Positions 1 to 64,000 of a DNA stretch of 64,000 nt are shown piece after piece. The DNA comes from Microbotryum violaceum (Eukaryota): the NCBI GenBank assembly GCA_001244265.2, contig LN717261.1, forward strand, positions 1,875,591 to 1,939,590, in the 5' to 3' direction. The notes under the pieces are model-generated. The model searched no databases and was not told the DNA's origin. It saw only the letters and a list, made by a program, of their open reading frames with translations. Position 1 is the first letter of the stretch. Each line of letters begins with the position of its first letter. Both the position numbers and the translations under genes were made by a program.

Positions 1-633
1 TGCAGGCGCGTAGCGTGCGGCGAGCGCCAGCCAGCAGTCGTGCGCCAAGCCACCCGTTTGAATGAGTGACCCGAGGGTGGCTTTGGTCGTGACCGTGAGC
101 GAGGACGCAAGCGCTCGGGCCGCGTAATCCTCCCAGTGCGTGTGGAAGGCGGGTGGCCAAGAAGGGTCATGCTGGCCCTTGCGAAGGTAGGCGCAGACCT
201 TGCGAGCGTAGGTAGTCAACATTGCGAGGTCCCAGTCAACGTAGTTATCCTTGGTGAGCTTCGAGTCATCGGGGAAGGCGGGAGGGTTGACGGGGGGGAG
301 GTGACGCATGGAGATTGTGTCGTCTTCCTGCGCTTGTGCGGGGCGTTGGTTCTTTACGAGAGCGTCGTATTGCTCCTTGGTGAGCGTGACGACGGTGGTG
401 GGGGCGACATCGAAGGGCTGGTTCGACGTTGATGACGATGGTGGAGGAGGAGGCGTGGATGCCATGCCACCGATATCGTCGGAGTTGCCCCAAGCAGGTT
501 GGCTCATAACCTATTAGAACCTAAAGCCGAGGCACGAGATACGTTTAGTACAAGAGCCGAGGATGATAGTAAAGACAGTTGGAGAAAGAAGAGAAGCGCA
601 GAGTAGGATCGCGCGAGGCGACTAATATCAACA
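1..633 (-). mobile_element. Ty1/copia LTR retrotransposon, 5' end (LTR ~512-633, PBS 501-511, gag running off the window)
   Basis: Minus strand reads TGTTGATATTAG...TCTAATA, then GGTTATGAGCC (copia-type PBS). An open frame from ATG 507 (or 465) to the window edge gives MASTPPPP...[10 protein letters not shown]...[12 protein letters not shown], matching the copia gag N-terminal motifs KLxxxNYxxW and AxxxWxxL. Confidence 0.85.
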
Positions 634-634
634 A

Positions 635-1995
635 CTAGTAACTAATCGTGATCGGTAATAGAAGTGGGATGAAACAGCAATATACACTCTGACACGAGAG
701 GCCGGGGCTCGCAGACTTGGTACTCGAGTGGGAGACGTTCCTTGCATGACGAGATGATGCACGGTCAGTCAAAGTTGTGGACTCGATCCTTGGCTCTTTC
801 TTGGCTTCAAAGGCCAATGCTGGTTGTGAAAGAACTCGGACTTGATCGAGTTGCGCAGCTCGAGCGGAACGCTTCTTGGTCCTCGTCAACTCGGCTACCG
901 AATTGTCGGGTGAGAGGGAAGCCGTCATGTCGGAAGCTTGAGATGTCTCCTCAACATGTGATCTCCAGCTGGCTAAAACTCCTGTTCGGACGCTGGGTGA
1001 CGAGTCGATTGCTTGGTGTGGTGCAAGTTGAGCAGGAGGACTAAGAGCGGTGTCTTGGATCGAAAGTGGGTTCGCGGCTGGAGCTGCTGCGACGGGAGTC
1101 TCAGCTCTGTTGAGCGGGAGATGATCAGCTTGTACTCTAATGTCGCTCTTATCAGCGCTGTGCAGCTCACGCAACCCACGGAGAAGCGTTCCTCGACAGA
1201 ACGGGTCGGGAGAAGCTTGGGACCATTTCCGAGTTCACATTCGAGCTCGTCGCAGCGACGGTGGGATCCTTGACGACTGGGGGAGCCGTAGCGGTCTGGC
1301 ACTTGACACTGTGCAAGAAGCAAGAGACATCAAAAGACTTTCTGACTGTCGAAGCAGACATCAAGCCCTCACATCTGAGCTTGAATCGTCCCCTCCAGTC
1401 GCTGACACCACTCGACGCATTCCGCCTTGTCATCGTCGAACTCGAAGCGTTGGAAGCGCTTGAGCACTCGCAAGACCAATTCGAGGCCGTACTCGCCAGC
1501 GATCTTGATCTCGGACCCAGGATCGGAAGAGTGCTCAGTAGGGTCAGAGGAGTTGGCGGTGGAAGTATACACTTCCTGAAGAGCGCGCACGACGCTCGCC
1601 CACTCGATGAAAGTCGTCAATGCGAGGCGTGCGAATCGTTGAGCCGCGACGTCGTGCCATTCGACGATGGGAGGGCCGCTCGAAAACGACGACAGTGAGC
1701 TAATACTGATCGACGGGCTGAGTCCGAAGCCGATGCTATTCTGGCTTGCGCCAGCGACAACGAGAGAGTCGCTGCAAGGTCGTCCGAGCTGGGGCGCATG
1801 GTCGCCACTGCTGACGCGGCCACGCGTCTTGAATGTCAATGCTCGCAAGCGGTCGAGAGCAGCCGATAACGAGGTGAGCGCTTGATTTACCGTCGCATCC
1901 GAGACGACGAGGGTCGAGGTCATCATTCCTAGGATGGGACAGTGGTAGAGGTTCGATGAAGGGACACCCTCGAAACTCGATCTGACGCTGGCCAT
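635..1995 (-). pseudogene. Hypothetical protein, apparently frameshifted, abutting the copia LTR
   Basis: Three overlapping minus ORFs (1369-2058, 1167-1433, 635-1174) with no obvious introns at the frame changes; no family recognised. Confidence 0.3.
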
Positions 1996-3093
1996 GTCAT
2001 CCACTTGAAGTGCGCTTCCCGACTTTGTCCCACGACCGCAGTCCCCCTCTCCTTTCAAGACGCGCGCTTGCCCCTCTCCCTTTTCCCTTGGATCGCGCGC
2101 ACAGCGAGCCTCGGGTGCCAGTTTCCTTAGGTCCGACCTCCAAAATATCTCCGACGACCGGAGCCTCTAGGACTACACACGCCCAGCGAAAAAAAGGAGA
2201 ACCCTCGGAGCTAAAGTTTGTCCGAGATCCAACCCAGGCGGATCTAAACCCACCTCTCAAAGATCCCGAAGGGAACCGTTGCTCCAGCTCCACGGGCGAT
2301 TTCCGTGTCGGGGGAATCCGCAGAAGCTCCCAACTTTGGATGAGTCACAATCATCTCGTCACGGACTGTCTTGGGAAAGCGGCGAATTGTTGGGAGTCTA
2401 GTAAGTGATGATCGTAAGGTCGTTGTTCTGGGGTAGGCGCTATGCGAGTAAAAGACAACATGCCGCGCGAAGGGACTGAAGGATAATTTTGCCGACGTTG
2501 AAGCCGGGGCCTGGGCCCGAGGCCCGAGGCAATGTCCACTGCCAGCCACATGCCGGCAACCACTTTCCTTAGACAAGTGAATACATGTTCACAATAGTCG
2601 GTGTATTATCTCAAAGACACCTATGATCTGCTTCTTGGCCTTTTTCCTCTTTCTTGGTCGTCGTTGAACTCGGCATCGACCTTGCTCAGCTCGATCTCAT
2701 TCGACAAGTCGATCCTTTCCTCGGACAAGCATTTTGGTCCTCCTCCACCGTATCAGCCTGTTCAAGAGCGCCGTTCCAATCGTGCAACACACTCAACACA
2801 TCACGACCACCACTCGTGACTTGGAACAGCCCCAAATTAGCCCAAGCGCCTCGCTAGACTAGTACTACCGGTGTCGGTTCCGACCGGCTTTGACCGTTGG
2901 CCGGCGGCGACCCATCGGCCTAGAGCGCGCGCATCCGAGTCCCCCCACTCGATTTCCGAACTTGTGCCTTTTAGGAAGCCCGTTTGAATTCGGTAACGCT
3001 CCGCATCCTTTTTTCGACTGGGCTCGACTGGGCTCTCTCATACCACCACGAGTCGGAGATCCTGAAAGGAGTGTTCATCGCGATCGCTCCGCC

Positions 3094-6000
3094 ATGTCGT
3101 TCGTCAGCTTCTTGTATTCACGAGATACACACACGGCGTAACTGATCTCGACCTGTTCCCTTTCGATGTACGACAGGTGCTGCCGAGGACGCGGTTACGA
3201 GCCGTCGCCGCCGCCGTCACCGCGACCGCAAATGGAACAAGCCGCCGCGACTACGCCGTCGTTTCAGAGCATGCGCAAGACCAAAGCTAGCTGTAGTGTC
3301 GGCGGCGGCTGGGAAGGCGCCGTCGGAGCCGACCTTGGAGCTGGGAACGGAAATGGGAATGAAAATGGTAGTGCTGGCGATGAGGTTCGATTGGAGAAGG
3401 AGAAGGAGAAGGAGAAGGTCAAGGAGAAGAAGGAACCCAAGTCGTTCCAGATCCTCAAGTACCCTATTCATCGTCAGACCTCGCCGCACCCACCGAGGGT
3501 CTTGTCCTACTCTCCGCACCTGAGGGAAGGTCATCCGAATCGAGCACGAACGACCAGTCCACCCCTCTTACCGACCACAGCGACGACGCCGACGCCTCAC
3601 CAAGCTGAACACGCTATGAAGGGGTCAACTTCGTCGTCCAGTTTGGCCGGGGTCGCGGCTGTTTCGGCCACCGGCGCGGCTGCTGCGATCGGCCTCGCGG
3701 GAGGCAACACTGATGCCGTCGGCGCCGGGGTCGGCTCAGGAGGGGACGCCCAGACGGCCCGACCGTTTCGATCGAGCTCGAGGCAGCAGCAACCACAACC
3801 ACAACCTCCGCAGCAACAACAGCAGTACTCTCAACAACCGCTCTATCAGTCACACCAAATACAACCTCAACAATCGTATGCTTCGTTCGCTTCCATCACA
3901 CTTTCTCGTACAGGAATACCCATGAGCGAGCAGCAAGGCATCCCACCCGTGCCTTCGATACCGAACGGCTACATCCCTCAACATCCCTCGAATCACCCCC
4001 ACGCTCAACAATCCGCCTCGGCATCGGTCATGAGACCCGCACCCTTGTACGCTTCAGCGCCTGTCGGGTACCCCACACCACCGCCGCCGATTCAGACGTA
4101 TTCGTCGCCTTTGCCTACGACCAGTCCCGTTTACAACGTCGATACCGGCTCGGCTGCGGCGAATAGTGTCCGAGCGAGGATGCAGGATCCAGGGAACGAG
4201 GGGAAACTGTCGGTTGGAATTGACTTTGGGTAAGTCGTTACTTTTACGTGGGCTCGATACCGTGCGCTGACCTCCGCGACGTCTTTCTCAGAACGACCTT
4301 TTCCGGTGTCGCCTACGGTTCCACGAGGTTGTTTGCAGGGCAAATTCGACAAATTCTTGTATGGCCAGGCAGTTATGAAACGTGAGTACGCAGGTTGGCT
4401 CACACGATAGCCGACTTTGCTGAGCGTAGGATTGCCTCGTCGCCCTTCACAGTTATCGAAAGGTCCCTTCTTGCATCTTGTATCACCAACCTTCGCCCAA
4501 TGAGGAAGCGTCCGTTCTTTCTTGGGGTTTGGAGGCGAAGAACACAGCATTGCAACCCGGGATGGTCAAGTGAGTAGTTCAAGCCTGCCTAGCACGACCC
4601 GTGAACTGTCGTGGACTCCTTCTCTCTTCGCACTCCCCAGATGCGAATGGTTCAAGCTCCTCCTCTCCCCCGAAAGTCTACGCTCCGGTCGACCCGATCC
4701 GAGATTACCGCCATTGCCACATGGGAAGGACGTCGTCGATGTGATTGCGGATTTCTTGAGGGTTCTTTGGAGATACGCCAAGAAGCAGATCACGGAGGAA
4801 ATTGGTTCGGTTGTGGACCTGGGTCAGTCGCCTTCCCGAACGAGCCAGTTTGATGGGAAAGCTCCCAGCTGATGCGTTTGCGTTGATCGTCTTTAGATTC
4901 CGCCGAGGTTCTGTTGACTGTTCCAGCGGCTTGGGACGCGGCCGGCTGCAACCTTATGCGCGAAGCGGCGATCCGAGCTCATCTCGTTCAATCGTCTCGG
5001 GGTGGGGATATCCATTGGCGAGATCGATTGCAGATTGTCACGTACGTCCATATGGATTTCATCAGCTTCGTACATGGCACTGACAACCGTGATCGTGTTT
5101 CTCATTAGCGAGCCCGAAGCAGGAGCCATCCACGCCTCGACCCTCGCATCCCTCCACCATCTTCGACCCTCGCAGACCTTCCTCCTCTGCGACGCAGGTG
5201 GTGGAACGGTCGATACGGCCGTGTACAAACTGATGGGCCAGTTGAGCCAATTGGAGATTGCCGAGATGTGCGTCAGGAGCGGTGCGAATGCAGGGAGTCT
5301 GTTCGTCGACTTGATGTTTGAGGAACTGGTGAGAAAGATGTGAGTTGCCTACTTCCACTTGTCTTAGGCCTCATCATCGACGCTGATTGGATTCGTCGCG
5401 GGTATCACCTATAGATTGAAGGATCATCCTGTCCATCTCGACCCACCGTCTCTCACCTCGTTCATGCACGCCTTCTCGGAATCCGACAAACTCGACTATC
5501 ACGGTCGAGTAGACGACGGTGAGCCCTCGCTCTCTCAAACCCTTGGGATCTGTCGATCGGTTTTCGGGATGCTAATCTCGAGGTAAAATGCTCGCAGACT
5601 CGATGTATCGCTTCAACTGTTTCAACGTCGAGGATGGACATGACCCTTCTGTTGGACTCGAGTACGGCGAATTGGCGATCCCGGGCCACGTGTTAAAAAT
5701 GGAGGTGTTTGATCCTATCATCAGTGAGTGGACCATCTGCTTCGTACAGATCAAACTTTCGTTCAAAGTGCTGACAAGATTCTTAACTTCGAACAGACCA
5801 AGTCCTCGACCTTCTGCACCACCAACTCTCCAAAGTTGCCGGCACCCGAATCGACGCCATCATCCTCGTCGGAGGTTTCGCCGCTTCGGAATACCTCTAC
5901 ACGCGAGTCCAAGAAGAATTTGGCGCTTCGATCCCTGTCATTGCGAGACCGAACGATTGTGATGTCGCTACTTTGAGGGGCGCGGCTAGGTACGGTTTGG

Positions 6001-6811
6001 GGTTGACGCAGGGGAGGAAGGCAGTGAGTGCGGTGATTACGCCGAGGAGTTATATTATGAGTGAGTGCGAGGCGCTTGATGTGTCGTGGTTGGGTGGTCT
6101 ACGATCACTCATGGGAAGATTATCGTTTCGAACTGCAGAGGTCAAGTTGCCGGCAGAGGATGTCGATCGATACGAGCGGCCACACTTTATCACGATCAAC
6201 GATGCAGGGATGGAAGTGTGCGCCAATCGACTGTCATGTGAGTCACTTGACTCACGTCATAACAGACGGGCGTCATCACTGACTCGTCCCAACCCTTTGA
6301 CAGATCTCGTCGCCAAAGGTGCCGTCCTCCTCAAAGGCGAAAAGCTTCGTTCGAGGTTCTGCAAATTCGTCAAGAATGCCAACGACTCGACATTCACGGC
6401 CCAACTGTACACCTCGGATTCGGATGAACTCTACCGGTACGTGAATCACTTGTCACCTATCCTCTCGAATGCATTCCCTGACCTGTCTCCGGGAACCTCT
6501 TCTGCAAACTCAGATACACCGACGAAGGTGACGCTACAGAATTATGTCGTTGGACCGTTGACCTCGCCGCCTTGCCTTCCTTCGCTCAAATCGCCGCTCT
6601 GGGTGGGGGTTACGTCGAGTTCGATCTGGGGTTGAGTTTGGATTCGGCGGAGGTGAGGGGTGTGTTGATGAGTGATGAGGGGGTCGATTGTGGGACTGCT
6701 AGTACGTTTCTTTCTCTGTCGCTCGCTCGATACTGTCGAAGTTATATGGGCTATGTTACTGATTCTTCTCGCTTGGTTTTCTCTCTTCTCGCAGCTTTCG
6801 AATTCTTGTAA
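3094..6811 (+). CDS. Hsp70-like actin-fold ATPase (HSPA12-type fungal family), multi-exon, long disordered N-terminus
   Basis: Spliced motifs VGIDFG|TTFSGVAY, CEWFKLLL, DVIADFL, LTVPAAWD, EPEAGA, LLCDAGGGTVD, ILVGGFAASEYL, GAARYG. GT-AG introns keep the frame where checked; stop TAA 6809-6811. Confidence 0.9.
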
Positions 6812-7144
6812 CTTTTCTTCGACGGTTTACGGCAACGAGAGGGACGGTCAAGTGTTGTATAACCCCCCCTCTCTCTTTTTCCCCTCTCTCCGACCAATTG
6901 ATGATGTAGATGTGCGATGATCATTCCTTAACGATACATTGCTTCCACACTCTTGTTTCATTGTTTATTTCTTGGTTTTATCCTTCTTTGCTCTCTTGTA
7001 CATTATCTATAATCTGTATTCTCTTTTCCGTCTCACCGTAGTTGCTTGTAGTCCTCCTTCAATTTCTTCGGGCATGTTCTTCATCGTTTGCTATACTCTT
7101 GGAGACTCGATAATCAAGGCTGATCTATGAAATCCTATGAACTC

Positions 7145-8778
7145 CTACGTTCCAGCCCCATTCTCACTTCCTTCGATAGTCAATGGCTCTGTGACCGGGA
7201 CAGTTTGGCTCGAGTTGATCCTTGTTCCGGACCCATCCTTTCTCTTCTTCCCAATCCTCAGCTTCATCACCTCCGTTCGTGTCTCTGTCTTCGACTCGTC
7301 GTACGAATCCAAGCCCATCCCCCAACTCATCCACACGAATAGCTTGGCTCCTAACCATTTTCCGAAAGAGAACTCAGTTTGAGACCGTGAAAGCACGGTT
7401 TCATCATCTTCTTGATCTTCATCGTCTACTTCCTCGACCTCCAATCTTCCTGGTTCATATTCCGATGTGTAGTAATCGATCGTGTTTTTGTCGAGTACGT
7501 AATCGGTCTGTCTTGTCGGAAGTTGAAAGTCTGATCGAGCCCCTTTTTGATCCAATAAAGCTCGAGCTTCATTCGAAAGTGTCCAACCCGCGATTCCACC
7601 TTGGCCAATTCCGCCCACGCTCATAGTAAAAGGCGAGACCTTTTTCGTGAGACAGATCTGGAACGCCCATAGTGCCACGAACCAAAGCCCCCCGATGAAC
7701 ATCGTTACGACGATCCGAAGCAAAGCCGCTGAGAGCCAGTTCTTTGCCATCTCCTCAGAAGGGGGGCAGCTTCGACTTGAAGCGCCTGAGGACCAGGTGA
7801 TGGAGATGCCCCATTTACACCGGTTGGAAAGTGAGAGGCGGTGTTTTTGGGTTAGGGCAAAATTTGTGAAGGCAAGGAGAAGGTGGGATAGAGTTGAGAG
7901 GGTGGCGAGGGGGAGCATGAGGTAGTTTGAGAAATGGGCTCGACGGGTCTAAAGAGATCGATCGGTAGCCGGTTGAGTGACTAGTGAGTTTCATTCTATC
8001 CCTCGGAAAAATGGAAGAGTGAGATTTTTAACTCACGCGTAACCAACCGAATACCCCTGTACCCACCACAAGCGATCCAGTACCAACGCCCAGCTCGATT
8101 CATCTCACCACTTCGACAGCCCTTCCCAAACTCAAAGTGTTTTTCCTGATCACCGCCATCACATTTTCGACGAAGATCCAACTATACAGACTCACCACGG
8201 CCGAATTGACCGTTACGGCGTAGAGAACTCGTCTTTGTCGAAGACATTGTTGTGAACCGCGGTGGGAGCGTAGAAGTTCGTTCGCTAAGAGGGTCGCGTT
8301 AAGACCTGCGAGAAAATCGGTTTTGAAGTGGGTGCCGTTCGCGGAACATGATGCACGGTGAGGGCGAGCTTACCTGAGACGACGTATTCAATACCGTCTA
8401 AAATTATCATACTCGTATCACCCGATCCGATCTGCATCCACTCGGCCCCCTCGGGTTCACTCGGCGCTCCGAGTGCTGGAAAAGTACCGTCGCGAGTACA
8501 ACCCACATGATCCTTGGAGACCTCGCGCTTGCTCCCTTTAGCGTCAACGTGATCCTTTCCTATTCGATTCAATCGATCCTGAACAGCCAAGCTCCTCTTC
8601 GAGCCCTTGACTCCACCAGTAGCCTCATCCACAGTTCGACGCGCTGCCGACCGCGGTTCTCGAATTGTCCGTGCAGCGGGTAGGTGCAGCGGGTAAAGCG
8701 GTGAAGACGTCTGACGACTCAAGACCGGTGGGTGGCATGGGTTTTTGTAGGTGGTGTGCAATGGCTGTAAAGCCCATT
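7145..8778 (-). CDS. Hypothetical membrane protein (multi-exon, 5' structure uncertain)
   Basis: 257-aa ORF 7145-7918 with hydrophobic segments (LLRIVVTMFIGGLWFVALWAFQI). Upstream minus-strand donors (GTGAGT near 8195 and 8040) and ORF 8285-8911. Confidence 0.4.
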
Positions 8779-9097
8779 GTCGAGAACTTTCAAGTCTTAA
8801 AGAATCGGTTTGGAAGAGAAAGGGCGGTCTGCGAAAGTCTTGACACCTGATGAACGTGAACGACTTGACGAACGAACGAACGAGCTCCGACTCGAACCGC
8901 GGACGCGGCATGGGTGTCGATTCGACTTTTAAAGGTACACGAGCGAACCGAGCACCGATTCAACCCCACCCCACGTCTTGTCCATACTCTGTCCACAAAA
9001 TATGATATCATTCCTGGAATACTACCAAAGAACGAACAAGCAACACTGTAATCCTACAACAACAGCAAGCCCCCAATGATCACGCCTCGAATACAAC

Positions 9098-11601
9098 CTA
9101 GTCATGATCCTCCCTCTCCCTCTCGTTGAACTCCTCCAAGAAGATCCAATTATCGTCCCTCGCATCCACGAAAACCTCCCCCTCCCCTTCCCTGCCCTCC
9201 TTCTCCCTCCTCCTCCTCAACCTCGAATTTAACGCGCCGCCAGTCGTCGAACTCATCCTAGACCCAACAAAGTAATCACTCTGCGCCAAAACCTCCTGTT
9301 CGACCAACGCCAACAAATCCCAATACTTGGCCCTCCACCCCAACACGTCCTCCAATTCGTCCTGCCCCATCACTTCATGCAACAACACAGCCCCTTGTCT
9401 CCTATAATATGCCAAAGCTTTCGGATCCGTCTCGTCCGTAGCGAGGTAAAACGGATCGTTCGGAAAAGGGAGCTCCTCTTGTTTCAAAGGTTGTAAAGCC
9501 CCTCGACCTGGTTTCTTGGTTCGTCGTTGTCGAAGGACTTGGATGCCCGCTCCAAGGGCATTCTTGAGTTTACCGAAGTGCCTCACAGGGTCCTTCTCCG
9601 GTGCCCAAGCGATACCCACGAAATCACCCCTTCTTAAATGCGCGGACCTCCAAAGTCGTCCTTTGGTCCTTCGCTTCATCTCTTGAACGATCTTCTCCGC
9701 CGCTAAAATGTACACACGCGGTGGTCGAATACCTTCGATCACCCAATTGCGGAATTGGTCCCGTGCGTAAGGGGTCGAGAAGTGCGTGGCGCCCGGTTTA
9801 CGTTGGTCGTGAATCTGGCCCGAGATGGCGAGGATGGTCGCGTTCGAATAGTTCTCAAAGGCTTCGATTTGGAAGGGACGGAGGTGCAAAGGGTCAGCGT
9901 ATTCGGTCGAGGGGCGCGCCATGGTTTTACACATCAAGGTACTGTGAGTGGTCACTCGAGCGTTCTAAATCAGCACTTCCCTAAAGCCTGATCCTGTAAC
10001 CCGACAGTGACCAACTTACGAGTCATCGAACGTGTACAACTCCCTCAAACCCGCTTGTCTCACCAACGCCCTCCCCCATTCCTCCTTTGCAACATGTTTC
10101 CCCTCTCCAATCCCCCTTCTGCGCATCGCTTTGATCGCTTTCTCCAAAGACCAAACGTACGTCCGATCCTCCTTCATCAAGTCCCTGACCACATTTTCAT
10201 CAACCCCTCGAGCCCCTTCCTTCCTTTCCTCTCCCAACTTTTACTACCCTTGAACGACGCTCCTCCCACACCCATAAATTCTCTATCCATCCTGACCCAA
10301 CTCTTGTCATGAAATTCCTTGGTCCCATTCAACACACGCGTCGTCATTCCTTTAGGATTATAAAGGATCGGATTCCAATACCCTCTCAAGTCGATCTTGA
10401 ACTTCGGAGGGAGGGAAGAGGCGTAAAGTGAAAAGTATTCGGTTTGAGTCAGGAAGAGACCGTAAGTTCGACGGAGGTGTGGTAGATCTATGAAATGCTG
10501 CGGGTGTGTGTGTTTGCGAAAACGATCAGAACATGATCAGCTTGTGGTTAGGGGAGGAATCTTTTGTGGGGAAGAAAAAAGTCTTCTCTCTCACCTCTAT
10601 TCCCAATCTCCAAGCTTCACCATCTTCGTTCCAAGTGAACTCATCCTTGAACCCGGGAGCGTTCTTCCGATCGGCCAAATGCTGTAAAGCATGCTTGGTG
10701 CAATCCGCACTACTCCCACAAAACGAATAATGAGCAAAAAGATACTCAAATTCGATTTTTGTGATGAGTGTTGAACTGACCTATCTACAACGCAACTTCT
10801 TGCCCATATGTGAGAAGGGAGGATAGGTATGCGATGGGAGACGCGCGCCAAGTTCATCGTCGCTTCGAGCATGTATCGTCGATTGTTGAAACTGTACACC
10901 CCCACAGTCCCCCAATCAGCATGTGACATCTAACCAACGGAGGGAGGATTGACGCATACGTACCCATACCAAGCTATTCCATCTTTGGCCAAAAAATGGG
11001 GCTCGTCCCCTACCGCTTGCTTCAATTTCTTCAAACTCGGCTTGATATATTCCCCGTCCCTCGTTTCTTCCTCCGTTAGATCCACTGAGCTAGCATCTTT
11101 GAACCAATGATCTTCCTCCGCGTTCGAGCGATAACCCAGATCGAATTGATCAGGATTTGAAAGGTGATAAGTCGCGTAACTTGCAAAAGTGCCGAGGAAG
11201 AGAAGACAGAGCAAAGCGAAGGGACCGGATCGCCAACGTGGTAGACGCCATGGGCGGTGTATGATTTCCTTACTCTTGGAGACGATCGATGAGGGTCGTG
11301 GGAGAGAAGAGAGTCGTTCTGACCAGCGAGGTGGAGCGCCGAAGGGTTCTTTCGGACTTGGAATTGACGAGGATCGGGGTGAGGATCCTATAGTGTAAGG
11401 TGATGAAGGCGAGTGGGACGTGATTGACATGACAGGAGAGGAAGGAGAGGTCGATCGAGAACGGGTATTGTTGCTGTGGTGGCGGTTGTTGTCGCGAGTG
11501 GCCTCGACATCGACGGTCAGCATGCGGTGATGTTGCTCGCGCGTTAGAGGTAGCAGAGGGTGTAGCTGCGAATTCGGTCGGTTGGTGGGGGGTTTTCCCA
11601 T
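9098..11601 (-). CDS. GDP-fucose protein O-fucosyltransferase-family glycosyltransferase, type II membrane protein; apparent frameshift near 10245
   Basis: One TM helix (FALLCLLFLGTFASYATY), then FNNRRYMLE, SAHLRRGDF, FYLATDE and VEQEVLAQSDYFVGSRMSSTT motifs. The frame changes between ORFs 10177-10389 and 10016-10237 without a convincing intron. Confidence 0.8.
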
Positions 11602-13518
11602 CTTTGAGTAGAGGAAGAGGTGGAGCTTGATGAAATTGAGTTCCAAGTGCGATCAAGTCGACTCGTCCCGTCCGGCGTGAGCTCGAGTCGAGAAGTCGTT
11701 GCGTGACCGCAAACGCCGCGTGACCGGACCCCCCGGACCCACCACTGCAGCGAGATGGGTAGGTAGAGGTACTTGAACCTAGTCGAGCGAAAGAGGAGGT
11801 CGTGTCCTTCTCTCGAGGACAGACCAGAGACCTGGTGGGGAGAAGGCCAAGCGCTGATTCGTGGAAATGCGCGCTTCCGAGGCCAAATACAGTGTCGATC
11901 ACCCCCATTCTGCACCGGCTTCCACGGCGACTCGGCGAGCGCCACTTCCGCTGGTCTAGATGCGGCTCGAGTTCAGCGCCGGGCCGCCGACCGCACACTC
12001 GTTTCTCCAAGGGGGTTTATCAGAGGATCAGAGGAACGGCACGCAGAGTTATTTGGGATCCGAATCGATCAAGCTTTCACAAAATTCGAGGAGCGGAACG
12101 AAATCCTTCAGGCGATGGAGGAGGTCCGAGCTCAAACCGTCGGTCCTGACAGATGGATTTCATCCTCTGTCTCACAAGTGAAAGTCGTATGACCGAATAA
12201 ATTTACCCCAAGAAAACAAGCCAAAATGCTAAAGTACTTAGATTACGAGTAGAGTCAGGCGCGCCGCCGCGTCAAAGCGCCCGGGCCGGGAGGAACAGTG
12301 CTTGCTACAAAGGGGGGTCGTCTTTCAATCGAGCTGAAGCGACTTCATTCGCTCGATTCAAATCGAGTGGGAGGGAGGAAATAAAGCTAGGGAATAGAGA
12401 GTAGGTGAAGATACTCTGTATTGCGGGGGGTACTACTATAGTTCCATCTCCGCCCACAAGCGATGTAGTTCAACAGCACAAACTAGACCGATTTAACGGC
12501 CGTTAACCGAGCTGGAAACCGAGCGAAAAACGCTTCGGAGCCTCATCAGCTTGTGAGAAGAGGGCCTTTCCTGGGATGAGTAGGTGATACCGCCGCGGTT
12601 TAGAAAGATCGTCCGAAAGGCTTCACACTGAAGCTGAAGTGGTAATCGACTGTCTGAGGCTTGTGAGGGTCTCTACTACCTTATCGAACGGAGGCACAGA
12701 TTTTCGCGGTTCACTTAAGTTGGCCGAATAATTGAATGAGCTCTAGGACACAGGCGGTAACGAACGAACCGATTGTAATAAAAATCTCCAGGAACGAAGA
12801 GAAAAATACCTAGTGGCCCCCAAAGCAAGTTTCCTTGCAAAGTTCGGTGTCTCGCAGCACAAGACGGACCCGGCCGACTCCCCTTTGATGCGCTCATTTC
12901 GAGAAAGGAAGCCCGCCGCTTTCGGGTCGGCTGTGCGCACGGGCCTTCTTCCTTCTCCCGTCGTTCATCTCTTCATCAGCTTTTGTCCCGTTTCCATTTG
13001 CTTCGAGTGGTTCGTGAAGTGATCTGCCAGCTCTTTCGCCCTTGTTGCGACTAGTGAGGATACATCGGGGAACGCAAGTGCAAATACTAGTCGTCGCCGG
13101 TCGGTCGGTCATCCGGCGACAAGGCACTGCAGCTCAGCGGATCATCGAGCCGAGCCGATTGCCGGTCTGCGCGCCTCAAATCGTAACGGGCGCATTCGAT
13201 TCGGAGGTCTTTCTACAGCCAACAGCATCCAAGGTGGGTTCGATGTCGCCAAAGACAGAGCAAGAGGCAAGCTCCGATCGACGATCGACTGATACGGTTC
13301 ACTTGACCGCCAAACGGTCCCACAGGTGCTGAGACAAGTGGTGCTGCTTCGTCTTTGCCGGTTAGTCTCAAGTCCGAGTGAACGGTCGTCGTCGTCAGTG
13401 GTAGTCTCGAGTGGCACCGACCCCCTGAGGCGGCAGAAGGACGACACCCAAGCGGGCGGTGGGGGAGCGGCAATTCTAGCTTCACTACAACCACTACGAC
13501 AACGAATGGAGAGCCTAC

Positions 13519-16500
13519 ATGTCAGGCCTACAACCCCCGTCCGTTCGTACACCTACAAGTGCTGGCATGACACGTACTAACAGCCTCAGCACCGCCAACG
13601 CGAACGAACACAGCGTCAGCCACTGGCACGGCCACGACGACGGTCCTTGCGCCAACAATAGCAGCGATGCGCCTCCACTTCGTACCACGACGGACGCTTC
13701 CACCTCAACTGCCGTCGTTGGCACACGATCACCTCGCACGAACGCCTTCCCAACGTCTCCAAGTTCATGCCCGTCGTCGACCTCTTCGAATTCGACCAAT
13801 TCGTCACCCTTATTGGGCATGTCATCGTTGTTTCCCGAACCGTACCCGTCGTCGCCCATCCTCACTAGCGCTACGGCCGGTAGTTCGGTCGGGCTACGAT
13901 CGTGCCAAGACTACGCCTGTTCGGCTTCACCCTCGCTCTCGGCTGCGTCCTCGCGTACGATTCCAAGGCAACCGTCGAAATGGTCGTCATCACCTCATCA
14001 TTCGACACAGTGGCCCTCTCCTATCCCTACTGAACACGGTCTTGACGATCATTGGCCCTCGACGACGATGGCGACGGCTCAAGGGTCCCCTGTCTTGCCG
14101 AACACTGGGGATCGAATGGATAGGGAAGCATTATTAAAAGTAGGTTGGTCGCGCGATCGACAGCCTCGCGTTAATCATCCGCAACCGACACCTCAGTCGT
14201 CGTCGTCGTACCAGTACTCGCCTGCCAGTTGCTCAAGCACTTTGACCCTTCACGAATCGCCACCCTCTCCAGACGTCTCAACACACTCGATGCAAAACTC
14301 TCCTCAGTCATCCACTTCTCATCGAGGTCGAATGGACTTCACCACAAGCTGGCTCGACAACGACGATTTCGATGACGATCTCTACTCCCTCTTCGGAGCG
14401 CACTTTAACCCTCACCACCATTCGTCCGATCACACCCTACGAGCCTCGAAGAAATCCCGTCAGGATGTGAGTCAGCATGACAGAGATCTGGGCTCACCTA
14501 TTTCGGGATTCAAGAGTTTGGGACAAAAGGCTAGCAAGTTCTCGTTGAGGAGTATCGCTTCCGCAATGTCTTTATCGAATTCGTCATCCGCTTCGGCTAC
14601 TTCATCGACGAGGACGGGGGCAACAGGTTCAAATGGCTCGACCATGACTACCTCAACTTCGATGAATTCGTTTCATCCCTATCCCTCCCCGCCCAACTCC
14701 CCGCAATCTCAAGCGACAAGCTCCTTGCCCCTTTCACGACGACCATCCAAATCATCCTCCTCCAACTCATGCCTATCCCCTCTCCCTTTACCCCTCGCCA
14801 TCACCCCCTCTTTGGATCCTATCGATCCTCCTTTGATGGGTCATGTATGGTCCGAACCACAACCGGGTGGAGTGAGGGGAAAGGCGGCGAGGATCTTGGG
14901 GGAGGTGACCGTCCCAACGGGAAAGGCGGCGAGGTTGTTGGGTACTGAACAGGGGTTGAGGCAGGTCAAGATTGGGGCATCTGGTAAATACGCAGGGAAG
15001 ATGGGGATGAAGAGGAGGAAAGGTGATCGGTGAGTTATTTCAAGGACTTTTTAAATAGTGCGCTTTAGGTTGTGTACTGATCAATCAATCTGTCGGTGAT
15101 ATTCACATCATCTTCTACAGCTCCGACGATAATCACGGCTCCTTCAAAACTCGACAACCTCATCGGACGAAAGGGACAGGGAGTCACATGAACGCGAACC
15201 GCAGTTCGATTGAGCTTCTCACGCCGGAACATTCACCACCACGTTTTTCGCCTGCTCGAGAACTGAGAAGGACGTCGAGTGATAACGATTTGGGGAGAAT
15301 GATGGCTGCTCGTCGAGGACGACACGAAGAAGTATCGGAATCCGAGACGGAGGACGAAGGTAGTTCGGACGTGTTCACTGAAGGCCATGCAACCCTCCAC
15401 GCCCAAGCTCAAGGCCAAGGACATGGGAAGAAAGTTCTTCCTCCCCCACCACACTCTCAATTTTGCCTATCAACCATCAACGAAGCCCAGCCCTCCTCCA
15501 CCACACCGCACCTAACTCGTCGAGGCTCGATCGATTCCCTCATCGATTCAACTTATCACCAAAGTTGGCCACCCATCGGAAGATCAGAAAAAAATGAAAG
15601 GGTCAGTGTCGTACCTTCGTTGGCGTCGATTGCGTTACCTTCCATTCGGTCGTCATTCGCGTCCACAATGGGTGGATGGAGAGGGGGTTCGAGGCGTTCT
15701 TCTTGGGATATTGATGAGCCTGGATGTTGGGGAAGACCAGAAGGTGTAGGTTCAAGTTGGGATGAACAAAATTCACCTAGGACGCCGAGGACGCCGAGGA
15801 CGCCTACCACTTCGACACCACGCTTCCGTTCCTCGACGTGCGATTCTTCAATCTACTCCACTACGTCCTCTTTCTGCCCCGATCCCATTCAAGGAAAGGG
15901 GAAGCGTACCTCCTCCCTCCTTTCCCCTTCCGAAGGATCCCTCGCTAGAGCTCAAGAACGAGCCAAAACTTTATCAGGTCCTCCCAAGTCCATGTCACCC
16001 GTGGGGAAATTACCGCCTTTACCGGTCCCGAACTTACCTCTACCACCGATTCCGGATGGGGTCGGGGTCGGGGTCGGGATCGGGGTGATTGCGCTTCCGA
16101 TGAGGGAAGAGGTCAAGTTGGCGGGTGGCGGTGAAAGGCCGACGACGAATTCTTCTCTGAATTCGGTTGGACGACGATCACAACGAGGGCACGCTTTGGA
16201 AGCTTTAGAAGGACGTAGTGGAGGTCGGCGTGCGTTCGGTCAGGTAAAAGGGTTGAAAGCGAGGTCGAGGTTTTCGGCCGGTTCATCGTCTGAGAATTCT
16301 GTGATGAGGAGAGGGAGTAAGTTGCCGGGGGATGATGATGATGATCATTGGAAAGAAGAGGATGTGTTTGATGAAGTGGGAGAACTGACCGGGTTCAAGA
16401 GAGGAAGTCGACCGTTTTTGGACCTGGGTAAAGATGCGGGAAGCAATGCGGACGAGCTTGAAGGACTTGAGGGGTATGCCCAAGGAGCGGATAGCGATAG

Positions 16501-17032
16501 CGATACGATCTCGGAGTTTTTAAAGGGGCGTGGGGGGTCAAGGAAGGTGAGTTGCGCTTGTATCTGAGCTGAGGTCCCGTGAGCAGTCGGGATCTGACAA
16601 CGAACAAGTCTCTCACAGTGTTCGGTCGATCCCCGCGTTTCGGAGCCGAATTTTATCAAAGGACAAGTCCTTTTCAGTCCGTCTTCGATAGAACGTATTT
16701 CGACGGACAGCAAGGATCGATCGGACTGGGTCGAGCTCCGTTCGGACCTCTTACTCGAAGCCCTAGATCGAACCCAAGCCGAACTTCGCAAAGTGAACCC
16801 TTACCCAACCCACGACTCCAACGCGGACGAAAGCGAAGACGTAGACCTCGAAGCTCTTTTCCACGACTCCTCCCGTCCAACTTCTTCTTCGGTACCAAGC
16901 ACGCCAGTTTCGAGACCGGATTTGAAGAGATGTTCGTCTTCGTTCCATTCGGATGAGTTGAGTGAGGCGGAGGGGTTCAGTCCCGCTTTGGGGAGGTTGG
17001 CAGAGTTCTTTCAGGGGGAGGAAGGGGGTTGA
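13519..17032 (+). CDS. Large Ser/Pro-rich low-complexity hypothetical protein (about 3 exons)
   Basis: ORFs of 504 aa and 459 aa joined by an intron GTGAGT(15030)...CAG(15120), a further donor at ~16547, and a terminal frame ending at 17032. No domain recognised. Confidence 0.6.
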
Positions 17033-18239
17033 AGGGGCGGGTGGTGAAGAAGTGCTTGCATGGTAAATCGAGAGTTTTTTTTGGGTTTTTGTCTATCGGG
17101 AGGGTGCTTGTTAGGGTTTTTATATTCTTTTATTCTACTTTATTCTTTTCCAACTCTTTTCGTGAGCCAAAGGGCACGAGAGAGCACCATTTTCGAACTC
17201 GTCGCTCAAGTGGACAGAGCTGGGAGACAGGGGAAGATCTGATATCTGATAGTCAACGTTGCGCCGAGCGTCACGTGATATCATCCATTTCGACGATGAT
17301 TTAGAAAGTGCCGAGGGGGTTCGCGAAGACTAAAAGCATCGGGTCGTAGCTATCGAAAGTGTCAAGCGTCGGTGGGAGCGTGCACGAGCTCGTCTCAAAA
17401 CCTGTTCGGAGCCGGTTCGACGCCCTATTATCTCACAAGCTCATCCCGGAGGTGATCCTTCTTGTTTGTGCTGGGTTGCTTCACAAATTTTCACCCAAAC
17501 AATGTTCATTCTCGAAGCGGTGTGTACAGCTCATATTTCGACTGGGGCTCAATCTACACAAGGAAGAGACGCAAGATTGGCACTAAAGAGACCGAGCTTC
17601 TGCTCGAGAAGAAAAAAAAACGAAGAGTCTTTGGGAGCCACAGGATATGAAAAACAGACCCCAGAAAAACCAGGAAAAAGGGCTTTACAAGCTGAACTCA
17701 GAGTCTTAGACGAGCCTTGCGGGGATGTCAGGAGCCCGTCTACGGGAGGCTAGCGAATCCATCGGGAAGGAGATGAGACTGGACACAAGAGCTGTTGGCA
17801 CGGTTCGCGGTAACGTAAGGGTTCGTCGAGAGGTCTTCGCACCACCCTCTGAGGAAGACGGCGGCACTGTGGTCATCCATCGTGACGAGGGGCTGGTCGA
17901 TGGCACCAATCTGGCCGGAGCAGGTAGGTCGCATCGGACTGTTGAATCCAGTATGGGGGGCAACTGTACCGTAAGAGGACGGAGCACATATCAGATCCTC
18001 CAGAGTACAGAAAACATCATCGGAACTGACCACGAGCCATGGGATGCTGGGCCAGACAATACATGTGCACAGTGTCCATGAGTAGGTAAGTAAGGCTTGA
18101 ACGGTTGCTGCTTAGCTAGAAAAAAGGCTTGGCCAAGCCGTAGCCGACAAATTTGGCGACGGGGACGCCTAGGTAACATTGACCGCCGTGAAAGTCGTAC
18201 CGGGGCAAGCAGAAGATCGTCGTACTGTTGCAGGTCAGA

Positions 18240-18950
18240 CCATGTTATGGTGGAACCTGTGAGATTTCGCGAAACGGGCCTTCGCCGATCGCCAAGTGAG
18301 AGCAGGGGGCGTCGTAAGCGCAGCGTCACGTGCCTCGCCGGTGACGAACCCAACCGTAACGCGATGGTGAGCCGCCCCATTACGCAGGATTGATGAATGT
18401 TGTACGCCTAGGATCTGTGGTCGATAGGCTGCAAGGTGGTCCGGCAGAGGAACTCCAGGCTCAAAGCAGATAGGAGAGATCGGCGATAACAGCCTCGTGA
18501 CGCAGGCCACGAGATCGGTCTTGTCGGCATGAGACGCTCGCGAGGCGCTCTGGTGAGACAGAGTCACTTCAAGGGCGTAATCAAAGATGTTCTCGACAGA
18601 CCGGTTCGCGTTCAAGGCCGAGAATTTCAGCGATGTGGCGGTGGCGACGGGTAGAGTTCGGCGAAGTAGATGGCCTGGACCCAACGATCCATGCGGTTTC
18701 CGGGTACAGCACCCATGGCTTGTAGGAGGCTGCCCAAAGCCTTGGCACGCTGTTGTTGTTGTTGCTGTTGTTCAGGTGACTGAGTCACCTGACTCGCAGC
18801 GGCGGCATAGTTGGGTGCGGCGGTGGCGGGGCCCGTGGCTTGCGTCTTCTTCGAGCTTATCGGGATCTGGTCGCGGGGTGGCTGGACGCTGGTGGCGGAC
18901 ACCGGTGGTGGCGGTGCCGGCGGTGGGGACCCAGGGTCTCCTGTAGACAT
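18240..18950 (-). pseudogene. LINE ORF1, N-terminal half (inverted; one frameshift near 18680)
   Basis: MSTGDPG...NYAAAAS (YAAA motif typical of L1/Tx1 ORF1) continuing into ...SHRFHHNMV at the left insertion boundary; preceded by a (TCACC/TCACT)n 5' UTR at ~19007-19045. Confidence 0.75.
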
Positions 18951-19051
18951 CTTGTCGGTGTATCACTTGTTAACTCGAGTATCGAAGACTGCGGTAGGGC
19001 GATTTCGAAGTGAAGTGAAGTGAAGTGAGGTGAGGTGAGGTGAAGGGTCGA

Positions 19052-20611
19052 GCTTCGAATCAACGTCGGTGTTCAAGGAGTCCCTTCCATGGATGCCATC
19101 ATCAAATCGTTCCAATTACTAGTGCAGGACTTGTCAGGCAAGGGACATTCGTGCCAACTTGTGCAGGTTCTGCGCATTATCAGCGTGGACAACGCCTCGG
19201 CCTTTGCCCACGTTGCCGGAGACTACTCAGCTTTCCTACACTTCGATGACGACTCCCTGTTCAAACGCCCTAACACGACCTTGAAAGAGATCCTACCTTC
19301 GAGAATCGGCCTTCCCACTCGAGGCATCCCGGTCACCGCCCTTTGCCATGACTATGAGAAGGAGGCGGCTTGCGGTAGGTGCCACTTCGTTGGTCACGTG
19401 GGAACCTGCGGACTGGATCAGGAGAGCAAGCGAAAGGAGGCTCACAACGGCAACGGCAACGGCAACACCAACGCCAACAAGAACACCATCACCAACGACA
19501 CCAACATTGCGGAGGCCGAGGCCCCCATTCCTGTGCCGGTTGTTAACAGGATCGCATCACAGAATCGCTTCGCCGGGCTCGAGGTTGAGGAGGGACAGGA
19601 GGAAGCGGTAACTGGCCAGAGCGGACAGGGGCCAGGGGAATCGGGGAGGAGGACGCTGGTGATAAGGCGGATGACGAGGACTCGGAGGACTCGGAGATGG
19701 AATCAGAGGCGACCGTGAAAACGGAGGCCATCATACTTAAGAGCGAGGACGAGTCGGTTTTAGAGGACTGCGGAGGATCCGATGGAGAGGTGATTGATGA
19801 GGATGAGGTGATGGCGGATGGAAGGGGCGAAACAGAAGGCAAGGTGGCGACGGAGATGGAGGAAAGGGAGGTGGCGACGGAGATGGAGGAAGAGGAGGTG
19901 GCGACGGAGGTGGACGATGTGGACGAGGCAGGGGGAGCGACGAAAGCGGAGAACGCGGAAGCGACGGACTTAGGGGAGACGAACAGGCTGGGCAATGACG
20001 ACGACAGCGACGCAACAGCAACCGCCGCCACCGCTTCCCGCGAATCGACACCCCACGAACCAACCCCACCTTTGTCACCCGAAACTCTTGCCAAGTCGCT
20101 TCGCGAGGGGGAGGAGTGGGACAGGATCAGAGCTAACTGGGTTGAGCAGGCACGACTCGAGCGGGACCAAAGCATCGAGAGGAGGCTCGACGCTGAAACC
20201 CCTTTGGTGCGTCACAACTTTGCCACGTGGGATGAGGACGGTGAGATACGTTCCATCAATATCAGGGGGACCGCTTCGAAGTTCAAAAAGCCGGTAATGA
20301 AGAGGTCACAGACTGCGGCGGACCTCAGTGACCCGAGTGACGAACCGACCGACGCCAAGCGAGTGATCATCAAAGGGAAGAGCCGCGTCGTTGTCAAGGA
20401 TGGAACAGAGGGGCGGAGGGTGACGAGGTCGATGTCAGCGGCGGCGGCGATGCCGGTTGGCGTGACGAAAGTGGACCGAGGGAAAGCAAAGGGGGTAGCC
20501 GAGGAGAAAAGATGGTCCGACCACGAGCCCAAGGACAATGTCCTGCCCGCCCTCCCCCTCTTTGAGGACGTCACCACCGCCAGGAGCGCTTCGACCTCAA
20601 CTACCCATTAA
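19052..20611 (+). pseudogene. LINE ORF1, C-terminal half (frameshift near 19620-19700)
   Basis: [17 protein letters not shown]... with a [13 protein letters not shown] zinc knuckle, then an acidic region; stop TAA 20609-20611. Confidence 0.8.
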
Positions 20612-23600
20612 CGATTAAGCCCACCATCATCACCTGGAACGTGAGGAGGGGTATGGGGGTCCCGGAGAAACGACGTGACATTTACAACTACCTATCCCTT
20701 TTCAAAGCATCGGCCATTCTCATACAAGAGCACTTCATCAGACCGCACCTCTGGCAACTCATCAAGGACGAGTACGAGGGCAAGCTCTTCATCAACCAAC
20801 ATTGTCTGACTCTAATTCCGGCTGACTCCCCCCTGATCGACGCCGAGCTCTTGCGCACCCACTCGGCACTCGACGGCCGGCTCCTCGTCACGTCCTTTCG
20901 TCTGCGGGGCGACATCAAAATTCTAGAAATCAACAACATTTATGCACCTGTTGACCCAAAGCAACGAGCGAAATTCTTTGACAAACTCTTATTTCACAAA
21001 ACATAGAAATCCCATCTCCGACTCCTTGGCGGTGATCTCAACGACTGCCCGCGCCCAGAAGTCGATCGGCGGAACCAAAGTCGGCGCGGCCACCACTGGC
21101 CAATCCTGATCGGCAAGCTCGACTCGGCCTACACGGACTGCATCCGCTACAAACACCCCATCACCCCATCCTTCACTCGACCTAATCCCAATCGCAAGCG
21201 ACCCAACTCCTTCTCCCGGCTTGACTACTTTCTCCTGCAACGGACACACCAAAAAAGACTCGATCAGGCCTCGACGATCTACGACTATCCCAAGGAGCTT
21301 TCCGATCACCGACCGGTCTTGATTGTGCTGGCTCTCTCAGACGATCCTGATGCGACCCTCCCACAGCTCAGCCTACCTACCACATCAAACCAACTACATC
21401 GAATCAACACCACAACCTTTAAGACGGTGGAATTCCAGCGGATGATGGAAGGATGGTTGGAAGGGGCAAGCGGGGAGGAACCGGTGGGGAGCTCGAGGTC
21501 ATTCTGAAGGCGTGCAGGGATAGGGGTGGGGAGATGGCGAGGAGGCTGCATCGGGAGCGGACGGAACGGATGGAGTATTTGGTGGGGAGGGTGCAGGATC
21601 TGGAGGCGATACCGGAATGGGGGGAGGCGGAAACGGCAGAATGGACAAGGACGTCCGAGGAACTCAAGCGGGCGGTCGAGGAGCGCGCGCGCCTACTCCG
21701 GATCCGAGCCCACGTACCCGAGATCGCCTCCGAGGAACGACTGTCGCGGCCGGTCCACGCCAAGCTTGCGGCGCGGAACTCGGACTCCAAGATCACAGCA
21801 CTGCGCTTGAGCAACGGAGAGCTAACGCATGACATTGATGTCGCTCTTGACCACACGCAGGCGCATTTCCAGCGCCTCTACCACATCGAGCCTCGTGACC
21901 CGGACCGCGTCGACCGACTTCGGGACGAATTCCTCGCGCCGATCAGGGCGGCGCGGACTTGCGACGACCCGCGCTCGGATCCTCGCTTTCTGCGCCGACT
22001 CTCGGAATCGCAGATCGACTTACTCCAGGAACCAATCAACGAGGACAAGGTCGTGGCCGTGATTGGGACGACGCACCTGGGGCGATCGCCGGGACCGTCG
22101 GGCGCGCCCTACGAACTCTACCAGACCGCACCCAAGGCGTGGGCCAAGGTGCTGACCAAGGCCTACAACGCGATGATAGAGCGAGGCTCACTCTCTCCCA
22201 AGCAGGGCCAAGGACTCGTGCGCCTCATCTTCAAGCGACACAAGAAGAATGCTGATCGCGCCGAACTTTCGGCGTACCGGCCGATCACCCTGCGCGAGTG
22301 CGATTACAAGATCTTTACCAAGGTCTATGTCGCCCGTTTGAACCAAATTCTACCGGATCTCCTCCCGCCGCAGCAGCACGGATTCGTCAAGGACCGCCGA
22401 TCGGCTGACGCTGCACTACACCTTCGTCTCCTGATCGAGGAAGTTGGCGCGCGCAGGACCGAGTTCCCCGCGGCCGCACTCTTATCTCTTGACCAATCGT
22501 CCGCCTACGACCTCGTCGAGCATGACTGGATCTTTGCCATCTTTGACGCTCTGGGCGCTCCTGCCACCTTTCTTCGCGTGCTGAGGATGCTCTACTCGGG
22601 TGACTCGACCTCGGCCCGCTACATCATCAATGGGTTCTTGACGGCGCCGGTACGACTGACGTGTGGGCTCGGCCAAGGGGACCCGGCGTCGTCGTCGGTC
22701 TGGGACATCGTGTTTCAGCCGTTTCTGGATGCTCTACACCGTCGAAACATCGCGCTGAATCTCTCCGTACCTGCACTTCATCCGTACCCACAGAGCCGCG
22801 CCATTACATCGCTTGCTTTTGCCGATGACGTTGTCGTCGCCGTCGCGGGCTTGGGGTCACTCAACTTGCTCGATGACCTGGCGCTCGACTGGAGGCATGC
22901 AACGAATGGCCGGCTCAACACGGACAAGACGGTCGTCCTACCGATCGGACGCCGCTGGGACCCGGGGCAACGCCCGCTCGTCGTCAAGGCCGCAGGCGAG
23001 TCGCTCGAGTGGATCGGCCTCCCCTTCGACCCGAGCGGCGACACCGAACTCGCCTACGCGAATCTCATCGAACGCCTCGAGGCGACGCTGGAAGGGGTTC
23101 AGCATCGCTGGCTCACACACCACACCCGTGCCTTTTACGTCAATCGGTACGCCATCCCCAAGATCCTGCACTTCCTTGCAGCCGACATCCCGCCGCCCGA
23201 AGTCGTCAAGAAGCTCGATGACATGCTCGTCGATTTCGTCCGTGGGGGCAAGGGCAGGTCCAGCTACGGCAGAGATATCGTGTTCACAGCCAAGCTCAAG
23301 GGGGGACTCGGGGTGATCAGGATGCAGGACGTCGTAGACGCGGTTGCGGCACGGATCTGGGACGTTCTTCTCGGCGGTTCGGGCGCGATCTGGCAAGGAC
23401 TTGCGCGCGTGGCACTCCAGCGAGCTCAGTCCGACCTCGACCTGGCCACCGATCTCTGGCCACATCCCTCCACTCCCATCCCCAGCGACCTCCATCCCCG
23501 ATGGCGAGCAGCATTGGGGGTTCCGAAACAGCAAGACGCGCAGGTCAACCCGAGGACCTTGACCACCGCGAACCTGCTCGCGCTTCCCACCTTGCTCGGC

Positions 23601-24629
23601 AGCCTCCACACCCCCATCAGAGGGAGACAGACCATCGACGCGGTTCATATACCTGACTACCTTCGTCTCCAGGGCTACCCGAAGGTGGCGGATCTCTACC
23701 GGCGCGAGTTGTATGCAGGTGGGGGGTTTCACCTTTGGACGCCGCCGGCGGATGTGCTCGGCGACAACAGCGAGTACGATCGACGCGGGCTCCCGCAGCG
23801 ACTGGCAATCGCGGCCTGGTACCGGTTTACTGTCGATCGACACAAGAACACGCCCTTGGCGGTGGCGGTGGCGGCAGGACGGCTCAACGTGCCTCCCCGG
23901 ATCGGCACCAGCGCACCGCTCGAGGCGATTCTCCCCAAGCCCGTGGCCCGCTTCGCAATGGAGCAGCGCCTTCCGGACCCGGTGCTTCCACAGCAGGCGA
24001 GCCAGTACAAGCTGCTGAACATGGCTCGACCGTACACCATCCGTCGCATCCGCCGGGTCCTGAACGCGAAGGCCTTTACCAACACGCTCGGGCTCAAGGG
24101 ACCACCGCAGCCGGACGACCTCAGGAGCTTTTGGAAGGCGGTCAACTCGAAGGCACTGACGGCGAGGGAGAGGGAAGTTTGGTTCAAGCTGATTCTCCGC
24201 TTCACCCCGACGCGCAAGCTGCAACACCAACAGAATCACGACACTTCTCCCGCGTGCCTCGTCTGCGAGGCGCCGGTGGACGACACCGACCACTACTTTT
24301 TCGACTGCGTTGACTCTGGGAACGTTTGGATCGCGGCAAGGAGCGTGCTCTGCGACGCACTGGGGCTCGACACGATCGACAACACGCATTACACGGCTGT
24401 TCAACGCATGTTCGGACTTCCGAAGCTCAAGGCCAGTCTACGCGATCAAGAAGGAGCGGGGAGGACGATCGAAATATTCACCGGGCTGGTCTTGGAGATG
24501 ATCAGCAGCGGGAGGTGGGGGATGCAGAAGTGGGGGACGAAGATGGAGGGTGTTGTGAGGAGGAGGATCATCTTGGAGGAGAGGTTGAAGCTGAGGGCGG
24601 GAGGAGCTTGGGGGAGGAGAGGGCAGTAG
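20611..24629 (+). pseudogene. LINE ORF2: AP endonuclease, reverse transcriptase, zinc motif; premature TAG 21004-21006 and frameshift ~21490
   Basis: APE motifs TWNVRRG, LIQEH, NIYAP, GGDLND, SRLDYFL, SDHRPV. RT motifs [40 protein letters not shown]-terminal CLVC...DHYFFDC. Confidence 0.95.
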
Positions 24630-25271
24630 AGGCTGGGTTCGACTTTCCCCCACCACCACCACACACACACACCAAATTCTCGTGACATCATTTTCTCCTA
24701 CTGTACACTAAATAGATCGCTTTCATCTTTCATTTGTTACAGGTTCACCGTTGCGGATCATGGACCATCTCGCGATTTGGCGTCGACTCGGTGTGGCTCG
24801 CGCTCTTCGGCTTCGGGGTTCTGAGTCAAGGGAGGGATCAGCGGACACAGGCAGAAAGTCGGCTTTGAGGGGCCAGGGACTGCCGATGGGGGAGGTTTTG
24901 AGGGACCTTCACCGCGTCTTGTTGTGACTGAGCAGAGACTTGGAGCGTCGAGGGTCGTGGTGGTTGCGCAGTCGTGCTCTTGTCTTCGTCTCGACCGAGT
25001 GGGAAGTGGCTGTGGGGTGGGCCTTCTGTCGTTAGTACATTTCTTTTCTTTCTTTTTTTCTCTTCATCTCTCTTTCTCTCTCTCATTAGTCTCCTGGGGG
25101 GAGCAACCGCTTGGCTAGGGCATTTGAATCCGAATCTCGGATTGGTGGACTTGGCTCGTTTCTCGCACTTTTGCGGGCGGTTTGTGTTATCATCGTAGTC
25201 TTCCATCTAGTTTTTCCGTAGGCCAAAACAGGGGGAACAGGAACTGGGGGCAATATGATGAACGTTTTCTA

Positions 25272-25306
<35 letters not shown>

Positions 25307-36959: not shown

Positions 36960-37880
36960 TGACATACTTGTATCACATGAATGAAAAGTTCCACCGCGAG
37001 TGATTCCCAGGCGAATTGCACCACATCGACCGCTATCCGAGGTGGTTGTTGGCGGGCTTGCTGACCCGCACCGGGGGAAGCGTTGCCCATTCTGCGTCGA
37101 CACCGACCACTAGTTTCCCTTCTGGGGGATGTTGTCCGCCATGACTTTCATCAGACGAGTCAAAGCGTACGGTGATTGCACCAAGGTCGGCGTTATCCCC
37201 GGTGGCATCTTGAGAATGCCGTATTCGGAGCCAGAGTGCGACTGGACCCGTGGCGCGAGCGACGGTATCTTGCTCCTCAAGGAAAGGCCATCGGTGTCGG
37301 GTTGATCTGTGTAACAGATCGTGGGTGCCTCGTTACCATACAACTCTAGATGCTTGGTCATCGCTTCGAGCGAAGTCTCGAATGCCGAGTGGCCCTTTGT
37401 TGAGGTAAGCACGTGGGCGCGCACTTCGCCATATTCGTTCCCGACCATGAGCAGTGCGATGAAGGGGGGACCCCTTCAACCTTGGCAATCTGCTTCGGGA
37501 CCTGCAACGATCGGGCGCGGGGCATTAGCTGCTTGCGCTACTGGCCAAGGGCAAGCACGGTTGGTGTTGTAAAGCTAACGTTACCTTGTAACTGTGATCG
37601 ATGGTCTTAATTTTGCAGGGCTTTAGCGATTCAGCATGACTGAAAAGCGTTTCTTGTCTGAAAGACCAGCAGAACATAATCAGTAAACACGACATCTACG
37701 TAACGTTACATCCAACCAAGCACTCACTTTCTCATCACGGAATCATAGAACTCCTGAAGAACCTGAGAATTCGGTACGTGGCCGCAATTACCCGTCGGAT
37801 CTTCCCAGTCTCCGAGAGCAGGGTACAAGCTAGTTGATAGCAAGTCAGCTTCACGCGCCAAGATTGCCGATCGATAGTTC
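36960..37880 (-). mobile_element. Decayed N-terminal/central part of a DDE transposase with an embedded WRN-like 3'-5' exonuclease
   Basis: NEYGEVRAHVLTSTKGH...ICYTDQPDTD...IPSL, then after frameshifts LVVGVDAEW (Exo I) and VDVVQFA. Confidence 0.6.
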
Positions 37881-37902
37881 ACCTCGAGTCGGTCATGAGC
37901 GG

Positions 37903-40177
37903 CGCGATGCGGTGCGCCGGCGGTGGAGTGTCATTCCGGCAGTCGACCAGCGGCATTAGGGGCTGAACAACAGATCAAACCACGTAAATAATCCTGCGCC
38001 ACTCCCTCGAACCTTTCCTTTCTCCCTCCCACTCTCATCCAATTTTAGTGACACTCATTCAAGCACAAACCTTCGCTACTATGCCCTGGTCCCAAGGTCG
38101 CCAGGGAGGGCCATCGCAACCTCGCCAAGTCTTGGGCGCGAGGATAGCGCCGTACCATGGGCCAGCTCGAGCGCCCGCTGCTGGGCGCCCCGCGGCTCGA
38201 CCCTCTTCGTCCCGCACCGATCAACAGAATCAGCCCCCGCGCGTCATGACAACAATGCAACCGATCTTGGCATTGCGACACGTATACGAGCCCGCCGTGC
38301 AGCTGTGCAGAACGGACAGCGTCGTCAGCGCGATGGCCAACTCGACGCTGGGCTCGCCCCACCACCACCACCTCCGCAAAGGCGAGTGCGCCGGGCTCGA
38401 ATCGCGCTCAAACCCCTCAAGCCCCACGTTTCGATCCGCGACGACCTCCGCAGACGGCCGTGTGCACCCACTGCAAGGCTCGGCACTGGGAGTGCGAAAG
38501 GTCGAAGTCGACCAGACACTTCAGCGCGTGCTGCTCGCAGGGCAAGGTGCGGCTACCTCCCCCTCCCCAGCCCAATCTCGAGTATCGGCAGCTTCTTCAA
38601 GGCTCGGATAGCGGTCAGTTGCTCCGTCCAACAACGTTCGTCTGCAGTAGACTCACATGCTGAACTGTTCTACCCACCCACACAGAAGCGGTTGCATTCC
38701 GCGAGAATGCCCGGTCGTACAACAACGCGTTGTCGTTCACTTCGCTCGCTGCCCTCTGGGACCAAACTCAAGTGGGCACGCTAGGACCCCCCGTGTTTCG
38801 CGTGTTTGGTCGCCTCTACCATCGACTCGGCGCCCTGATCCCTGCCGTGACTCAACGCCCAACCTTTGCTCAAACATGGCTCATCGACCCGGCCGAGGCC
38901 ACCGACACTCGACTTGGACCCGACGGCGCAGACAGTCGCATTCAAAGATCAACGCTGACCAAGCTCGAGTCCATGTTGCGCACCGGCAATCGCTTTGTGA
39001 GGGAGTTCGCATCGGCCAAAGCCCGCGCGGGTTGGGATACGGCCAAAGAGTGGGTCCTGCGCCTCTGCCTACCACCAGGCCGAGACCGACGCACCCACAA
39101 CCTTCCTACGTCAAGCACGGAAATGGCGATGCTTCTCTGCGATTCCGACACCAACACGGGAGATCGTGGACCGCAAGACCTTATTCTCCAGGTGCACGGT
39201 GATCGATGTCCCGATGATCGGCCCAAGTACCAAATCGTTAGCTCGCTCCATCCGTCTGCGATGCCTCTCCGGTAGCCACTACTATTTCCTGCAGGGGAAG
39301 ATGGCTTCCACCCCAGCATTTCTCTTTGCGGGTTTCGCCAAGCTGGGCTGCCAATCACCAGAAACCGAGAGCAGATCGACAATGGTGTCCAACCGCGCGA
39401 GGTACTTGCGGGTCTCAGTCTTGATGACGGAGGCGAAGAGGAGGACGAAGACCGCGACGATGAGGATGAAGACCGCGAGGAAGGGGACGAAGAGGATGGT
39501 GATAGCGAACGTACGCTTCTTCAGCTCTTTCTCTGATGTTCCATTCTGTCTAAGGCGCAAGCACAGACTGACATTGAACTTTTGAACACCTAGGACGAAG
39601 GTCAAGTAAAGGGTCGAGGTGGCGAGTCTCGCGTTCACCATTCTTTGCGCACTACTTGCCAAACGCGACGAGTACTTCTCAATCCCGCATTGCACCCAAC
39701 GTCCCATCCTGGAGTTTGTGATTTACGGATATCCTCCCTAGTCGAGACCGATCGACTCAACACATCCGATTGCATCAAGAGAACCTACGCCTCACCACGA
39801 CCCAAGGCATCAACGGCTTGACCCCGAACCAAATCGCGACATCACGCAGCGATACCAGGATGCGTTGGCGTGCGTTGTCAAACATGGAAAGCCTCCGCTG
39901 CTCATCACGATGACGTACGACCCCGACTCACCGGAAACCAAGGCTGCACTGGGGCCGATAAAGCATGCAACCGTCCGGATCTCATTGCACGAGTGTTTGA
40001 AGCCAAGTCCGGCAACAAGCGACACGCAGGCTGTTTCGGCGATGAATGTAAGATGAATAGATTTTATTTCTTTGCTGTATTTCATGTTGAACCTCTGCGC
40101 TGATATCATGTAGACTGTTCGATTATCCTGCTATTTTTTGAATTTCATCCTTCGTTAATTTAACGGGTTCCCACTGG
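37903..40177 (+). mobile_element. Helitron family 1, copy B (5'-truncated)
   Basis: CTHCKARHW...CCSQGKVRLPP, SFTSL, GPPVFRVFGRLYH, RRTHNLPT, RPDLIARVFEAK; hairpin + CTGG|T at 40174-40177. Confidence 0.92.
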
Positions 40178-41221
40178 TTTTTGAAAAAGTAAGACGGGAC
40201 CGACGGGCGCGGGTGGTCGAGCGCGCGCCCACAGCTATCGGGAACGTCGCCCGCCAGTTTGAGGCCAATTCCAGGCCGCGCTAAAATCGGGGAGGTCTCC
40301 CAGGCTGGATTTCAATGATTATCATTCTCAGTCTGCCCAAAGTCATACCGGACATGGCGTCGTAATCGAGTCATCGTCATCGACCCAAGCGATCATCGAT
40401 CAAAAACCCAACATTACATCTTCCAACGTCTTGAACCCATTCGACGGGCCGGCGTACCCACTTCTCCCTTACTCCAAGCAAGCCCGTCAACGCTTCACTC
40501 CTGACTCTTTGCCGCCCCCCACCCCCACTCGATACGAAAACCGGCCCAGATCGACGAATCGAGTCGCCGTGAATACTCGGCCCTCGGACCGCTGTCGGCG
40601 CCTGGGGAGCAAAAGATTTCATACTCCTCTCGGATTCATGTTCAACACCTCTGTGAGGCATTGCACAGCTATGCACCTTCGTGCACGCTCGGATCAAATA
40701 GGTCTCCCTCGATCTTTGTTGCGGACGTTCCATCGCCGAGTGCGCGTCCAATCGAAGTGGAGAAGAAGCAGCTAAGGGCGAGGACCACGATCCACAAGGA
40801 ATGATCAGCGGGCCAATATGCGGTATGAAGAGTCGGCGACAGAGTGAGCTATTTGTGGAGAAACGGCAGTGATATGCAACTTGGGCGGGCAGTGAATTGA
40901 AGGGCATGTGAGGCGCAGGCTCGAGCGCGGGACACTCAAGCGCAGCACCACCGTGGATGACAGTGCAGGACCGTGCCAAACCCGGGGCGCGGTTGGGGCC
41001 CGAGAAGCCTCCCGTACGGCAACTCACCCGTGTCGAGCGATCGTCCTTTTCGAGCAGGAACGTGCCTAGACCGCAGCCGAACTCGAGTCGAGTAGAGTCG
41101 AGCGCCGCAAAAGTCCTCGGAATTAGCTAAGGCTCGCTTCATACAATTTACGCCAACGATATATCAATGCACAAGCAACACATTCGTTTATTCTTTTGAC
41201 TGGTCCCAAATTTATCGCTCT

Positions 41222-42828
41222 CTAGTGCAAGTCCTCCCCTCCAAGGGCCTTCAACTCGTCATCCCTCAAACTCTTCGCCAACTCCGTCCCTCCCGGAATC
41301 CCACTCATCTCCCTCTCGTCATCCTCGACCTTCCTCCCCACCTTGACCTTTTTCTTCTTCACCACCTCTTCTACTCCCTCACCCTCACCGCCACTGCCCT
41401 CATCCTTGACCTTTTTCCCCCTCCTCGCTTTCCTCTTTGGCCTCACACTCGTGCTCTCCACCGTTTCCCCATCCATCCCCTCCTCGACCTTGGTCTCCAC
41501 CACCTCATTCTCACTCTCCACTTTCAAAACCACATCCTCATCCCCTCCCTCCCACATCTTCCCCTTCTTCCCCTGCTCCCAACCAACCCCTTCAGCGGGC
41601 ACCACTCTATGAAATCCATTGAAGTGACCCCCTTGGCCGAACAGTTCTCGCATCCTCTCCCATACCTGACCAACAAAGAATGTAAGCCATACTTGAGATA
41701 ATCGGGTATACGTACGTTGAGTTGGAAGAAAGTTTCGTCGCGTGAGGCGGAGGGGGGTACCCAGTTGAGCGATTTGGTGATGCGGTGTACGTGGCCGAGA
41801 GAGGGGGAAGGGTAGATAGGGAGGGAAGGGGGGGGGGGGGGGGGGGGTCAGTTAAGTTGGGGATAGACTTTGAGAGGTCCTTCAGCATCTAAGGACGGGA
41901 CTCACGTATCAACAGAGAATGATTCCCTCCCGAGACAGAATAGCACCACGCATGAAGCAGTCTTACTCCGACCAAGTCGAACGAGCACGATTCCTTCATC
42001 GCCTCCTTATCGGACTGCCGAAACATCAAACCCGCACGAACAATCACCACCAATTAAGAGATCCGTCACGCTGAAAAACCTCACCATCTTGTGCAAATAG
42101 TCCAACGTCAATTGCCCCTTCCCTTGTTGCCTCTCATCCAACCTCCTCAAAATCTTGACAATACTCTTCGCCTTGACCTTGGCCAAACCACCACACCGAA
42201 TCGTCTCCTGCAACATCTCCTCCCCACCTTCCAAAACGGTCCTATACTCTGCCCTTCCACAAACGCGATCCATCGCGTTCTTCGCATTAGTCGAATGAAA
42301 ACTGGTCGTATTCTGACTCAAAGTCGTCCGAATCAAAGCATCCAACACATCGGGCGTCTGACCACAACCCGCGATAGCGTTCGGTTGATCTTGGAACACT
42401 TTAGGCCTCACTGGTACTCCATGCCCTTTACACAACCTCGCGTACACCTCTTGACATTCCTCCGGCGTCGGTCGAATCATCTCGGGATAAGGTGAAACGC
42501 CCACCATTCTATCAAGGTTCGCGAGTTTCTTCACTGGAGCGGGTGAAAGACCGACGCCGGTGGGTGTTTCGCCTTTGGTTTTGAAAGAGTCGAGTGTATT
42601 CTTGACGGGCGTCTTTTTGATCGGAGTCATGTAGGCGTCTACCTCGGGGAGTTCGATCTTGATTTCTTCTCCTTTGTAGGAGATGGAAATACTAGACCTG
42701 GTCGCTCGTCTCGGTGTCGACAAAGGTGCAGGAAGAGGCGCATCGGATTTGAGCGGCGAAGATTTCTTTGTTGGTGTATCGAGCGCGACGGCCAAGGTCG
42801 TCTTGGTTCGGGTACTGGTTCGAAGCAT
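41222..42828 (-). pseudogene. HhH-GPD (endonuclease III-family) DNA glycosylase, apparently disrupted
   Basis: LDALIRTTLSQNT, IRCGGLAKVKA, KTASCVVLFCL, VDTHVHRI, LHSLLVRYGRGC. Lesions: 1-bp frameshift at ~41965 in the HhH motif, intron-2 acceptor reading CGG at 41797-41795, second frameshift ~41570. Confidence 0.85.
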
Positions 42829-43743
42829 GCTGCTTCAAAGTATGAAACTGGTACCTTTTGTCAGTAAAGACTCTCGCTGCGCGTGGTTCTAGTTCAAGTG
42901 CAAGCGGTGAAGTGAACGTCGTCCTTTTTAGGCAAGTCACCTCCGACGTCAATTTTAGCAAGTGCCCAGCTCGAAGCTTTCGACGATCAAATCTGAATAG
43001 CGTTACCCACTCGAATGAAGCCTGCAGCAGAACCCGGTAAGAACAACCCAGCGTTCGAATCGCAATATCCTCGTAAAAAAATAACTTCAAAGGGTGCTCC
43101 TCACGCTCCCCAAAGGAGGTGCTGGCCTCCCGGATCGGCGATCCGCATGAACTTCAGCCGACCGCACACGATGGCCCGGCGCAATGGCATCATGCCGATC
43201 GCGACCGAGGTCAACACCGGGAGGACGCTTTGAACGTCTCAGAAGGAAGTTCTGTTTTCCATCATCCCGTTCAAAATGAGGAGGTTCTGACCAACTCACC
43301 TGAATTCTTGCGTAAGATAAGGTGCAGGTAATGAGCAGTGACAACGATGGCCGATCGGAGCGAGGACCCGGAGGGAGAAAGTGGGGTACGAGCCGGCCAG
43401 TCCGTACGCCGAAAGGGCAACCCGGAGGGTGGAAAACTGTCCAAGTATGTTTGCAAAGGCGAGGGTTGGAGGGGTGGAAAATACGTCTTTCAATGTGGTG
43501 AACTGTGTGTAGTGGGAGGAAGCGAGAGTGCGGAGCGAGCGAACAACCGAGCGGGTCGACGTCGATCACATATACATTCGTCATCGACAAGACGAGCGGT
43601 TGAATTCATTTGGCCAGAATTCGAAACGAACACTTCCCTTCGGTAGCAGGAGTCAACTCTGGAGTTTCTTTCGATAAATATGAATTTCGACAAGAGAATC
43701 ATTAAGTAGTAATAAGAACCCGCCCCTGCTCCACTCCAAAAAT

Positions 43744-45072
43744 TCAGAGCTGCATCCCCACTTCAAAGTCGACCCTCGCCGCCCTCTTCCTCAATTCCTC
43801 CCTCGACCTGACTACCGGCTGATGTAGCTTCGGGTTCTTCACACCGCCTCCTTTAGCCGTATCTGTGGGTCGAGAACGAGGTGTTTTGAGCTCCACAAAC
43901 ACGCCATCAAGGGTGCCGATCGTGTAGCCCGCTGGGTTGACCTGATCAGAGTACGAAAGTGGAGGTGGGGTGGCAAAGAAGGATAGTCAATTCTCGCGAA
44001 CGGGCTTCGGCAGTGGTGTGCTCCCGACCCGTAACTTCACATCACAAGGTTGGCCCGTCGGAATGCTAAGAAAATCCCAACTCACGATCGGTCTCGTCGT
44101 CTTCACAAACGTCGCCGTCCCCCCATCTTTCCTGACCGAATACGAGTACTCCCGCCCATCCTGGTTAGATACGGCGGTCGTCACCGTATTCGGAGGGACG
44201 CTCGACGTTTCTTTTTCTAACAGTTGTTCTTGGGCGTCTTGCTCGAGGGATCGCTTGAGGCGTTTGGGACCGTTGACGAGGAGTTGGAGGAGCGAGTCGG
44301 GGATTGTAGGAGGGTTAGTCGGTGTAGGAGCGGAGTGGTGTTTCGTGTGCGTTGGGGAAGCCGTGTTGGAAGGGTGAGAATGACGCTCAGTGGATGAGGT
44401 AGACTCATCGTGCGTCGAGTCGCTTGTCTTTGTCGAGGTCAGAGTCGATATTGAAGTCGGTGCAGAGCTCGAGGTTGCAGCTGGCGCGGCGGAGGTGGTC
44501 GTCGAGAATGGCTTGCCGGTGTAGGTGACATAACCCGTCAACGTGCCAATGGTATAACCGCCTGGGTTGACCTGTCGAGAGAACAAGGCCAAGTGAGCAT
44601 TTCCCTTCGCGCCAGTCGGCTCGGACTCGCTCCGGCTTCGAGATGCAAGCGTGCTTACAATTGGCTTGGTCGTATAGATATACGTCGCTACTGTGCCATT
44701 CTTAGTCGAGAACGAATACTCGGACCTTTCAGTCCTCTTGGCCCACCTCCCTCTCCGCACCGCACTCGCACTCGACTCGATAGCTCCATGATGCCGCTGC
44801 TGTTCCTCGATGACGCTCTCCCACCTCTTCTCCTGGCCCTTCACCAAGCCCAGCATAACCCCGAGTAATATGAGCAAGACAACAATAACACCTCCCAAAG
44901 AGATATACGATCTCTTATTCCTCCTCGCCCTGCGTCGCGCATCAACTTCTTCCTCTGCCGAGAGGTCGATCTCGCGAGGAGTAGAAGAGGAGGAAATTTC
45001 CTCTTGGACAACGTCGTGATACGCTTCTTCGTGGCGTTCATCCTCCTTTTCGAGGACGTAAATTTGGGACAT
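43744..45072 (-). CDS. Single-pass membrane protein with two copies of an unknown ~40-aa motif around a Ser/Thr-rich linker
   Basis: TM ISLGGVIVVLLILLGVMLGLV. Repeats EYSFSTKNGTVATYIYTTKPI|VNPGGYTIGTLTG and EYSYSVRKDGGTATFVKTTRPI|VNPAGYTIGTLDG. Introns 44658-44572 and 44085-43942; stop TGA 43746-43744. Confidence 0.75.
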
Positions 45073-46099
45073 GACGTTTCGTCAAGAGTCCCGTGTGGAA
45101 GGAAGAACTGCGACAAACCGCGAATGCCTCGACGCGTTCCCGACGTCGGCTTCTCTGTTCTCGGTCTCCGCGCCACGACGCGCTAACTCCGCTAGCGGGG
45201 CACGGACCGTTGGTACACATCGCCGCGCGAAACTGATGGGCTCTGCATGGGCGGGCCCGGCTCCTGGCCTCCGCCTGGGATTTGCGTGGGGCCCAGCCTG
45301 CAGACCGGCATGGAATCGACTCGCGCGTGTCCATGGGAGCTCCGCGCCGACTCCATCGAGATCCCGCGCGCTAACCCACATGGCCACCGGGGTTGGGACT
45401 TAGACGGGCCCCATTGGAATCTCGCGCAGGTTCCATGTAGCTTCCCGCATTTGCGCTGTATGGGCATACCGTATGGCCTCGAGGTGGACATCTCATAGTC
45501 ACGCTATGGCGAACCGTATAGGTTTGATAGAAATGAATTTCATGGAAGCCAGGTGGATACGCTGCAGAGCCTTTGCGGTCACCAACGTAGGCCCGGCATA
45601 GATTCCTTGTGGCGGCCGCCAAATACAAGATCATCCTGAAACGGTACACCCGATAGTCTCATTGGTCCCAGGTGGTCGGGGACTCTCGGCGATGAGAGAT
45701 CTTGGATGCACAGCACGTCCGGAGCCGAAATTCGTGGCCCCTGGGTGCCTCTCGGTGAAGATGGTCACAGGCTGACTCCGACGAATGGCCGCTTGGCCGA
45801 AAGTTCCGCTCCGCCAGGCACCTCCAGGCACTGCCAAACACCTCGCCCCGGCTCAGTTCGGCGAGACGCCCACACCTGGTTCCCCTTCCGCCTTTCCGCC
45901 GTGCGTCGTGTTCGTCCTCAGTGCCCCACATTCCGGACGGCGCGCCCTTAATCATGGACCCAGGCGCCATCCTCGAGAAAGGTCAGCGCCTGAACGAACC
46001 CTTGATCCACCATACGCAAACGCGGGGCCGCAGCACAGCTGACTCGTGTCGGGCGGGCTGCGCTTGGCCAAACCCACGCAGACTTCGTCATCCAAACTT

Positions 46100-47560
46100 C
46101 TTCCGTTCGATCAGCCATCGGATTCGTGTGCAAATACTGTGGCTCTGGGCGTCTGAGGAGAAGCGGTGCAATCAAGCATGCCGCTTCAGGGAAACACCAA
46201 GCGAACGTATCCGGCGTGGGCCAGGGACGCGGGGCCGTCTCCGCCCCCGCGTTGGCCAAATATACCTTCCTGGATTCAACAGACGAGCAAGGGGTGGACA
46301 GTACGGAGCTAGGGTGCGAGCAGGGTGTGTGGGAGCAGGATACGTATCAGACACCGGTACGCCCGTGACGTAATTGGGGTGGCGCTGATCCCTCCTGAGT
46401 GCTGAGGGCTGAGTGCCCAACGCATCGCAGTCGTTCGATCCCGAACCTTACGCGGCCTCCGAAGAAGACTCCGACGATAAGCATGAATGCAGCGAGATCG
46501 AAGTCGTTAATTCCAACCCCTTCGACGGAGACGCCGGTCTCGCCAACGTCCAGCCCGGTTCGGACGAGCTTCCGGCGATGCCTTCGAACCGAGTCGAGGT
46601 GAGCAGTCGCTGACTTTATCCCTCTCGAGCACCGGCATTGATCAACATCCGACTCGTATCTCACAGTGGAGACCTGGTCTCCACCACGGTATCGACGAGG
46701 TGCTCGCATCTCGTCGACGGTGCCTCCTCCCGACCATCCCTTTTATCCGTTCCCCGACCCGTTGGTACGTTCTGACTACTACGAGCTGTCGGGGACACCG
46801 GGCTGAGCGACGGCTTGACGCAGATGATGATTATTGTTCTCTTTGTGCGGTCTCTCAAACGTCGAGTCGGTGTGCAAGAGCTGGAGGACTTGCTCGACTT
46901 TGCGGCGGCCACCGGCACCACTGGGCTTCCGGCCGCGTCCACTGTCAGACCCTTTCTTGACAAGTTGGAAAAGGAGGTCCCGCTGTTCAGGGCCATCGAG
47001 ATGAAAAAGGACAAGGACCGGTCGGTATACGTCGTGTCGCCTCGGGACTACATCGCTTCAGTGAGTTCGAGTCGCCTCTCGAACGTGTCCAACCTGGCGC
47101 GCTGACGCTAGATACGCGGAGCACACCCACCCGCCCAGCACTTTGCAAGGCCGTCCACCGCACGAGCGATGGAGCACTACCTCAACCCGCACACGTCGAC
47201 TCGGCACACCACAGTCGTCGCTGGCTCAGTGACCTTCCCCCTCGCTTCTCCGCCCCGATGACCCGGGTCCGTGGAGTCTACTCCTTTGTTGACTACTTTG
47301 TCGATGAGATCTTTACGCTGAAAGGGAGTACTCAATACGGATTCGTCGAACGTTTTGTGTCTTTTAAAGGCGAGGTCCACGCTATCGTTTGTTCGGCCAC
47401 CGTCGCCCAGGGTTCTCGAATCGACGTCGTACCGGCCGCCGGCCGCGGCATCAAGCCATGGCCCCATTTCAATCCAGCGAGCTGGTGCCTGGTTCCTGTC
47501 ACGGCGCTCGGTCAACCAGTTCACGACATTGGGCCAAAGGGGTCTCCGGCACGGATAAGT
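46100..47560 (+). mobile_element. Decayed DNA-transposon-like coding remnant with a C2H2-type zinc finger
   Basis: CKYCGSGRLRRSGAIKHAASGKH followed by broken frames (LPAASTVRPFLDKLE...VYVVSPRDYIA; YFVDEIFTL); family not assigned. Confidence 0.35.
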
Positions 47561-47968
47561 GAGTATTCCTGCCAGGTCGCATCTGTAGCGCGACTTGCTT
47601 CGTAACCACAGCGGTCGCTCTATTCCCTAGACATCCGTAGCTCCGACGCAGTCGACATCGAGCGCCCCTGCCTCTCTTTTTGATCGATCGCACTCTGGCG
47701 CGCGGGAAATTGCTGCTTGTCACGCCGCTTCGAATGTTCCTCGACGATCTGGCCGCAACGGAGTCCAAGCGCTGGAATCCCATGTACGCGGTGAGTCTAG
47801 TTGAATGCAACGCAGCCGCGCTCAGTCCGCCGCCCGTGGGTCTCCCATTGGGGTCGAGACTTGCCAGCCGAGCCGACTTGAGTGTGCCGCGCTGGACCCC
47901 GCATGTTCGAGCGCATTTGTCCAGTGTGCCCCTTGCCCTCACTTCCGCCGTTGCATCGCCACTCTACC

Positions 47969-49161
47969 ATGGAGCATTTGTTCTTCGATCCCTCGTCCGA
48001 TTCGGAGCAGGACCAGTCGGCTCGCTCGACATGGTGCCTCGCCGCCAACAAGACTGTTGCCGAAGTGCTGGCGATCGAGCTGCCAGCAGCGGACGCCTCG
48101 CTGCGAATCGTTATCACAAAGGACGACCTTGTCATGCTCAGCAAAATGGCTCCTCCACCTAGACCCACAGTCTCCAGCAGGCGCGAGTTCCGACAGCTCA
48201 ACCTCCTCCACGGCGCGATCGCTGACGGCTACCGTTCCTTGGCCGTTGGCGACGATCGTCTCGCACTCGACTACGAGCGAGTGTGGGCCGAGCTCGACGT
48301 CGTGGAACGCATCCAGGCACGCTTCCGTCGATCTTTGGCCTGGTTGGACAAGCTTAAAGGGAATGCGAGGGAGGTACTGACCGACGCCCTTTGGACGGCG
48401 GTCTGGGACGCCCGCAACGCCCCGGAAGAAGGCCCGTCGCGCGAGTCACTTGTGAGCTTCCTCAGTACGTCTCAATTGGTATTACCCCCAACTTCTAGTA
48501 GAGTTACTCCGTGACTGATCCAAGTGGCCCTCCTACCCCTGCCTGCCGTTGGTCGCGTCAGGTGACGACTGGTTGGGGGAATTTGTCGTCAACTACGCCA
48601 TCGCGGACATCATCCAGCTTGCCCGCTCAAACCCAGAGCTGCCTTCGAGACGATACGAACTCATTCCGTCGGATTGTTTGACAATTGCAATCCATCCATC
48701 CGCTACGGGAACGACCCTGGACAAGTATTGCTTCGAGGCTTGGCTGGTGCGGATCTCGGGATGGCCGTGCGCGACCCTCGGGGCAATCCGTCGACACATC
48801 ATCAAGCATCCCGAGGCAATCTGGTTTCTTCCGATCTGTGATGGTTCCCACTGGTTCCTCGCTCGCTTGGACATCGCCAACAACAAATGGGAACTCTAAT
48901 TCGATGGCCTCGCGAACGCTCGACGAAAGGGTTTTGGCAACGCTCGGCGACCTCTTTCGATTGCTCGGCCTGAAGCTCGACGCCAACAAGCCGATCATGC
49001 CTTCGACCCCACAGCAACTCGAATCCTCATCCTGTGGTCCTGCGGTTATCAACATTGTCGAGAACGAGCTCCTGGCCTACACGGCGGCCTTCGATCCAGG
49101 GCGGCCTAAAATATCCCGAGCCCGGCAGTTCCAGAGGCTTCTCGGTGACTTCCCCAGTTGA
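47969..49161 (+). pseudogene. Ulp1-like (C48) cysteine peptidase remnant, probably transposon-borne
   Basis: WLGEFVVN, FLPICDGSHWFL, PQQLESSSCGP motifs; stop/frameshift at ~48897. Confidence 0.7.
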
Positions 49162-50399
49162 CCACGAAACTTGGTTACGTCACCCACTGGAGTGGCGGAT
49201 GATGGGCCAGTCGAGGGCGAGCCGCTGCCCAGCGAGATGGGTCGTCCGCCAGCCAAGCCCCGCGCGGGCGCCTCGCGGTTTGCTGCGACCCCGCAGCTTC
49301 GCGACCTCCCACCCACCGCCACACAGCGACATCGCAGTGCTTCTTCCAACCCTATGGTAAGCCCATCTCACCTGGTCTCAGTCCCCTGGTCTCAGCACGC
49401 TTCGTTTGCTCCCAGCTCAAGCCACCCCCCTTCCGCAAGAAGTGCTCGAACTGACCGGATCGGACTTGACACGTCGTCCTCCCCTCCAGCGCACGCGAAT
49501 AGCGTCATCGGTCCGGCGCGATGAAGGCGGTGCACCCCCGATGTTCTCCGCCTCCCGCACTCCTCGCACGGCTATCGCTCTAAGCGATATCACCAACAAC
49601 CTTGTCGACACAAAACCGGACCTCTCGGCCGGCAAGAAGAAAGTCCCTGCGGGGGCTCACCAGCGAGCCCCTCGAACAGGCCAAGCCCAGCAAAGCCGCC
49701 GCCGCGACGGCCTCTGATGCAAAGCCTGTCAAGCCCGTCGAGCCCGTCGAGCTTCTCAAGCTTGAGAAGCCTGAGAGGGTCCGTCGATCAAACTACGGGC
49801 CAGAACCCTGACGCTTTGCGCTAAATCCCGATTTACGTCTTGGCCGACGTGCTGCCTGACTCGTTAATGGGCACAGTCGAGTGGAGTGGACGCTGTCGCC
49901 GAGGACGACGACTCGCTCCACGCGTCCACCCACAGCAGCGACGGTGACCTGCACGAGGCAGGTCACCGCCTCGATGCCCTCACCACCAGCGACAATGAAA
50001 GCGAAGAGGAAAAATCTCCCGTGAGTATCGAGCGTATAACCAAAACGACATTCCTATACCCGCACTAACGACGCGACGCGCGGTATGCAGTTGGGATCAG
50101 ATTCAGGAGGCCCCGAGACGGAGAGCGACCACTTGCAGCAACCTTTGAAGAAGGTGAGGCCACTGCGGTTGTGCGAGGCAATCTCCTAAAGAGCTGACCG
50201 ATAGATATCTTACATGTGCACCTCCACCTTCCCGACCACAGCACACTTCACAGGCCTCTTCAAAAAGACAGAGAAATGACACACCGGACGACCTGTCGGA
50301 CTGCTCGGAAGACAATCTCCCCCTGGTATGTTGCTATACCGCCTGATACCAAAAGCGGCGGTGGCTGACCTCGCTGACGACTTGGACTGATCGGTCATC

Positions 50400-51120
50400 G
50401 TCGCATCTGGGACTCCAATCTTGAGTTTCAGACCGAGGCCCTGTCGATCTTCTCGACTGCACTCGCGACGGCCCGTTCCGACCTGCACAAGCTCGTACGC
50501 GCCTTGCATTCTACCTTGCACTCGCAATCGTACTGACTTTGGGACCTTGGGGGCTGGACACAACCCGTTTGCAACAATCAGATTGGCCGAGTGCAGCGAA
50601 AAGAGGTCGACATGCTGCGAGCAATGCAGTCGTGGTACAAGGACAACCCTACCACATACACGGACGAGCACCTACCTGGCATGGTGGTCTGTTCTGGTCA
50701 GTCACCGCATAGCCGAGTTGCGTAGCTCCCTGCGAGCTTACACATCTCGTGCCTCGATTGATCCGCAGTGCCTCGTCGAACAGACTGATGTGGAGAGGGG
50801 CTTCGCGGACAACAAGAGGGAGTTTTGGCTCCACCTCAGCGGCTTCGCCACCACCCTCGCCAAAAAAGCCGCCCCAACGATTCTACCACGCCAGGTACTG
50901 CCCCAACGGGGCTTTTGACTATTCAATGTACGCCCCTTGACCCACTACCTCGTAGCCTCCTACCGTTAGCAAGTATACCGCTGACTGGCTGGGTCACCTG
51001 CTTGATCAGCTTCCTCTACCGCACGGTCGTGTCCCAGTTCTATGACGCCGACACCTCTCCCATGACGACCCGACCCAAGGTCTCGACCATGGATTCAACA
51101 TTTCAAGCACAGTGCACGAC
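50400..51120 (+). mobile_element. Possible Mutator-like transposase remnant
   Basis: Broken frames ending in STMDSTFQ (MULE-like DxTF), next to the Ulp1 remnant; weak. Confidence 0.25.
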
Positions 51121-51599
51121 CGTGATTACGACTTGTCAGCCCGTCGCCGACTTTCAATGTCTGGTTCTCGTGAGTGCATACCCACTCTTCCGGTCTGCGC
51201 AAAATCTTCCGCGCCGACACTAAAGCTCGCGTGGCGCCCCACGTACGTCCGCCCGACAGGAGATGGTGCAACAGAAGGCAGACTAGGGTAATGAGCGCGT
51301 GGGGTCTGGGGCTGGGTGGGACGACAGTGTCGTCGAGGCCCGATCAGCGATGGGTTTTAGCCTCGCAGTGCAAGGAGACGGGACGTGAAAGCTTGCAGAT
51401 GACTGCTCGGCAGTGGCAGAACTGGATGGTTGAAGGGACTACGCTCCGATGTGGCAGGCACGCAAAACCGGTCGTCTGGGAAGCAGAGAGTCATGTGCCA
51501 GGCTGCTTTGATGGGAAATGGAACCTCGACAAAGGTAGGCGAAGCGGTCTCGCCGATGCTGAAACAGCGCTAGCTAACTGAGACGCGCTGGACCGAGAG

Positions 51600-51711
51600 C
51601 TGCCGATGACGTCAAACCACGTTCTTTGTCTTTCGTTCTCTGACGTTCTTTGACGTTCTTTAGCCACACAGATTCATTTATATAGATAGAAGATATAGTT
51701 TTAAGGATAGA
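51600..51711 (-). mobile_element. Canonical-type Helitron 5' terminus of a second family
   Basis: Minus strand reads CTGG|TCTATCCTTAAAACTATA|TCTTCTATCTATATAAATG..., i.e. TC starts with TATATA, followed by short AAGAACGTCA repeats. Confidence 0.6.
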
Positions 51712-54065
51712 CCAGTGGGAACCCGTTAAATTAACGGAGGATGAAATTCAAAAAATAGCAGGATAATCGAACAGTCTACATGATATCAGCGCAGAGGTTA
51801 AACACGAAATACAGCAAAGAAATAAAATCTATTCATCTTACATTCATCGCCGAAACAGCCTGCGTGTCGCTTGTTGCCGGACTTGGCTTCAAACACTCGT
51901 GCAATGAGATCCGGACGGTTGCATGCTTTATCGGCCCCAGTGCAGCCTTGGTTTCCGGTGAGTCGGGGTCGTACGTCATCGTGATGAGCAGCGGAGGCTT
52001 TCCATGTTTGACAACGCACGCCAACGCATCCTGGTATCGCTGCGTGATGTCGCGATTTGGTTCGGGGTCAAGCCGTTGATGCCTTGGGTCGTGGTGAGGT
52101 GTAGGTTTTCTTGATGCAACCGGATGTGTAGAGTCGATCGGTCTCGACTTGGAGTATATCCATAAATCACAGACCCCAGGAAGGGACGTTGGGTGCAATG
52201 CGGGATTGAGAAGTACTCGTCGCCTTTGGCAAGTAGTGCGCAAAGAATTGTGAACGCGAGACTCGCCACCTCGACCCCTTTACTGGACCTTTGTCCTAGG
52301 TGTTCAAAAGTTCAATGTCAGTCTGTGCTTGCGCCTTAAACAGAATGGAACATCAGAGAAAGAGCCGAAGACGCGTACGTTCGCCATCACCATCCTCTTC
52401 GTCCCCTTCCTCGCGGTCTTCATCCTCATCATCGCGGTCTTTGTCCTCCTCGTTCGTCATCCAGACCGAGACCGGAAGCACCTCGCGCAATTGGACACCA
52501 TTGTCGATCTGCTCTCGGTTTCTGGCGATGGGCGGCCCGGCTTGGTGGAACCCGCAAAGAGGAGTGTTGAGGTGGGAGCTATTTTCCTCTGCGGCGAAGA
52601 GTGTTGGGTACCGGAGAGGCATCGCAGACGGATGGAGCGAGCTGACGACTTGGTACTTGGGTCGACCATCGGGACATCGATGACTGCGCACCTGGACAAT
52701 AAGTTCTTGCGGTCCACGATCTCCCGTGTTGGTGTCGGAATCGCAGATAAGCATCGTCATTTCCGTGCTCGGCGGAGGAAGGTTGTGGGTGCGTCGGTCT
52801 CGGCCTGGTGGTAGACAGAGGCGCAGGACCCACTCTTTGGCCGTATCCCCAGCCTGCGCAAGCTTTGGCCGATGCAAACTCCTTCACAAAGCGGTTTCCG
52901 GTACGCGGACTCGAGCTTGGTCAAAGTAGGCCTTTGTATGCGACTGCCTGCGCCGTTGAGTCCAAGTCGAGTGTCGGTGGCGGCTGGGTCGATCAGCTAC
53001 GTTTGAGCAAAGGCTGGAGCGTTGATTGACGACAGGGATCTGGACGCCGAGTCGAGGAGTAAAGCCGATCAAGCACGCGAAACACGCGGGGTCCTAGAAT
53101 GCCCAGTCGAGTCTGGTCAAAGTGAGCAGCGAGCAGAGTCAACGACAACGCGTTGTTGTACGACCGGGCGTTCTCGCGCAATGCTATAGCTTCTGTGTGC
53201 GTGGGAAGATTCTTGCACAGTTCAGCATGTGGGTCTACTGCAGACGACGGTTGTTGGACGGAGCAACTGACCGCTATCCGAGCCTTCACGTAGCTGTCGA
53301 CACTCGGGATTGTGCCGGAGAGGGGGAGGTAGCTGCACCTTGCCCTGCGAAAACGTGGGGCTTGAGGGGTTCGAGCGCGATTCGAGGCCTGCGCGCTCGC
53401 CTTTGCGCGCCTTTGCGCAGGAGGATGTGGTGGTGGGGTGAGCTCAACGTGCTGCCCATTCTACAAAGCTGTACGGGGGGCGCTCAACACCAAGATCGGT
53501 TGAGTTGTTGTTAATCACGCGCGGGGAGCTGATTCTGTTGATCGGAGCGGGACGAAGAGGAGAATCGAGCAGCGGGGCGCGAGTGTAGCTCGCGCCCGAG
53601 ACTTACTGACACAGACTCACACCGCCAGCGCGCCGCATCACGTGACAGACGACACAGACGTCAGACGTCAGATCGTCAGACGCCAGCCCTCGCGTCGCGC
53701 GTCAGGCGGAGCTCTGCTGTAGAAGCAATATCATGCAAAGCCACGCGCTTGCGGTTCATTAAATGCAATATGAGTGGAAGCATTGGTTTATGTCAGCGAA
53801 GAAAAGAAAGGAAATACTGGGAGCGCTGTAGCTTCGTTGGAACGGTGCGGAAAATACAAAAGTCAACATAGGGCTTGTACATGACTTCTGATCGGAACCC
53901 CAACACCACAGGCAGGTGCGGCAGACACAACAGTATGCTGGTACATCCACCACAGGCAGCCCTCAGGGCCGCCACCTAGTTAAAAACAGCGATTTTAGGT
54001 ACATTCCTTAACTCACACTTTTTTTTACTGGTTAGGGTAAGGTAGTAAGTAGCTAGTTAGAGTAA
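51712..54065 (-). mobile_element. Helitron family 1, copy C (both ends present)
   Basis: Near-identical to copy A at offset 18462 (identical ORF translations 33838-35052 vs 52300-53514). Hairpin + CTGG at 51712; stuttered TTAC 5' end at 54028-54065. Confidence 0.92.
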
Positions 54066-54120
54066 TCTAATATCTGCGAGATTATCTTATCTAATGGGGG
54101 AACCCTGCCTTACACGGAGC

Positions 54121-54200
54121 AAGGCGAAAGGGGGCGGCGAAGGCGGCGAAGGCGAAGGCGCGAGGCGAAGGCGCGAGGCGAAGGCGCGAGGCGAAAGGCG
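54121..54200. repeat. GGCGAA/GGCGCGA short tandem array
   Basis: Read directly from the sequence. Confidence 0.8.
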
Positions 54201-54449
54201 GGCGAGCCACTGGCGACTCGCAAGCCCTGGCGAGCCTGTCAAGCGGCGGCTCGAAGAGGCCCGAAGTCGAAGTGTTCGAAGGCTTAACAGAACGCAATTC
54301 AACAAGATTCAACAGGCCGGGCTTTCGGGGGTCGTATCGCATTGAACCTGCCCGATCGGTTCTCTCCGTCTGCTGGCGCGTTCTCTGGCGGAGGAGTGGA
54401 AACCTCACTTACCACTTTAGGCATCACTTCCCAGTGTCGTCTTCCCACC

Positions 54450-56026
54450 ATGGTCAGCGCGACATTTGTTCTTGTGCCTCACTCGTGCTCACCTGTGGTT
54501 GCCAGAGAACTGACGTGAGGCGAGTGCGTCATCAGAGCTCGAGCAAGGCCGCCCGGGAGACTCGTGTTCGCGAGTTCATCGACATCACAGGTGCATCGTG
54601 AGTTTGGCTCCGCTCGAGCTAACTGCCTGCCTTGCTTCATCCCAACTGGCTTTCGATCGCTCTCGCTGCGGGCTGGCTGCCGAACGCACGCGACGAGCCC
54701 CGCAGCTTACAGCTCTCTCTATCATCGACAATGCCGCCCGGACCAAACCCTTTGTGCGATCGTGTCGGCCATTGTAACCCGCACTTGACTTATCGGATCG
54801 AATGGCTGATTTCTACAGGCCTCAGGAAGCGGCCCGATTCCTCAAGGCGACCTCGTACCGGCTGGATGCCGCGCTGGAAGCCTTCTCCAACGACCCAACA
54901 GCGATGCGCGCCGCCGAGCAACAACGACTGAGTGGAGGTGAAGGTGGGATATCGATACGCAACCTAGACAAGCTATGGGACAAGTACCGAGGTGTGTGCT
55001 CGTATGCTGCGCTTCGAGACGATCTCGCCTGGTGAAGGCACGCGCGTGCTTACGTGTCTCCTGGTACCTCAACTATCGCGGCGGTTGCAGATGTCGAAAA
55101 GCCCGACGAGATCCACTTCGAAGGGACGATCCGCTACTGCGAAGATCTGGGCATTGCACCTGAAGATATCGTCATGCTCGCGGTTGCCTGGCTCACCAAA
55201 GCGCCTACGATGGGTCACTTTTCCAAAAAGGGTTGGACCGATGGCTGGAGAGAGGCAAGGTGCGCAGCGACCCGCTTCGTTTGCGAACGGGGCGTGAGAC
55301 GTGTGGAAGAAGACTGACGCTGGCCAAATTCCTTACACATGCAGACGAGATACAATCGAACTCCAACGCGCCTACATTGATCGACTCCGAGCGGACCTGC
55401 ACAAAGGGGACACATTTCGCCAGGTCTATGCCTTCACCTTTGACTATGCGAAAGCGGAGGGTCAAAAGAGCATGCGTCCGTCAAGCTTGCGTGCATCCTT
55501 CAGATGTCCAACTGATACGAATACATCAATCGTGCAGAATACGAGATCGCGCAAGAACTGTGGAAGCTGCTCATTCCGTCTGATCCTGCTGCAGATTTTC
55601 CCACATCGCACCTCGATTTGTGGTTGGAATTTTTGCAAACGCGCGGGGAAAGACCGGTCTCGAAAGACACGTGGAATTTGGTACGTCTGACATAGAGTGG
55701 TGGCGCAACCGCCTCAACACAGGTCCTGGATGCTTCGTCGTTCCATGTGGGGGGAAAGCCTGCCGAGACGCTCACACTGGCCCGGCAATGTTGACCATGA
55801 TGTTCGGTGACAATCCCAGTTTCTCGACTTTACGCGCACAATCGATCTACTATTCCAGGAGCACGACGAGGAAGGTGAGCGAAACACGATACGCTGCTGC
55901 GTCACTGCAGCACTGACCGACTAGCCCGGCCGGCGCCTCCCCTCTCCAGCTGCGTGGCCGTCGGTCATAGACGATTTCGTAGATTTTGCGCGGCATAGCC
56001 TTGCCTGTATGGCTCAGCCAGCCTGA
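54450..56026 (+). CDS. DCN1: Defective in cullin neddylation protein 1 (UBA-like + PONY domain), 8 exons
   Basis: VREFIDITGAS|PQEAARFL, EGTIRYCEDLGIAPED, VYAFTFDYAKAEGQKS, VSKDTWNL|FLDF, DEE|AAWPSVIDDFVDF; all intron phases consistent. Confidence 0.95.
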
Positions 56027-56134
56027 AATATCCACCTCGGTATCCATTACTGTGCGTTCAGCCCGTGTGAGGCTGAGGTTGCACCTGCACGAACGGGTTT
56101 CCGACGACGACGTTACCGCTCGTCAGCTGGAGCA

Positions 56135-56204
56135 TTACCCTTTACCTTACCCTAACCAGTCAAAAAAAAGTGTGAGTTAAGGAATGTACCTAAAATCGCT
56201 GTTT
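56135..56204 (+). mobile_element. Helitron family 1, 70-bp 5' stub
   Basis: A|TTACCCT TTACC TTACCCTAACCAG TCAAAAAAAAGTGTGAGTTAAGGAATGTACCTAAAATCGCTG. Confidence 0.85.
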
Positions 56205-56215
56205 CTAGGTAGTAA

Positions 56216-58427
56216 CCAGTGGGAACCCGTCAAATTAACGGGAGGATGAAATTCAAATAGCAGGATAATTGTACAGTCTACGCGATTTCAGGTTGAAAAA
56301 CCCCAATACGAAGAAGAAACAAAATCCATTCATGCTACATTCATCGCCAAAACAGCCTGCATGTCGCTTGCTGCCAGACTTGGCTTCAAACGCTCGTGCA
56401 ATGAGATCCGGACGGTTGCATGCTTTGTCGTTCGGCCCCAGTGCAGCCTTGGTTTGCGGTGATTCAGGAGCGCACGTCATCGTGATGAGCAGCGGAGGCA
56501 TTCCATGTTTGACAACGCGCGCCATCGCATCCTGGTATCGCTGCATGATGTCACGCGGTCTATTCTTGAACATCGAGCCCAAAGTCATCGAGCGTCCAAT
56601 TTGGTCCGGGGTTAAGCCGTTGATGCCTTGGGTCGTGGTGAGGCGTAGGTTTTCTTAATGCAACTGGATGTAGTTGAGTTGATCGGTCTCAGCCTGGGAG
56701 TATCCTTTGATCACAAACGCCGGGAAGGGACGTTGAGTGCCATGCGGGCTTGTCGCGTTTGTGCAAGTAGAACGCAAAGGATTTGTGAACGCGAGACTCA
56801 CCACCTTGACCCCCTTTACTTGACCTTTGTCGTAGGTGTTCAAACATTCAATATCAGTCTGTGCTCGCGCCTTAACAGAATGGAACACCCGAGGAGGAGC
56901 CAAAGATGCTTATGTTCACCATCACCGTTCTCTTCGTCCCCTTCCTCCTCGTCCTCACCTTCTTTGTTGCGGTCTTTTGGCGATGGGCGGCCCAGCTTGG
57001 TTGAAACCGCAAAGAGGAATGTTGGGGTGGAAGCCATCTTCCCCGCGGGGAAGAGTAGTGGGTACCGGAGAGGCATCGCAGACGGATGGAGCGAGCTAAC
57101 GATTTGGTACTTGGGCCGACCATCGGGACATCGATCACCGTGCACCTGGAGAATAAGGTCTTGCGGTCCACGATCTCCGGTGTTGGTGTCGGAATCGCAG
57201 ATAAGCATCGCCATTTCCGTGCTTGACGTAGGAAGGTTGTGGGTGCGTCGGTCTCGGCCTGGTGGTAGGCAGAGGCGCAGGACCCACTCTTTGGCCGTAT
57301 CCCAACCCGCGCGGGCTTTGGCCGATGCGAACTCCCTCACAAAGCGATTGCCGGTGCGCAACATGGACTCGAGCTTGGTCAGCGTTGATCTTTGAATGCG
57401 ACTGTCTGCGCCGTCGGGTCCAAGTCGAGTGTCGGTGGCCTCGGCCGGGTCGATGAGCCATGTTTGAGCAAAGGTTGGGCGTTGAGTCACGGCAGGGATC
57501 AGGGCGCCGAGTCGATGGTAGAGGCGACCAAACACGCGAAACACGGGGGGTCCTAGCGTGCCCACTTGAGTTTGGTCCCAGAGGGCAGCGAGCGAAGTGA
57601 ACGACAACGCGTTGTTGTACGACTGGGCATTCTCGCGGAATGCAACCGCTTCTGTGTGGGTGGGTAGAACAGTTCAGCATGTGAGTCTACTGCAGACGAA
57701 CGTTGTTGGACGGAGCAACTGACCGCTATCCGAGCCTTCAAGAAGCTGCCGATACTCGAGATTGGGCTGGGGAGGGGGAGGCAGCTGCACCTTGCCCTGC
57801 GAGCAGCACGTGCTGAAGTGTCCGGTCGACTTCGACCTTTCGCACTCCCAGTGCCAAGCCTTGCAGTGGGTGCACACGGCCGTCTGCGGGCCGAGGCCAT
57901 CGCGGATCGAAACGTGGGGCTTGAGGGGTTTGAGCGCGATTCGAGGCCTGCGCACTTGCCTCTGCGCAGGAAGAGGTGGTGGTGGGGCGAGCTCAGCGTC
58001 GGATCGGCCATCGGGCCCTCGCGCTGACCACGCTGTCGTTCTACAAAGCTGTACGGCTGACGCTTATACGGGTCGCAATACCAAGATCGGTTGGTTGTTA
58101 TCATTACGCGCGGGGAGCTGACCTTGTTGATCGGAGCGGGACGAAGAGGAGAGGAGAGGAGCGTGGCGCCCAGCCCATATTCCCGCGGTACGCTATCGTA
58201 CGGCGCTACCCTCGCGCCAAATACTCGGCGCTGTTGTCACGAAAATTCGATGAGAGGGGGAGGGAAAAGGTGAAAATTAGAGAGAGCAGCGCGGGAGTAT
58301 TTACAGGAGTATTCACAGCCCCTGGAACCTCATGTTGTTGTTGAGCCCCTAAAACCGGTATCGGGATGCCAGAAATACGTCACGTGATCGACGGGGCATC
58401 GCGCAGCGTGCCCGCGTCCGCGCGTCA
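56216..58427 (-). mobile_element. Helitron family 1, copy E (5'-truncated)
   Basis: Core ORF nearly identical to copy B (MSFTSLAALWDQ...), plus CCSQGKVQLPP, RYQDAMARVVKHG, RPDLIARAFEAK; hairpin + CTGG at 56216. Confidence 0.92.
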
Positions 58428-58709
58428 ACTACAGCGACGTGAGTCGGACTTCTTGTTGATGTCAGTGACTGTCAAACCCCAAGAAATGACCGGGCATAAA
58501 AGACGACGACCCTGCGGAGCGTGATCCGCCTCTACCTCCTGACGATGGTCACGAGTACCGGCCTTATCGTGTCGGTCGCACCCGAGCCTGCTCGAGAACA
58601 TTAACGAGGGCAACACTCTACCGGTTCGCACGCGTGCTCAGCGTCGCGTCGCCGCCCTCAGTATTGTGTCCACAACCAGAGCTCATCGCTTTGGTTTTCA
58701 CTCGTCATC

Positions 58710-59045
58710 AACCGCTTCCCAAGACCTTCAAGGATGCGATGGCTTCGCCCGATGCCGAGTCCTGGTACGCTGCGTCGGTCAAGGAACTTAACTCCATGGG
58801 CTTGCACAAGGCGTTCAAGCAAGTTTCGAGTTCACCTACTGGGGCTCGTGCCCTGGACTATCGTTGGGTGTTTACTCGAAAGGAAGGCGTCGAGGGCAAC
58901 ATCATCAGCTACAAGGTTCGGTTAGTCGTCCAAGACTTTGCTCCACGACTGGGGATCGACTACAGCAAGACGCTTGCTCTTGTCTCGTCGATCACGACGG
59001 TCTTGTTCGTCGTTCGCCTTTGTGCCGCTCGTGGACTGGTCCTGA
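58710..59045 (+). mobile_element. Ty1/copia RT N-terminal fragment
   Basis: PKTFKDAM...W..A...ELNS...RWVFTRK...YKVRLVVQDF...GIDY.KT. Confidence 0.85.
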
Positions 59046-59399
59046 CTTCTCGGCGTCGCTGCCTCTCTTCTATCAGAAGTCTATCTTCCGCGCTCGCATG
59101 TTTTCTGCGATAGTTGTCAGTGAATGTAAAGCGCAAGAAACCGAAACCGGCAGTAGTGAGTCGGTATAAAAGGTGTCGTTGCGATTTGCGGGCTTGAACT
59201 CACTACCATGACCTTCGGTGTCGACAAGTCAATATTCAGCTCGGCGTCCATTGCCGAGCGCTTGACAGGGGAGGCGATGAACCGCTTGGACTGAGTTGGA
59301 CGGTCGGCGGGGGCGTGGTCTGGCATGTCATCTGCCGCACATCAGGCACATGCAATATGCACAAAATATGTATTCAAGAAGTACTCTCGTCGTTCTGGC

Positions 59400-61400
59400 G
59401 GTGCACGCGAATCCTGAGGGGCACGAAGTTTAGGCGCCCGTGCCACTGCATTTGCCGGAGGACCTGTCCCTCCAAGCGCGAGCCTCGACGGTGCAGACAA
59501 GCGCACACAGATCACCTTCACGGGGGATGGTGTGTGCAAATCGCCCGGGGTGCCCATGGACAGTCACGGGGAGTGGCTTCGGAGATCCTTCGGCGCACTT
59601 GCGACCGGTTAAAAGCCCCTCTCGGACATCCGCATAAAATCGACTGTAATCGGGCAGGTCAAGAAAGTTCTCCCAAGCGGTTCGCCCCCTGTGCATTTTC
59701 CCAATGACTGCAAACACGCTTGTCAGCCCAATCATCAGATCCTGGAGCCTACAAAAGCAAAAATGTAAATTACTACTTACACCTTGGGGATGATTAACTG
59801 GTGGTGGATGAAGACCACCTGCGGCTTCGCCGTTAGGTTTGGCATGTTGACTTCGATCGCTGGCCGGGCCGGGTGAGGATGAGAAAAGGGAAGGAGTCAG
59901 GTTTCTGCAACGGATTCGATACAAGAGATACCACGGCTTACATTGACCGTTCCCCAAGTTCCACGCCGTTGCCGCATGTTCAGACAACAAGCATCGCAAC
60001 TTGGACTCCATGCCCTGAGTCGCAAGCGCCTCGGACGTCACGAGCTCGAGGCCGATCTCACGGATCAAATGCTGCGGCTGCTGTCTTTCCGGAGGCAAGT
60101 GCTCGCGACTGAACGCACAAACGTGGCTCAACCACTCCAACATTCGTTTCACCTTCCCTTGCCTCACAATCATCGGTCGACACTTCTCTAGTTCGGTCAA
60201 ATTAGCTTTAGCGCCGCAAAACAATACGCACACATGCACTGTCGGCTAATTGCTCGACTGACATCGGAAGAATGTCCGTGAACGCGGCAGTATTCTGACT
60301 GAAAATTAAGGTATTTCCCGAGTACACTTTTGCTGCGCCTTTAGGTCGCCAAACTTTGTAATCTTGTAGACGAATCTATAAGCGCGGGCCCGGGCAGTGA
60401 CCAACACGCCTCACGGCTTCGCCGAACCACTCAAGCTTCGCAGGCTGAGCGGTCCTCGCCCTATACTCCTGCGTCCGCCCGACTCCAAGCTGAGATCCGT
60501 GCCGAATGGAATCAGTACTTCACAGATGCCAATTTTCGAGTTTTCTGCTGCTTGGTTTGCTCTGAGAGGGTCTTCGGGCACGAGGCACAGTGGGTTGCGA
60601 AGAGCGTTCTCAAGTGCAGAGATCGCGGCATCCTGGAGGTGCTCACAGATATTCATTTGCGCTCTGACTTGCGGCCTACAACGTATGATTTCGAGGAATG
60701 GCGTGCTGCAATCATTGATCCGCGTGGTCTACATCGGCGGAACGACCTAGAGGGCTAGCCCATCTACTTCGCCACGGATGAGTCCTCCGTCCAGTGTTCG
60801 GTTTGCCCCGGCTGTTATCAAAGTCTCTTCACCTGTAAGGGCTGCGCCTACTAAGCGCGCTCGTTCATTGAGTAGTCGTCTTTACCGGGCCGTCGATCAT
60901 CTGCCTCCGAATGTCAAGGGCTGTTTCTCAGGTGCAAGTCAGCTCGAACTGAGCCGTGTGTCGTCGTCAGCGCGGCTGTCATTGATGGTCGCCGCTCGTC
61001 GTCTGACATCTTTTCTGAGTCGCATTTTCTGTCAATGACATTTCCTCTCGTTCACAAATCTCCTTGCTCAGTTCTGCTTGACACGACTCCCATGTTTTGC
61101 GCCGGTAGACCGTGTGGCGGGGTACGCAATGCCGTCTGGGGACCAGAATGTCATTGGCTGTGCTTCGCTTGAAGATGTAGCCGCTCTCACATGCTGGACA
61201 ACTCTCAGTGCCCGAAGACAATATATTACGCAAAAACAGTTCTCTAGCCCTTGATCGCCGAAGAGAGTAGCCTTGCAAGTTGTGAGTCTGACAAAGAATC
61301 TGCAGTTGTTCCAAACGAAGTTTGACGTTGGACAAGACGAGCTGTCGCAATGAGCACCTGCTTTGGGCACGCCTGAGGTGGACTCGCGACGGCTCAGCTT
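59400..61400 (-). mobile_element. Heavily decayed rolling-circle (Helitron2/Helentron-like) coding remnant
   Basis: TARARAYRFVYK and VCVLFCG...MIVRQGKVKRMLEWL resemble the region found upstream of Rep in fungal Helitron-like proteins; no intact HUH or helicase motif seen. Confidence 0.4.
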
Positions 61401-61987
61401 CAGGCTCAGCGCTAGCTCAACTTTAAAATTTCAACGTTTCAACGCTCTCAGCTTGAGCGGCCCGGCGCCCCGACGACCACATCGATGAGTCTAGGCGAGC
61501 TACTCAAACGCTGCTGCAGTAGCTTCTGGACTTGCTCACTGGCAGTACTACCCGACAACAGTCTCCAGACGGCAAAAAGCCCATTCACTCCGGCAGGGTC
61601 CCGGCGCTCGATTGTCGATCAAGCTCTCGAAATTTCAGCTCGTGATTGCGGGTCGTGCTGACCGCCGAGCAAGTTGACCGGTTCTATGCTCGTATCAGGT
61701 CCCCAAAGGGAATATGTCGAGGGTGCACGAGTGACCTACTCCTTCCTTTGGATTGTCGAGAGGTGATACCACATGCGTCACTTCTGCCTACACTTACTCC
61801 AACTACCTCGGGCCTGGAGGCCGCAAGGCACGGGATTGAGCGAACCCCTTTTCAACTCGTGCTGATCCGGACCACTCTTGAGTCATCGATCCACCCGTTC
61901 TTTCTATTACATCCACCCTTGTACAGTAGTCCTCTAGACCTGCCCAGCCTGTTTCATATCGACGGGGGCTCATGACGATGACCGATC

Positions 61988-62591
61988 TTAGAACAGCTTT
62001 GAAGCCCTTGTCCTGACGTTCGGGAATCCGAGGGCCGAGTCTTGCGTGTCGATGGTCCTATGGGAGCACAACATACGGGAGATGAGAACGGCACCCTTTT
62101 TTTGGATAGCATGAAGGTAGGTGCGGGTCCCCAAAGAGCAAGAGGAACGTACTTGTCGGCCATCTCACTTGCCCACGAGATCTTGGCCAACGAATTGGCG
62201 GACCAGAGTAGGCCTATTGTGAGGAGGGCGAACGCAGCTAGGACTTGTAATATGACCTGTTGTGTAAACAGATGCAACAGAGGTGGGACGGGTCAGCTGG
62301 AGCAGTCGGAGCAGTCGGAGAAGAGCAGTCATTCCGAATCTCACGAAGACGAAGCGCCAACGTACGGGTAGAGGTAAGGGGATAGCTTGAGAGAAACGAT
62401 GCGAAGGTGGAGGGATCCATTCGGCTTTGATTGAAGATCGAGCTGTGTAGGAATGAAATCGAATCTATCAGTACAAGCCTCGAGTAGGGACCATCGACGC
62501 GGGTCTTGGACTGACCATCCCATGCGATAAAGGCCGAGTAGAGGAAGCCCAGTGAGGCGAGTTGGATCAGCAGTCTCGGGAGGACCGCCAT
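61988..62591 (-). CDS. EMC5: EMC5/MMgT-family small membrane protein, 4 exons
   Basis: Spliced product MAVLPRLLIQLASLGFLYSAF...LPLPVILQVLAAFALLTIGLLWSANSLAKISWASEMADKTIDTQDSALGFPNVRTRASKLF*; two TM helices and consistent intron phases. Confidence 0.75.
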
Positions 62592-62763
62592 GGGATGATG
62601 CAGAGGGAGCGAGTAGGGGGGTTCCGGACAAGGAGGAGACAGGAGGAGACGAAAGACGAGGTAGCTCATCCAAGGCGCGCTCGTTGTTGCGCTGCAGTGC
62701 GCTGCTTGCTCTCCTCCGTACGAATAGCGTGTGGGGCCGGGCCAGACCCGACCGCGAAAAACG

Positions 62764-64000: not shown

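Follow-up and report, generated by a model that had tools for sequence, protein, structure and literature searches.

A LINE copy in the fungus Microbotryum violaceum carries the 5' part of its sequence in the orientation opposite to the remainder of the element, which raises the question of whether the inversion was produced by the twin priming known from mammalian L1 or came about in another way. We analyzed the locus within a 64,000-nt stretch of contig LN717261.1, here called the window, and all positions are counted from its first letter. When the sibling protein P0003 was aligned by tblastn, residues 1-238 fell on the minus strand, running from 18950 to 18238 with 98-99% identity in the inverted segment, and residues 238-437 fell on the plus strand from 19047. 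The geometry is real: a minus-strand 5' piece and the plus-strand remainder belong to one LINE, and the two oppositely oriented fragments are adjacent in element coordinates with 4 nt common to both arms. The original prediction of a single full-length L1-type LINE with an inverted 5' part of 0.81 kb was thus borne out by tblastn and Pfam. It was also correct in assigning the 5' UTR and the start of ORF1 to the minus strand and the rest to the plus strand, although the share of ORF1 affected is not half but roughly a third (238 of about 716-760 codons). The element is laid out as follows.

18238 to about 19045-19047, minus strand: inverted segment with the rest of the 5' UTR and ORF1 codons 1-238 (tblastn and ends of high-copy contigs)
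18950-18948, minus strand: ORF1 ATG, within the inverted segment
19007-19045, in the inverted segment: pentanucleotide repeat of the 5' UTR
19046-20611, plus strand: rest of ORF1, from codon 238 (GGTC GAG CTT...) to the stop (tblastn and run contigs)
20566-24629, plus strand: ORF2, overlapping the end of ORF1 and shifted to the -1 frame with respect to it
about 20632-21309, plus strand: APE-type endonuclease of ORF2 (Pfam)
about 22242-22940, plus strand: RT of ORF2 (Pfam)
about 24129-24329, plus strand: zinc motif of ORF2 (Pfam)
24630-25272, plus strand: 3' UTR, where the contig depths are the highest of the element
25273-25305, plus strand: poly(A) of 33 A

The L1-clade criteria that Malik, Burke and Eickbush set out in 1999 reportedly include a C-terminal Cys/His zinc motif and the lack of an RNase H domain. 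Pfam identified Exo_endo_phos (PF03372), RVT_1 (PF00078) and, downstream, zf-RVT in the window copy, and in ORF2 of both this copy and the sibling P0015 PF03372 lies N-terminal to PF00078, giving the order of APE before RT found in the L1 clade. With a cut-off of 27.5 bits, the zf-RVT match falls short in the window copy (25.3 bits) and passes in P0015 (28.4 bits), while no RNase H family was matched in either at E values up to 1. Among solved relatives the best is human LINE-1 ORF2p (E 6e-17), ahead of R2 (8e-10). Judged by its sequence, the combination of the endonuclease with a zinc motif and no RNase H supports classification of the LINE as L1 type. No Pfam family was matched by ORF1 at E values up to 1; its translation displays a CCHC-like motif, which lies with an acidic repeat region in the plus-strand part. 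L1-clade non-LTR retrotransposons have been described in Microbotryum violaceum (Hood 2005, as cited in the review PMC3956500), and the present LINE, from the same genus, can be likened to them by description in its APE endonuclease, RT, C-terminal zinc motif and poly(A). In M. lychnidis-dioicae, LINEs are given as 392 copies and 6.6% of the TE space (PMC4469406), and annotated sibling proteins occur in M. silenes-dioicae, M. saponariae and M. intermedium. A blastn search of 17800-25700 against the window found no other copy of the LINE there.

All 20 related Microbotryum proteins are collinear across the breakpoint, as the original prediction had anticipated, and read ...HNMVELRI(N/S)V..., so that the inverted segment is neither foreign to the LINE nor inverted in every sibling. 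One common form of the junction decamer occurs in 18 of these proteins, NMVELRINVS in one and NMVELRISVG in one. Because the siblings read HNMV-E-LRINV, the consensus DNA at the junction should be ...ATG GTC GAG CTT..., and the collinear reading HNMV-LRINV first proposed for the restored element drops the E codon. Starts or ends of high-copy run contigs fall precisely on 18238 and 19046, which places the breakpoints at 18237/18238 and 19045/19046 and not at the boundaries of 18240 and 19051 assigned earlier. Leftward of 19046, contigs from runs X1 and X2 continue for 26 more letters and one from run X6 for 30, and represent collinear siblings. Where the join was thought to have involved no evident loss there is instead a small gain: four bases of the element occur twice, once at each breakpoint end, as GACC at 18238-18241 and as GGTC at 19046-19049.

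The near-palindrome TCGAGCTTCGA, previously remarked on as a feature of the internal junction, is ordinary ORF1 sequence (codons V-E-L-R-I) that is present in all siblings and was not made by the junction; its folding energy of -2.1 kcal/mol is matched or bettered by 132 of 200 shuffles. For the new left junction the energy is -6.1 kcal/mol, a value reached by 21 of 200 shuffles, and no G-quadruplex is predicted in the G-rich repeat (ViennaRNA, G-quadruplexes allowed). G-quadruplex and hairpin folding thus yielded no structural reason for breaks at these sites. Both arms are equally near the family consensus, at about 99.4%: relative to the high-copy consensus from run X1 contigs, one has 3 other letters and 1 gap in 656 nt and the other 3 and 1 in 682 nt. 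The two-arm geometry is not due to chance, because the arms meet at the same codon with equally small divergence from the high-copy consensus. Two independent insertions were considered and rejected, given the shared codon and the 4 nt that the arms have in common.

The sequence outside the inverted piece is central to how the inversion is to be explained, and the following features of the left end and the flanks are relevant.

18201-18211, plus strand: CGGGGCAAGCA, the left-hand 11-mer of a direct repeat that may be a target-site duplication (TSD), though a displaced one
18212-18226: 15-nt spacer from the 11-mer to the putative tip, in the single-copy flank contig in 4/4 runs
18227-18238, plus strand: 12-mer GTTGCAGGTCAG, in sense, adjoining the inverted piece on its left and putatively the start of the LINE (nt 1-12)
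25306-25321: 16-nt spacer from the poly(A) to the right 11-mer, unique in the window
25322-25332, plus strand: right copy of the 11-nt direct repeat

At 12 of 12 positions the letters of 18227-18238 match those immediately ahead of a collinear sibling's 5' UTR, an identity seen in one contig of one run (X8) among the loose ends listed. This contig matches 18438-19043 and then has 30 further letters, whose reverse complement ends in the 12-mer right next to the 5' UTR repeats. The 6 letters upstream of the 12-mer in the sibling share 0 of 6 positions with the window, and the 12-mer is absent elsewhere in the element. Mean depths in X8 are 193 for the sibling contig, about 585-620 for other contigs of the 5' half of the LINE and about 40 for single-copy DNA. 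Because of this depth the 938 upstream letters of the sibling contig are probably low-copy flank, and the sibling element would then begin at the 12-mer or close to it. We infer that the 12-mer is putatively the element's own 5' tip, left in the sense orientation; if it is element-borne, the order is 12-mer in sense, about nt 14-825 in antisense and nt 822 to the end in sense. The 12-mer and its complement gave 0 matches in 12 of the 24 supplementary files of PMC4469406, the exact 35-nt pattern of the 5' UTR gave 0 matches in metagenome contigs, and the open 5' UTR frame (61 aa) yielded no candidate among the proteins of 33-107 residues searched.

No TSD adjoins either end of the structure, whether its left limit is taken as 18237/18238 or as 18226/18227, against 25306 on the right. 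When the flanks (138 nt on the left, 140 nt on the right) were compared, no exact match was longer than the 11-mer, which extends to 16/19 identical positions and has a score reached by 3 of 500 shuffles. As the only candidate TSD it is displaced, by 16 nt from the poly(A) and, on the left, by 15 nt from 18227, the putative tip, which puts it 26 nt from the inverted piece. Neither spacer has a second copy in the window at up to 2 mismatches, indicating that the spacers were not templated from nearby. There is no tRNA at the target, and Rfam returned nothing better than E 0.65.

Four public runs from four studies allowed the junctions to be followed beyond the assembly. In 4/4 runs both outer junctions are present at single-copy depth, on the left from unique flank through the 12-mer into antisense ORF1 and on the right from poly(A) into flank; the sense fragment ends in poly(A) adjoining target DNA, and the right-flank contigs reach about 34 letters into the A tract in 4/4 runs. 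On the left, the flank contigs stop at 18267 in 4/4 runs, which identifies the 30-mer 18238-18267 as the branch point and implies that no second copy carries the junction of 12-mer to inverted piece. By this k-mer graph logic the inversion would be private to the locus and not inherited from an inverted source. An inverted source element was accordingly rejected as a candidate, as flank contigs reaching 18267 would not be expected had the junction occurred in another copy. With the inverted left junction in all four runs, no uninverted allele was seen, and none of the runs held a contig joining both flanks as at an empty site, which reflects absence of cover only. The internal junction at 19045/19046 was not found among the run contig pieces and loose ends listed.

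We consider a nearly balanced inversion inside a normally inserted LINE to be the best account, with a probability of about 0.55. A full-length L1-type LINE (7,079 nt, 18227-25305) would have inserted ordinarily in the plus orientation, with the left flank running directly into its initial 12 nt, and element nt about 13-825, the rest of the 5' UTR and ORF1 codons 1-238, would then have been inverted. Both breakpoints would lie within the element, one immediately ahead of the pentanucleotide repeat close to the 5' tip and the other in ORF1 codon 238. The joins would have involved 1-2 nt of microhomology; about one base would have been lost at the first breakpoint and 2-4 nt (GGTC) duplicated at the second. 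The cause may have been two double-strand breaks, one with staggered ends, repaired by end-joining, or else DNA synthesis that switched template twice. We infer an event at the DNA level, which could have taken place at completion of insertion or later. Simple balanced inversions arise by end-joining or by template switching in replication, and this locus shares with them the sense-antisense-sense order, the 1-2 nt of junction microhomology and the few bases lost or duplicated. It differs from random balanced inversions in that everything took place within nt 1-825 of a transposon and one breakpoint came to lie 12-13 nt from its end, a position that a random event would hit only by a striking coincidence.

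The internal inversion is favored because the 12-mer is wholly identical to a sibling 5' end beyond which the identity falls to 0/6, and because the depth of that sibling would set its element boundary at or near the same point. Material is also conserved, as the 12-mer missing from the inner end is found at the outer end, in sense. In addition, the two pieces together are not flanked by a TSD, neither arm has diverged further than the other from the family consensus, and the junction appears private to the locus. Against this, an inversion of 0.8 kb placed at random so close to the element end is improbable beforehand, 5' inversions during insertion are common in mammals and a 4-nt overlap of the arms is also typical of twin priming. 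An ordinary insertion likewise is without a TSD here, with no uninverted allele seen, and the key 12-mer identity comes from one contig in one run. The folding analyses offered no reason for the breaks, and the inner junction is absent among the run contigs listed.

That the inversion instead arose in the course of retrotransposition, through twin priming proper or through an undescribed variant that kept the first 12 nt in sense, is a tentative possibility to which we give some weight. In the twin-priming model (Ostertag & Kazazian 2001, as described in PMC2837659, PMC12016303 and bioRxiv 10.1101/2024.08.27.596794), classical events at this locus would have been a poly(A)-primed cDNA that ran from the tail to ORF1 codon 238, a nicked top strand (...GTTGCAGGTCA) that primed at codon 238 and copied the RNA almost to its 5' end, and the joining of the two cDNA 3' ends through GG/CC microhomology. 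The geometry is exactly that of twin-primed human L1, with opposite pieces adjacent in element coordinates, the antisense breakpoint outermost, the 5' UTR at the inner junction, arms that overlap by 4 nt (the median in twin priming being 12 bp, with quartiles 4-17; PMC12016303), a poly(A) of 33 on the sense piece, and an APE endonuclease and RT in a LINE related to human L1 ORF2p. Mammalian L1 5' inversions are moreover frequent, reported at 18-22% of L1 insertions (PMC12016303) and at 51% in tumours (bioRxiv 10.1101/2024.08.27.596794). Classical twin priming nevertheless demands a 12/12 coincidence between this target and the sequence next to the sibling's 5' end, and, unlike in twin-primed human L1, no TSD bounds the structure and the outer end of the inverted fragment adjoins not the target but the 12-nt putative element tip in sense, a point that is provisional as it comes from one contig. 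The primer end is complementary to the RNA at the priming site over only 1 nt by inspection, although such complementarity is sometimes missing in human cases too (PMC2837659), and the empty site was not seen in 4 runs. Other differences are that the inverted piece here nearly reaches the full 5' end whereas human twin-primed cases are nearly all 5'-truncated, and that the host is a basidiomycete fungus. The original claim that twin priming made the inversion is therefore not supported as stated, given the lack of a bounding TSD and the match of the outer 12-mer to the sibling 5' end; twin priming appears provisionally weakened and not established, and weakened rather than eliminated because the 12-mer evidence is a single contig from a single run. 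We regard it as unlikely.

A switching relative of twin priming, also coupled to insertion, would have copied the second strand for 12 nt off a full-length first-strand cDNA before a first switch to a sense template at codon 238, from where synthesis ran back as far as about nt 14 and a second switch followed, or alternatively would have used a 5' RNA fragment as an internal primer. This would account for both the sense 12-mer and a breakpoint at the very start of the element, and template-switching twin priming has been reported for human L1, in 20 and 3 instances (bioRxiv 10.1101/2024.08.27.596794). Those tumour variants ('twin priming and 5' switching / 3' switching') resemble the locus in having three pieces and an extra template switch, but, as set out in excerpts of that source, they place the extra piece at the inner inversion breakpoint and have no sense piece at the outer 5' end, where it lies here. 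The scheme further needs a 0.8-kb single-stranded sense template at a time when the RNA should be paired, guiding complementarity was not found beyond 1 nt and 2 nt, and the scheme is purely conjectural; we think it quite improbable. An assembly artefact, in which repeat copies were falsely joined at 19045/19046 and the frame shifts are homopolymer errors, could draw on the absence of the inner junction among the contig pieces listed and on the three frame shifts, each at a G run that lacks one base relative to the high-copy contigs. However, the left and right junctions recur at single-copy depth in every run, assemblers do not join across a 2-nt overlap, and arms meeting at the same codon are not expected of a random false join, making this explanation very improbable.

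The details of this copy fit a small internal inversion better than the twin priming known from mammals, and the inverted LINE is in that sense a modest curiosity. The case is mainly cautionary, as an inverted 5' piece that joins neatly is insufficient to diagnose twin priming; the diagnosis also needs a check for a TSD around the structure and of what lies beyond the inverted piece, and at this locus both oppose the simple reading. Were the inversion coupled to retrotransposition, it would document double priming or template switching for the first time in a fungal L1-clade LINE, and this side reaction would be a general property of APE-type LINE integration and not a peculiarity of mammalian L1. 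Titles and abstracts of twin-priming papers mentioning fungi contained no case of twin priming by a fungal LINE, and one locus is insufficient for such a claim. If twin priming or a relative does work in fungi, 5'-inverted copies could provide, as they do in mammals, a footprint of the timing of second-strand cleavage and first-strand synthesis.

The LINE copy is full-length but not intact. Three G runs, after 18648, 19642 and 21485, are 1 base shorter than in high-copy contigs and each shifts the frame, the first two in ORF1 and the third in ORF2, which also has an in-frame stop at 21004-21006. Because ORF1 is split by the inversion and the copy carries this stop and the three frame shifts, it is inactive. 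The insertion is fixed in all four sequenced samples examined, and the dead copy sits between two convergent genes.

The stretch 18227-25305 is a single copy of a non-LTR retrotransposon, the window holds no second copy of this LINE, and the copy is composed of the following parts.

18227-18238, plus strand: 12-mer adjoining the left flank
18238-19045, minus strand: rest of the 5' UTR and ORF1 codons 1-238
From 19046, plus strand: remainder of the element
Within 21007-24629, plus-strand frames: APE-type endonuclease, C-terminal half (PF03372; Pfam, E 5e-06)
Within 21007-24629, plus-strand frames: reverse transcriptase (PF00078; Pfam, E 1e-20)
Within 21007-24629, plus-strand frames: zf-RVT zinc motif (PF13966; Pfam, 25.3 bits, slightly below the cut-off of 27.5)
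25273-25305, plus strand: poly(A) tail of 33 A

The minus-strand open reading frame at 18238-18771 matched 20 proteins at 63-100% identity, from Microbotryum silenes-dioicae, M. saponariae and M. intermedium only, which marks the window as DNA of an anther-smut fungus of this genus, and the long sibling models, such as P0004 (1817 aa) and P0015 (1970 aa), span both ORF1 and ORF2, from MSTGDPGSP... to ...RAGG..GQ. A search of solved structures with the P0015 ORF2 placed human LINE-1 ORF2p at the top (E 6e-17 to 6e-16) and R2 proteins lower (8e-10 to 1e-08); P0015 scores above the zf-RVT cut-off, and its ORF2 gave no RNase H hit with an E-value of 1 or less. An L1-type label, which reflects this ranking among solved structures and the domain content, seems reasonable. 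A review, citing Hood 2005, mentions L1-clade elements from M. violaceum (PMC3956500). Part of the M. lychnidis-dioicae genome report gives 392 LINE copies for that species (PMC4469406). ORF2 opens in the -1 frame, overlapping the last 46 nt of ORF1 (20566-20611) with no nearby ATG, and may be translated via frameshift or re-initiation; the ORF1-ORF2 fusion of annotated siblings (e.g. P0004, P0015) relies on a modelled intron. The acidic part of ORF1 contains 2.7 copies of a 27-nt tandem repeat (19842-19914), one unit of which is missing at 19867 from a high-copy contig of public run X6, so that unit number differs among copies or strains.

When four of the long siblings were aligned to the window by tblastn, their first 238 residues fell on the minus strand (18950 to 18238) and everything from residue 238 on fell on the plus strand (19047-24626), bearing out the original prediction of one LINE copy with its 5' piece on the minus strand and the rest on plus. 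All 20 sibling proteins read collinearly through the breakpoint, 18 of them sharing one 10-residue string and the other two carrying NMVELRINVS and NMVELRISVG, respectively; their VE-L reading gives a collinear element of ...CAT AAC ATG GTC GAG CTT CGA.... The join had been proposed as HNMV-LRINV, which drops an E codon, as every sibling has E after V, and the near-palindrome singled out at the inner junction is ordinary ORF1 sequence that folds no better than its shuffles.

Logan contigs of four public runs (X1, X2, X6 and X8; three organism labels, four studies) were aligned to 16800-26700. High-copy LINE contigs start or stop exactly at two positions, 18238 (X1 record 2, X2 record 10, X6 record 18) and 19046 (X1 record 3, X2 record 11), which makes GACC (18238-18241) and GGTC (19046-19049) one and the same element tetranucleotide, carried once by each arm. 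The contigs at 19046 carry, to the left, 26 extra letters that do not match the window, as X6 record 19 carries 30 from 19050; they are the collinear majority. The two arms are equally close to the X1 high-copy consensus, with three other letters and one gap in 656 nt (record 2) and in 682 nt (record 3).

A contig of single-copy depth covers 16800-18267 in all four runs (depths 66, 25, 4 and 39 in X1, X2, X6 and X8; element 5'-half contigs, about 1100-1230, 306-327, 84-111 and 585-620), running through unique flank and on for 30 nt into the antisense part of ORF1, with at most one difference. This left junction is therefore real and common to the runs, and, as these flank contigs reach 18267 in each of them, the junction of 12-mer to antisense sequence is present in no other copy. 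The positions at which contigs break suggest that the inversion is this copy's own and did not come from a source element already inverted. Right-flank contigs begin about 34 letters within the A tract in all four runs. The inner junction, 19045|19046, appears in none of the contig pieces listed and is taken from the window's assembly. Contig depth, which is not a copy number, is higher at the 3' end than in the 5' half (e.g. 3399 against 1230 in X1), as expected if most copies are 5'-truncated. At another genome locus, a contig of single-copy depth found in all four runs joins element position 23569 to 20625 with TAAA between, probably because a 5'-truncated copy sits inside another one there or because a copy has been rearranged. 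The M. silenes-dioicae sibling P0019 begins with the last codons before a LINE poly(A) (MMNVFY, then KKK), and its gene model then passes directly into the ORF1 of another copy, near residue 60; the model thus records the insertion of a 5'-truncated copy at the A tail of an older one.

The left tip of the element was indicated by one X8 contig (record 26, 1545 nt), which gives a consensus-like match to 18438-19043 followed by 938 further letters. Taken in the element's sense direction, the 30 letters nearest the match comprise unrelated sequence, GTTGCAGGTCAG, and then the 5' UTR start with its CTCAC repeats. The same 12-mer stands on the plus strand at 18227-18238, adjoining the inverted piece on the left, whereas none of the six letters upstream of it is identical between contig and window; it is absent elsewhere in the element, even allowing two mismatches. 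The mean depth of record 26 is 193, far below that of other X8 5'-half LINE contigs (about 585-620), marking the 938 upstream letters as low-copy flank, and these depths suggest that the sibling element begins at the 12-mer or right beside it. Identity at 12 of 12 positions between two unrelated flanks at an anchored position can hardly be chance. On the simplest reading, drawn from this one contig, the 12-mer would be nt 1-12 of the RNA that the element makes, standing in sense in the window and joined to the left flank as in any full-length insertion. With the 12-mer taken as the element's, the order in the window is sense 1-12, antisense about 825-14 and sense 822 to the end, and the piece missing from the inverted segment's inner end is the piece standing outside.

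The twin-priming model reportedly originates with Ostertag and Kazazian in 2001. As described in portions of three papers, it predicts that target-site duplications (TSDs) enclose two inverted fragments of one element, that the outer end of the inverted fragment marks where target DNA primed internally, and that a few bases are deleted or duplicated where the inversion begins (PMC2837659, PMC12016303, bioRxiv 10.1101/2024.08.27.596794). A small duplication, of 4 nt, is present; human overlaps are given in parts of two of these papers as a median of 12 bp, quartiles 4-17 (PMC12016303), and a median of 22 bp (bioRxiv 10.1101/2024.08.27.596794). No TSD bounds the structure, as the bases next to its left end have no match directly after the poly(A). 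When the left flank (138 nt) was aligned locally with the right flank (140 nt), the top match was an 11-mer direct repeat (18201-18211 / 25322-25332; 16 of 19 identical when extended, a score reached by 3 of 500 shuffles). A spacer of 15 nt separates its left copy from the putative element tip, which puts that copy 26 nt from the inverted piece, and a spacer of 16 nt separates the A tract from its right copy. The repeat may have been there before the insertion, or it may be a TSD displaced by filler on each side; neither spacer has another copy in the window.

Most likely, the locus records an ordinary full-length insertion followed by an inversion of 0.81 kb, nearly balanced, whose two breakpoints both fall within the inserted element. 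Joining would have occurred by repair of two double-strand breaks (end-joining, one break staggered and filled in) or by two template switches; either fits the possible microhomology of 1 nt (G) and 2 nt (GG) at the junctions and the loss of about one base at the first breakpoint and duplication of 2-4 at the second. This internal-inversion reading depends on a single contig, it is improbable beforehand that a random inversion would break the element only 12-13 nt from its end, and a structural cause of breaks at the sites was not found: ViennaRNA predicted no G-quadruplex in the G-rich pentamer repeat, although a loose G2N3 pattern fits. These weaknesses leave about a third of the probability to an origin coupled to insertion, either a switching variant so far undescribed or classical twin priming plus a coincidence that it does not explain. 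Against the classical form stand the missing bounding TSD and the sense tip outside the inverted piece, which it does not produce. In the two switching variants described in part of one report, the extra piece lies at the inner junction, in contrast to the outer end here (bioRxiv 10.1101/2024.08.27.596794). For the same two reasons the twin-priming mechanism put forward in the original prediction is not proven by this locus. A fungal case, if proven, would be novel though no surprise; in the literature searched, none of the twin-priming papers that mention fungi is about a fungal LINE by title or abstract.

The copy is full-length but dead: ORF1 is split by the inversion, a stop lies at 21004-21006 (T in the window, C in the consensus), and the frame shifts after 18648, 19642 and 21485, each time where a G run is one base short of its length in the high-copy contigs of X1, X2, X6 and X8. 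The shorter runs could be true deletions or assembly homopolymer errors, whose pattern they have, and the copy may thus be closer to intact than it appears. The 36 listed substitutions relative to the consensus (18238-25272) are mostly transitions with T/A in the window for C/G, many at CpG, with several in a TCG context; this bias agrees with the RIP-like or methylation-linked mutation that parts of two papers describe for Microbotryum (PMC3318451, PMC5381629). Right beside the element and pointing toward it, a minus-strand open reading frame at 25705-26100 with a signal-peptide-like start (MVFIFPRASFVAAALLLQ...) and several cysteines may, from its sequence, be a small secreted protein gene; a plus-strand open reading frame ends at 17032 on the other side, placing the element between convergent genes.
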